A stretch of DNA of 8,566 nt from a virus (taxonomy: Duplodnaviria; Heunggongvirae; Uroviricota; Caudoviricetes). Each line of letters starts with the position of its first letter. Positions within the stretch are counted from its first letter, which is position 1. The notes beneath the pieces were generated by a model that was not told where the DNA came from, did no database searches, and worked only from the letters and a program-made list of their open reading frames with translations. The stretch is taken from the IMG/VR virus record IMGVR_UViG_2671180710_000015, one strand, 5' to 3'. This document shows, piece after piece, positions 1 through 8,566 of this stretch. Both the position numbers and the translations under genes were made by a program.

Positions 1-927
1 TCAGCTTTTCGCCAGAACGGTGACGGCCTTATCGAGTTTTTGCCATCCGCAATAGGTGATTGCCCTGAACGCTGTAGCGTCATTCTGGAAAAGGCTAACC
101 GTCCCTGATTCGGTTTTTATTACCGCCTCATCAGTTGGGGTTATAACCGTGGCTTCAACGTTAATAATCAGCTTTTGAGCGTCTATCAGCATCATGCGAT
201 CCGCCTGTTCGCTCACAATTACCGGTATTCTCAAAAGCTCTATCTGCCAGAACTCAGCATCAGTAAGCTGTAAGGCGTTTTCTACGGGCAAGATTAGCGA
301 CGACGTGGCAAGCGTGTTACCGTTCGCTATGTGCTTTTTGAAAAGCTCTATGAAGTTTTCGGCCTCATCAGCACCATTAAGCACGCCCTCAGGGGATACG
401 CCCGCCACCTCCTGGTCACTGGAAAGAAATTTTTTATCTATTTCTTTCACCGATTCCGATGTGATCAAGTCTCTGATCGCTGAATTGGCACCAGGGGTGC
501 TAAATTTGATTAGCTCGTTATTCAGCATCACAATAGCGCCAAGTTTGCACAGTTTTAGCGCACTTTCGTTTACTTCTCCCTCTTTGACAGGGATTTCTTC
601 GGCTTCTTTAAGCCATTTACTACCCTTGCCTGATATTGACTGCAATTTTGCGCCAAACGGAAGATTCAGCGCGCTGCTGATTAGCTTGCCTGGTACAGAC
701 TGCGAAAAAATATACTCGCCAAGCTCTCTTACTATCGGCTCTGCCACCAGCGACGGCATATTATCCGTAGTCATTCCGGCAACAATGGATTTTTCAAGAA
801 ATTTCGATACTGCCGGATCATTTTTTTTCGTCATTTCAATTGCGTCTGCATGGCTGAATTTACACGATGTAAGCACGCTGGCGGCGCGAACTGCCGACAC
901 GCCTTTCATGTTTTTAGAAATCATCAT
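1..927 (-). CDS. HK97-fold major capsid protein (satellite-encoded)
   Basis: Complete 308-aa ORF (ATG 925-927, stop at 1-3). Strong SD AGGAGG about 6 nt upstream. Blocks KLGAIVMLNNELIKFS, FLSSDQEVAGVSPEGVL and the C-terminal IPVIVSEQ...LFQNDATAFRAITYCGW resemble conserved blocks of HK97-type capsid proteins as I remember them. No N-terminal delta domain. Confidence 0.65.
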   Translation of the reverse strand: MMISKNMKGVSAVRAASVLTSCKFSHADAIEMTKKNDPAVSKFLEKSIVAGMTTDNMPSLVAEPIVRELGEYIFSQSVPGKLISSALNLPFGAKLQSISGKGSKWLKEAEEIPVKEGEVNESALKLCKLGAIVMLNNELIKFSTPGANSAIRDLITSESVKEIDKKFLSSDQEVAGVSPEGVLNGADEAENFIELFKKHIANGNTLATSSLILPVENALQLTDAEFWQIELLRIPVIVSEQADRMMLIDAQKLIINVEATVITPTDEAVIKTESGTVSLFQNDATAFRAITYCGWQKLDKAVTVLAKS

Positions 928-1075
928 CTTCTTCCTCCTGGTAACATGGGGTTAGGGTTTCGTGAAAATATGGCATCAGAACAGCGGCAGCCTGTAACCG
1001 TATTTCGGTTGGCTGCTGCTTGTCGTTCATGATTTCCGTGAGTACATCAATAGGGTCTGTGATGTATTCGCTCAT
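914..1075 (-). CDS. small acidic-tailed hypothetical protein (53 aa), below ORF-track size cutoff
   Basis: Hand-translated: MSEYITDPIDVLTEIMNDKQQPTEIRLQAAAVLMPYFHETLTPCYQEEEDDDF. ATG at 1073-1075 sits 11 nt after the terS stop with a GAGGT SD; its 3' end overlaps the capsid start in another frame. Confidence 0.4.
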   Translation of the reverse strand: MSEYITDPIDVLTEIMNDKQQPTEIRLQAAAVLMPYFHETLTPCYQEEEDDDF

Positions 1076-1086
1076 AGTTCGCTACC

Positions 1087-1575
1087 TCAGTGTTTTAAGC
1101 CAGTTGGTGGCTTAGGGATGGGGAACCGATTTGAGGAGACATTAGCGGCATTGAGTTTTTTAACCTCTTTTTTCCCAATGCTGCCGATCTTGCGGTGGGT
1201 GAACTGGGCCAGCTTAAACGCGGCATCTAAAGCCAGTTTTGGATCTGTGTCCATGTTGTCAATCAGTATCCTGCCCATTGCTTTGATGGGGTCGGGTAGG
1301 CCGTTATCCATCATCTCAATGGTGTTAATTGATGCCCGTTCCGGTGTAACTTTTTCGGTAACTTTCTTTGTAACTTTTTTCGGTTTTGTAACCTGAAAAG
1401 TTACATCAGAAGTTACAGCCTTAAGATACTTTTTCACCTCCGGATCATTGGATAGCTGCCAGCCTTTAACCCTTGCAGTCTTTTCGCTGTATCCCGCATG
1501 TATCGCGGCTTCCGTTGGATTTGTGCCCTTTGATAACGCATCAGCAAACCGCTTTTTTTTGGTCGTTAATGCCAT
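1087..1575 (-). CDS. terS: terminase small subunit (P27/Terminase_2-like HTH N-terminus)
   Basis: From the internal Met: MALTTKKKRFADALSKGTNPTEAAIHAGYSEKTARVKGWQLSNDPEVKKYL matches the remembered TerS N-terminal pattern (K..F...L..GN.T.AAI.AGYS.KTA). GAGG SD about 9 nt upstream of ATG 1573-1575. The track ORF extends to 1692 across repeats and a homopolymer tract, so that extension is probably not translated. Confidence 0.8.
   Translation of the reverse strand: MALTTKKKRFADALSKGTNPTEAAIHAGYSEKTARVKGWQLSNDPEVKKYLKAVTSDVTFQVTKPKKVTKKVTEKVTPERASINTIEMMDNGLPDPIKAMGRILIDNMDTDPKLALDAAFKLAQFTHRKIGSIGKKEVKKLNAANVSSNRFPIPKPPTGLKH
1346..1416. repeat. phased GTAAC repeat array inside terS (12-bp unit GTAACTTTTTCG-like; six copies, two inverted)
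   Basis: GTAAC at 1346, 1358, 1370 and 1388; inverted GTTAC at 1400 and 1412. Spacing is 12 bp within each triplet. On the coding strand this encodes the KKVT/EKVT peptide repeat of TerS. Confidence 0.7.
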
Positions 1576-1599
1576 GCAAAAACCTCGTTTTGAGGGGGT

Positions 1600-1621
1600 G
1601 TAACTTTTCGTGTAACTTTTT
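1600..1621. repeat. two further GTAACTTTT copies in the terS leader (non-coding), same 12-bp phasing
   Basis: GTAACTTTTCGT GTAACTTTTTTG at 1600-1621, immediately upstream of the terS SD and start. Confidence 0.6.
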
Positions 1622-1704
1622 TGAAAAGCAAAATTTTCTATGAATGAGACGGGGGGCGGTGTCCAGGGCGATCGACTTTCCGGCCGGAACACTCCCCCCC
1701 CCTG

Positions 1705-1866
1705 TCATTGCTCACCGAGTAACGAGATCAGGCCTTCAACTTCATCACTCAGCTTGTTTATTCGTGTCTCAAGCTCTGCGATCTTTTCCATTAATGGCGC
1801 TATCGTGTCTCTTGTTTCCTCGCCAATGGCTTTAATGATGCTTGCCTCGCGTTCTGTGATAGCCAT
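1705..1866 (-). CDS. small hypothetical protein (53 aa, helical/coiled-coil-like), below ORF-track cutoff
   Basis: Hand-translated: MAITEREASIIKAIGEETRDTIAPLMEKIAELETRINKLSDEVEGLISLLGEQ. ATG 1864-1866 is 2 nt after the upstream stop, with a GAGGA SD. Confidence 0.5.
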   Translation of the reverse strand: MAITEREASIIKAIGEETRDTIAPLMEKIAELETRINKLSDEVEGLISLLGEQ

Positions 1867-1868
1867 TG

Positions 1869-2063
1869 TTATTCCTCACCTGTTGCAATGCCCAGGCGTT
1901 CGCGTAACAGCACGCGAGCAAGATGGCCTACTGTTGGCGTGGCGGCTCTGCCGTATATACCAGCTTCATTCATCCGGCGAATAACATCGAATTGAAGTTT
2001 TTTAAGCTCGTTTAGGATCTCGTGATCAATCATCACGGTAGCGCTTTGCTTTATCTGTTCCAC
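1869..2063 (-). CDS. small hypothetical protein (64 aa), GTG start
   Basis: Track ORF. Start codon is GTG (plus 2061-2063 cac) preceded by a consensus AGGAGG SD 7 nt upstream. First gene of the leftward late operon. Confidence 0.6.
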   Translation of the reverse strand: MEQIKQSATVMIDHEILNELKKLQFDVIRRMNEAGIYGRAATPTVGHLARVLLRERLGIATGEE

Positions 2064-2150
2064 TTTGTTTCCTCCTGATGCTTATCATCTCATAATCATT
2101 ATTTTCGATAGATTATAATCAATCAACCATTTTTAAAGATATGTGAGATC
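2064..2150 (-). promoter_or_regulatory. putative promoter region of the late packaging operon
   Basis: AT-rich intergenic region after a terminator. Palindromic GATTATAATC (2111-2120) gives a consensus TATAAT on either strand; an adjacent TTGATT is too close to be its -35. Transcription start not determinable by eye. Confidence 0.3.
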
Positions 2151-2151
2151 G

Positions 2152-2175
2152 AAAAAAAGCCGGATTGCTCCGGCT
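2152..2175 (-). terminator. Rho-independent terminator after the PerC-like gene
   Basis: Perfect 7-bp stem AGCCGGA / TCCGGCT (2158-2164 / 2169-2175), 4-nt loop, followed on the minus strand by a U-run (plus A7 at 2152-2158), 7 nt after the stop at 2182-2184. Confidence 0.6.
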
Positions 2176-2181
2176 ATGTGC

Positions 2182-2454
2182 TTAGCTGTCTGGGTAATTA
2201 CGCCATACTTCATCGCCTGCACCATCTATACCCATTTCAGCATAAGTGCGATCGACTGCCTTTCTCAGGTCTCCGAAGTTATCCGGCGGCTCCGGTGGCT
2301 TCTGTGCCTTCCTGGAACATTCCAGCCGTCGCATCGTAACCTGATACCGTTCCTTGTCTGTCTCCACCAGCTGCATGACTTCACCCCATCGCGCCGCCGC
2401 CCTCCGGTAAAATCCTTTCGCCTCGAGTTCCTCCGCTATGCGGTCATGTACCAT
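2182..2454 (-). CDS. PerC-family-like small transcriptional regulator (about 90 aa)
   Basis: Motif AEELEAKGFYRRAAARWGEVM resembles the remembered PerC/Pch signature. Start chosen at ATG 2452-2454 with a GGGGGTGAGG SD just after the SSB stop; the 126-aa track ORF would overlap SSB by about 100 nt. Confidence 0.5.
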   Translation of the reverse strand: MVHDRIAEELEAKGFYRRAAARWGEVMQLVETDKERYQVTMRRLECSRKAQKPPEPPDNFGDLRKAVDRTYAEMGIDGAGDEVWRNYPDS

Positions 2455-2464
2455 CCTCACCCCC

Positions 2465-2863
2465 TCAGAACGGAATACCATCACCGTAAGGGTCATCGCC
2501 TCCCGCTGGTGGCTGATTACCCTGTGTGCCTGTGGTTTTGCGTCTGTTCCCGCCTCGGGCACTGATTACGCTGTCTGCGATAACCTGCCAGCCCTGCCGC
2601 GTTTCGCCGTTCTGGCCTGTCCACTGGCTTACCTGCATCGTGCCGGATACGCTGGCAACATCGCCTTTTTGATGTTTAGCCAGGAAGTCGGCCTGTTTGC
2701 CAAATGCGATGACCGATAACCATAACGTCGCCTGTCCGTCCTGTGCCTGGCTGCATGGCAAAGATACCGCCATACGCGCCAGCGTCATCGGTGTGCCCTT
2801 GCTGGTCTGTTTTACCTGCGGGTCGTCCACCAGCCGCCCGTAAGCGGCTATCTGTGCCGTCAT
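2465..2863 (-). CDS. ssb: single-stranded DNA-binding protein
   Basis: OB-fold pattern WLSVIAFGKQADFLAKHQKGDVASVSGTMQVSQWTGQNGETRQGW and the diagnostic acidic C-terminal tail DDPYGDGIPF. GGAGAGG SD; ATGA start/stop overlap with the upstream ORF. Confidence 0.9.
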   Translation of the reverse strand: MTAQIAAYGRLVDDPQVKQTSKGTPMTLARMAVSLPCSQAQDGQATLWLSVIAFGKQADFLAKHQKGDVASVSGTMQVSQWTGQNGETRQGWQVIADSVISARGGNRRKTTGTQGNQPPAGGDDPYGDGIPF

Positions 2864-3111
2864 AATTCCACCTCTCCGGTTTTAACGTTGATGGTTGTTA
2901 CCTGTTCCGCTTCGGCAATCTCCCGTTCTGTCAGCGTGGCAAAGTTTGCCGCCGCCGTGGTCATGAATGCGCTTATCAGGTCGGGATGTTCCTTCGCGTA
3001 TCCTTCCCGCGTGTGGCGGTCTATCGTTCTGATTGCCACCTTTAAGGTGTGCTCAGTCATGTCTAACGCTTTATATTTTGGCTCTGTTCTGTCTCTGCGT
3101 TTTTGGGTCAT
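2860..3111 (-). CDS. hypothetical protein (about 83 aa) translationally coupled to ssb
   Basis: Track ORF 2860-3141; its stop overlaps the ssb ATG (tcat at 2860-2863). Start placed at Met 3109-3111 (GAGAGG SD) because the longer form runs into the ori iterons. No recognisable family. Confidence 0.45.
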   Translation of the reverse strand: MTQKRRDRTEPKYKALDMTEHTLKVAIRTIDRHTREGYAKEHPDLISAFMTTAAANFATLTEREIAEAEQVTTINVKTGEVEL

Positions 3112-3119
3112 TTCTCGCA

Positions 3120-3315
3120 ACCTCTCACTTTTTCGCCTCACTTTTTCAAGCGTCTCACTTCGTCGCAGTTGGGATTTTCGGTTTTTCTATGTGTGTGTTT
3201 CATAAGTATTTTTTTACCCCCTCACTTTTGAGGATGTATACAGGTCGAAAAGTGAGGGAGAGCGGGCTAATTTTGGCCCTCTTTCTATCCCCCTCGCTTT
3301 TGCTCCTCACTTTTA
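3120..3315. repeat. iteron-type replication origin (seven CCTCACTTTT-like repeats plus AT-rich tract)
   Basis: CTCACTT cores at 3124, 3137, 3154, 3221 and 3306; inverted copy AAGTGAG at 3250; variant CTCGCTT at 3293. AT-rich tract about 3182-3218. Lies immediately 3' of the rep gene. Confidence 0.6.
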
Positions 3316-4710
3316 TAGCGGCGCTACATCATCCCCATCGATACGAATAACCCCATCTTTTTCCAGCTTGTACAGCCAGCGCCGGAAGTTTTTCATTTCA
3401 TACCCCAGCTTTTTCATGTCATCACGTAACAGCGGGATCGTGCACTTGTCGCCGTTCTGTGTGCGTGAACGGATGCACCCCCATAGCGCGGTATGGTTTT
3501 CCGTCTTGTTCCCTGCCTCCTCGATGCGCTCCAGTTCAACAGGAGGGCGCGGATCATCCACCACCACCAGCGACGTGATTAATTCACCGTCAGCGTCGGT
3601 AAAAAGCTCCACCACGCGTAAGTCATATGCGGCTTCTTTGAGTTCCTCCGCGTCCTTCATTTTGGTGCATGAGATAACCAGCGCTTCGCTTCCTGCGTCC
3701 TCCCTGCGTATCCGGTATTCAGCATCCAGCGAAGCACGAAATGCACTGGAACCGCGCGCGCCTTTCGTCTCATCCTTGCCGGAATGGTGAACCACCAGCA
3801 CCGTGGCCCCTGTGCGTCGTTTAAGCTCGTCACAACCACGGATAAACGCCCCCATATCACGGGAATCATTTTCATCATTCCCACCAAAGCAACGCGCCAG
3901 AGTATCCAGAATAATCATGCGTACAGGTTTACCCGTTTCCCGCTCCACCTGACGGGCAGCGATAACCATTTCATCAACATCAAGCGGGGCAGCCGGAAAG
4001 ATGGGACGGTTTACCAGATACAGATTTTTCACCTGTTCACCGTGCACAACCTCCCAGGCTTTTACACGACGCGGAACGCCGATACCGCCTTCACCAACCA
4101 CATAGAGAACCGCACCATGCGCCACCCTGCGGCCTCCCCACTGGCGGCCCGTGGAAACGTGACACGCCCACGATCCGGCAAGGAATGATTTATAGGAACC
4201 GCTCGCCCCGTATATGCTGCAAAGCGATACCGCCGGAATAATTCCCTTCACCACGTAATCAAGCTGCGTGTCGTATCCGGCAGATCCCACGCTCATTGGT
4301 AGCTTGGTTTTTCGCTGGTGGCTCAGGCTTTCCCCGCGTTCCCATGTCTCCCTAAGCCGTGGAAGCTGGTCGCTCCATTCCTCCAGCAATTCGAAATTTT
4401 CAGAAAACAGGCGCGCTTCCTGGACTCCTGCGATTGCCAGTTTCGTGGCGATGGTTAACAACTGCACTTCGTCAATATTTCCGGCACGTATCACTTTCGC
4501 CCTGTATCGCCCATCATCCACAATCTGGAGGTTATCCAGTTCGCTTAACTGATAACGCCCCAGGTAAACGGGAGGGACTGGATCGCCTGCTTTTTTGGCC
4601 TGTGCAATGATGTAGTACTCTGCAAATGAGTGAGCATTATCACCCGCAAAAATAACCGCTTCGGTGTGTTTATCTTTCGGTAACAGTTTTACGTTCGGTG
4701 CCAGTTTCAT
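3313..4710 (-). CDS. replication initiator/helicase (RecA-fold AAA_25, DnaB/RepA-like) with winged-helix-like C-terminus
   Basis: 465 aa. Walker A GASGSYKS, Walker B-like MIILDTLARCF, LVVHHSGKDETKGARGSSA. Not P4 alpha-like: no SF3, toprim or zinc-finger motifs seen. ATGA overlap with the upstream 99-aa ORF. Confidence 0.85.
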   Translation of the reverse strand: MKLAPNVKLLPKDKHTEAVIFAGDNAHSFAEYYIIAQAKKAGDPVPPVYLGRYQLSELDNLQIVDDGRYRAKVIRAGNIDEVQLLTIATKLAIAGVQEARLFSENFELLEEWSDQLPRLRETWERGESLSHQRKTKLPMSVGSAGYDTQLDYVVKGIIPAVSLCSIYGASGSYKSFLAGSWACHVSTGRQWGGRRVAHGAVLYVVGEGGIGVPRRVKAWEVVHGEQVKNLYLVNRPIFPAAPLDVDEMVIAARQVERETGKPVRMIILDTLARCFGGNDENDSRDMGAFIRGCDELKRRTGATVLVVHHSGKDETKGARGSSAFRASLDAEYRIRREDAGSEALVISCTKMKDAEELKEAAYDLRVVELFTDADGELITSLVVVDDPRPPVELERIEEAGNKTENHTALWGCIRSRTQNGDKCTIPLLRDDMKKLGYEMKNFRRWLYKLEKDGVIRIDGDDVAPL

Positions 4711-5006
4711 TTTTTACCCCTGAATCCGTTAATCATGGTTTTCAGCTTCTGGATGTTTTCCCGTGCTCTGGCGTTGCTGGTGGGCACGTTATGCGGCGCG
4801 GTCTGTACCAGAGAAAAATCACGCCGGAACTGATAAACAGGCATCACGCAATCATATTCGTAACCTTCACGGCGGTAAGTTACGCACCGTCCCGCCACGC
4901 CCTTAATCATTACCGTGCCGCCGTACTGGTCGCGGTAAATATCACCGCGCGTAAATTTAGGGTGAGTGTTGCCACTGGCAGTTAAGCCAGAATATTTAAG
5001 TTTCAT
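4707..5006 (-). CDS. hypothetical protein (99 aa) coupled to rep
   Basis: Track ORF. GGAGA SD 9 nt upstream of ATG 5004-5006; its stop overlaps the rep start. No family recognised. Confidence 0.55.
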   Translation of the reverse strand: MKLKYSGLTASGNTHPKFTRGDIYRDQYGGTVMIKGVAGRCVTYRREGYEYDCVMPVYQFRRDFSLVQTAPHNVPTSNARARENIQKLKTMINGFRGKK

Positions 5007-5011
5007 TATTT

Positions 5012-5239
5012 TTATTCTCCGGTGTGGGGCGCTTTATTATTTTCGATAATATCCATTGCCTTATCCAGTTCATCAATAACAGGCGATAGTAATGTCTGAA
5101 TGGCTGCAAACATTAATGACGAAGATTCTTCGCCAGATTCCGGCACTTCAATTAATTTGCCTAACAACGCATTCATTTCCTTTGCGCGGATTAATGCGTT
5201 TTCAGAATGAATAAGAACATCAAAGGGTATTTTATGCAT
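5012..5239 (-). CDS. hypothetical protein (75 aa)
   Basis: Track ORF, G-rich SD; 8-nt overlap with the upstream ORF and 5-nt gap to the downstream ORF. Predicted helical, acidic. Confidence 0.5.
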   Translation of the reverse strand: MHKIPFDVLIHSENALIRAKEMNALLGKLIEVPESGEESSSLMFAAIQTLLSPVIDELDKAMDIIENNKAPHTGE

Positions 5240-5429
5240 GACTCACCCCCTGGCGAATACGGGCGGCGAATACAGCAACACAACCGGACGGGCAACGGCT
5301 ACGCGCTTCGCGTTCCGTCCAGGCGGTTACGTGGATGATTTGAGATTCTCCGGCACTCAGTGCCAGAAAACGCCACACAAAGGCCGTTTGTGTGTGTGCT
5401 AGTCGTGGGGTATGATTTACGGCAACCAT
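5232..5429 (-). CDS. hypothetical protein (65 aa), first ORF of the rep operon
   Basis: Track ORF with AGAGAGG SD 7 nt upstream. Contains an 8-bp hairpin (CACACAAA-ggccg-TTTGTGTG, 5374-5394), so a structured leader RNA is an alternative reading. Confidence 0.35.
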   Translation of the reverse strand: MVAVNHTPRLAHTQTAFVWRFLALSAGESQIIHVTAWTEREARSRCPSGCVAVFAARIRQGVSHA

Positions 5430-5502
5430 AAATTTACCTCTCTATAGTGTTTGTGGTTAGACGCCCTGCATGTGTTCCAGCACTGTGGGGCGTTGTTTTT
5501 TG

Positions 5503-5547
5503 GTGCAAGTCACCTTGAAATCTAGGTTACTTTTAGGTGACTTGCAC
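5503..5547. promoter_or_regulatory. paired operator-like sites: 12-bp perfect inverted repeat GTGCAAGTCACC-N21-GGTGACTTGCAC
   Basis: Arms at 5503-5514 and 5536-5547 are exact reverse complements. Each arm is itself GGTG-N5-CACC-like. Located in the divergent region between the rep operon and the plus-strand RHH gene. Confidence 0.45.
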
Positions 5548-5574
5548 TTCAAGTCTTTTTTTATTTTTTTTTCT
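5539..5574 (+). terminator. terminator-like hairpin plus long T-tract (alternatively an UP element or insulator)
   Basis: GACTTG-cactt-CAAGTC (5539-5555) followed by T8-A-T10 (5556-5574). It overlaps the right operator arm and sits just upstream of a TATACT -10 (5578-5583). Confidence 0.3.
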
Positions 5575-5613
5575 CCGTATACTGAACACCACCTAACAGT
5601 AAGGAGAACAGAG

Positions 5614-5793
5614 ATGCCAACAGGTACAACCAACAACAAGTCACAACAAAAAACTGCTAGAGTACCTCTAGACGTTTTAAGCGAAATGAATTTGGTAAAA
5701 GAAGAAAACGAAACAGACGCACAATTTATCGTTACTGCCATGCGCGGCGAAATCAAACGCCGCCAGCGTCGCAAGGCCAAAGAATCAGAATAA
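5614..5793 (+). CDS. small ribbon-helix-helix-like DNA-binding protein (59 aa)
   Basis: Hand-defined start: AAGGAG SD (5601-5606) 7 nt before ATG 5614. MPTGTTNNKSQQKTARVPLDVLSEMNLVKEENETDAQFIVTAMRGEIKRRQRRKAKESE shows a strand-helix-turn-helix pattern. The 107-aa track ORF is an N-terminal over-extension across the operator and T-tract. Confidence 0.5.
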   Translation: MPTGTTNNKSQQKTARVPLDVLSEMNLVKEENETDAQFIVTAMRGEIKRRQRRKAKESE

Positions 5794-5850
5794 TCACTAT
5801 CAGCGCCGTGGTGTGAGGTACTACGGCGCATTGCTTTACAGGGCAGTACC

Positions 5851-6078
5851 ATGACCAACAACACACTATCACCAATACAAGACACGCAAACGCAAGATGA
5901 TGAAATCATCCGGCAAAGGCAGTCAGAAGCCTGCGCCAGACTTGAGGAAGAACTAACCAGAACAAAAATACCACCACCAGCGCCGCGCTTAGTGCCACCA
6001 GAAAAATTTGCCCTTGAAGATTTTGTCGATAAATACCCACGGCGGCTTAAATCCGGCAAAAACCGACCGCCAGGATGA
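5851..6078 (+). CDS. hypothetical protein (75 aa), acidic N-terminus, Pro-rich basic C-terminus
   Basis: Track ORF. Weak SD; preceded by hairpin GCGCCGT-N13-ACGGCGC (5803-5829) and followed by hairpin GAAACGG-attatt-CCGTTTC (6098-6117). No family recognised. Confidence 0.4.
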   Translation: MTNNTLSPIQDTQTQDDEIIRQRQSEACARLEEELTRTKIPPPAPRLVPPEKFALEDFVDKYPRRLKSGKNRPPG

Positions 6079-6297
6079 GTGCACAAAACCGAACTATGAA
6101 ACGGATTATTCCGTTTCCGGGGCGTTTGTGTGTGTATAAAGAGTAAGCTATGCTCTTTTATAGCCATAATCGTTACCTCAATTAATGGTTTGGTTAGAAG
6201 CCCGTTGGTGTTCATAGCGCCAGCGGGCTTTGCTTTTTGTGTTGATTGTGTGTAATATGTCACTACACATAAATACATTACATGAGGTGTAATTAAC

Positions 6298-6477
6298 ATG
6301 TCAATACACAAAAACGAAAGGCGTGGTAATCCTCCGTTCCAGTTCCGTTTAGATCCTGACTTACGGGAAAAGATGGAAAAGGCACAACAACATGACGGCG
6401 ATGATTCTCTTGCTGCCTGGATAAAGCGAATAATCCGCAAAGAATTACAGCAACGCGGCATAGAACCCAAAGGGTAA
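6298..6477 (+). CDS. Arc/MetJ-type ribbon-helix-helix DNA-binding protein (59 aa), below ORF-track cutoff
   Basis: Hand-translated: MSIHKNERRGNPPFQFRLDPDLREKMEKAQQHDGDDSLAAWIKRIIRKELQQRGIEPKG; PFQFRLDP strand plus two helices is the classic Arc-like pattern. GAGGTG SD; candidate promoter TTGCTT-N17-TAATAT (6230-6258); GTGTAAT repeats at 6250 and 6287. Confidence 0.6.
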   Translation: MSIHKNERRGNPPFQFRLDPDLREKMEKAQQHDGDDSLAAWIKRIIRKELQQRGIEPKG

Positions 6478-6565
6478 TTACATTGCCCACCAGCCTGATA
6501 GCGGCTATCATTCCCGTGCTTATGTTTGGGATCACATAAGGCGCAGCAGGTTAATTGTTCACAAG

Positions 6566-6594
6566 GGCGTTCCGGCAACGGGGCGCTTTTTGTT
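6566..6594 (+). terminator. intrinsic terminator (GNRA tetraloop hairpin plus U-run) closing the plus-strand module
   Basis: 9-bp stem GGCGTTCCG / CGGGGCGCT with three G-U wobbles, GCAA loop (6575-6578), then TTTTTGTT. Sits 28 nt from the convergent alpA stop. Confidence 0.5.
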
Positions 6595-6621
6595 ATGTTC
6601 ATCGTGTTATGCCTCACACCA

Positions 6622-6828
6622 TTACGCAGCCGTTCCGCGTGCTTCCTGCTCACGTTCTTTCATCCATGCGATTACGTCTTCCTCATACCATCCGCGACGG
6701 CGTAAACCAACGCGAAAACCCTGCGGAAATTCTCCGGCGTTGATCATGCTTTGAAGCGTGCTGTCTGCCTTGATGTGGATAAGTTTTTTTACTTCCTGGC
6801 GAAAGATGACTTTTTTGATTGCTTCCAT
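6622..6828 (-). CDS. alpA: AlpA-family phage transcriptional regulator
   Basis: 68 aa; STLQSMINAGEFPQGFRVGLRRRGWYEEDVIAWM matches the AlpA HTH family pattern. AAGG SD. Co-directional with int as in Gram-negative PICIs. Confidence 0.85.
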   Translation of the reverse strand: MEAIKKVIFRQEVKKLIHIKADSTLQSMINAGEFPQGFRVGLRRRGWYEEDVIAWMKEREQEARGTAA

Positions 6829-6905
6829 CGTGATTTACCTTGTGAATCCGGTGTATTCCGGTGACAAATACGGTAAATCATCGGATATGGGTAAAAACAG
6901 TTCCC

Positions 6906-6921
6906 ACCGTTTTTAAACGGT
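6906..6921. promoter_or_regulatory. 16-bp palindrome ACCGTTT-tt-AAACGGT upstream of alpA
   Basis: Exact 7-bp arms. A nearby direct repeat TCCGGTG occurs twice 10 bp apart (about 6847-6865). Candidate regulator or recombination-factor site; function not inferable from sequence. Confidence 0.3.
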
Positions 6922-6960
6922 TAGAATCGTTTTTTATGTTGGTGATTTGAAAGGGATTTA

Positions 6961-6985
6961 TAAAAAAAGCGGCATTTCTGCCGCT
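6961..6985 (-). terminator. Rho-independent terminator between the int-proximal ORF and alpA
   Basis: 7-bp stem AGCGGCA / TGCCGCT, loop tttc, followed on the minus strand by a U-run (plus A7 at 6962-6968). Same architecture as the 2152-2175 terminator. Confidence 0.6.
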
Positions 6986-6995
6986 TTGAGGATTG

Positions 6996-7247
6996 TTACC
7001 GCCATTTTTTTGGCCTGCCTCCGGTCTTCATGGTTGCCGGACGAACTACCCTGTCGATACTTTCAGCCATATTCCTGGATGCCCCACGGGATACCAGGAA
7101 ATCTACTACCTGTTTTTTTGATGGGGCCGTCGTTCTGTCCTCCGGATCGTAGGTTGACCAAAATTCATGCTGAACCATCAGGGCCAGTTGCAGCCCGTCG
7201 CAATTGCATCTGAAATTTTTTTGCATCTTAACGGTTTCATGTTTCAC
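6996..7247 (-). CDS. hypothetical protein (83 aa) downstream of int, basic C-terminus
   Basis: Track ORF. GTG start with weak SD (internal ATG at 7224-7226 is an alternative); followed 10 nt later by a terminator. No family recognised. Confidence 0.35.
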   Translation of the reverse strand: MKHETVKMQKNFRCNCDGLQLALMVQHEFWSTYDPEDRTTAPSKKQVVDFLVSRGASRNMAESIDRVVRPATMKTGGRPKKWR

Positions 7248-7324
7248 GGCCTTGTCGTTAAATTTGATGCAATTATACGACGGTTTTACATGGTTTTCGT
7301 AGTTTTTACTGGTTTTCTGTACAG

Positions 7325-8566
7325 CTAAACGGCTCGGATACCCCTTTTACCACTGGCGAGGGTTACGCCCGTCGCCGCAGCCTCGACAAATTCGCCCCAC
7401 CAGCGCATAAGCACCACGCGTTTTTCTATGTAGTTGCTCCGGTTGTATGCCCGTCTCACTTCGTTAGTGTCGACGTGGGCAAGTGCGGCCTCGATTACGT
7501 CCGGCTCGAATCCTTCCTCGTTCGCTGCTGTACTGAATATGGCGCGTAATCCATGAGACACCAGCACGCCAGCGAACCCCATGCGTCGTAATGCTGCGTT
7601 TGCTGTCTGGCTGTTCATTGGCTGCCGTGGGTCTTTCAGACTCGGGAAAACATAATCGCGGTGGTGGCTGATTGGTTTCATGGCCTCCAGCACCGCCATA
7701 GCCTGACCGGAAAGTGGGATAACGTGATCCCTGCGCATCTTCATGCGTCCGGCGGGTATCGTCCAGCGTTGCGCGTCCAGGTCGATTTCATCCCACCGCG
7801 TTGATGACGCTTCGGCGGGACGGGTTACGGTCAGTAACTGCCATTCAATCAGTAATCTGGTCTGCCGTTCTGTTGCCGATACTGATAAAGCCTGCATAAG
7901 CTCCGGCAACTGTTCGGGGCGGATTGTTGGCATATGTTTTTTTACAGGGGAGGGGAACGCCTTACGCACATTCATAGCCGGATTGGCATCAATCAGCCCA
8001 CTGTTGGCGGCGTAATCCATTACCTCATTAACGCGCTGTAAAACCCGTTTGAGTGTTTCCAGGTTGCCGCGCTCCTTGATGGGGGTAAGCACCTCAACGA
8101 ACCTGCGAGCGGTCAGGGTGTCTATTGGGGTGTTGCCGATGAACGGGAATACATATTTATCCAGCGATCGCCAGATGTCTTTAATCGTGTTGGGGGCCAG
8201 ATTCTGGCTGATTTTCACCTGGTACCATGCCGCCGCCACATTTTCGAACGTGTTCCCTTGTCTTCGGGCCTCTGCCTCTCGTTTTTTCTTCTCATGGCCC
8301 TGCGGGTCAGTTCCGGCACTGATTAACGCTCTGTACTCGCTACGGCGTTTTCTGGCATCAGCCAGGGAAACATCATCAAGCGATCCAAAACTCAGCAATA
8401 TTCTTTTTTTGTCCGATGGCCGGTAGTAGGAAAATCGCCAGAGTTTTGATCCGGACGGTTTGACCAGGAGAAAAAGCCCTCCGCCGTCCTGTAGGGTGTA
8501 TTCCTTTTCCGCTGGTCTGGCTGCTTTGATCTGCACCGTGGTTAATGGGGGTGTTTTTCTCGCCAT
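7325..8566 (-). CDS. int: tyrosine-type site-specific integrase, P4-like
   Basis: 413 aa. N-terminus MARKTPPLTTVQIKAARPAEKEYTLQDGGGLFLLVKPSGSKLWRFSYY matches the P4-integrase arm-binding pattern; C-terminal HGLRAIFSTAA and RRAYNRSNY carry the His/Arg box and catalytic Tyr. ATG is the last codon of the window, so an upstream start cannot be excluded. Confidence 0.9.
   Translation of the reverse strand: MARKTPPLTTVQIKAARPAEKEYTLQDGGGLFLLVKPSGSKLWRFSYYRPSDKKRILLSFGSLDDVSLADARKRRSEYRALISAGTDPQGHEKKKREAEARRQGNTFENVAAAWYQVKISQNLAPNTIKDIWRSLDKYVFPFIGNTPIDTLTARRFVEVLTPIKERGNLETLKRVLQRVNEVMDYAANSGLIDANPAMNVRKAFPSPVKKHMPTIRPEQLPELMQALSVSATERQTRLLIEWQLLTVTRPAEASSTRWDEIDLDAQRWTIPAGRMKMRRDHVIPLSGQAMAVLEAMKPISHHRDYVFPSLKDPRQPMNSQTANAALRRMGFAGVLVSHGLRAIFSTAANEEGFEPDVIEAALAHVDTNEVRRAYNRSNYIEKRVVLMRWWGEFVEAAATGVTLASGKRGIRAV

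Follow-up and report, generated by a model that had tools for sequence, protein, structure and literature searches.

What does a 53-aa protein encoded between a small terminase gene (terS) and a capsid-like gene contribute to an element that carries few packaging or capsid genes? This question is raised by the 8,566-nucleotide stretch of DNA analyzed here (the window). For its first kilobase, the initial annotation had described an ORF with a plausible Shine-Dalgarno (SD) sequence, tightly packed after terS and ending in an acidic QEEEDDDF that overlaps the capsid start. Its product was proposed to be a packaging-redirection or helper-interference factor, a scaffold-like partner, or a DNA mimic.

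The window is an Escherichia coli phage-inducible chromosomal island (PICI), recognized as such here by its genes. It carries an integrase, a regulator, a replication module, and few packaging or capsid genes, and is without terL, portal, and tail genes; a size of about 10 kb, a fixed chromosomal site, and an AlpA-type regulator also belong to the definition of a PICI. On the minus strand, the gene order is integrase, small AlpA-like helix-turn-helix (HTH) regulator, DUF4222, AAA_25 helicase, SSB, PerC, and two small ORFs, followed by a cos-like site, terS, the small ORF of interest, and an HK97-fold capsid homologue. The integrase corresponds to a 413-aa ORF at 7325-8566, annotated as a tyrosine recombinase in relatives. 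These relatives are located between clpS and cspD or beside yejO, and one from Hafnia carries Phage_AlpA. Replication modules have been swapped among them, and the module of terS, small ORF, and capsid-like gene is unchanged. In the window, terS (1087..1575, minus strand) encodes 162 aa with an SF6 G1P-type HTH, a disordered linker of KVT repeats, and a basic GKKE tail; the cognate TerS tail of this lineage is basic and proline-rich. The capsid-like gene (1..927, minus strand) encodes a 308-aa homologue of HK97-fold major capsid proteins (PF05065, TIGR01554). It shares 23% identity (E 1e-20) with the capsid domain (residues 291-633) of a 645-aa Stx-phage head protein, which is a protease-capsid fusion.

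The small ORF lies at exactly the coordinates first given for it, 914..1075 on the minus strand, and is intact in the ORF listing. Its 53 codons, from an ATG at 1075-1073 to a TAA stop at 916-914, encode MSEYITDPIDVLTEIMNDKQQPTEIRLQAAAVLMPYFHETLTPCYQEEEDDDF. The plausible SD sequence is a GAGG at 1085..1088 (minus strand), 9 nt before the ATG and overlapping the TGA stop of terS (1089-1087), so that the packing after terS is indeed tight, with 11 nt between the terS stop and the small-ORF start. At the other end, codons 46 to 53 (917..940, minus strand) encode the acidic QEEEDDDF and read CAG GAG GAA GAA GAT GAT GAT TTC TAA with the stop. Embedded in these last codons are the AGGAGG (939-934) and the tandem ATG ATG (927-922) of the capsid-like gene, and the overlap between the two genes amounts to 14 nt, bearing out the overlap of the acidic end with the capsid start. 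The capsid-like gene is thus probably translationally coupled to the small ORF, its ribosome-binding site being placed in the tail codons. No terminator-like site on the minus strand was found in the window between terS and the capsid-like gene.

As many as 97 ORFs in the window reach 30 aa or more, and an ORF of 53 codons is therefore weak evidence for a gene by itself; it is its conservation that points beyond chance. The ORF is hidden only with respect to the ORF track used for the initial annotation. PGAP annotates it in every relative inspected, as a "hypothetical protein" (RefSeq entry WP_000006073.1 and relatives). The terS-small ORF-capsid module occurs in approximately 220 of 5,426 complete E. 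coli genomes (about 4%), and among these the small ORF is annotated in all carriers listed. Between the alleles of the two main groups in E. coli, dN/dS was 0.13 to 0.22, and 9 of 14 variable sites were at third codon positions. The small ORF is a real gene under purifying selection (dN/dS of about 0.15 to 0.2), and its protein has recognizable homologues in Hafnia, Salmonella, Pseudomonas, and Paraburkholderia.

Searching Pfam, NCBIfam, and PADLOC with the small protein returned no match, and a word-indexed search with the single sequence retrieved only relatives that were at least 75% identical. The wider family emerged when 1.84 billion representatives were searched exhaustively with HMMER (34 matches) and when a larger collection was searched with a profile (174 matches). 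Stand-alone members form about 57 clusters of 48 to 68 aa, without a Pfam domain or an informative name, and no description of the family was found in the literature searched. Members share the motif DPxDfLLxvMND-7-RlEAAxaLMPYFH within a 32-residue consensus core (DP.dfLlavMND.......RleAA.aLMPYFH), which in the window reads DPIDVLTEIMND......IRLQAAAVLMPYFH. AlphaFold2 (AF2) predicts codons 8 to 36 (968..1054, minus strand) to form a hairpin of two helices (8-16 and 23-36) joined by a turn, with a pLDDT of 94 to 95 over residues 11-30. No secondary structure is predicted for residues 37-53, and the mean pLDDT of residues 41-53 is 59. Several HEAT-repeat proteins (P0009 and others) also obtained high scores; we treated these as a resemblance between hairpin repeats and not as homologues.

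The part that follows the core is a real trait of the family, as its acidic end in the window had suggested. It is net acidic in 53 of the 57 stand-alone homologues, including ones without an overlapping downstream gene, and beyond the core the net charge averages -5 (55 family members) compared to +0.8 for canonical TerS. The length of the acidic tail is 16 residues here and ranges from 6 to 25 across the family (6 to 17 in nearly all members). Since the tail is kept in Pseudomonas satellites and phages, where no gene overlaps it, the acidic tail in E. coli is not merely a by-product of the capsid ribosome-binding site.

The origin of the core became apparent with profiles only, as BLASTP of the small protein against the adjacent TerS gave no match. 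The small ORF matches positions 89-126 of phrog_641 ("terminase small subunit") with an E value of 8e-7; for the adjacent terS, the match to this profile spans positions 1-155. When the small family was aligned by hhalign with an alignment of 16 TerS proteins, the probability was 98.2% (E 4e-14), and the family was placed on residues 87-134 of the window TerS. In the AF2 model of this TerS, a disordered linker (residues 57-84) connects the HTH domain to a hairpin (residues 96-126) that matches the geometry of the small protein. Structure databases agree, although weakly: the best PDB sequence match of the family is to residues 81-101 of the TerS in 7JOQ (E 0.027 across 21 residues), and when the PDB was searched by Foldseek with the 53-aa model, no match was significant and the same TerS came first (E 2.6). 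Profile comparison thus shows the hairpin of the small protein to be homologous to that which follows the HTH and linker in SF6/PaP3-type TerS.

By this comparison, the small protein is a TerS core hairpin minus its DNA-binding domain, with an acidic tail in place of the basic one. In TerS of PaP3/NV1, the alpha4-alpha5 hairpin (residues 64-105) and a beta-strand make up the oligomerization core of the nonamer, which is followed by an acidic tail (PMC7672466). Domain order and the weak structural match suggest that the homologous hairpin of the small protein is likewise the ring-forming oligomerization element. Judged by the criteria that define the family (SF6 G1P/Terminase_2), the small protein does not qualify as a TerS. 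It possesses the central hairpin, as judged by homology and the AF2 model, and it has neither the HTH DNA-binding domain nor the basic tail of the TerS family (GKKE...RFxxPPP, presumed to bind TerL), its own tail being acidic.

Genomic context ties the gene to terS. All stand-alone homologues for which upstream DNA was available lie 0 to 27 nt downstream of terS. In Pseudomonas, the terS stop directly abuts the ATG of the small gene, with no spacer; the distance is 8 nt in L044 and 10, 11, or 12 nt in enteric elements (10 to 12 nt also in Hafnia, Salmonella, and L039/L041), and it reaches 18 and 27 nt, as called, in L042 and L043. Such close gene coupling is a pattern typical of subunits that are produced in a fixed ratio. 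Because spacer length varies, the frame relation between terS and the small gene is not conserved, and we ruled out a fusion to TerS by read-through or frameshifting on these grounds. Together with homology to the TerS hairpin, this constant place after terS lends support to the packaging-related role that had been proposed.

The downstream neighbor of the small gene varies. In PICIs of E. coli, Hafnia, and Salmonella, the order is terS, small gene, and capsid-like gene, whereas in phages, namely, Pseudomonas-type viral contigs and one enteric phage, it is HNH, terS, small gene, terL, portal, protease, and capsid. Satellites of Pseudomonas and Paraburkholderia show the order integrase, capsid, a small gene, terS, and the small gene studied here, followed by defense-like cargo. 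The gene is thus not satellite specific, since phages carry it too, and its fixed partner is terS and not the capsid gene. A tblastn search of isolated phages found the motif inside TerS genes only and never as a separate gene, and a DNA similarity search of E. coli genomes did not find a terS-small gene phage module like that of L039.

The two kinds of carrier differ in how well the gene is preserved. Satellite copies were intact in all elements examined except for one remnant-like E. coli element, in which no small ORF separates terS from the capsid-like gene. Phage copies are often absent or broken: in a Hafnia alvei prophage, whose TerS is 87% identical to that of the Hafnia PICI, an amber codon occupies position 20 of the small gene in two assemblies. 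A related metagenomic phage has this gene intact. Disrupted frames among close relatives, which had been named as an argument against the ORF, therefore occur in phage copies and in no satellite copy examined. For the suggested helper interference, the consequences are mixed. Its restriction to satellites is weakened by bona fide phages that carry the terS-small gene pair before terL, but frequent loss in phages and retention in satellites leave it some probability.

Which phages could the island exploit? Upstream of terS, a cos-like block (1634..1700; a G-run ... CGATCGCCCTGGACACCGCCCCCC) is common to the PICI and Stx phages; across 67 bp, it is 79% identical to the sequence between HNH and terS in Stx2a phage 1447. 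The repeats that flank it differ. Two AAAGTTAC repeats lie just upstream of the terS start (1600..1619, minus strand). Four more lie within the coding region of the terS linker (1346..1404), three on the minus strand (1346-1377) and one on the plus strand (1397-1404), and are candidate TerS-binding sites. The 6 copies in the whole window compare with 0.22 expected, and none of 200 shuffles gave as many. AAAAGTTACAC upstream of terS is also present in the Hafnia PICI and phage, and Stx phages have GTTAAC repeats in place of the flanking repeats of the PICI. Because the cos-like block is common to both and the flanking repeats differ, HNH-cos phages such as Stx phages are candidate helpers. Most carriers listed are Shiga-toxin-producing serotypes (O157, O111, and O103), which also hold Stx prophages with TerS of the same family. 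The Stx-phage TerS is the closest E. coli phage TerS to that of the PICI, with 47% identity overall and about 79% over the hairpin. Its gene overlaps terL by 4 nt, and no small gene is located between them.

To compare hairpins across elements, related TerS loci were gathered with two narrow TerS alignments and scored with the HMM of the small family. The TerS of the window itself has a diverged hairpin (residues 96-126, ...LAQFTH). TerS encoded beside a small gene scored 16 bits or less in four TerS lineages, one of which has a different N-terminal type, whereas TerS without such a partner scored 34 to 60 bits (78 Pseudomonas-type loci and 5 others); these tallies count loci and not independent events. 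By these scores, TerS next to a small gene mostly has a degenerate hairpin and TerS alone mostly a canonical one. There are two exceptions. Stx-phage TerS combines a degenerate hairpin with the lack of a partner (66 loci), and one phage lineage (L023 and L025) has a canonical TerS together with the small protein; in a sub-branch of the latter, a 1-nt deletion frameshifts the tail of the partner.

We hypothesize that the small protein is an accessory subunit which co-assembles with the TerS translated from the same mRNA and favors its use of the helper TerL. This is our leading explanation, and we give it somewhat less than an even chance. Since the hairpin is inferred to be the ring-forming element of TerS, the small protein would act on the small-terminase ring. 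Both proteins would be produced from one mRNA by coupled translation, and the small protein would join a TerS whose own hairpin has usually diverged, so that the mixed assembly would contain fewer HTH domains and gain acidic tails. Such a partner could insulate the PICI TerS from the nearly identical core of the helper, improve the capture of helper TerL, or both. Mixed rings are a plausible problem for the PICI, because the hairpins of its TerS and of co-resident Stx TerS are so similar. The terS-small gene pair, the cos-like site, and the AAAGTTAC repeats would then constitute the packaging-hijack module of the island, with packaging biased toward PICI DNA as the outcome. In enteric PICIs, translation of the small ORF would also supply the capsid-like gene with ribosomes.

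Homology to the TerS core, coupling to terS, hairpin complementarity, and two single-chain proteins that contain two hairpins each (P0021 and P0032) argue for such a partner, as does the retention of the small gene by satellites that keep few phage-derived packaging or capsid genes. Several observations argue against it. TerS of the LAQFTH type functions without a partner at the 66 Stx-phage loci, and a partner is therefore dispensable for basic TerS function in this lineage. The Hafnia prophage with its amber codon and the E. coli element without the small ORF also count against it, and the link from the motif to oligomerization comes from domain order and a weak PDB match. It should be noted that the complementarity of hairpins is predicted equally well if the small protein is a poison.

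As a poison resembling Ppi, the hairpin-only protein would insert into or cap the TerS ring of a rival (helper, competing phage, or satellite) and block DNA binding or TerL recruitment, with the adjacent TerS being immune because its own hairpin has diverged. We regard this as the main rival to a partner role, although rather unlikely. A mimic of the TerS core that lacks the DNA-binding domain is a classic dominant-negative design, and diverged hairpins in the adjacent TerS are as expected. The gene adjoins terS in a satellite, as does ppi in SaPIs (for the role of Ppi, see PMC6739421), and its sporadic distribution, with decay in phages and retention in satellites, fits as well. Over short distances, the small protein also diverges much faster than TerS, with 56% identity compared to 93% for the TerS core in the Pseudomonas set and 62% compared to 87% for TerS between the Hafnia PICI and phage. 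At deep divergence, by contrast, the small protein is the better conserved of the two (42% versus 26% for the TerS core). Mantel correlations between small-protein distances and those of the TerS HTH, core, and tail were all about 0.7, and hence this test singles out no part of TerS.

Several features are difficult to reconcile with poisoning. Ordinary phages have the small gene directly upstream of their own terL, and stop-start coupling favors assembly with the adjacent TerS. A poison that recognizes its target by hairpin could not discriminate between the Stx candidate helpers and the PICI, as both have TerS of the LAQFTH type, and no TerS with a canonical hairpin was found in E. coli phages by tblastn. 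In the L023 and L025 lineage, moreover, a canonical TerS persists alongside the small protein.

Alternatively, the small protein could be an independent terminase accessory that forms a small oligomer of its own, contacts TerL, HNH, or the portal through its acidic tail, and tunes motor assembly or cos cleavage from outside the TerS ring. We consider this improbable. Its placement between terS and terL in phages that require HNH for cos cleavage would suit such a role, and the acidic tail is the defining difference between the family and TerS. In PaP3-type TerS, the same core is followed by a C-terminal tail that is acidic (PMC7672466), and the C-terminal tails of P22 and lambda bind TerL (PMC9611059). 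On the other hand, the gene is found in satellites without terL or portal genes, an acidic TerL-binding tail would be without precedent here because that of the cognate TerS is basic and proline-rich, and the degenerate hairpins of partner TerS would be left unexplained.

A role as a partner in capsid assembly, in which the small protein would assist the PICI capsid-like protein as a scaffold, a chaperone, or a size-redirection cofactor in the manner of CpmB, Sid, and Ccm partners, has little in its favor, and we consider it very improbable. The small gene does overlap the start of the capsid-like gene in PICIs of E. coli, Hafnia, and Salmonella, and a capsid homologue is present in all satellites that carry it. 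Its conserved neighbor is nevertheless terS, with terL in phages or cargo in Pseudomonas satellites downstream, and the latter place their capsid gene upstream of terS. The homology is to TerS and to no scaffold or capsid protein, so that the scaffold-like role first suggested finds no backing. Equally remote is the absence of any function of the peptide, with the ORF being a decaying terS duplicate or a translated leader for the capsid-like gene: the capsid SD and start within the tail codons, the origin from a TerS fragment, and the broken phage copies would be accounted for, but not the purifying selection, nor the 32-residue motif and acidic tail that are kept from E. coli to Paraburkholderia, also where no gene overlaps. 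The DNA mimic of the initial annotation, which we group with these last possibilities, has nothing in its favor beyond a low-confidence acidic tail without predicted secondary structure, and an acidic stretch of 6 to 17 residues in nearly all members is probably too short for a known type of DNA mimic. Such mimics imitate the DNA backbone with an extended, structured array of acidic residues, and the evidence on the fold favors neither side.

Going beyond the window and returning to an accessory TerS subunit, the small terminases of a widespread lineage of HNH-cos phages and satellites may be two-component, with a separate HTH-less hairpin that bears an acidic tail and joins either its own TerS or that of a rival and thereby decides who wins the helper TerL. 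We offer this broader reading tentatively. Under it, the small protein could be a specificity or interference subunit in phage-satellite conflict, derived by duplication of the TerS core, a history that we hold to be possible and not yet probable. By analogy, it might also represent a Gram-negative counterpart of the "two-shot" strategy of SaPIs, TerS plus Ppi, a parallel that we draw with similar caution.

The interest of the locus lies in how satellites prevail over their helpers. To our knowledge, only two routes for outcompeting a helper have been worked out, Rpp in islands without TerS and the combination of SaPI TerS and Ppi, neither of which covers Gram-negative PICIs that encode TerS and compete with the helper for the large terminase. 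Within the terS-capsid packaging module of such an island, the small gene is the one member that is uncharacterized and retained universally. Should its product join or poison TerS rings, a hetero-oligomeric or paralogue-regulated small terminase would be known for the first time. The protein would also offer a handle on packaging specificity in the interplay between Stx phages and satellites, as well as a small, portable component with which PICI-based delivery particles could be engineered. If dispensable, it would still stand for a conserved family of proteins that is new and to which annotation pipelines could give a name.

How does the small protein compare with known systems? The closest likeness is to the TerS core of the SF6/SPP1 G1P and PaP3/NV1 types (PDB 3ZQP and 7JOQ; Terminase_2, phrog_641), which has the motif VLEIMNDxxxxxxIRLxAA, and PaP3 TerS resembles it further in the acidic tail after the core. 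The small protein differs from SF6/PaP3-type TerS in being without an HTH and without a recognizable beta-barrel strand, in its length of 53 aa, and in being encoded by a separate gene after a complete terS. A 2022 review of TerS makes no mention of an accessory or paralogous subunit. With regard to gene order and TerS family, the locus resembles the HNH-TerS-TerL cos modules of HK97-like phages, including Stx-converting phages (Sawaravirus), although the latter have no small gene at their 4-nt terS/terL overlap.

Among satellites, cos-type Gram-negative PICIs such as EcCICFT073 (RppA-C) employ Rpp. This is a larger, dimeric DNA-binding protein built from six helices plus a beta-hairpin; by way of the small terminase it redirects cos packaging, and it removes the need for a PICI TerS (PMC6739421). 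The island in the window is similar to EcCICFT073 in that it shares a cosN-like block with its candidate helpers and differs in flanking repeats, following the "same cosN, different cosB" logic of that element (PMC6092414, PMC6739421). In contrast, it encodes its own TerS, and its 53-aa hairpin protein has no DNA-binding fold in the AF2 model; the small protein is not an Rpp.

Ppi of pac-type SaPIs interferes with phage packaging and leads to preferential packaging of the island (PMC6739421). It has been described as binding the phage TerS and not the SaPI TerS. The small protein is like Ppi in being a small satellite protein from the packaging operon of an island with its own TerS, and a like outcome would be expected of it. 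We know of no report that Ppi is derived from TerS, whereas the small protein is a TerS paralogue, and this distinction between the two is drawn from the description of Ppi. Confinement to satellites, by which a Ppi is recognized, does not apply to the small gene, which is also found in phages with terL, portal, protease, and capsid genes, and the small protein cannot yet be called a Ppi. Of the systems compared, it is most like an accessory or regulatory TerS paralogue.

Broken copies of the small gene, which lies at 914-1075 on the minus strand of the window, were found in phages. In the Hafnia alvei prophage, codon 20 was changed from CAG to TAG in both of two assemblies (L209 and L210, 5486-5632); the copy in a related metagenomic phage (L039) was intact. 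A different lesion was seen in the phage lineage represented by L026-L029 (approximately 6096-6147), where deletion of a single nucleotide directly 3' of the FH codons, at the end of the hairpin motif, shifts the frame and turns the acidic tail of the small protein into a basic one. The TerS of this lineage still carries a canonical hairpin of its own. The hairpin motif can also be present twice in one chain, as in the single proteins P0021 (268 aa) and P0032 (188 aa). Both have a basic N-terminus of the GRQxGTPNK type and may represent naturally occurring fusions between a TerS-like protein and the small partner.

An E. coli variant element (L206, 6001-7423, and L207) has no small ORF between terS and the capsid-like gene, which are separated by an 11-nt gap, and its terS is 62% identical. 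Upstream of this terS, gene calling gave neither an integrase nor a replication gene, but an HsdR-like subunit of a type I restriction system and a fragment of IS66 are present; secretin/AraC genes follow downstream. The element looks like a decayed remnant. The order terS-small gene-capsid-like gene was present in a Salmonella island (L208, 4851-7993). This island is approximately 1.7 kb distant from a portal gene and a gene for a phage protease-capsid fusion. It may be inserted beside or inside a prophage of the candidate-helper type.

The C-terminus of the capsid-like protein differs among alleles, since the ORF encodes 308 aa in the window, with its stop at position 1, and is annotated as 322 aa (46 nt longer) in the closest complete genome (L001, 7955-8923; 99% identical DNA). 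Among the other ORFs of the window, the listed reading frames of an SSB gene and a PerC-family activator overlap (2182-2863, minus strand). Because the Pfam PerC match begins only at residue 37, the actual PerC start is probably downstream of the listed one. With respect to regulation, it may be of interest that PerC is carried by a PICI from Shiga-toxin-producing E. coli. The 398-aa ORF at 5457-6653 (minus strand) has a GTG start and an apparently low-complexity translation. A YlcI/YnfO-family gene lies within its span on the plus strand (6298-6477), and the corresponding region in relatives contains regulatory and small genes; the 398-aa ORF is probably spurious.

Two small minus-strand ORFs, encoding a coiled-coil-like 53-aa product (1705-1866) and a 64-aa product (1869-2063), precede the cos-like site. 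Comparable pairs were found in the Hafnia (65/57 aa) and Salmonella (60/56 aa) islands and in L041 (71/56 aa), an island with a terS-small gene pair. Consensus matches on the same strand identified a terminator-like hairpin (2175-2158) and then, shortly before the 64-aa ORF, a promoter-like site (2126-2098); the packaging operon may begin here.

The repeat AAAGTTAC occurs six times in the window, against 0.22 copies expected by chance. Two copies lie just upstream of terS (1600-1619) and four within its linker (1346-1404), whose KVT repeats they encode. The six copies are candidate sites for TerS binding. AAAAGTTACAC is common to the Hafnia PICI and the Hafnia phage, and Stx phages have GTTAAC repeats instead. 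Farther upstream of terS, a block of G and C runs (1634-1700) shows 79% identity across 67 bp with the region between HNH and terS in Stx2a phage 1447. The block is likely a cosN-like cos site in common with that phage, and it suggests HNH-cos Stx phages as candidate helpers.

Follow-up and report, generated by a model that had tools for sequence, protein, structure and literature searches.

What does a short DNA motif do that recurs at regular spacing both inside a small terminase gene (terS) and in the non-coding leader in front of it, and what is it that reads the motif? We addressed this question in a window of 8,566 bases, by which we mean the whole stretch of DNA analysed. The window is an E. 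coli phage satellite of about 9 kb, of the PICI type, inserted at tRNA-Pro. An annotated E. coli copy (L001) is an island of about 9 kb between yejO and tRNA-Pro, and it also has an integrase and an HTH regulator. What appear to be the features of a PICI can be recognized in the sequence: an integrase at one end, an AlpA-type regulator, iterons beside a replication initiator, part of a packaging module and insertion at a specific att site. Pfam domains in the window comprise an AAA_25 helicase, an SSB, PerC, TerS and a capsid homologue, while a search against Rfam at gathering thresholds gave no match in the window. All the genes that we judged to be real are on the minus strand and are listed here together with a candidate cos core.

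7325-8566, minus strand: integrase
minus strand: AlpA-like HTH gene
3313-4710, minus strand: helicase of the AAA_25/RepA type
minus strand: SSB gene
minus strand: PerC homologue
1705-1866 and 1869-2063, minus strand: two small ORFs
1622-1702, minus strand: candidate cos core, near-identical to the HNH-terS intergenic region of Stx-type lambdoid prophages
1087-1575, minus strand: terS, 162 aa, with Terminase_2 at aa 3-57, a Val-Thr linker at aa 57-84 and a helical C-terminal part
914-1075, minus strand: 53-aa ORF after terS, resembling the TerS core motif and with an acidic tail at its end
minus strand: capsid-family protein, 308 aa

The terS region with its leader is present, at a coverage of at least 80%, in 220 of 5426 complete E. 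coli genomes, many of which are EHEC. The 53-aa ORF also follows terS in two phage-context loci that have a large terminase gene; it is possibly a packaging accessory.

A motif search of the 8,566-base window places GTAAC on the plus strand at 1346, 1358, 1370, 1388, 1600 and 1612, and its reverse complement GTTAC at 1400 and 1412. These eight copies fall into two clusters, one of six copies inside terS (1345-1417) and one of two copies in the leader (1599-1617). A preliminary description, made from the DNA of this locus alone, had reported eight copies at 12-bp spacing in both the terS coding region and the non-coding leader. We find the same count and the same division between coding and non-coding DNA, but the spacing is not uniform, since the intervals in the coding cluster are 12, 12, 18, 12 and 12 bp (12 bp in the leader), and the copies at 1400 and 1412 are inverted. 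The 7-mer core AGTTACA/TGTAACT is exact in six of the eight copies (1345, 1369, 1399, 1411, 1599 and 1611), and these are all of its occurrences in the whole window; the copies at 1357 and 1387 have one mismatch each. An A-tract precedes the AGTTACA core in the repeat copies. The individual sites, with offsets counted from an anchor in the cos core, are as follows.

1611-1617, minus strand: leader site 1, nearest cos, at +31 from the cos anchor
1599-1605, minus strand: leader site 2, TGTAACT on the plus strand and AGTTACA in terS orientation, preceded 5' by an A-tract, at +43 from the cos anchor
1399-1417, plus strand: two inverted sites (1399-1405 and 1411-1417), with AGTTACA on the plus strand, encoding V58-T59 and V54-T55 as GTA ACT
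1345-1393, minus strand: four forward sites, in terS orientation, within linker codons (1345-1351, 1357-1363, 1369-1375 and 1387-1393), encoding V76-T77, V72-T73, V68-T69 and V62-T63 in that order

All six coding copies coincide with Val-Thr codons of the terS peptide AVTSDVTFQVTKPKKVTKKVTEKVTPE, and the two leader sites are 22-47 nt upstream of the terS start codon. Tandem Repeats Finder detects two arrays of period 12, one at 1346-1384 and the other at 1598-1620, and a repeat finder returns a two-unit block of 26 nt that leader (1597-1622) and gene (1343-1368) share at 85% identity. As a null model we used 1000 dinucleotide-preserving shuffles of the window. The six 7-mer cores observed compare with a shuffle mean of 0.67 and a maximum of 5, the five pairs at exactly 12 bp with a mean of 0.024 and a maximum of 1, and the six copies in the densest 80-bp cluster with a mean of 1.8 and a maximum of 3. 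The clustering and the 12-bp phasing of the GTAAC repeats are thus far above chance.

The DNA of relatives came from satellites of E. coli, Salmonella and metagenomes, from a Hafnia alvei prophage and from the metagenomic contig L014, in the last two of which terL adjoins terS. A profile scan of genome contigs with the TerS alignment gave one locus (Arsenophonus), and the other relatives were collected protein by protein. The Val-Thr linker is kept in satellite TerS homologues down to 52% identity. In a codon comparison of eight diverged terS loci, reaching down to about 54% protein identity, 32 of 32 linker Val-Thr dipeptides use GTT or GTA, codons which account for 53% of the Val codons in the other genes of the window (P about 2e-9). 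The Thr codon is ACT after GTA in 11 of 13 cases, and ACA or ACC after GTT. At invariant residues elsewhere in terS, four-fold sites show three to five different codons. The inverted copies retain the extended motif, in that T always precedes GTAACT, and the codon that follows is usually T-rich (TTT or TCT), which partly restores the A-tract on the opposite strand.

The leaders of the relatives, wherever they could be read, each contain between one and six non-coding copies, with the consensus AAAAGTTACAC. The preliminary description had envisaged close relatives in which the coding repeats persist and the leader copies are gone; none of the readable leaders is of this kind. It had also asked whether the repeat count varies among related islands, and it does: copy number changes in exact 12-bp units, L016 having lost exactly two units through a 24-bp deletion, and the order of inverted copies followed by forward copies is retained in most relatives. 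Its argument that the repeat is selected at the DNA level, and not as a peptide alone, is borne out by codons that stay frozen across diverged homologues and by inverted copies that keep the extended motif; the comparison supports selection on the repeats as DNA in addition to any selection on the peptide. Since the Val-Thr peptide repeat sits in a tolerant linker that is predicted to be disordered, it looks like a by-product of the DNA sites.

The DNA next to the array on the other side from the gene, 1622-1702, lies beyond the stretch singled out in the preliminary description. It matches many E. coli genomes at sites without an annotated gene, and both of the matches that we inspected lie between an HNH endonuclease gene and terS-terL in lambdoid prophages. 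This candidate core contains G-run/C-run inverted repeats at 1651-1670 and 1681-1700, and a 31-mer within it (1644-1674, ATGAGACGGGGGGCGGTGTCCAGGGCGATCG) is identical in a prophage of strain E110019 and has one mismatch in an O157:H7 prophage. Relatives with the same motif sit in HNH-terS-terL modules, and an HNH gene adjoining terS and terL is named as a hallmark of HK97-like cos packaging in a passage of PMC13595911 that cites Kala 2014. Two phage records, MT225100.1 and MT344105.1, start at the cos anchor. MT225100.1, which is annotated as circular, ends in ...GGACACCGCCCCCCCT and starts with CTCACGCAGAGAAAAAATTCC, so that its record boundary falls inside the cos core; the linear record of Acinetobacter phage fLi-Aba03 starts at the equivalent CGCACGCACAAAAAAAATTCC. 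Alignment with these record starts is suggestive, but only suggestive, of a cos end near window position 1648/1649.

By these comparisons the packaging system of the satellite looks to be of the cos type and not headful pac. The preliminary description had proposed a pac site or a TerS-binding site. The first of these labels finds no support, because the core matches the HNH-terS intergenic region of lambdoid prophages and two phage genome records start inside it, while the second names what is, from the sequence comparisons, the best-supported candidate function. As the cos core adjoins the repeats and the record starts lie in the core, the repeats resemble cosB, the recognition element, rather than the cleavage site.

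The phage-type cos region is found in 1244 of 5426 complete E. coli genomes, and strain E2855 carries the satellite together with four phage-type copies. Judging from the identity of the cos core and from this co-residence, the helpers are likely to be Stx-type lambdoid prophages. In the Stx-type prophage, the long leader between the cos core and terS contains five GTTAAC copies, four of them with the full core AGTTAACA, and there are no GTTAAC copies inside terS. AGTTACA and AGTTAACA were mutually exclusive in the loci examined, the satellite being without AGTTAACA and the prophage loci without AGTTACA. The earlier suggestion that a satellite must mark its own DNA for packaging thereby takes on a sharper form, in which the cos core is shared with helper-type phages and the repeat is different (AGTTACA as against AGTTAACA).

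We measured offsets from the cos-core anchor CTCAYKCR. Ten elements have their first forward site at +29 to +33, irrespective of the motif sequence, and at least one leader copy is found 29-33 nt from the anchor wherever the anchor could be located. The offset of the terS start codon varies from +51 to +229. In elements with a short leader the distal cluster lies at about +208 to +300, usually with inverted copies followed by forward ones, while in elements with a long leader (the Stx-type phage and the L005 satellite) the distal sites are in the leader instead. More distant TerS lineages have other motifs in this layout: Arsenophonus has a leader copy of ATCAACAT and an inverted pair, ATGTTGAC/GTCAACAT, in the linker; the Acinetobacter phage has three leader and three linker copies of AAAAGTTAAA, in both orientations; and a Bordetella phage has GTTAACA in the leader and in the gene. 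These comparisons, which span about five motif classes only, in phages that differ in TerL and HNH as well, support the view that the site motif changes with the TerS lineage while the layout stays.

The TerS protein matches Pfam Terminase_2 (PF03592) with an E-value of 4.8e-11 (43.9 bits against a cut-off of 26.1), the match covering residues 3-57 only. In the AlphaFold model, helices are found at residues 5-56 and 96-146, and the repeat segment, residues 57-84, has a pLDDT below 50 and is predicted to be disordered. Superposition by Foldseek of the modelled DNA-binding domain, and of this domain only, on that of SF6 G1P (4zc3) gives a TM-score of 0.87 and a root mean square deviation of 1.5 Å. 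On the strength of the domain match and the model, TerS is a small terminase of the SF6/SPP1 G1P type (Terminase_2) with a predicted HTH fold at its N-terminus. A profile search with TerS against all PDB chains returned small terminases only, up to an E-value of 0.1, its scope being that of solved structures.

The satellite TerS is 45% identical to the helper-type phage TerS. The identity is unevenly distributed: 30 of 49 residues (61%) in the DNA-binding domains, 44 of 72 (61%) in the C-terminal parts and 30 of 43 (70%) in the C-terminal core, with linkers that are unrelated. TerS alone, among the proteins of the window that were tested, occurs in every AGTTACA-type element. The two small ORFs at 1705-1866 and 1869-2063 were considered as binders and rejected, as they are absent from the Hafnia phage (L007), which has the same motif. 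The satellite shares its cos core with the helper-type phage but has another motif; one therefore expects a specificity factor encoded by the satellite, in which terS is the only packaging gene with a DNA-binding domain.

From the anatomy of the array, the constraint at the DNA level, the conserved positions, a motif that changes as the TerS lineage does and a cos core held in common with helper-type prophages, all of which were read from sequence, we hypothesize that the repeats serve the SF6/SPP1-type TerS of the satellite as a cosB-like recognition array, and that this TerS would recruit the TerL and HNH proteins of a helper to the shared cos core; we consider this the probable function. 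The satellite would have kept the cleavage core of HNH-dependent lambdoid phages of the Stx type (about 1644-1700), and the AGTTAACA recognition repeats of the phage would have been replaced by repeats of an A-tract plus AGTTACA. Oligomeric TerS would use its HTH domains to bind both proximal sites, at +31 and +43 relative to the cos anchor, and also the distal six-site cluster (two inverted and four forward) some 230-300 nt away, which is written into the codons of its own flexible linker. Such binding may bend or wrap the roughly 230 bp between proximal and distal sites. The conserved C-terminal part of TerS would then recruit helper TerL and HNH, leading to a nick at the shared core, and satellite concatemers would in this way be selected for packaging. 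We infer the identity of TerS as the binder, of the core as the place of cleavage and of the helper phage.

Four other functions, and one in which the DNA has no function of its own, could account for part of these observations. In a headful pac site, TerS would occupy the repeats, and a TerL cut within or between the clusters would be followed by headful packaging. SPP1, whose TerS is of the same Pfam family, does use two elements, pacL and pacR, that flank the cut, with pacR inside gene 1 (PMC6316719), and the two clusters of the satellite similarly flank the coding region of the DNA-binding domain. This arrangement leaves aside a conserved cos core that adjoins the array and matches the lambdoid prophage HNH-terS spacer, the HNH gene beside terS and terL in relatives with the same motif (the HK97-like cos hallmark in the passage of PMC13595911 mentioned above), the two phage records that begin in the core and the fixed distance between core and first site in 10 elements, and we regard a pac site as quite unlikely. 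Slightly better odds, though still those of an unlikely explanation, attach to an autoregulatory operator or roadblock through which TerS limits its own synthesis, packaging recognition being secondary or located elsewhere. For the SPP1 terminase, autorepression through binding to pac is reported (in a statement of PMC6316719 that refers to its reference 69), and the satellite has sites both within the gene and 22-47 nt before its start codon. Against this, the conserved distance is that to the cos anchor and not that to the start codon, and a promoter scan of the leader on the terS strand found none that is sigma-70-like, the nearest being at 2126-2098. Given the position of that promoter, terS is probably co-transcribed from upstream, and on the result of the scan we set aside a promoter-operator role; autoregulation as a second role of the sites is possible.

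The sites could also act as RNA or single-stranded DNA structure, either as a hairpin in the terS mRNA or through pairing between the leader and the inverted copies that controls translation. The internal cluster folds at -26.3 kcal/mol (z -3.8), the leader and the inverted internal copies show 84% complementarity over a stretch of 25 nt, and the inverted pair is retained in several lineages; but the leader alone folds no better than shuffles (z -0.96), L013 keeps forward copies without any inverted copy, the sites of the Stx-type phage are all in the non-coding leader, and the cores of the AGTTACA lineage are conserved as sequence and not by compensatory change. Pairing would, in addition, leave the 12-bp direct repeats and the fixed cos offset unexplained, and we judge a structural role very unlikely. 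That the repeat is nothing but a peptide, a (K-K-V-T)n linker maintained by protein selection or slippage, with leader copies that arose by chance or recent duplication, would fit the variation of repeat number in units of four residues, and a lysine-rich linker could have a function of its own. We reject this explanation on the codon evidence and give it hardly any weight: the Val-Thr codons are frozen across diverged homologues in which synonymous sites elsewhere are saturated, the same dipeptide is encoded by the other codon pair in the inverted copies, every readable leader of a relative contains non-coding copies that follow the same extended consensus, the linker of the helper-type TerS is unrelated and the segment is predicted to be disordered. 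It is equally improbable that the repeats serve as iterons of a replication origin, or that a different regulator of the satellite uses them as its operator. A comparable array, of the same 7-mer every 12 bp, does lie beside a primase gene in the unrelated viral contig L083, where it probably serves as origin iterons, and this array implies that a 12-bp 7-mer array alone is not diagnostic of terminase sites. In the satellite, six copies of a separate iteron-like repeat, CCTCACTTTT, are located at 3123-3314, directly 3' of the helicase gene, which is the usual position of a PICI origin (PMC6092414); because this separate set adjoins the helicase gene, the terS repeats are not the origin, and origin iterons at terS were rejected. 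The array moreover travels with terS in phage-context loci that are without the small upstream ORFs of the satellite, a comparison that covers these small ORFs.

A cosB-like array for the satellite TerS can be compared with recognition elements that are already known. In phage lambda, cosB consists of the sites R3, R2 and R1, which are bound by gpNu1 and lie beside cosN. The satellite array resembles it in having short repeated sites on the terS side of the nicking site, the first of them at a fixed distance, and, by analogy, in its proximal and distal sites separated by a spacer and presumably read by an N-terminal HTH of TerS. It differs in that the satellite TerS is of the Terminase_2/SF6 type and not a gpNu1, in the HNH dependence of the cos system and in that the terS coding sequence holds most of the sites; a site for IHF was not identified in the satellite. 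SPP1 gp1, a TerS of the same group as SF6 G1P, has its binding sites at pacL, in the leader, and at pacR, within gene 1 (PMC6316719). The satellite shares with SPP1 and SF6 this TerS group, a matching DNA-binding fold and sites in the leader and the 5' half of terS. Whereas SPP1 is cut between the clusters and packages by the headful, the satellite core lies upstream of both clusters in a cos and HNH context, and its distal sites are in linker codons instead of the codons of the DNA-binding domain. HK97 TerS binds 15-29 bp from the cos cut (PMC11331095), and HK97 is likewise a cos phage with HNH and a specific TerS site a short, fixed distance downstream of the cut; its TerS has no HTH and reads a single site via the central channel, unlike the SF6-type HTH and the multi-copy array found here.

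Among satellites, the islands with Rpp (PICIs of the EcCICFT073 type) keep cosN and have a changed cosB (PMC6739421; PMC9026076). By analogy with these, the satellite would combine a cosN-type core kept from the helper with a different cosB and a DNA-binding protein of its own that redirects the helper terminase. The redirecting protein would be, instead of Rpp, a full TerS homologue, 45% identical to the helper-type TerS; the likely type of helper is HNH/HK97-like, unlike the lambda or phi80 helpers of Rpp islands; and six of the eight copies in the recognition array fall within coding sequence. SaPIbov5 similarly carries the cos of its helper, depends on HNH-type packaging and has a capsid-protein homologue, and in pac SaPIs an island's own TerS marks its own DNA (general background, with PMC6092414 and PMC8569155). 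Unlike either type of SaPI, the satellite combines a shared cos core with its own TerS and its own recognition repeats. Gram-negative PICIs with terS homologues have been noted, without analysis (PMC6092414), and our literature search found no description of these repeats or of packaging in this satellite family.

We stress that the principle, the same cut site with a different address label, is already known from Rpp and from the TerS of SaPIs. What is new is that the switch would be made by a true TerS paralogue of an HNH-cos helper, that a single base of the core separates the satellite motif from the helper-type one, and that terS carries most of the sites in its own linker codons, as is seen again in distant lineages. 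A wider statement would be that HNH-dependent cos phages and satellites across Proteobacteria share one conserved cleavage core and switch specificity through lineage-specific TerS sites, in part placed in codons of the disordered TerS linker, so that the gene would bear its own address label. The case described here would be a single-base deletion in the core (AGTTAACA to AGTTACA), by which the satellite could use the TerL and HNH of Stx phages and yet be invisible to the phage TerS; since the cores of the two TerS proteins are 70% identical, mixed rings of satellite and helper TerS that poison helper packaging would also be possible. We offer all this tentatively, as a possibility that we would sooner doubt than assert. 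If the hypothesis for the locus itself is true, it would give a common E. coli satellite family a concrete packaging signal that is easily tested, name Stx-type prophages as the likely helpers, and reveal that enterobacterial satellites have, apart from Rpp, another way of retaining the helper's cut site under a changed address label. It would also be a clear case of protein-binding sites that constrain codons in the gene of their presumed binder. The near-identical pair of sites (AGTTACA and AGTTAACA), together with matched SF6-type domains, would be useful for studying how small terminases read DNA, and the cos core with its sites would make a minimal cassette for engineering transducible DNA.

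A scan of IMG/VR for GAAAAAGTTACACC gave mostly chance matches, the informative ones being three close copies of the satellite, L083 and L073. In L073, an unrelated phage TerS of 263 aa is followed by HNH and terL, and the repeats, which run GTAAC GTAAC ... GTTAC GTTAC, encode VTVT...KVTEKVT on the N-terminal side of its DNA-binding domain.

The preliminary description, which took the phased repeats in and before terS for a candidate pac or TerS-binding site, had asked whether their number varies among related islands, and it does: a natural variant of the same satellite (L016 3001-3465, protein P0003) is missing exactly two repeat units (24 bp), and the TerS protein of another variant (P0004) lacks one 4-residue unit. 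From these losses we conclude that the linker array grows and shrinks in register. Because some of its sites are inverted, the internal cluster (1335-1430, minus strand), when folded as RNA, gives a long hairpin with imperfect pairing (-26.3 kcal/mol, z -3.8).

A second E. coli satellite type (L005 2750-3000), which has an HNH-like gene of its own and a TerS that is 62% identical, has lost the internal inverted copies from terS; its 227-nt leader carries six copies of AGTTACA, a palindromic pair among them. This arrangement suggests that linker sites and leader sites can stand in for one another. We also observed that an unrelated phage TerS (L073 132-923), 263 aa long and with HNH and terL after it, contains GTAACcGTAAC...GTTAC...GTTAC, which encodes VTVT...KVTEKVT; the DNA motif and its orientation pattern are the same as in the satellite terS, but the place in the protein differs, being N-terminal of the Terminase_2 domain. 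We stress that an array of this kind is not by itself diagnostic of terminase sites: in an unrelated viral contig (L083 600-710), the AT-rich, non-coding DNA on the 3' side of a primase-helicase gene carries three copies of TGTAACT spaced 12 bp apart and, after them, three forward copies of GTTACA, of which two read AGTTACA; these are probably origin iterons.

Beyond the repeats, two further regions of the window stand out:

1622-1709: G-run/C-run inverted repeat, with arms 1651-1670 / 1681-1700 and 1643-1656 / 1696-1709
3123-3314: six copies of CCTCACTTTT, one inverted and two with one mismatch, directly 3' of the helicase gene

The inverted repeat has its match in the spacer between HNH and terS of Stx-type lambdoid prophages and is likely to be the cos core; among 5426 complete E. 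coli genomes, 1244 contain the phage-type version of this region. The CCTCACTTTT set, whose six copies compare with 0.77 expected by chance and which includes three perfect copies spaced 84-85 bp apart, is probably where replication of the satellite begins.

Four open reading frames also merit comment:

1-927, minus strand: HK97-family capsid homologue, 308 aa
914-1075, minus strand: 53-aa ORF, after terS
2182-2562, minus strand: homologue of PerC-family transcriptional activators (Pfam E 1.4e-42)
5457-6653, minus strand: 398-aa ORF

The satellite has no head genes other than the capsid homologue, relatives of which (35-52% identical) were found in the other satellites and were absent from the phage loci; it recalls the capsid-size-redirecting protein Ccm of SaPIbov5. 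The 53-aa ORF contains ITDPIDVLTEIMND...LQAAAVLMPYFH, similar to the TerS core motif, with an acidic tail after it. It has counterparts between terS and terL in a Hafnia phage (L007 3501-3629) and a metagenomic contig (L014), and it aligns within terS itself of Burkholderia, Bordetella and Acinetobacter phages. It may be a TerS-core paralogue standing alone. The 398-aa ORF looks spurious; what the annotated E. coli copy (L001) has in the matching interval is small genes, Icd-like and YlcI/YnfO-like, along with long stretches of non-coding DNA. PerC-family genes are among the virulence regulators of EPEC and EHEC; the longest ORF of the homologue found here runs into the SSB gene (2465-2863) at that gene's 3' end, and the true start of the homologue therefore probably lies farther downstream.

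Follow-up and report, generated by a model that had tools for sequence, protein, structure and literature searches.

A putative iteron replication origin beside a RecA-fold helicase-initiator gene in a Gram-negative PICI, and covariation of its iterons with one initiator residue

Genes of the element

In the window, i.e., the whole 8,566-nt stretch of DNA that was analyzed here, all sizeable genes lie on the minus strand. An array of short repeats with an AT-rich tract is found immediately 3' of a rep gene and ahead of a gene for an 83-aa protein. The genes and coding regions on which the following sections draw are listed below.

7325-8566, minus strand: tyrosine integrase
6622-6828, minus strand: AlpA-like HTH gene (weak match, E = 0.003, below the Pfam cut-off)
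4707-5006, minus strand: DUF4222 gene (Pfam), which overlaps the start of rep and always accompanies rep
3313-4710, minus strand: rep, encoding a 465-aa initiator-helicase that matches phrog_2850 over its full length
3316-3501, minus strand: part of rep encoding the predicted winged-helix domain (residues 404-465)
3388-3390, minus strand: codon AAC of N441, which immediately precedes the third helix of that domain and tracks the variable iteron base
2860-3111, minus strand: gene for the 83-aa protein (phrog_1231; PHROG match over residues 1-82 of 83)
2465-2863, minus strand: SSB gene (Pfam SSB, E = 1.6e-16; NCBIfam ssb)
2182-2562, minus strand: PerC-family activator gene, after the SSB gene (Pfam, E = 1.4e-42)
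1087-1692, minus strand: small terminase gene, TerS (phrog_641)

The window also encodes an Icd-like gene and a capsid-family gene. The island SSB is likely an accessory replication factor. The listed PerC ORF begins inside the SSB gene, so its true start is probably further downstream. Between the AlpA-like and Icd-like genes lies a 398-aa ORF (5457-6653, minus strand) of low GC content and strong AT skew, for which no match was found in Pfam, NCBIfam, PHROGs, or PADLOC. The slot that it occupies is variable, in that related islands carry other genes there, and the ORF may be accessory cargo.

The closest relative among complete genomes was found in strain CD45 (87% coverage, 92% identity), in which the related island is ~9 kb long and is located between tRNA-Pro/yejM and yejO. 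Because the tRNA-Pro/yejM region is a listed attachment site for Gram-negative phage-inducible chromosomal islands (PICIs), the window is interpreted as almost the whole of a ~9-kb Gram-negative PICI, a small phage satellite of E. coli. The features of such an element that were found are an integrase, an AlpA-type regulator (the weak match given above), a one-directional operon, a length in the range of ~8-15 kb, and, in the CD45 relative, a PICI attachment site. A capsid-forming PICI had been assumed initially, because the island with the best match to the rep region carries a full head-and-terminase module, but comparison of the whole window identified the ~9-kb classical PICI instead. The rep-ori module is also present in that larger type of island, at phoQ-roxA, together with a complete head and terminase set, and is therefore common to a classical PICI and a capsid-forming PICI; the capsid-forming PICI literature that was examined makes no mention of an origin. 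Sequence related to the window was detected in 1,798 of 5,426 complete Escherichia coli genomes, i.e., in about a third.

The repeat array and the Rep protein

The region between rep and the downstream gene contains seven copies of a ~10-nt repeat, hereafter called iterons, which are numbered from the rep side.

3305-3314, minus strand: iteron 1, AAAAGTGAGG on the sense strand, found at the same position in 44 distinct related origins
3292-3301, minus strand: iteron 2, variant AAAAGCGAGG, spaced 13 nt from iteron 1; the copy at this position is perfect in relatives
3248-3257, plus strand: iteron 3, exact, inverted relative to the others
3235-3242, unstranded: TGTATACA palindrome, midway between inverted iteron 3 and direct iteron 4
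3220-3229, minus strand: iteron 4, exact
3166-3218, unstranded: AT-rich tract of 53 nt, A-rich on the sense strand; candidate DNA-unwinding region
3152-3161, minus strand: iteron 5, variant GAAGTGAGAC
3136-3145, minus strand: iteron 6, exact
3123-3132, minus strand: iteron 7, variant AAAAGTGAGA

Four of the seven iterons are exact CCTCACTTTT 10-mers, and the other three differ by 1-2 bases (TCTCACTTTT, GTCTCACTTC, and CCTCGCTTTT as read in the window). They form two sets, with four copies on the rep side and three beyond the AT-rich tract. An earlier note on this DNA had described seven repeats, one inverted and one variant; the total of seven and the single inverted copy (3248-3257) were recovered, but with three variants present the count of one was too low. 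Iterons 3 and 4 form a perfect inverted repeat of 11 nt, and with the TGTATACA core they make up a near-palindrome of ~40 nt.

In a motif count, CTC[AG]CTT occurred seven times in 3123-3314 and eight times in the whole window, and CTCACTT had six copies inside the 190-nt array stretch and seven in the window when both strands were counted. When the window was simulated 300 times with a first-order Markov model, six copies of a 7-mer within 200 nt were never obtained; the highest number was five in 200 nt, which occurred once. We confirmed that the repeats and the AT-rich tract are real and non-random. The tract that the earlier note had reported is 68% AT, compared with 51% for the window, and belongs to the least stable 2-4% (96th-98th percentile) of 50-nt stretches without being the minimum, so that its instability is only moderate. 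A short GTGTGTGTG run within the tract (3191-3199) was present in the close relatives of the window and absent from other origin lineages.

The two ends of the array required adjustment. The last iteron had been thought to overlap the final codons of rep; iteron 1 (3314-3305) does share 2 nt with the stop codon TAA (3315-3313), but it touches no sense codon. Likewise, the longest form of the downstream ORF, starting at GTG-3141, does overlap two iterons as had been claimed, but this is an unlikely start. The start at ATG 3111 is backed by the relatives, by the RefSeq annotation, and by the full-length PHROG match, and in relatives the downstream ATG always lies at +199 to +202 relative to the rep stop. 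The likely true start therefore lies 12 nt beyond the last iteron, which would leave no actual overlap.

No DnaA-box-like, IHF-like, or GATC sites were found in 3050-3350. The only perfect DnaA box of the window, TTATCCACA, is a single copy at 6774-6782 on the minus strand, within the AlpA-like HTH ORF and far from the array. The terminator scan gave one terminator-like site, on the wrong strand and within chance, and the Rfam search gave only a chance-level match (SprD, E = 0.54).

Rep consists of an N-terminal domain of ~135 aa, a RecA-fold AAA_25 core at residues ~147-385 (Pfam, E = 1e-42), and a predicted C-terminal winged helix at residues 404-465. The only sequence match in the PDB was RSF1010 RepA (1g8y), which was weak (E = 0.013), and rep in relatives is labeled "helicase RepA family protein" in RefSeq. 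The fold matches of Rep were KaiC, Twinkle, T7 gp4, RadA, and a DnaB-family helicase, which are generic for the RecA fold. Rep is thus a RecA-fold, RepA/DnaB-like (SF4-type) protein and not an SF3 AAA+ protein. Full-length Rep was absent from phage genomes, in which the helicase core alone was matched, at ≤53% identity.

The AF2 model of full-length Rep was mediocre (pLDDT 67.5) and showed a C-terminal helix-helix-helix-strand-strand unit. When residues 394-465 were modeled alone, the pLDDT was 89.5 and the topology was H-H-H-beta-beta, with the third helix at 442-451 and the wing at 455-464, which places N441 at the start of the third helix. In the fold search, this domain matched winged-helix proteins only, the best being DNA-bound LexA, DtxR/IdeR, BlaI, MarR-type proteins, and linker histone at TM scores of 0.6-0.7, every E-value being non-significant, and no known initiator was among the matches. 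The C-terminal domain of Rep is predicted with high confidence to be a winged helix.

The N-terminal part of Rep differs in its relationships. Residues 1-135 (window 4306-4710) are 43% identical to the N-terminus of EcCICFT073 Pri-Rep (5242-5680 of locus L178), and as the rest of that protein is D5_N/SF3, one N-domain occurs on two unrelated helicase engines. In Xenorhabdus, related Reps have an N-terminal zinc-ribbon and Toprim primase, and the ~680-730-aa length of those from Serratia, Pectobacterium, and Morganella suggests that they do too. The E. coli form has a different N-domain of ~135 aa, which suggests that priming is probably performed by the host.

Iterons and Rep residue 441 across related loci

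The comparison covered 175 Rep-relative loci (one genome per species, viral contigs, and exact look-ups of chosen homologues; Enterobacterales genomes). In most of these loci, about 4-13 copies of a short repeat were found in the 330 nt after the rep stop. A single template describes 44 distinct origins of the E. coli clade: the TAA of rep, two direct iterons 13 nt apart, a spacer of about 35 nt, one or two inverted iterons, a TGTATA(C/T)A core, one direct iteron, an A-rich tract of ~50 nt, three to five direct iterons, and the ATG of the next gene. The equivalents of the A-rich tract in 43 distinct relatives had a mean AT content of 68% and a mean A content of 51%. The motif GTATA[TC][AG] was present, across iteron classes, in 96 of 150 distinct origins, compared with a background of 0.049 per 330 nt, and in most of those 96 origins it was located at +55 to +76 from the rep stop.

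The window origin is degenerate at two template positions that are occupied by iterons in its relatives, and it looks partly decayed. The array might therefore be the remnant of a decayed origin that is kept by descent while the island replicates via the helper phage or the host, and the three imperfect copies among the seven, as well as a natural variant with a collapsed origin (L121, described below), fit such a remnant. However, this partly degenerate array recurs almost without change in EcCI042 and several viral contigs, the rep gene alongside is intact and under purifying selection, and four perfect 10-mers persist, on both sides of the tract. We consider it very improbable that the array is only a remnant.

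The gene downstream of the array also varies among the loci, encoding the 83-aa protein, a 257-aa protein, or ProQ. This bears on another explanation, in which the repeats are operators by which Rep or another island regulator controls the transcription or translation of the 83-aa, SSB, and PerC genes, and there is no origin. The array does lie inside a one-directional operon and ends 12 nt before the downstream ATG, and its last copy supplies a GAGG-like sequence that resembles an RBS (the GAGAGG end of iteron 7, 9 nt upstream of ATG 3111). However, the promoter scan found no sigma-70-like promoter in 2800-3500, and the same array, with a constant length of ~200 nt, precedes all three of these unrelated genes. 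Furthermore, the characterized PICI and SaPI origins (PMC6092414, PMC9371898) have a matching layout of two iteron sets with an inverted pair and an A-rich tract. Operators in place of an origin are accordingly judged unlikely; the repeats may also serve as both origin and operator.

Some individual loci have exceptional structures. In L121 (IMGVR_UViG_2541047774_000008), two iterons follow rep and the next gene comes directly after them, so that the origin is collapsed; it looks as if the middle had been deleted by recombination between the flanking iteron sets. The loci L115 and L119 have Reps with N at the position discussed below and mostly GTGAGG iterons, with one GTGGGG in the last pair, and they may be recombinants or intermediates. 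A circular Klebsiella pneumoniae "plasmid" of 16,971 bp (CP018459.1, pKp_Goe_795-4; L182) is in fact a satellite-like element, with a rep gene of the S type at 5081-6445, an origin at 4867-5080 with AAGTGCGGCA iterons on the same template, an integrase, a capsid gene, and terminase genes. These features would fit an island of this kind in episomal form.

Across the loci, the AAGTG core of the repeat is constant, and the 3' half varies with one residue of the motif K-x-F-x-R-W-L-x-K-L near the C-terminus of Rep. In the window Rep, the residue is N441. Within AAAGTG[N]GG, the variable base is A when the residue is N, G when it is H or K, and C when it is S. The repeat types and the numbers of loci are as follows.

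K-N-F: aaaaaGTGAGGaa (GTGAGG), 46 of 51 loci
K-S-F: AaGTGCGGCAtt (GTGCGG), 24 of 24 loci
K-K-F: AaGTGGGGGA (GTGGGG), 28 of 29 loci
K-H-F: aaaGTGGGgA (GTGGGG), 36 loci
K-H-L: AaGTGGG followed by C, A, or T, 12 loci
(K/R)-G-F: mainly aaGTGCGC, 9 loci

For two Rep relatives (P0021 and P0076), GTGGGG iterons were forecast from the H residue before their loci were fetched, and both forecasts held. That Asn goes with A, and His or Lys with G, is in line with common amino-acid/base preferences.

Because the iterons adjoin the codons of the winged helix, some co-inheritance is expected from linkage alone. In this respect, two natural C-terminal domains of 66 aa were found whose sole difference is N441H. 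In the N form (L087 group), the variable base was A in 21 of 21 iterons, and in the H form (L118 group), 47 of 48 iterons had G. Over the last 240 nt, the rep genes of the two forms are 92% identical, with synonymous changes, the last 66 codons otherwise specifying the same amino acids, and the two origins are 69% identical with the iteron positions retained. The switch between N and H was also observed on three backgrounds (...FRRWLYKL, ...FSRWLRKL, and ...FRRWLGKL). Both the N441H pair and the recurrence on three backgrounds speak against linkage as the sole cause, although covariation of this kind is no proof of a direct contact between residue and base.

Three other candidates for the specificity factor were rejected. 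The same DUF4222 protein or tail can accompany any of the three E. coli iteron types, and the same Rep N-domain is likewise found beside more than one type. The identity of the downstream 83-aa protein is not sorted by iteron type, and its gene is replaceable by that for the 257-aa protein or ProQ.

Based on the natural covariation, we lean slightly toward the view that the iteron base is set by the residue at the third-helix start (N441 in the window Rep), with Asn specifying A, His or Lys specifying G, and Ser specifying C. If this is correct, one amino acid change together with a concerted change of the iterons would generate a new, mutually exclusive replicon, and several related satellites could coexist in one cell. 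Rep would then be a self-loading helicase-initiator of the SF4 type, a combination so far described for the SF3 enzymes of SaPIs.

The covariation of the repeat with Rep is also relevant to a third explanation, that the repeats are a pac or cosB-like packaging site bound by the TerS of the island. Terminase small subunits often recognize repeated short motifs, and the island does encode a TerS (1087-1692). However, the repeat type follows the winged-helix residue of Rep, and the array is always attached to the rep stop codon. The packaging genes also differ: the TerS of the window belongs to phrog_641, the phoQ-roxA island has a P27-family TerS with HNH and TerL, and EcCI042 has none annotated. 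The module has thus been found together with different sets of packaging genes and also without any, which makes a packaging site very unlikely.

We consider that 3112-3314 is very probably the vegetative replication origin of the PICI. The reading as an iteron origin, already proposed in the earlier note, is supported by the identity of the element, by the published layout of such origins, by the copy in EcCI042, and by the covariation of residue and iteron across the 175 loci. As in other PICI replication modules, the putative origin is immediately 3' of rep, two iteron sets flank an AT-rich tract, and a predicted C-terminal winged helix is matched, by covariation, to its own iterons.

From these features, the following course of replication can be proposed. 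Induction of the island by a helper phage would lead the rightward operon to produce Rep, which, by sequence match and predicted fold, is a protein of the RecA-fold hexameric-helicase type with a C-terminal winged helix. The winged helix would read the AAAAGTGAGG iterons, with N441 specifying the A of GTGAGG, as the natural covariation suggests. Bound to both iteron sets, including the inverted pair around TGTATACA, Rep might melt the A-rich tract or that core, and by analogy with SaPI Rep, it might then become the replicative helicase by self-loading, with no other protein acting as loader. The island SSB would coat the single strands, and the host would presumably supply priming, because Rep lacks the zinc-ribbon and Toprim primase domains that are fused to related Reps in other genera.

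The origin and its reader would show how these very common islands amplify after induction by a phage, and their pairing bears on which islands can share a cell. The pairs of iteron and reader suggest a route to small orthogonal replicons, and the natural N441H/A-to-G pairs offer a ready handle on the specificity between initiator and origin. For annotation purposes, the region is best labeled a PICI origin, with ATG 3111 as the start of the downstream gene.

Comparison with known systems

Rep_3-type initiators (pPS10 RepA, R6K pi, and F RepE) also place a winged helix on direct iterons beside an AT-rich unwinding region. These proteins are not helicases and depend on DnaA boxes and on the host DnaB/DnaC. 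In contrast, the Pfam search found no Rep_3 match among the window proteins, and the putative origin contains no DnaA box or IHF site. RSF1010 (IncQ) RepA belongs to the same Pfam family, AAA_25, as the core of the window Rep. In that plasmid, iteron binding falls to a second protein, RepC, and RepA itself lacks a domain for reading DNA. Unlike this combination of a stand-alone helicase with RepC, the window Rep has a fused, predicted winged helix, and the iteron class follows this domain.

P4 alpha combines a primase with an SF3 helicase, and its binding sites are divided between two distant regions, ori and crr. The window Rep differs from it in having no primase domain and in having a single compact array beside its gene. 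The two proteins are similar in that P4 alpha is a multifunctional initiator-helicase of a satellite with a C-terminal domain for repeated short sites (PMC6092414).

The SaPI Rep is both initiator and helicase, and its C-terminal winged helix binds iterons that lie right after rep, around a central AT-rich region (PMC9371898). The window shares this arrangement with the SaPI ori, including iterons directly after rep, some of which face in the opposite direction, and the central AT-rich region (PMC9371898). However, the SaPI Rep is an SF3 AAA+ protein, and the window Rep, with its RecA-fold AAA_25 core, has no sequence relationship to it; the iterons also differ in length (5-6 nt in SaPIs and ~9-10 nt in the window). 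The earlier description of the locus as a SaPI-type iteron origin beside an initiator-helicase gene is therefore apt for its layout and workings, but the RecA-fold, SF4-type Rep does not belong to the SF3 family of the SaPI enzymes.

For PICIs, the report by Fillol-Salom et al. (2018; PMC6092414) places the origin immediately 3' of the initiator gene, with two iteron sets flanking an AT-rich tract. In that study, the rep-ori segment of EcCICFT073 maintained a plasmid, and maintenance was reduced by deletion of rep or ori (PMC6092414). EcCICFT073 has the only functionally tested Gram-negative PICI origin, and its initiator belongs to a different helicase superfamily from the window Rep. The EcCICFT073 Pri-Rep is a D5_N/DUF5906/Pox_D5 protein (SF3, P4-alpha-like) that has only ~140 N-terminal amino acids in common with the window Rep (43% identity), and the Pfam search detected no D5_N or Pox_D5-type domains in the window Rep. 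The iterons of EcCICFT073 are of the GGTAGA(T/C)A type, unlike those of the window.

EcCI042 is listed in the same article, its Pri-Rep being one of four "allelic variants," and the supplement gives no iteron sequences (PMC6092414). The EcCI042 Rep is identical to the window Rep from residue ~140 to the end, and over the part compared, its intergenic region is virtually identical to 3100-3330 of the window, being one base shorter in an A run. Given this near-identity, the origin type and almost its exact sequence fall within what has already been described by inspection. The origin type is thus known, with a near-identical copy in a published island, and the covariation of residue and iteron and the SF4-type initiator are useful refinements of it.

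What the first reader, a model, noticed from the sequence alone, without database searches (positions are those of the whole stretch)
5430..6621. Counter-oriented AT-rich small-gene module with two RHH proteins between alpA and the rep operon
The island core genes are all on the minus strand, but this 1.2-kb block carries three plus-strand genes (RHH-like 5614-5793, unknown 5851-6078, Arc-type RHH 6298-6477). Each has its own SD, hairpins separate them, and base composition is visibly more A-rich than the flanking rep and int genes. Gram-negative PICIs are described as AlpA-activated without an Stl-like repressor, so a divergent RHH module here could be an uncharacterised master repressor or immunity switch, or an acquired small-protein accessory or defence cassette.
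Basis: partly seen in the sequence, partly recalled or inferred. Interest (0 to 1): 0.75.

Follow-up and report, generated by a model that had tools for sequence, protein, structure and literature searches.

The report
Satellite control switch: repressors plus antisense RNA
The counter-oriented block in this phage satellite is most likely its hidden on/off control region, made of two small DNA-binding repressors and two copies of a previously undescribed antisense RNA, in a group of satellites for which a 2018 study called the existence of a repressor unclear.

Summary
Three plus-strand genes lie at 5614-5793, 5851-6078 and 6298-6477. ORF1 (YlcI/YnfO family) and ORF3 model as ribbon-helix-helix (RHH) folds, and the block is A-rich.

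Two copies (5416-5504, 6154-6241) of a conserved ~80-nt plus-strand RNA lie upstream of ORF1 and ORF3. It has strong covariation, plus-strand-specific G·U pairs and an intrinsic terminator. It is antisense to the Shine-Dalgarno sequence and start codon of the first leftward gene.

The same RNA precedes nearly every ORF3 homologue in about 80 loci from Enterobacterales, Orbales, Pasteurellaceae and Aeromonadaceae. An alpA-like gene converges on it in about 50. It is also present in the prototype island EcCICFT073.

Inverted repeats that differ with the RHH variant overlap predicted leftward promoters.

The whole block is also antisense to a 1.2-kb open frame running from the alpA stop to the icd start (0 of 5000 shuffles reach it).

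Best reading: a tandemly duplicated RHH-plus-antisense-RNA immunity switch on the icd-rep operon, overridden by AlpA-driven read-through. It is not a defence cassette. All regulatory roles are inferred; no expression or binding data exist.

The parts
5232..5429 (-). icd-like gene, first gene of the leftward icd / DUF4222 / RepA-type helicase operon; the predicted target of the switch
   Evidence: NCBIfam NF033153, 64.8 bits. PHROG 29966 and 1743.
5388..5416 (+). Predicted promoter of RNA copy A (-35 TTGTGT 5388-5393, 17 nt, -10 TATGAT 5411-5416)
   Evidence: Read from the sequence. A TAnnnT hexamer ends 4-11 nt before the GCCAT anti-start motif in 57 of 59 distinct copies, and exactly 8 nt before it in nearly all of them. 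Promoter activity is inferred.
5416..5504 (+). Structured RNA copy A. Its 5' end and stem-1 loop are complementary to the icd start codon and Shine-Dalgarno sequence. Stem 2 plus a U-run forms a terminator.
   Evidence: Model R2, trained without Escherichia or Shigella sequences, scores it 73 bits, E = 1.8e-15, on the plus strand only. Fold z-score -3.85. Covariation and strand test.
5503..5547 (.). Perfect 13-bp inverted repeat GTGCAAGTCACCT / AGGTGACTTGCAC; predicted operator of ORF1
   Evidence: The repeat sequence differs with the YlcI variant in three other modules.
5524..5552 (-). Predicted leftward promoter P_L(A) (-35 TTGAAG, 17 nt, -10 TAACCT), embedded in the inverted repeat
   Evidence: Read from the sequence. 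The same -35 / 17 nt / -10 layout is seen in L002, L003a and L003b. Inferred.
5578..5583 (+). Predicted -10 (TATACT) of the ORF1 promoter, downstream of a T-tract
   Evidence: Conserved as (C/G)GTATACTGAA in the YlcI-type modules of L001, L002 and L003b, and as GCATACTGCA in L003a. Inferred.
5614..5793 (+). ORF1, a YlcI/YnfO-family ribbon-helix-helix protein (59 aa)
5803..5829 (+). Hairpin followed by AUUGCUUU between ORF1 and ORF2; possibly a weak terminator or attenuator
   Evidence: The same hairpin separates ORF3 from ORF4 in L001.
5851..6078 (+). ORF2, a small protein of unknown function with a conserved C-terminal motif (75 aa)
6123..6167 (-). Remnant of an icd-like 5' end (MAIKEHSLLFIHTQT), left by duplication or insertion of module A
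   Evidence: Alignment of 5340-5580 with 6078-6300. Translation.
6149..6154 (+). Predicted -10 (TATGCT) of RNA copy B
6154..6241 (+). Structured RNA copy B. It can also pair in trans with the icd translation start.
   Evidence: R2 scores it 69.8 bits, E = 1e-14. Fold z-score -5.56. Duplex with the icd start region is -38 kcal/mol, against -26.8 +/- 4.3 for shuffles.
6230..6258 (+). Predicted ORF3 promoter (-35 TTGCTT 6230-6235, 17 nt, -10 TAATAT 6253-6258)
   Evidence: Read from the sequence. Conserved GTAATGTGT block in 40 loci. Inferred.
6251..6295 (.). Repeats TGTAAT / ACACAT / ATTACA / GTGTAAT; predicted operator of ORF3
   Evidence: Consensus GTAATgTGTcAttACACAtaAAtACAtTAca..GTGTAATT across 40 loci. 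No extra copies elsewhere in the window.
6277..6304 (-). Predicted leftward promoter P_L(B) (-35 TTGACA over the ORF3 start codon, 16 nt, -10 TGTAAT)
   Evidence: TTGACA-16-T(G/A)TAAT is present in 20 of 40 type-I loci, with close variants in four more. Inferred.
6298..6477 (+). ORF3, a ribbon-helix-helix protein (59 aa); conserved core gene of this satellite group
6563..6597 (+). Intrinsic terminator closing the plus-strand block
5457..6602 (-). Long 'bridging' open frame (381 codons from ATG 6602). It starts 20 nt after the alpA stop, with a GAGG Shine-Dalgarno sequence. It is antisense to the whole block and ends at the TAA in the linker of RNA copy A, 28 nt before the icd ATG.
   Evidence: No family match.
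6622..6828 (-). alpA-like gene, convergent with the block
   Evidence: Pfam Phage_AlpA E = 0.003, below the cut-off. PHROG 66 and 2790. Iterated HMM.

Best explanation
The block is the regulatory (immunity or maintenance) region of an AlpA-type phage satellite. Here it is present as two tandem modules.

Each module has three parts:
- an ~80-nt plus-strand RNA that ends in an intrinsic terminator and is exactly antisense to the Shine-Dalgarno sequence and start codon of the first leftward gene;
- a small ribbon-helix-helix (RHH) protein;
- in module A only, a small ORF2-type protein.

Module A is RNA-A, ORF1 and ORF2. It faces the intact icd-rep operon. Module B is RNA-B and ORF3. It is the widely conserved form. 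It was separated from the operon when module A was inserted, which left a stump of icd.

Proposed mechanism (inferred throughout): in the resting island, the RHH dimers bind the inverted repeats that overlap the leftward promoters P_L(A) and P_L(B). The antisense RNA blocks translation of any leaked icd-operon mRNA. Replication and the toxic Icd-like protein therefore stay off.

On helper-phage infection, AlpA drives leftward transcription from its own promoter. This transcription runs antisense across the whole block. A long open frame that starts beside the alpA stop lets ribosomes follow the polymerase up to the icd start. That would protect the transcript from premature termination, open the leader structure, and interfere with expression of the repressors and the RNA.
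For: SHOWN BY COMPUTATION

RHH folds:
- ORF3 is under strong purifying selection in its own frame.

The RNA:
- 14 of 20 base pairs show compensatory changes and 96.7% of cells are paired. None of 500 shuffles reaches any of the measures.
- There are 145 G·U pairs on the plus strand against 7 A·C, so the structure is selected on the plus strand.
- Covariance-model hits are on the strand of ORF3 in every one of the roughly 80 loci retrieved with ORF3. They lie about 50-90 nt upstream of the RHH gene, one copy per RHH gene.
- A model trained without Escherichia or Shigella sequences recovers both window copies.
- A TAnnnT hexamer ends 4-11 nt before the RNA's GCCAT motif in 57 of 59 copies, and exactly 8 nt before it in nearly all.
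- The stem-1 loop is CCUC and the 5' end is GCCAU. These are the complements of the leftward gene's Shine-Dalgarno sequence and AUG.

Operators and promoters:
- The inverted repeats differ with the RHH variant and overlap conserved leftward -35/-10 pairs.

Genomic layout:
- The order leftward operon, then RNA and RHH, then a convergent alpA recurs. ORF3 is always opposed to int. An AlpA-like ORF converges on it in about 50 loci.
- The layout is also present in EcCICFT073 and in the Pasteurella element Pmp8.

Bridging frame:
- It is 1200 nt long. None of 5000 dinucleotide shuffles reaches that length; the longest was 858 nt.
- The alpA-to-RNA interval is completely open in 11 of 50 loci, against 0.04 expected.
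- In EcCICFT073 the frame runs directly into Icd.

FROM THE LITERATURE
- AlpA activates PICI genes, and a reporter fused to 'ORF3' downstream of alpA was AlpA-dependent. [quoted passage not shown] - AlpA of Pseudomonas aeruginosa acts as an antiterminator (PMC7969949 abstract).
Against: - There is no transcript, binding or genetic evidence for any step.
- All promoters were read by eye. The consensus scan listed none of them. P_L(A) has a weak -10 (TAACCT).
- In the window, the conserved module B no longer abuts an intact target gene, so ORF3's role here may be redundant or vestigial.
- The bridging frame is out of frame with icd in this window. It is interrupted in about 20 of 66 loci.
- Its amino-acid sequence matches nothing.
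- ORF2 shows no clear frame preference: pN/pS is 0.47 in its own frame and 0.50 in the antisense frame. Its function is unknown.
- Published work describes Gram-negative PICIs as transcribed in one direction.
Confidence: 0.6

Rival explanations
1. Toxin-antitoxin reading, in two forms. In the first, the antisense RNA is a type I antitoxin whose only job is to silence the toxic Icd-like cell-division inhibitor, as SymR does for SymE. In the second, each RHH protein is a type II antitoxin and the ORF2-type protein after it is the toxin. Either way the block would stabilise the island rather than control its life cycle.
For: - Icd-like proteins are annotated as host cell-division inhibitors.
- The only Rfam match near the RNA is SymR, at 25.9 bits and E = 0.16. 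The layout is the same as SymR: cis-antisense over the Shine-Dalgarno sequence and AUG.
- An RHH gene followed by a small gene is a typical type II toxin-antitoxin layout (ORF1-ORF2 here, ORF3-ORF4 in L001).
Against: - The SymR score is far below the family cut-off of 61 bits.
- The RNA is equally conserved where the first leftward gene is Ash-like, integrase-like or something else, not Icd.
- ORF3 has no conserved downstream partner in most genera and has none in this window.
- The ORF2 family matches no toxin or defence family.
- The RHH operators overlap leftward promoters, not only the RHH genes' own promoters.
Confidence: 0.15
2. The conserved RNA is not an independent antisense regulator. 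It is a cis-acting 5' leader or attenuator of the RHH mRNAs. Transcription would start inside the leftward gene, and the terminator would tune how much RHH protein is made.
For: - The RNA always lies on the same strand as an RHH gene and about 50-120 nt upstream of it, one copy per RHH gene.
- In module A, a second hairpin and T-run (5539-5565) share bases with the large inverted repeat. That could form alternative structures.
Against: - The most conserved single-stranded parts are the exact complements of the opposite gene's AUG and Shine-Dalgarno sequence. A leader would have no need for that.
- Conserved -35/-10 pairs for the RHH genes lie downstream of the terminator.
- The U-run is a typical full terminator in most loci.
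Confidence: 0.15
3. The plus-strand ORFs are annotation artefacts. The real gene would be the long minus-strand ORF, an N-terminally extended Icd or Eta-like protein, in line with the published one-direction description of these islands.
For: - The minus-strand frame is open far beyond chance.
- It is continuous with Icd in EcCICFT073 and several other loci.
- RefSeq annotates an 'Icd-like' pseudogene over the equivalent DNA in strain RM8385.
Against: - ORF3 keeps its start, stop and length in 65 of 65 loci. The antisense frame is broken in 16 of those 65.
- pN/pS is lower in the plus frame in 11 of 12 ORF3 comparisons, by about half in nine of them.
- ORF1 passes a curated NCBIfam cut-off.
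- The N-terminal extension matches no family. Matches begin only after the conserved ATG inside the RNA unit.
- The two readings do not exclude each other.
Confidence: 0.05
4. The block is an acquired accessory or anti-phage defence cassette of small proteins, unrelated to control of the island.
For: - It differs in composition from its flanks.
- It is mosaic among E. coli islands: only 5 of 952 matching genomes cover 80% or more of the block.
- Satellites are known to carry defence genes near this position (PMC10085698).
Against: - There are no PADLOC matches.
- ORF3 and the RNA are conserved in position and sequence across four orders or families.
- The truly variable genes lie downstream of ORF3.
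Confidence: 0.05

Closest known systems
Phage P22 immI region (Arc and Mnt RHH repressors plus the sar antisense RNA) - recalled from my own knowledge, not from a paper read here
   Different: The controlled genes here are an icd-like gene and a replication operon, not an antirepressor. The RNA is a different, larger two-hairpin molecule. The element is a satellite with AlpA. A long open frame lies antisense to the repressor genes.
Satellite P4 immunity region (vis / eta / kil, CI RNA), as summarised in PMC10111431
   Same: A long ORF is translationally linked to the alpA homologue. Its short C-terminal form is a cell-killing or division-inhibiting protein. The immunity RNA gene lies inside that long ORF. 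Read-through from an upstream late promoter overrides immunity. In EcCICFT073 the 428-codon frame runs into Icd.
   Different: The P4 CI RNA is on the same strand as eta and acts by causing termination. Here the RNA is on the opposite strand, covers the Shine-Dalgarno sequence and AUG, and comes with RHH proteins. There is no Rfam C4 or isrK match. In this window the long frame is not in frame with icd.
Phage P1 immI (c4 RNA - icd - ant)
   Same: An icd gene at the head of an operon is held off by a small RNA.
   Different: C4 is co-transcribed upstream on the same strand. There is no Rfam C4 hit here, no ant gene, and RHH proteins are present.
Plasmid copy-number control by an RHH repressor plus a countertranscript RNA (pMV158 CopG and RNA II; R1 CopB and CopA) - from my own knowledge
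   Different: In pMV158 the repressor is the first gene of the rep operon itself. Here it is divergent from the operon and convergent with alpA. The replicon is an integrated satellite.
SymR / SymE type I system
   Same: A ~77-nt cis-antisense RNA overlaps the Shine-Dalgarno sequence and start codon of a toxic gene. It gives a weak Rfam match.
   Different: The score is 25.9 bits against a cut-off of 61. The structure, genomic context and target are all different.
Gram-negative PICI and capsid-forming PICI (EcCICFT073, EcCIEDL933)
   Same: The window carries int, alpA, a RepA-type helicase, SSB, PerC, a small terminase and a major capsid protein. L001 shows the full capsid-forming gene set. 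EcCICFT073 carries the same YlcI, ORF4-type gene and RNA module.
   Different: [quoted passage not shown] The counter-oriented module is not mentioned in any paper I could find.

Membership tests
Ribbon-helix-helix (Arc/MetJ/CopG) superfamily | A domain of about 45 residues with two helices after a short N-terminal strand | tested here: met
Ribbon-helix-helix (Arc/MetJ/CopG) superfamily | The N-terminal strand pairs with a second subunit to form the DNA-reading ribbon (obligate dimer) | not testable with these tools
   Only monomer models were possible. In ORF3 the N-terminal segment is unstructured. In ORF1 residues 8-14 are modelled as a helix. The sequence patterns FQFRLD-P (ORF3) and KTARV-P (ORF1) resemble Arc's strand followed by a proline; this comparison is from my own knowledge.
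Ribbon-helix-helix (Arc/MetJ/CopG) superfamily | Sequence-specific binding to short repeated or inverted sites | not testable with these tools
   Candidate sites exist, and they differ with the protein variant.
YlcI/YnfO family (NCBIfam NF041551) | Score above the curated cut-off of 30 bits | tested here: met
   ORF1 scores 61.7 bits. ORF3 scores only 17.6 bits and is not a member. A profile-profile comparison of ORF1 with ORF3 gives E = 0.023, in register but weak.
Gram-negative PICI / capsid-forming PICI | int, alpA and a primase or replicase in order, followed by packaging or capsid genes, with no tail or lysis genes | tested here: inconclusive
   The window holds int, an alpA-like gene, an AAA_25 helicase, SSB, PerC, a small terminase and a major capsid protein. 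It ends inside the capsid gene, so the absence of tail and lysis genes cannot be checked. The relative L001 has the full capsid-forming set.
Gram-negative PICI / capsid-forming PICI | Induction by a helper phage through AlpA | not testable with these tools
   Known for EcCICFT073 and EcCIEDL933.
C4 / isrK / P4 CI immunity RNAs (Rfam RF01695, RF01394) | Match to the Rfam covariance model | tested here: not met
   No hit anywhere in the window, even at E <= 1.
SymR antitoxin RNA (Rfam RF01809) | Score at or above the gathering score of 61 bits | tested here: not met
   25.9 bits, E = 0.16, at 5424-5497.
Type II toxin-antitoxin module with an RHH antitoxin | A conserved toxin gene immediately downstream in the same operon | tested here: not met
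   For ORF3, the downstream gene is absent or unrelated in most of 49 loci and absent in the window. For ORF1-ORF2 the test is inconclusive: ORF2 is a conserved partner in E. coli but matches no toxin family.
P4-type eta/kil arrangement | A long ORF starting beside the alpA homologue and containing the immunity region | tested here: met
   The frame is open over 5460-6659, with ATG at 6602 and a GAGG Shine-Dalgarno sequence 20 nt after the alpA stop. The interval is fully open in 11 of 50 loci, against 0.04 expected.
P4-type eta/kil arrangement | The short killing or division-inhibiting protein is the in-frame C-terminal part of the long ORF | tested here: not met
   In the window the frame stops 28 nt before the icd ATG. 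The feature is met in EcCICFT073 and in L005, L012, L033, L054 and L057. Sequence homology to P4 Eta was not tested.
Anti-phage defence systems (PADLOC) | Match to any defence-protein model | tested here: not met
   No match for ORF1, ORF2, ORF3, the long ORF, icd-like or the next gene.

The most novel reading that the evidence does not exclude
AlpA-type satellites of Gram-negative bacteria, including the prototype EcCICFT073, may share an unrecognised bistable switch. It would be built from convergent transcription over DNA that codes on both strands.

On one strand lie a new family of cis-antisense small RNA and an RHH repressor, which keep the replication operon silent.

On the other strand lies a translated 'bridging' frame. 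It is conserved for being open, not for its protein sequence. It would couple alpA to the operon so that AlpA-driven transcription can run over and shut down the repressor genes.
Probability: 0.35. Interest if true: 0.85.

Novelty: new variant of a known kind. Interest (0 to 1): 0.78.

Why it matters
How Gram-negative phage-inducible islands stay silent is an open question. [quoted passage not shown]

This analysis puts forward concrete, testable candidates:
- a conserved RHH protein;
- a new structured antisense RNA with strong covariation;
- defined operator sequences and promoters.

All of these are also present in the experimentally tractable EcCICFT073.

The analysis also argues that the 'one-direction' gene map needs revising.

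It describes a long stretch that is open on both strands. That would be a clean system for studying translation-dependent read-through and transcriptional interference.

The RNA family is absent from Rfam. It occurs in satellite-like loci from Escherichia to Xenorhabdus, Gilliamella, Pasteurella and Oceanisphaera. Its model could improve satellite detection and annotation.

Tried and rejected
- **Rfam scan of the whole window at E <= 1.** It returned only a sub-threshold SymR hit and a spurious archaeal snoRNA hit.
- **Automatic promoter scan.** It found none of the promoters proposed here, because it requires 9 of 12 matches and an A at position 2 of the -10. All promoters are therefore hand-read.
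- **PDB sequence search with the ORF3 profile.** Nothing significant. Fold comparison was needed instead.
- **Profile-profile comparison of ORF1 and ORF3.** Weak (E = 0.023), so common ancestry is not shown.
- **Codon-position analysis to tell sense from antisense coding.** Uninformative, because third codon positions coincide in the two frames. I used stop-codon counts and pN/pS instead. For ORF2, pN/pS does not discriminate.
- **Search for extra operator copies near the alpA promoter.** None found beyond chance.
- **DNA search of the phage collection.** No match. The protein search found only the satellite-sized Pmp8 and three weak hits.
- **Coordinate guesses for EcCIEDL933.** One accession was not in the collection, and the coordinate guess in the resequenced EDL933 genome returned an unrelated lambdoid prophage. 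I did not pursue it.
- **Literature searches.** I searched for YlcI/YnfO function, for a PICI repressor or antisense RNA, and for the RNA and operator sequences as text. Nothing relevant was found.
- **Defence-cassette idea.** Rejected.
Full report
**Context**

The window is part of an AlpA-type phage satellite of the capsid-forming PICI kind. All of the following genes are on the minus strand:
- integrase, 7325-8566
- a small ORF, 6996-7247
- an alpA-like gene, 6622-6828
- an icd-like gene, 5232-5429
- a DUF4222 gene, 4707-5006
- an AAA_25 / RepA-type helicase, 3313-4710
- SSB and PerC
- a small terminase, 1087-1692
- the start of a major capsid protein, 1-927

The closest E. coli relative is L001, 95% identical over the block. 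It continues into protease, portal, head-closure, connector and HNH genes.

**Checking the observation**

The three plus-strand ORFs are present as described, and RefSeq annotates them in relatives.

ORF1 is a curated YlcI/YnfO family member, scoring 61.7 bits against a cut-off of 30. ORF3 matches the PHROG 'Arc-like repressor' family at E = 4e-6.

- for ORF3: AmrZ, NikR, Arc, ORF56 and PcfF
- for ORF1: MatP, RHH-type MazE, TacA, CopG-family proteins, NikR, KacA and ParD

ORF2 has no family match in any library searched. It belongs to a very small family: 19 representatives in 1.84 billion proteins. Members have variable N-termini and a conserved C-terminal motif, FALEDFvxKYPRRLKSGKNRPPG.

The A-richness is real.

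Regions 5383-5505 and 6121-6242 are paralogous. Each folds into two hairpins followed by a U-run, with z-scores of -3.85 and -5.56.

I fetched 80 loci around ORF3 homologues from species-representative genomes. The same element lies about 50-90 nt upstream of essentially every homologue.

An alignment of 51 copies gives a consensus structure with these properties:
- 14 of 20 pairs carry compensatory changes, and 96.7% of cells are paired.
- None of 500 shuffles reaches any measure, and sliding the partner columns collapses the signal.
- The plus strand has 145 G·U pairs against 7 A·C. The structure is 96.7% paired on the plus strand and 83.1% on the minus strand, so it is selected on the plus strand.

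A covariance model finds 87 copies, all on the strand of ORF3. There is one before each RHH gene, including the three RHH genes of L003.

A second model, built without any Escherichia or Shigella sequence, recovers both window copies at 73 and 69.8 bits. The minus strand scores only about 12 bits.

Rfam has no such family. The best hit is SymR at 25.9 bits against a cut-off of 61.

The RNA's first bases (GCCAU) and its stem-1 loop (CCUC) are the complements of the start codon and Shine-Dalgarno sequence of the first leftward gene. A -10-like TAnnnT hexamer ends 4-11 nt upstream of GCCAT in 57 of 59 distinct copies, and exactly 8 nt upstream in nearly all. This holds even though the hexamer lies inside coding sequence for different proteins.

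I therefore read it as an independently transcribed cis-antisense RNA of about 80 nt. Transcription itself is inferred.

**The block is two tandem modules**

- **Module A** is RNA-A (5416-5504), an operator-like inverted repeat (5503-5547), ORF1, a hairpin (5803-5829) and ORF2.
- **Module B** is a 15-codon stump of an icd-like gene (6167-6123, minus strand), RNA-B (6154-6241), operator-like repeats (6251-6295) and ORF3.

In L001, ORF3 is followed by the same hairpin and by ORF4, which is an ORF2 paralogue. In most other genera ORF3 stands alone. The DNA between ORF3 and alpA is a variable cargo slot.

In simple loci such as L004, L005, L009 and L014, the icd-like gene and ORF3 form a directly divergent pair. 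The window's arrangement therefore looks like insertion of a YlcI-type module between the conserved ORF3 module and the operon.

**Conservation and distribution**

ORF3 is 73-95% identical at the protein level in most of the genera recovered, with a second group at about 50-60%. These include Escherichia/Shigella, Serratia, Pantoea, Erwinia, Yersinia, Xenorhabdus, Providencia, Gilliamella and Frischella. Pasteurellaceae and Oceanisphaera/Oceanimonas carry the more divergent form.

- ORF3 is intact in 65 of 65 loci.
- Its pN/pS is 0.06-0.15 in nine of the ten usable comparisons, about half the value in the overlapping antisense frame.
- It is always opposed to int.
- In about 50 loci an AlpA-like gene converges on it from 50-2500 nt downstream.

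Parts of the block match 952 of 5426 complete E. coli genomes, but only 5 cover 80% or more of it. The block is therefore mosaic within the species.

The module is absent from true phage genomes. The one exception is the 15-kb Pasteurella element Pmp8, which has the same layout.

The prototype EcCICFT073 carries the module in the same position. It has a YlcI gene, an ORF4-type gene and the RNA (58.5 bits).

**Operators and promoters (hand-read, inferred)**

For the ORF3 type, 40 loci share this consensus: GTAATgTGTcAttACACAtaAAtACAtTAca..GTGTAATTgAcGTGTCAA.

- The left arm contains a rightward -10. In the window this is TTGCTT-17-TAATAT, 6230-6258.
- The right arm contains a leftward -10 whose -35 (TTGACA) is formed by the first codons of ORF3. 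In the window this is TTGACA-16-TGTAAT, 6304-6277. It is present in 20 of 40 loci, with near variants in others.
- The two promoters face each other.

For the YlcI type, each protein variant has its own inverted or repeated sequence. The window has GTGCAAGTCACCT, L003b has GTGTATTTCACCT, and L003a has three copies of GTGTTGAACAC. In all four variants the repeat wraps a leftward -35 / 17 nt / -10 pair.

This matching of site to protein variant is what an operator-repressor pair would show.

RNA-B can still pair in trans with the icd translation start. The duplex energy is -38 kcal/mol, against -26.8 +/- 4.3 for shuffles; 7 of 500 shuffles reach it.

**An unexpected long open frame on the other strand**

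The minus strand is open for 1200 nt, from 6659 to 5460. A GAGG Shine-Dalgarno sequence and an ATG at 6602 sit 20 nt after the alpA stop. The frame ends at the TAA inside the conserved GGUUAGA linker of RNA-A, 28 nt before the icd ATG.

The length is not explained by chance:
- None of 5000 dinucleotide shuffles reaches it; the longest was 858 nt.
- Piecewise tests that preserve the plus-strand proteins multiply to about 1e-6.

Across loci:
- A long minus-strand frame runs through ORF3 in about 47 of 66 loci. It ends either at the same linker TAA or in frame with the leftward gene.
- The whole interval from the alpA stop to the RNA is stop-free in 11 of 50 distinct loci, against 0.04 expected. 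Several of these loci are closely related, so they are not independent.
- In EcCICFT073 a 428-codon frame starts 53 nt after alpA and runs directly into Icd. This is probably the 'ORF3' whose reporter fusion was AlpA-dependent in PMC6092414; the identification is my inference.

The extension matches no protein family. Family matches begin only after the conserved ATG.

The frame thus seems conserved for being open rather than for what it encodes.

The nearest precedent is P4 eta. It is coupled to the alpA homologue and contains the immunity region, and its translation prevents termination (PMC10111431).

**Mechanism proposed**

In the resting state, the RHH proteins would occupy the operators over P_L, and the antisense RNA would block the icd-operon translation start.

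After helper-phage infection, AlpA-driven transcription would run leftward across the block. Three published observations make this plausible:
- AlpA activates its own promoter;
- an AlpA homologue in Pseudomonas acts as an antiterminator.

Ribosomes on the bridging frame would keep the transcript translated up to the icd start. The convergent transcription would also interfere with expression of the RHH genes and the RNA.

What is shown by computation:
- the folds;
- the RNA structure and its strand;
- the complementarity to the translation start;
- the conserved layout;
- the non-random open frame.

What is inferred:
- every promoter;
- DNA binding;
- repression;
- the role of translation;
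- the direction of the switch.

**Comparison with known systems**

The logic resembles four known systems:
- P22 immI (Arc and Mnt plus sar RNA);
- P1 immI (c4, icd, ant);
- the P4 immunity region;
- plasmid copy control by CopG plus RNA II.

The comparisons with P22 and the plasmids rest on my own knowledge.

It is not a member of the C4/isrK or SymR RNA families, because both Rfam tests failed. ORF3 is not a YlcI/YnfO member by the curated cut-off. For ORF3, the type II toxin-antitoxin criterion of a conserved downstream toxin is not met.

**Verdict**

- The 'immunity switch' interpretation is supported by comparative evidence. The 'defence cassette' interpretation is not.
- The region contains two features that none of the papers I could search describe: a new antisense RNA family, and an open frame antisense to the whole block.
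- I rate it a new variant of a known kind of control region, with high interest.

Noticed in passing
window 6893-6934: Upstream of alpA lie two 20-nt units, AAAAACAGTTCCCACCGTTT and AAACGGTTAGAATCGTTTTT. They read as both direct and inverted repeats. They sit just after the terminator at 6987-6966 and could be binding sites for AlpA or for the helper-phage inducer.
   Followed up: no
window 5657-5671 (minus strand): A terminator-like hairpin plus T-run (CTAGAGGTACTCTAG CAGTTTTTTG) lies on the minus strand inside ORF1. Leftward read-through transcripts would have to pass it.
   Followed up: no
window 5539-5565: A small hairpin (GACTTG...CAAGTC) plus a long T-tract shares bases with the 3' arm of the 13-bp inverted repeat. 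Two mutually exclusive plus-strand structures are therefore possible, which looks attenuator-like.
   Followed up: partly
window 6478-6500 compared with L001 9051-9330: The ORF4 gene found after ORF3 in E. coli relatives is absent here. ORF3 ends in IEPKG, as it does in other genera, so ORF4 looks like an insertion in some E. coli islands rather than a loss in this one.
   Followed up: partly
L085 23983-24168 (EDL933 lambdoid prophage): A phage-borne YlcI/YnfO gene is also counter-oriented. It sits alone on the opposite strand between the lysis genes and the HNH and terminase genes. No copy of the RNA motif is nearby.
   Followed up: partly
L084 2902-3909 and L003 2911-3249: Related E. coli islands carry 'ash family' and 'Icd-like' pseudogenes on the sense strand between alpA and icd. 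These are signs of repeated recombination at this spot.
   Followed up: partly
L006, L010, L020, L057 (4 nt after the ORF3 stop); L040, L045, L054: In some genera ORF3 is followed at once by a small lipoprotein-like ORF of 47-53 aa. In others it is followed by a second RHH-like ORF. L066 has a larger gene in the cargo slot, which I did not identify.
   Followed up: no
window 6996-7247 (minus strand): The 83-aa ORF between int and alpA has no family match. It has a 43%-identical counterpart in the same position in a Gilliamella locus (L044).
   Followed up: no
window 2435-2500 (minus strand): There is a sub-threshold Rfam hit to an archaeal C/D-box snoRNA (sR1, 18.6 bits against a cut-off of 45). 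It lies inside the SSB/PerC coding region and is almost certainly chance.
   Followed up: no

Follow-up and report, generated by a model that had tools for sequence, protein, structure and literature searches.

Organization of the locus

The window analyzed here, a stretch of DNA of 8566 nt, is part of an Escherichia coli capsid-forming PICI-like phage satellite. Its minus strand carries genes for a capsid protein (Phage_capsid), a small terminase, PerC, and SSB. The genes that define the region under study are the following:

3313–4710, minus strand: RepA/AAA_25 helicase (Pfam)
4707–5006, minus strand: DUF4222 gene (Pfam)
5012–5239, leftward operon: ORF of 75 aa between the Icd-like gene and the DUF4222 gene
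5232–5429, minus strand: Icd-like putative division inhibitor, first gene of the leftward operon (NF033153, E = 5.5e-18)
5614–5793, plus strand: ylcI/ynfO-family gene, 59 aa (NF041551, NCBIfam YlcI_YnfO_N, E = 4.7e-17)
6622–6828, minus strand: AlpA-type regulator gene (Pfam)
7325–8566, minus strand: tyrosine integrase gene (Pfam)

The gene order of the leftward operon is backed by the RefSeq annotation of a locus that is 98% identical (L001); a 98% identical region of E. coli RM14516, annotated in the same way, adjoins tRNA-Pro. Within the operon, the Icd-like ORF (5232–5429) overlaps the next ORF (5012–5239) by 8 nt and the DUF4222 gene (4707–5006) overlaps the helicase gene (3313–4710) by 4 nt, which suggests translational coupling along the transcript. 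On the other side, ylcI is followed by two further small ORFs on the plus strand. In the window and in the loci L001–L006, ylcI lies between int and rep and is divergent from the replication operon, which is the order in which PICI master-repressor genes are found. The gap between the Icd-like gene and ylcI measures 184 bp and contains the repeats described below.

Repeats in the intergenic region

We found in this gap a perfect 13-nt inverted repeat, GTGCAAGTCACCT (5503–5515) and AGGTGACTTGCAC (5535–5547), whose arms are separated by 19 nt. When loops of up to 40 nt are allowed, no other perfect inverted repeat in the 8566-nt window reaches 13 bp, and this one is the longest; in 40 dinucleotide-preserving shuffles of the window the longest inverted repeat measured 11 bp. 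The original prediction had described a 12-bp inverted repeat with a 21-bp spacer, which is real and is contained in the longer repeat, and had placed two GGTG-N5-CACC-like sites about 33 bp apart; each arm indeed reads GGTG-N5-CAC(C), with a centre-to-centre distance of 34 bp. A search for further operator copies across the window gave none beyond chance. The elements of the gap, with those predicted by comparison of related loci, are:

5423–5500, plus strand: candidate cis-antisense small RNA of about 75 nt, bordering O1, with conserved structure
5502–5514, left arm: O1, operator-like site GGTGCAAGTCACC (sequence and conservation)
5529–5524, minus strand: predicted −10 of P_L, TAACCT, 17 bp from the −35 and weak (3/6)
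5536–5548, right arm: O2, operator-like site GGTGACTTGCACT (sequence and conservation)
5539–5555, plus strand: hairpin GACTTG-CACTT-CAAGTC (terminator scan), specific to this element
5552–5547, minus strand: predicted −35 of P_L, TTGAAG, a conserved hexamer
5556–5572: T7-A-T9 tract; on the minus strand an A-rich block upstream of the P_L −35, on the plus strand the −35 position and spacer of P_R
5578–5583, plus strand: predicted −10 of P_R, TATACT, 30 nt before the ylcI start codon
5581–5593: O3 position, ACTGAACACCACC, which shares bases with the 3′ end of TATACT and with the predicted start of P_R

Two local details were adjusted. A 6-bp hairpin followed by T8-A-T10 had been reported as overlapping the right arm: the hairpin exists (GACTTG/CAAGTC, 5539–5555), but the tract reads T7 (5556–5562), A (5563), T9 (5564–5572), that is, 17 nt and not T19. 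Similarly, the TATACT hexamer is present at 5578–5583, but it does not follow the tract directly, with 5 nt (CTCCG) intervening.

Conservation and covariation of the sites

Our comparison covered about 105 related loci of E. coli and of 11 further Enterobacterales genera, drawn from six annotated E. coli loci, 80 IMG/VR loci, and 22 loci from other Enterobacterales, including Cedecea, Citrobacter, Pectobacterium, Dickeya, Serratia, Morganella, Proteus, Xenorhabdus, and Photorhabdus. Of 5426 complete E. coli genomes, about 970 contained homologues of the intergenic region. All loci share one layout: the start codon of the Icd-like gene, a conserved hairpin, O1, a TAnnnT hexamer on the minus strand, O2, a TTGnnn hexamer on the minus strand right after O2, a T-rich interval of 24–26 bp, a TATACT-like hexamer, O3, a Shine-Dalgarno sequence, and finally the ATG of ylcI. 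The distance from the −10 hexamer to this ATG is exactly 30 nt in the loci compared, and O2 and O3 are 45 bp apart, start to start, in nearly all of them (range 44–46). The distance between O1 and O2 depends on the type, being 34–35 bp in some types and 22–25 bp in others.

The flanks of the sites are constant and the N5 core is variable. We distinguished 11 core types: ACTTG (that of the window), ACTCC, AATCG, TGGCC, GAATC, AAATA, AAACA, TCTTA, GCACC, xGGTA, and GTTAG. Among seven type representatives, the O1 and O2 cores of the same locus match at 32 of 35 positions, which only 2 of 5040 label permutations equal, and the O3 and O2 cores match at 28 of 35 positions (1 of 5040 permutations as good); the mean match across types is 1.9 of 5. 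In the window's own type ACTTG, O3 is degenerate and matches O2 at a single core position of five, whereas outside this type it matches at 3 to 5 of the 5. Type AATCG illustrates how strictly the sites are kept: over a range that extends from E. coli to Pectobacterium, Dickeya, Morganella, and Proteus, O1–O3 hardly change, in contrast to the diverged spacers between them, and O1 stays nearly unchanged over six genera between flanks that diverge.

The orientation of O1 also differs between types. It is the reverse complement of O2 in types ACTTG, AAATA, TCTTA, and GAATC and a direct copy of O2 in types AATCG and TGGCC, while the GTG/CAC flanks are symmetric in all types regardless of this orientation. 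The inverted arrangement described in the original prediction finds no support as an essential feature, O1 being a direct repeat of O2 in several types. Since the orientation of O1 relative to O2 changes from type to type, we regard an RNA hairpin or RNA pairing as ruled out. Covariation combined with flips is the signature of DNA sites that would be read by a two-fold symmetric protein of variable specificity. Poor conservation of the repeats in relatives had been named as an observation that would speak against an operator function; on the contrary, the sites are conserved in position over the approximately 105 loci.

Predicted divergent promoters

A consensus promoter scan of the window called neither P_L nor P_R, and the assignment of both promoters therefore rests on the conservation of their hexamers over the types. 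For the leftward promoter, the TTG of the −35 is kept in all but one of 17 tabulated representatives (the exception, L042, has TTAATG), with the variants TTGAAG, TTGACG, TTGAGG, and TTGCGG. A TAnnnT hexamer stands at a spacing of 17–18 bp in every type and agrees with TATAAT at 3 to 5 of 6 positions. O2 fills the spacer between the predicted −35 and −10 of P_L, and O1 covers about +4 to +16 of the predicted transcript. The transcripts would begin near 5517 (minus strand) from P_L and near 5590 (plus strand) from P_R.

For the rightward promoter, the TATACT hexamer is either invariant or replaced only by TATAAT, TATATT, TATAGT, or CATAAT in relatives, and it behaves as a conserved −10 box, as had been proposed from the window. 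P_R has no good −35 (CTTTTT at 5555–5560). The interval of 24–26 bp is T-rich in the tabulated representatives (T fraction 0.48–0.73), and in most types a T run stands just upstream of TATACT. Read on the minus strand, the tract of the window is A9-T-A7-GAC, placed directly upstream of the P_L −35. From the known UP consensus and from this position, we infer that it may serve as a UP-like element of P_L.

YlcI follows the operator type

Comparison of the neighboring proteins indicated that YlcI tracks the core type: each of the 57 distinct YlcI proteins is associated with one type only. Proteins from different types share at most 78% identity, and within a type identity descends to 64%. As ylcI is only 20 bp from O3, linkage alone would give part of this correlation. 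Yet the icd-like gene is equally close to the sites and is uncoupled from the type, with 26 pairs of loci that encode Icd-like proteins at least 90% identical and belong to different types; for DUF4222 there are 220 such pairs.

Mosaic break points adjoin O1 on its left side and fall among the final ~8 codons of ylcI (L011–L016 vs. L021 and L070, and the YlcI C-termini of all loci), from which the co-inherited unit would consist of the operators and the N-terminal two thirds of ylcI. Moreover, small-RNA hairpins of one type, and likewise identical C-terminal tails of YlcI (e.g., RRKAKEQE), are combined with different operator types.

Predicted fold of YlcI and candidate specificity residues

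Modelling points to YlcI being a ribbon-helix-helix (RHH) protein, with a beta-strand, helix, helix fold. The AlphaFold2 monomer built from a 57-sequence alignment (pLDDT 86) has an extended N-terminal segment followed by helices at residues 19–28 and 35–58. A prediction from the single sequence gave one long helix, and the alignment-based run was used for the fold. Pfam searches with YlcI assigned no family at E ≤ 0.01, RHH families included; CB_ParB_C and PSK_trans_fac appeared as weak matches (E 0.03–0.04). The NCBIfam family YlcI_YnfO_N, to which YlcI does belong, carries no functional assignment. When the YlcI family profile was compared with the PDB, the best match was Arc of phage P22, which was weak (E = 0.7), and a direct hhalign comparison of the family with Arc gave P = 1.3e-4 and a probability of 54%.

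In this alignment, YlcI residues 12, 14, and 16 fall on Q9, N11, and R13 of Arc. These three are the base-contacting side chains in the structure of Arc with its operator. R16 is invariant in the YlcI family alignment, and residues 14 and 12 are the most informative on the operator type among the positions that are invariant within a type; residue 5, in the N-terminal arm, carries the highest type information overall. Residues 12–14 pair with the cores as follows: QKT with ACT(T/C)(G/C), QLN with AATCG, ALK with TGGCC, KLQ with GAATC, MTT with AAATA, L(F/T)T with AAACA, and SVT with TCTTA. This correlation suggests that operator specificity may be set by side chains of the YlcI beta-strand. 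It also provides a ready-made specificity-swap test, in which QKT would be changed to QLN and binding compared on GTGAATCGCAC and GTGACTTGCAC. The proposal that the repeats are operators in a divergent control region accords with all three features, namely the conserved positions, the mutual covariation of the cores, and their covariation with a protein modelled as RHH.

A candidate antisense small RNA beside O1

The plus-strand small RNA candidate opposes the 5′ UTR, the Shine-Dalgarno sequence, and the start codon of the Icd-like gene. Its predicted −10 is TATGAT (5411–5416), which every type has as TAnnnT, in many cases preceded by a TG, and the predicted start lies near 5423. The first stem-loop, SL1 (5424–5458), exposes a CCUCUC loop complementary to the Icd-like Shine-Dalgarno sequence, while the second, SL2 (5460–5494), together with a U run, forms the terminator of the candidate. 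Folding gives −30.4 kcal/mol (z = −3.85), and the consensus fold is specific to one strand: 17 pairs and −21.4 kcal/mol were obtained for the plus strand, compared with −4.4 kcal/mol for the minus strand; 9 of the 17 pairs show compensatory changes and many are G-U pairs. The hairpin was found in about 970 complete E. coli genomes.

An Rfam search of the whole window and of positions 5360–5640 gave nothing at threshold, and the microRNA and lncRNA matches that appeared were noise. SymR (RF01809) aligns with the candidate from end to end, with a score of 25.9 bits that is far below the gathering score of 61. Both RNAs have two hairpins and a length of about 77 nt, and both lie opposite the 5′ end of a potentially harmful gene, with its Shine-Dalgarno sequence and start codon; this gene is SymE for SymR and the Icd-like gene for the candidate. 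The candidate resembles SymR in layout and is not a SymR member.

We observed a second tandem copy of the small-RNA-like module at 6112–6242 (plus strand), which contains a terminator-like hairpin (6197–6231) and adjoins a decayed icd-like start. It is followed by TGTAAT/ATTACA repeats at 6250–6295, just upstream of a second, very divergent RHH-like gene (6298–6477, plus strand; NF041551 E = 0.003) whose product is 19% identical to YlcI.

Proposed control of the leftward operon and alternative readings

On the comparative sequence evidence, we consider it probable that positions 5502–5593 are the core, made up of operators and promoters, of a divergent control module where YlcI dimers would bind O1–O3 and repress P_L, a predicted sigma-70 promoter. 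The three 13-bp (G)GTG-N5-CAC(C) sites would be recognition sites for dimers of the 59-aa YlcI/YnfO RHH protein, and the element-specific N5 core would be read by residues 12–14 of its beta-strand. Because O2 lies inside P_L and O1 just past its predicted start, YlcI bound to O2 (in the P_L spacer) and to O1 would shut off the operon of the Icd-like, DUF4222, and RepA-helicase genes. At O3, which lies over the P_R −10 and start, binding would bring about negative autoregulation of ylcI in most types; as O3 is degenerate in the element of the window, this loop may be weak there. How repression might be lifted is a matter of speculation: alpA converges on the ylcI cluster, and hence AlpA-driven transcription and a helper-encoded antirepressor are both possible release routes. 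The original prediction had also seen in the region a compact bistable switch, for which nothing gave support. One attached regulator gene with negative autoregulation through O3 does not by itself make such a switch.

AlpA is the known activator of Gram-negative PICIs. In EcCICFT073, both the alpA promoter and the island genes downstream are activated by it (PMC6092414), and induction of EcCIEDL933 requires it (bioRxiv 10.1101/2022.09.08.507074). This requirement in a related element is left unexplained by YlcI repression and counts against the proposed model. It has a place in a different reading, in which YlcI binds the sites and does something other than simple repression, for instance by activating P_R from O2 or as a roadblock or target for AlpA-driven read-through from the alpA side. 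P_R has no −35 and O2 is centred ~48 bp upstream of the predicted P_R start, and the alpA and ylcI clusters are convergent. O2, however, lies inside an optimally spaced (17–18 bp) P_L core promoter, the classic place of a repressor, and we judge this reading unlikely.

The role of AlpA in inducing related E. coli islands and activating island promoters (PMC6092414; bioRxiv 10.1101/2022.09.08.507074) could also mean that the AlpA-type regulator (6622–6828, minus strand), and not YlcI, binds the sites, and AlpA had indeed been named as a possible binder. The distribution of AlpA proteins speaks strongly against it. In 97 pairs of loci the operator types differ although the AlpA proteins are at least 90% identical, and the AlpA of the window is 100% identical to that of L051, a locus of type GAATC; conversely, 144 pairs of the same type have AlpA proteins less than 50% identical, down to 23.5%. 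Identical AlpA proteins occurring with different operators make AlpA a very improbable reader of O1–O3. It could act elsewhere in the region, on a conserved sequence.

Still less likely is that the repeat, or the 6-bp hairpin with the T tract, works as an intrinsic terminator or RNA hairpin that ends the small RNA or structures a leader. The terminator scan does list 5539–5555 with the T run as terminator-like, and the 13-bp arms, taken as RNA, fold to −23.4 kcal/mol (z = −5.2). But the 6-bp stem, with 3 G-C pairs, forms only in type ACTTG and cannot form in types AATCG, AAATA, TGGCC, GAATC, and TCTTA; in types AATCG and TGGCC, where O1 and O2 are direct repeats and make no long hairpin, the sites are conserved all the same. 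In addition, the small RNA has its own conserved terminator ending near 5500, and the T tract stands upstream of the conserved −10 box, between the −35 positions of the two promoters and the rightward −10. A functional hairpin or terminator is not supported. The 6-bp hairpin is probably incidental and exists because in this type the core ACTTG is by chance complementary to CAAGT, a conserved stretch of the leftward −35 region.

An equally slight chance is left to the reading of the repeats and the A/T-rich tract as iterons of a replication origin bound by the replicase. Repeated sites by an A/T-rich tract near replication genes do resemble an origin; however, the annotated replicase class varies inside one operator type, with AATCG occurring with both 'DNA primase family' and TOPRIM/DUF927 proteins and AAATA with both DUF927 and primase family proteins, the sites coincide with conserved promoter hexamers, which runs counter to iterons, and the origin of characterised PICIs is located 3′ of rep (PMC6092414).

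Finally, the co-varying short repeats near an icd-like gene, with an antisense RNA candidate adjoining, recall the immunity systems of P1 and P4, but we find it scarcely credible that they act as RNA by transcript pairing, as in the P4 CI RNA (seqB with seqA and seqC) or P1 c4, given that their orientation flips between types while the GTG/CAC flanks remain symmetric, which turns complementarity into identity, that O2 lies upstream of both predicted start sites, and that the small RNA region recombines independently, L011–L015 combining ACTTG sites with the hairpin of TGGCC loci.

Comparison with known systems

Repression by YlcI, as we propose it, would be of an ordinary kind, a small repressor acting on back-to-back promoters, and would be new for this class of elements. 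Its closest functional analogue is the immI region of P22 (Arc, Mnt, Pant/Pmnt, sar). In both cases a small RHH gene stands by its own operator between back-to-back promoters, the operator overlaps promoter cores, and the first gene on one arm has its ribosome-binding site covered by an adjacent short antisense RNA. The likeness extends to the proteins, in which the variable residues 12 and 14 and the invariant R16 of YlcI fall on Q9, N11, and R13 of Arc; even so, the similarity is marginal (E = 0.7) and YlcI is not an Arc family member. The window differs from P22 in having three 13-bp sites at a distance from one another where P22 has a single 21-bp operator to which a tetramer binds, in the lack of an Mnt partner and of an antirepressor gene, and in that the controlled operon carries replication genes.

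For RHH sites in either orientation, the closest precedent is the Omega repressor of plasmid pSM19035. Omega binds cooperatively to contiguous 7-bp heptads, while the sites of the window are 11–13 bp, pseudo-palindromic, and 22–45 bp apart. In role, the Stl/Rpr repressors of SaPIs come closest: the gene lies between int and the replication module and is divergent, with sites in the intergenic region, and many specificity variants exist among related islands, as for YlcI. The Stl proteins, however, are larger helix-turn-helix proteins unrelated in sequence, and derepression by helper-phage proteins has been shown for Stl. None of P22 immI, Omega, and Stl is a family match by sequence.

The P4 CI and P1 c4 systems with icd share with the window an Icd-like gene at the head of the operon, co-varying repeats that set the types, and a small RNA by the promoter. 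The Rfam C4 model (RF01695) gave no match at E ≤ 1 in the window, nor at E ≤ 10 in positions 5360–5640. Since the repeats of the window flip and sit on promoter hexamers, they would act on DNA, unlike those of P4 CI and P1 c4, and the small RNA candidate is, again unlike them, a true cis-antisense RNA.

Possible wider role of YlcI/YnfO proteins

For Gram-negative PICIs, activation by AlpA has been described and the global repressor called 'unclear' (PMC6092414). In the open-access papers and preprints searched, we found no description of YlcI/YnfO function or of a repressor-operator module in Gram-negative PICIs, nor any experiments on ylcI. A conserved and diversifying RHH regulator with matched operators is a concrete candidate for this repressor, and might also account for the coexistence or mutual exclusion of related satellites. 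Going further, we tentatively put forward, as a reading somewhat short of an even chance, that YlcI/YnfO RHH proteins are the missing PICI master repressors, or immunity determinants, with at least 11 specificities, which helper phages or AlpA-driven transcription would have to defeat in order to induce the island, and with a SymR-like antisense RNA guarding the Icd-like gene. Its scope would be the capsid-forming PICIs and related Icd-plus-primase satellites across Enterobacterales, and the proteins would have diversified through a simple two- or three-residue code in the beta-strand.

Other features of the region

Strong terminator-like hairpins were detected at 5803–5829 (plus), 6563–6590 (plus), and 6987–6966 (minus), that is, after ylcI, after the second RHH-like gene, and after an 83-aa ORF downstream of int. 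The plus-strand genes may accordingly be separate transcription units, and from these positions alpA appears to have a promoter region of its own. About 65–105 bp upstream of alpA, at 6893–6934, two adjacent 20-nt repeats, AAACAGTTCCCACCGTTTTT and AAACGGTTAGAATCGTTTTT, also form an imperfect palindrome and could be a putative regulator site for the alpA promoter. In one related element (L003, 2004–2783, minus strand), a gene for a KilAC-domain antirepressor lies between ylcI and the AlpA-type gene, which recalls the ant genes of the P22 and P1 immI regions.

What the first reader, a model, noticed from the sequence alone, without database searches (positions are those of the whole stretch)
6298..6477. 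Unlisted 59-aa Arc-type RHH gene with repeat-bearing promoter
This ORF falls below the track cutoff yet has a good SD, a TTGCTT-N17-TAATAT promoter candidate and a textbook Arc-like beta-strand plus two-helix pattern. GTGTAAT direct repeats (6250, 6287) and inverted ATTACA (6277) flank the promoter, consistent with autoregulatory operator half-sites.
Basis: seen in the sequence. Interest (0 to 1): 0.5.

Follow-up and report, generated by a model that had tools for sequence, protein, structure and literature searches.

The report
Arc-like repressor at a satellite's switch
The 59-codon ORF is a real, widely conserved Arc-like DNA-binding protein gene at the on/off control region of a phage satellite (a capsid-forming PICI related to P4), and it may be the repressor that has not yet been identified for Gram-negative PICIs.

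Summary

- **The gene is real.** It has 112 homologue clusters and 139 genomic loci across Enterobacterales, Orbales, Pasteurellales and Aeromonadales. pN/pS is 0.14 in frame.
- **It is ribbon-helix-helix.** It matches PHROG 228 'Arc-like repressor' at E=4e-6, its remote relatives hit Pfam RHH families, and the AF2 helix pair matches NikR/Arc/CopG.

1. The gene's first three codons (ATGTCAA) form a perfect TTGACA -35 on the opposite strand. With N17/18-TAnnnT this gives a leftward promoter in 59/67 loci, facing the RHH promoter and pointing into a Kil/Icd-like gene and the primase operon. One operator copy lies in its spacer and another over the RHH -10/+1. Operator sequence changes with the protein's beta-strand subfamily.
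2. A covariation-supported antisense sRNA of about 78 nt lies just upstream. It covers the Kil/Icd-like RBS, and its terminator tail supplies the RHH -35.
3. The whole region is nested antisense in a long ORF that is kept open from alpA to the Kil/Icd-like gene, like P4 eta/kil.

Best reading: it represses the early promoter and autoregulates. DNA binding and repression are inferred, not shown.

The parts
6298..6477 (+). RHH59: 59-aa ribbon-helix-helix (Arc-like) protein gene. Predicted beta-strand is around residues 13-18 (PFQFRL), helix A is 20-33, the turn is G34-D-D-S37 and helix B is 38-52.
   Evidence: The ORF is shown. It has 112 homologue clusters and 139 loci. pN/pS is 0.139. PHROG 228 matches at E=4e-6.
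6284..6289 (+). Shine-Dalgarno-like GAGGTG. It overlaps the left edge of operator copy O2.
   Evidence: Read from the sequence. Homologues carry GGGTG or GAGTG at the same place.
6230..6258 (+). P_RHH, the rightward promoter. TTGCTT (6230-6235), 17 nt, TAATAT (6253-6258). Predicted start is near 6265. The -35 lies in the U-tract of the upstream terminator.
   Evidence: Read from the sequence. The arrangement is conserved in 65/70 loci. It was not listed by the generic scanner.
6250..6268 (.). O1: imperfect inverted repeat GTGTAATA-TGT-CACTACAC. In most relatives it is the perfect TGTAATG-TGT-CATTACA. It covers the -10 and +1 of P_RHH and +1 to +18 of the leftward transcript.
   Evidence: The region from -47 to -27 is near-invariant in subfamily A.
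6275..6304 (-). P_left, the leftward promoter. A perfect TTGACA on the minus strand (6299-6304) is the complement of RHH codons 1-3, then 18 nt, then TAATGT (plus-strand ACATTA, 6275-6280). Predicted start is near 6268. It points into the Kil/Icd-like gene and the primase operon.
   Evidence: TTGACA is present in 62/67 loci and TTGACA-N17/18-TAnnnT in 59/67. Codon 2 is TCA in 70/72 genes, against 22% TCA at other Ser codons. Promoter-like sites cluster at this position.
6287..6297 (.). O2: GTGTAATTAAC, the second operator copy. It lies inside the -35/-10 spacer of P_left and over the SD of RHH59. With 6294-6314 it forms the second unit of the 21-nt direct repeat.
   Evidence: In subfamilies B and C the cognate palindromes GGTAATTACC and GTGTCnGACAC occupy the same spacer.
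6160..6239 (+). Copy 2 of the cis-antisense sRNA-like element. Its promoter is TTGTGT (6126-6131), N17, TATGCT (6149-6154). Stem-loop 1 (6171-6187) has a CCUC anti-SD loop and stem-loop 2 (6197-6231) is a terminator followed by a U-tract. It is antisense to a relic Kil/Icd-like 5' end whose ATG is at 6165-6167 on the minus strand.
   Evidence: Covariation is. G.U against A.C counts give the strand. Fold z-score is -6.2 on the plus strand against -2.3 on the minus strand. The R1 model scores 72 bits.
5422..5500 (+). Copy 1 of the cis-antisense sRNA-like element. Its promoter is TTGTGT (5388-5393), N17, TATGAT (5411-5416). It is complementary to the SD and start codon of the intact Kil/Icd-like gene.
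   Evidence: 68 bits; z -4.3. There is a weak Rfam symR-like hit at 5424-5497, E=0.16, below threshold.
5232..5429 (-). 65-aa Kil/Icd-like gene, first gene of the leftward replication operon. It belongs to the same NCBIfam family as P4 Kil.
   Evidence: NF033153 scores 64.8 bits here and 76.1 bits for P4 Kil.
5457..6653 (-). Long antisense ORF of 398 codons. It starts inside the 3' end of alpA, runs through the RHH59, orf75 and YlcI genes, both sRNA copies and all intergenic DNA, and stops 28 nt before the Kil/Icd-like ATG. It is the counterpart of P4 eta.
   Evidence: The ORF is. The same frame is open across the RHH gene in 56/75 genes, against a synonymous-resampling mean of 24 and maximum of 34. 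It is open in the flanks in 55/75 and 50/75 loci, against 0-18 in the other frames. It starts next to the alpA stop.
6622..6828 (-). AlpA/Vis-like HTH gene, convergent with RHH59 and upstream of the long ORF.
   Evidence: Pfam Phage_AlpA at E=0.003. PHROG 66 and 2790, excisionase/regulator. A homologous convergent ORF is present in 41 loci.
6563..6597 (+). Terminator-like hairpin with a U-tract downstream of RHH59.
5614..5793 (+). YlcI/YnfO-family 59-aa paralogue-like gene, a distant relative of RHH59. In the closest E. coli element it is the only gene at this position.
   Evidence: NF041551 scores 59.7 bits. RHH59 itself reaches only 17.6 bits on this model.

Best explanation
RHH59 is a small dimeric ribbon-helix-helix repressor at the early-control (immunity) switch of a P4-related satellite, here a capsid-forming PICI of E. 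coli.

**Layout.** Two sigma-70 promoters face each other with start points about 3 nt apart.
- P_RHH is weak and points rightward: TTGCTT-N17-TAATAT.
- P_left is strong and points leftward. Its perfect -35 TTGACA is the complement of the RHH gene's first three codons. It reads into the Kil/Icd-like gene and the primase/replication operon, so it is the counterpart of P4 PLE.

**Proposed action (inferred).** The protein binds two copies of a subfamily-specific repeat. O2 lies in the -35/-10 spacer of P_left. O1 lies over the -10 and +1 of P_RHH, which is also the first 20 nt of the leftward transcript. Binding at O2 would shut P_left and so free P_RHH from promoter competition. Binding at O1 would limit the protein's own synthesis.

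**Second layer (inferred).** An antisense sRNA of about 78 nt made just upstream pairs with the RBS and start codon of the Kil/Icd-like gene on any leaky leftward transcript. Its terminator tail supplies the P_RHH -35.

**Induction (inferred by analogy with P4).** On induction by a helper phage, transcription from the AlpA-activated promoter would enter from the right. Ribosomes would translate the long eta-like ORF that starts at the end of alpA and is kept open across the whole region. That would carry expression through into the replication genes.

**Shown and not shown.** Shown here are gene reality, RHH class, conservation and positions of both promoters, repeats that change with protein subfamily, the RNA structure and its strand, and the open antisense frame. 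DNA binding, repression, the start points, sRNA expression and the anti-termination role of the long ORF are all inferred.
For: **Real protein.** pN/pS is 0.139 and codon-position variation is 26/16/51. Length stays at 56-60 aa across four orders.

**RHH class.**
- PHROG 228 'Arc-like repressor', E=4e-6.
- Remote relatives hit HicB (8 members, best E=4.5e-7), RHH_1 (7, best 5.9e-5), NikA-like, TacA1, Omega and others.
- In-register hhalign to Arc and Mnt.
- AF2 helices at pLDDT about 92, with the Foldseek list dominated by NikR, Arc, CopG, PutA and AmrZ at rmsd about 0.8 A.

**Variable reading head on a constant body.** The beta-strand and helix A differ between subfamilies (PPFQFRL, PQYQMRL, DQYQIRL, PQFPMRL, KQIALRV). 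Helix B and the tail (WIKRIIRKELQxRGIEPKG) are conserved at protein level only, with pS about 0.8 between groups.

**Operators change with subfamily.** The motifs are TGTAATG/CATTACA, GGTAATTACC, TGTAATTACA, GGTATATACC and GTGTCAnACAC. Each occurs twice, at about -40 and abutting the start codon.

**Footprint and promoters.**
- Positions -47 to -1 are invariant next to a free -60 to -48.
- P_RHH is found in 65/70 loci.
- P_left, TTGACA-N17/18-TAnnnT, is found in 59/67 loci with O2 in its spacer.
- Codon 2 is TCA in 70/72 genes, against 22% elsewhere.

**Context.** The gene is divergent from a Kil/Icd-like gene and convergent with alpA. Kil/Icd-like matches the family of P4 Kil.

**sRNA.** 93% of cells are paired, 15/19 pairs show compensatory changes and 0/500 shuffles reach this. 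G.U outnumbers A.C by 124 to 8. A conserved -10 is present.

**Long ORF.**

**Literature.** A global repressor of Gram-negative PICIs is stated to be unclear (PMC6092414). P4 eta/kil/CI logic is summarised in PMC10111431.
Against: - There is no experimental evidence of any kind. Binding, start points and expression are all predicted.
- Direct Pfam and PDB sequence searches give nothing significant. Foldseek E-values are 0.75 or worse because the protein is tiny. A dimer could not be modelled.
- In subfamily A, two of the 'operator' repeats are also the -10 hexamers of the two promoters. Symmetry there could partly reflect promoter mirror symmetry rather than protein binding.
- P_left in subfamily A has a poor -10 (TAATGT, 3/6) with an 18-nt spacer.
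- In this window, P_left points first into a relic Kil/Icd-like 5' end. About 0.8 kb (orf75 and YlcI, antisense) lies between it and the intact Kil/Icd-like gene. The module here may be partly redundant with the YlcI module, and the closest E. coli element has only YlcI.
- The low pN/pS of the antisense frame (0.31) is expected from frame geometry, so it does not show that the long ORF encodes a functional protein.
Confidence: 0.6

Rival explanations
1. An autoregulated RHH regulator whose real job is to control variable cargo genes downstream of it on the plus strand, or simply itself. It would have no role in the satellite's early operon.
For: - The region downstream of the gene is highly variable.
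- In several loci (L004, L008, L018, L055) a small signal-peptide or lipoprotein-like ORF follows within a few nt on the same strand. In L002 and O157:H7 an orf75-like gene follows.
- O1 overlaps the gene's own -10.
Against: - In the window, and in many loci, the gene is followed by a terminator or by the convergent alpA, with no plus-strand partner. No plus-strand ORF is conserved.
- This reading does not explain why O2 always falls in the spacer of a conserved leftward TTGACA promoter.
- It does not explain why the gene is always placed divergently from the Kil/Icd-like gene.
Confidence: 0.15
2. An interference or cross-talk factor. The RHH would bind helper-phage or host promoters, for example to repress helper genes. 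The local repeats would serve only for autoregulation.
For: - Satellites often carry regulators aimed at the helper phage. CapR of PLE is cited as one such case in PMC10111431.
- Several specificity types exist on a constant body, which could track different helpers.
Against: - No external target was looked for or found.
- The specificity types track the local operator sequences one-to-one, which is what a self-contained immunity module predicts.
Confidence: 0.1
3. An RHH antitoxin of a type II toxin-antitoxin pair. Some sources label relatives 'HicB'.
For: - There are weak hits to VapB (E=0.011) and to HicB and TacA1 among members and relatives.
- JGI names some members 'predicted HicB family'.
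- A 2026 survey lists HicB among satellite accessory genes (PMC13612085).
Against: - No toxin gene is adjacent in the window.
- No plus-strand partner ORF is conserved across 80 loci.
- The matched part of HicB and TacA1 is only their RHH DNA-binding domain.
- The protein has no C-terminal toxin-binding extension. The RHH domain ends about 7 residues before the C-terminus.
Confidence: 0.04
4. Not a gene. The ORF would be a by-product of the long antisense ORF or of the regulatory DNA.
For: A long ORF covers it on the other strand. PGAP skips the gene in O157:H7.
Against: - pN/pS is 0.139 in frame with saturated synonymous sites.
- Length and start position are conserved.
- It has an RHH profile and a confident helix-pair model.
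- The antisense translation is Cys-rich and low in complexity, with no family hit except the terminal Icd-like part.
Confidence: 0.02

Closest known systems
Phage P22 immI region: Arc and Mnt RHH repressors, Pant/Pmnt and sar antisense RNA (from my own knowledge of the Sauer, Susskind and McClure work; not re-read here)
   Same: - A small RHH repressor of about 53-83 aa, in-register sequence similarity and a PHROG 'Arc-like repressor' hit.
- An operator placed inside a strong promoter.
- Closely apposed opposing promoters, so that repressing the strong one favours the weak one.
- A small antisense RNA covering the RBS of the first gene of the repressed operon.
   Different: - The protein is not in Pfam Arc.
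- The repressed operon starts with a Kil/Icd-like gene and a primase, not an antirepressor.
- The two promoters here are predicted to face each other with start points about 3 nt apart.
- The -35 of the strong promoter is built from the repressor's own first codons.
- The whole module is nested antisense in a long ORF.
- The element is a satellite, not a phage.
Satellite phage P4 immunity region: vis, PLL/PLE, nested eta/kil and CI RNA (Forti et al. 1999, J Bacteriol 181:5225, listed but not held; summarised in PMC10111431)
   Same: - Same gene order: int, alpA/vis, a long ORF overlapping the end of alpA/vis, and a 65-aa Kil/Icd-like terminal gene (NF033153 in both), then primase.
- An internal early promoter upstream of kil.
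- An RNA that targets kil translation.
- A long ORF whose translation plausibly carries transcription through.
   Different: - P4 uses a same-strand processed RNA: C4/CI at 8420-8507(-), plus isrK and a1b1 targets. It has no RHH59 homologue (tblastn).
- The window has no C4 or isrK match. It has instead an opposite-strand sRNA, absent from P4, plus the RHH gene.
- The leader is 1.2 kb here against 0.6 kb in P4.
- BLASTP does not align the two Kil proteins directly.
Plasmid pMV158 copy control: CopG (45-aa RHH) plus antisense RNA II (from my own knowledge)
   Same: A minimal RHH transcriptional repressor and a short antisense RNA act on the same replication-gene transcript, one on initiation of transcription and the other on translation.
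   Different: CopG is co-transcribed with its target repB and represses their shared promoter. Here the RHH gene is on the opposite strand, facing the target promoter. No sequence family link was detected beyond the RHH clan.
YlcI/YnfO (DUF3950, NF041551) small prophage proteins
   Same: The same size of 59 aa, and the same slot in related elements (window 5614-5793; the only occupant in E. coli CD45). There is weak profile similarity: E=0.003, and 7/44 members hit DUF3950.
   Different: RHH59 is below the curated cutoff (17.6 against 30 bits). hhalign to the window's YlcI is not significant (P=0.17). YlcI here lacks the TTGACA-N17/18-TAnnnT arrangement, judged by reading. No function is published for YlcI/YnfO.
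SaPI Stl / Gram-positive PICI Rpr master repressors
   Same: The proposed role: a satellite-encoded repressor next to int, divergent from the replication operon, that keeps the island silent (PMC6092414).
   Different: Stl proteins are much larger HTH proteins that are relieved by binding helper proteins. Here induction is known to go through the activator AlpA, and the RHH would be a second, local layer. There is no homology.

Membership tests
Ribbon-helix-helix (MetJ/Arc) superfamily | N-terminal beta-strand with alternating hydrophobic residues, then helix A, a G-x-(S/T/N)-type turn and helix B, all in about 45 residues | tested here: met
   - The strand pattern is P-F-Q-F-R-L.
- AF2 gives helices 20-33 and 38-52 at pLDDT about 92, joined by the turn G34-D-D-S37. 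The strand is unstructured in the monomer model, as expected for an RHH.
- R17, G34, W41, K43, R44, R47, E49 and L50 are invariant in both family alignments.
- hhalign is in register with Arc and Mnt.
Ribbon-helix-helix (MetJ/Arc) superfamily | Significant profile match to a curated RHH family | tested here: met
   - PHROG 228 'Arc-like repressor' matches at E=4e-6, 27.7 bits.
- No Pfam family reaches threshold directly.
- Relatives retrieved by the family profile at E<1e-3 from 1.8 billion proteins hit HicB (best 4.5e-7), RHH_1 (5.9e-5), NikA-like, TacA1, RHH_5/7/9/10 and Omega.
Ribbon-helix-helix (MetJ/Arc) superfamily | Fold similarity to solved RHH structures | tested here: inconclusive
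   The Foldseek PDB list is almost entirely RHH proteins (NikR, Arc, CopG, CopA, PutA, AmrZ, MazE9, ParD), at rmsd 0.6-1.0 A over 33-39 residues. The best E-value is 0.75, because only a helix hairpin of a monomer is compared.
Ribbon-helix-helix (MetJ/Arc) superfamily | Obligate homodimer with an intertwined two-stranded beta-ribbon that reads the major groove | not testable with these tools
No multimer or DNA-complex prediction is available.
Ribbon-helix-helix (MetJ/Arc) superfamily | Repeated or palindromic operator near the regulated promoter | tested here: met
   Two copies occur per locus at fixed positions, and the motif type changes with the beta-strand subfamily. Physical binding was not tested.
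Arc family proper (Pfam PF03869) | Match to the Arc family model | tested here: not met
   PF03869 does not appear among the hits for the protein (E up to 1) or its 44 relatives (E up to 10). Only pairwise hhalign gives P=0.0012 to the Arc sequence.
YlcI/YnfO family (NF041551 / Pfam DUF3950) | Score above the curated cutoff of the family model | tested here: not met
   17.6 bits against a cutoff of 30. 7/44 members hit DUF3950, best E=3.3e-4. hhalign to the window's own YlcI gives P=0.17.
Type II antitoxin (RHH class: HicB, VapB, TacA, ParD) | Co-transcribed adjacent toxin gene and a toxin-binding extension | tested here: not met
   No conserved plus-strand neighbour is found in 80 loci. A terminator or the convergent alpA follows. 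The predicted fold ends about 7 residues before the C-terminus.
P4-type left-operon leader (vis, then eta/kil) | AlpA/Vis gene followed by a long ORF that overlaps its end | tested here: met
   In the window, alpA is 6622-6828(-) and the ORF is 5457-6653(-). In P4, vis is 8764-9030 and eta is 8168-8812. The frame starts within about -20 to +32 nt of the alpA stop in most loci where alpA is adjacent.
P4-type left-operon leader (vis, then eta/kil) | Long ORF ends in, or abuts, a 65-aa Kil/Icd-like gene | tested here: met
   NF033153 scores 64.8 bits in the window and 76.1 bits for P4 Kil. The two are fused in frame in O157:H7 (L082 2043-2987). In the window the ORF stops 28 nt before the ATG.
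P4-type left-operon leader (vis, then eta/kil) | Same-strand CI (C4-family) immunity RNA with seqA/seqC targets | tested here: not met
   Rfam C4, isrK and c4-a1b1 are found in P4. None is found in the window at E<=1.

The most novel reading that the evidence does not exclude
RHH59 and its relatives would be the missing maintenance repressor of many Gram-negative PICIs, cf-PICIs and P4-like satellites. It would be one part of a three-layer switch packed into about 400 bp:

1. An Arc-like repressor whose own first codons form the -35 of the promoter it represses.
2. A cis-antisense sRNA over the Kil/Icd-like RBS.
3. A long eta-like ORF kept open on the opposite strand across the repressor gene, its operators and the sRNA. 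AlpA-driven, translation-coupled transcription could then override both other layers.

In this reading the module is an alternative cassette to P4's CI RNA. It would come in at least five immunity specificities that could define satellite incompatibility or immunity groups.
Probability: 0.4. Interest if true: 0.75.

Novelty: new variant of a known kind. Interest (0 to 1): 0.6.

Why it matters
**An open question becomes testable.** For Gram-negative PICIs, only the activator AlpA is known. [quoted passage not shown] Later surveys list these small genes only as accessory 'HicB' or 'YlcI/YnfO' proteins (PMC13612085).

**A concrete candidate.** A conserved Arc-like repressor with its own operators sits in the spacer of the promoter that leads into the replication operon. 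This gives a specific hypothesis for how these islands stay silent and for what sets their specificity.

**An extreme case of overlapping information.** One DNA stretch of 6230-6314 carries all of the following:
- two facing promoters;
- two operators;
- a terminator tail;
- an SD and a start codon;
- an open reading frame on the other strand.

**An annotation error in important genomes.** In E. coli O157:H7, RefSeq misses the gene and calls a pseudogene on the wrong strand.

**Possible use.** cf-PICIs are being developed as delivery vehicles, and the switch that controls their induction is relevant to that work.

Tried and rejected
- **Direct sequence searches.** Pfam and PDB searches with the protein and with a 44-member profile gave nothing significant. 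The top hits (TraI_middle, Mistic, RNF169, NsrR) are noise.
- **Known RNA families.** Rfam on the whole window at E<=1 gave only a sub-threshold symR-like hit at 5424-5497 and a spurious snoRNA. There was no C4 or isrK.
- **Toxin-antitoxin reading.** Rejected, because no conserved partner gene exists.
- **Heptamer repeat alone.** Rejected as evidence, because 44/200 shuffles match it. The longest-common-substring test between the O1 and O2 zones is only modest for the window itself (7 nt against a shuffle mean of 5.2 and a maximum of 9). It is informative only across loci (mean 7.2 against 5.0).
- **Inverted repeat 6228-6242 / 6306-6320 (I1).** Judged to be chance pairing of a T-rich with an A-rich stretch, because -60 to -48 is not conserved.
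- **An RNA hairpin in the RHH leader as the reason for the O2 symmetry.** Judged unlikely. The subfamily-B palindrome GGTAATTACC cannot form a stable hairpin, and O1 lies upstream of the predicted start.
- **First pN/pS run.** It was wrong because three sequences with a 1-codon insertion were out of register. It was redone.
- **Kil comparison.** BLASTP and tblastn of the Kil/Icd-like protein against P4 Kil and against phages found no direct alignment. The link rests on the shared NCBIfam model.
- **Literature.** Searches found no paper on this protein family, on YlcI/YnfO function or on an RHH in PICIs. Forti et al. 1999 could not be read.
Full report
**1. The observation**

The ORF runs from ATG 6298 to TAA 6475-6477 and encodes 59 aa: MSIHKNERRGNPPFQFRLDPDLREKMEKAQQHDGDDSLAAWIKRIIRKELQQRGIEPKG.
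- GAGG at 6284-6287.
- TTGCTT at 6230-6235, then 17 nt, then TAATAT at 6253-6258.
- GTGTAAT at 6250 and 6287.
- ATTACA at 6277.

The promoter is weak by consensus (7/12), and the generic scanner did not list it. Two copies of a heptamer in 8.5 kb is not unusual, since 44 of 200 shuffles match it. The local pattern is nonetheless far from random:
- All five TGTAAT sites of the window lie in 6251-6482.
- The heptamers head a 21-nt direct repeat, 6253-6273 and 6294-6314, 86% identical.

**2. The gene is real and widespread**

A search of 5.8 billion proteins returned 112 clusters. Almost all are 55-60 aa, and they are named 'hypothetical', 'phage protein' or, by JGI, 'HicB family'.

A scan of one genome per species confirmed 139 loci. 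I kept 80, from Enterobacterales, Orbales (Gilliamella, Frischella), Pasteurellales and Aeromonadales (Oceanisphaera, Oceanimonas).

Among 34 non-identical subfamily-A genes, variable sites by codon position are 26/16/51 of 54. pN/pS is 0.139. Three of the other five frames give 0.96 or more, and the antisense frame whose third positions coincide gives 0.31. Synonymous sites are saturated (pS about 0.8), so the conservation is selection on the protein and not recent spread.

**3. It is a ribbon-helix-helix protein**

- **Direct searches are mostly silent.** Pfam and PDB sequence searches give nothing significant. PHROG 228 'Arc-like repressor' does match, at E=4e-6 over residues 6-57.
- **Remote relatives are RHH.** A profile of the family, searched with HMMER against 1.84 billion representatives, found 48 proteins at E<1e-3. 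Scanned individually, these hit HicB (8 members, best 4.5e-7), RHH_1 (7), NikA-like (6), TacA1 (4), RHH_5/7/9/10, Omega repressor and CopG_antitoxin. All of these are RHH families or RHH domains, by my knowledge of the Pfam MetJ/Arc clan.
- **Register with Arc and Mnt.** hhalign aligns the family in register with Arc (P=0.0012; PPFQFRL against PQFNLRW) and with Mnt (P=0.0021, 41 columns).
- **Structure model.** AF2 with a 44-sequence alignment gives a disordered N-terminus and two helices, 20-33 and 38-52, at pLDDT about 92. An RHH monomer is expected to look like this, because the strand forms only in the dimer.
- **Fold search.** The Foldseek PDB list is almost entirely RHH proteins at rmsd about 0.8 A. 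The E-values (0.75 or worse) are not significant for so small a query.
- **Dimer.** A dimer model could not be made.

I therefore place the protein in the RHH superfamily. It is 'Arc-like' by PHROG, but it is not in Pfam Arc. It also falls below the cutoff of the YlcI/YnfO family, to which it is distantly related.

**4. Specificity subfamilies and matching operators**

The C-terminal half, DGDxSLAxWIKRIIRKELQxRGIEPKG, is nearly constant across all loci at protein level only. Between-group pS is about 0.8 and pN about 0.17. The beta-strand and helix A fall into types, each with its own DNA motif:

| Beta-strand type | Motif |
|---|---|
| PPFQFRL (the window) | TGTAATG-N3-CATTACA and GTGTAATT |
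| QPFQLRL / APFQLRL | not assigned |
| PQYQMRL / PPFQMRL | GGTAATTACC |
| DQYQIRL / KQYQMRL | TGTAATTACA |
| PQFPMRL | GGTATATACC |
| KQIA(L/F)RV | GTGTCAnACAC |

Each motif is present twice at the same two places: about 40 nt upstream of the start codon, and abutting or overlapping it.

In 31 non-identical subfamily-A loci, positions -47 to -1 are almost invariant while -60 to -48 are free. A variable reading head paired with a matching change in a duplicated nearby motif is the comparative signature of a repressor with its own operators.

**5. Two facing promoters**

TTGnnn-N16-18-TAnnnT occurs in 65/70 loci, with the -10 ending 35-41 nt before the start.

The opposite strand holds a better promoter. 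The conserved ATGTCAA at the start of the gene reads TTGACA on the minus strand, a perfect -35, in 62/67 non-identical loci. A TAnnnT follows at 17-18 nt in 59/67. The constraint is at nucleotide level:
- Codon 2 is TCA in 70/72 genes, although TCA makes up only 22% of other Ser codons in the same genes.
- Codon 3 starts with A in 70/72.

In the window this promoter is TTGACA (6304-6299), N18, TAATGT (6280-6275). The predicted start is near 6268, going left. P_RHH should start near 6265, going right. The two polymerases would occupy overlapping DNA.

In every subfamily the start-proximal operator copy (O2) lies inside the -35/-10 spacer of the leftward promoter. The distal copy (O1) covers the -10 and +1 of P_RHH and the first 20 nt of the leftward transcript.

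In subfamily A, the repeats at 6250 and 6277 are also the two -10 hexamers. This is a caveat on reading them purely as operator half-sites.

**6. What the leftward promoter serves**

The window is a capsid-forming-PICI-like element of E. coli. The best match covers 87% of the window at 92% identity. Its gene order is:

| Gene | Coordinates (strand) |
|---|---|
| int | 7325-8566 (-) |
| alpA-like | 6622-6828 (-) |
| RHH59 | 6298-6477 (+) |
| orf75 | 5851-6078 (+) |
| YlcI/YnfO | 5614-5793 (+) |
| Icd-like | 5232-5429 (-) |
| DUF4222 | 4707-5006 (-) |
| primase/helicase | 3313-4710 (-) |
| ssb, perC-like, terS, major capsid | further left (-) |

In most of the 80 loci, the RHH gene is directly divergent from a gene that starts ATGGCT about 130 nt away. 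It is convergent with an alpA-like gene about 145 nt downstream. Where recognisable, the divergent gene is Icd-like.

The 65-aa Icd-like protein and the 65-aa P4 Kil both match NCBIfam NF033153, at 64.8 and 76.1 bits against a cutoff of 25. The leftward promoter is therefore the positional counterpart of P4 PLE.

**7. An antisense sRNA next door**

Between the Icd-like start codon and P_RHH lies a conserved element with four parts:
- a stem-loop whose loop carries CCUC, the anti-SD of the Icd-like gene;
- UGGUUAGA;
- a GC-rich hairpin;
- a U-tract.

On 68 sequences, 93.4% of cells are paired and 15 of 19 pairs show changes on both sides. No shuffle of 500 reaches this, and slid controls pair at about 40%.

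G.U pairs outnumber A.C by 124 to 8 in the terminator stem and by 20 to 7 in stem 1, so the RNA is on the plus strand. The plus-strand folds give z = -4.3 and -6.2, against -1.7 and -2.3 for the minus strand.

A TAnnnT ends exactly 10 nt before the complement of the Icd-like ATG in most loci. This predicts an RNA of about 78 nt, fully complementary to the Icd-like RBS and start codon.

Its U-tract contains the -35 of P_RHH. A covariance model finds two copies in the window (5426-5502 and 6164-6239), two in L001, one in O157:H7 and none in P4. Rfam has no family for it. The only hit is a symR-like match at E=0.16.

Copy 2 lies over a relic Icd-like 5' end (MAIKEHSLLFIHTQT, compared with MVAVNHTPRLAHTQT). 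The window therefore carries a duplicated, mosaic control region. The closest E. coli element has only the YlcI module.

**8. A long ORF kept open on the other strand**

The minus-strand ORF 5457-6653 is 398 codons long. It starts inside the end of alpA and runs antisense through RHH59, orf75, YlcI, both sRNAs and all the spacers. It stops 28 nt before the Icd-like ATG.

This is a family trait:

| Region | Loci or genes with no stop in this frame | Comparison |
|---|---|---|
| Inside the RHH gene | 56/75 | synonymous resampling: mean 24, maximum 34 of 200 |
| 115 nt upstream of the RHH start | 55/75 | other two frames: 0 and 18 |
| 100 nt downstream of the RHH stop | 50/75 | other two frames: 10 and 7 |

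In many loci the frame either fuses with the Icd-like gene or stops just before its start codon (read by eye in one example). O157:H7 is a fusion, with 314 codons at L082 2043-2987. Where alpA is adjacent, the frame begins within about -20 to +32 nt of the alpA stop in most loci.

The translation looks like junk, and its only family hit is the terminal Icd-like part.

This matches P4. There, eta (8168-8812) overlaps vis (8764-9030) and ends in kil. According to Forti et al. 1999, translation of eta prevents Rho-dependent termination of transcripts from the upstream promoter. That paper is summarised in PMC10111431 and listed, but I could not read it.

The role of the ORF here is inferred by that analogy only.

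**9. Mechanism proposed**

- **Silent state.** The RHH binds O2 and O1 and blocks P_left. This relieves P_RHH of competition until O1 is filled. The antisense sRNA neutralises leaky leftward transcripts at the Kil/Icd-like RBS.
- **Induced state.** Helper-triggered AlpA activates its own promoter (PMC6092414). Transcripts coupled to translation of the long ORF then cross the RHH gene, operators and sRNA region into the replication genes, colliding with P_RHH on the way.

The anatomy is shown here. Every functional step is inference.

Compared with P4, the same-strand CI RNA with its C4 and isrK elements is replaced by an opposite-strand sRNA plus a protein repressor.

**10. Rivals and novelty**

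- A toxin-antitoxin role is excluded by the lack of a partner gene.
- A cargo-regulator role is possible in loci with a downstream plus-strand ORF, but it does not explain the position of O2.
- A trans role on the helper phage cannot be excluded.

The RHH identity itself is ordinary, since PHROGs already has an Arc-like family that catches it. The architecture and the proposed role were not found in the literature I could search. The question they address is stated as open.

I rate it a new variant of a known kind, with interest 0.6.

Noticed in passing
window 5422-5500 (+) and 6160-6239 (+): There are two copies of a conserved two-hairpin element of about 78 nt, with its own promoter-like -10. 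It is antisense to the RBS and start codon of the Kil/Icd-like gene. It has strong covariation support and plus-strand G.U bias, and no Rfam family matches it.
   Followed up: yes
window 5457-6653 (-): A 398-codon ORF lies antisense to RHH59, orf75, YlcI and all the spacers between them. The same frame is kept open in most homologous loci, starts at the end of alpA and ends at or in the Kil/Icd-like gene. This resembles P4 eta/kil.
   Followed up: yes
window 6100-6167 (-): A relic of a second Kil/Icd-like 5' end (MAIKEHSLLFIHTQT...) lies in frame with the long ORF. It shows that the RHH59 module was joined to a YlcI-type module by recombination or duplication.
   Followed up: partly
L082 2371-2544 (+) (E. 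coli O157:H7 F8797, NZ_CP038353.1): An intact subfamily-B RHH gene (57 aa, operators GGTAATTACC twice) is not annotated in RefSeq. PGAP instead calls an 'Icd-like' pseudogene on the opposite strand (2394-2987).
   Followed up: yes
window 6483-6597 (+); L082 2780-2900: A promoter-like TTGCCC-N17-TATCAT (6483-6511) is followed by a terminator-like hairpin (6563-6590). The whole segment is conserved in O157:H7 next to the alpA stop. It could be another small transcript, or the 5' part of the long ORF.
   Followed up: no
window 6474-6482: The palindrome GTAATTAC overlaps the RHH59 stop codon, just upstream of the -35 of the promoter-like site at 6483. With the site at 6444-6449 it completes a cluster of five TGTAAT sites. 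It could be a third operator. It is not conserved in other loci.
   Followed up: no
window 5503-5580 (+): Upstream of the YlcI/YnfO gene there is an inverted repeat with 13-nt arms (GTGCAAGTCACCT ... AGGTGACTTGCAC), followed by a long T-run. It could be an operator or a second terminator for that module.
   Followed up: no
L084 (E. coli CD45) 6255-6434; window 5614-5793: The closest E. coli element has only a YlcI/YnfO gene in the slot between the Icd-like gene and alpA. YlcI/YnfO and RHH59 therefore look like interchangeable occupants of one regulatory position.
   Followed up: partly
L004, L008, L018, L055, just after the RHH stop (about 5181-5330): In several loci a small ORF with a signal-peptide or lipoprotein-like N-terminus (for example MKKIIILAAVLIVAAFLLKSC...) starts within a few nt of the RHH stop, on the same strand.
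   Followed up: no
window 5803-5829 (+); L002 and L082, after the RHH stop: The same terminator-like hairpin plus an orf75-like gene follows YlcI in the window, but follows the RHH gene in Shigella L002 and in O157:H7. The plus-strand cassettes are shuffled as modules.
   Followed up: partly
window 1869-2063 (-): A 64-aa ORF (…ATVMIDHEILNELKKLQ…GRAATPTVGHLARVLLRERL…) also has a strand-helix-helix look by eye. It has no PHROG hit at E<=0.01 and was not tested further.
   Followed up: no
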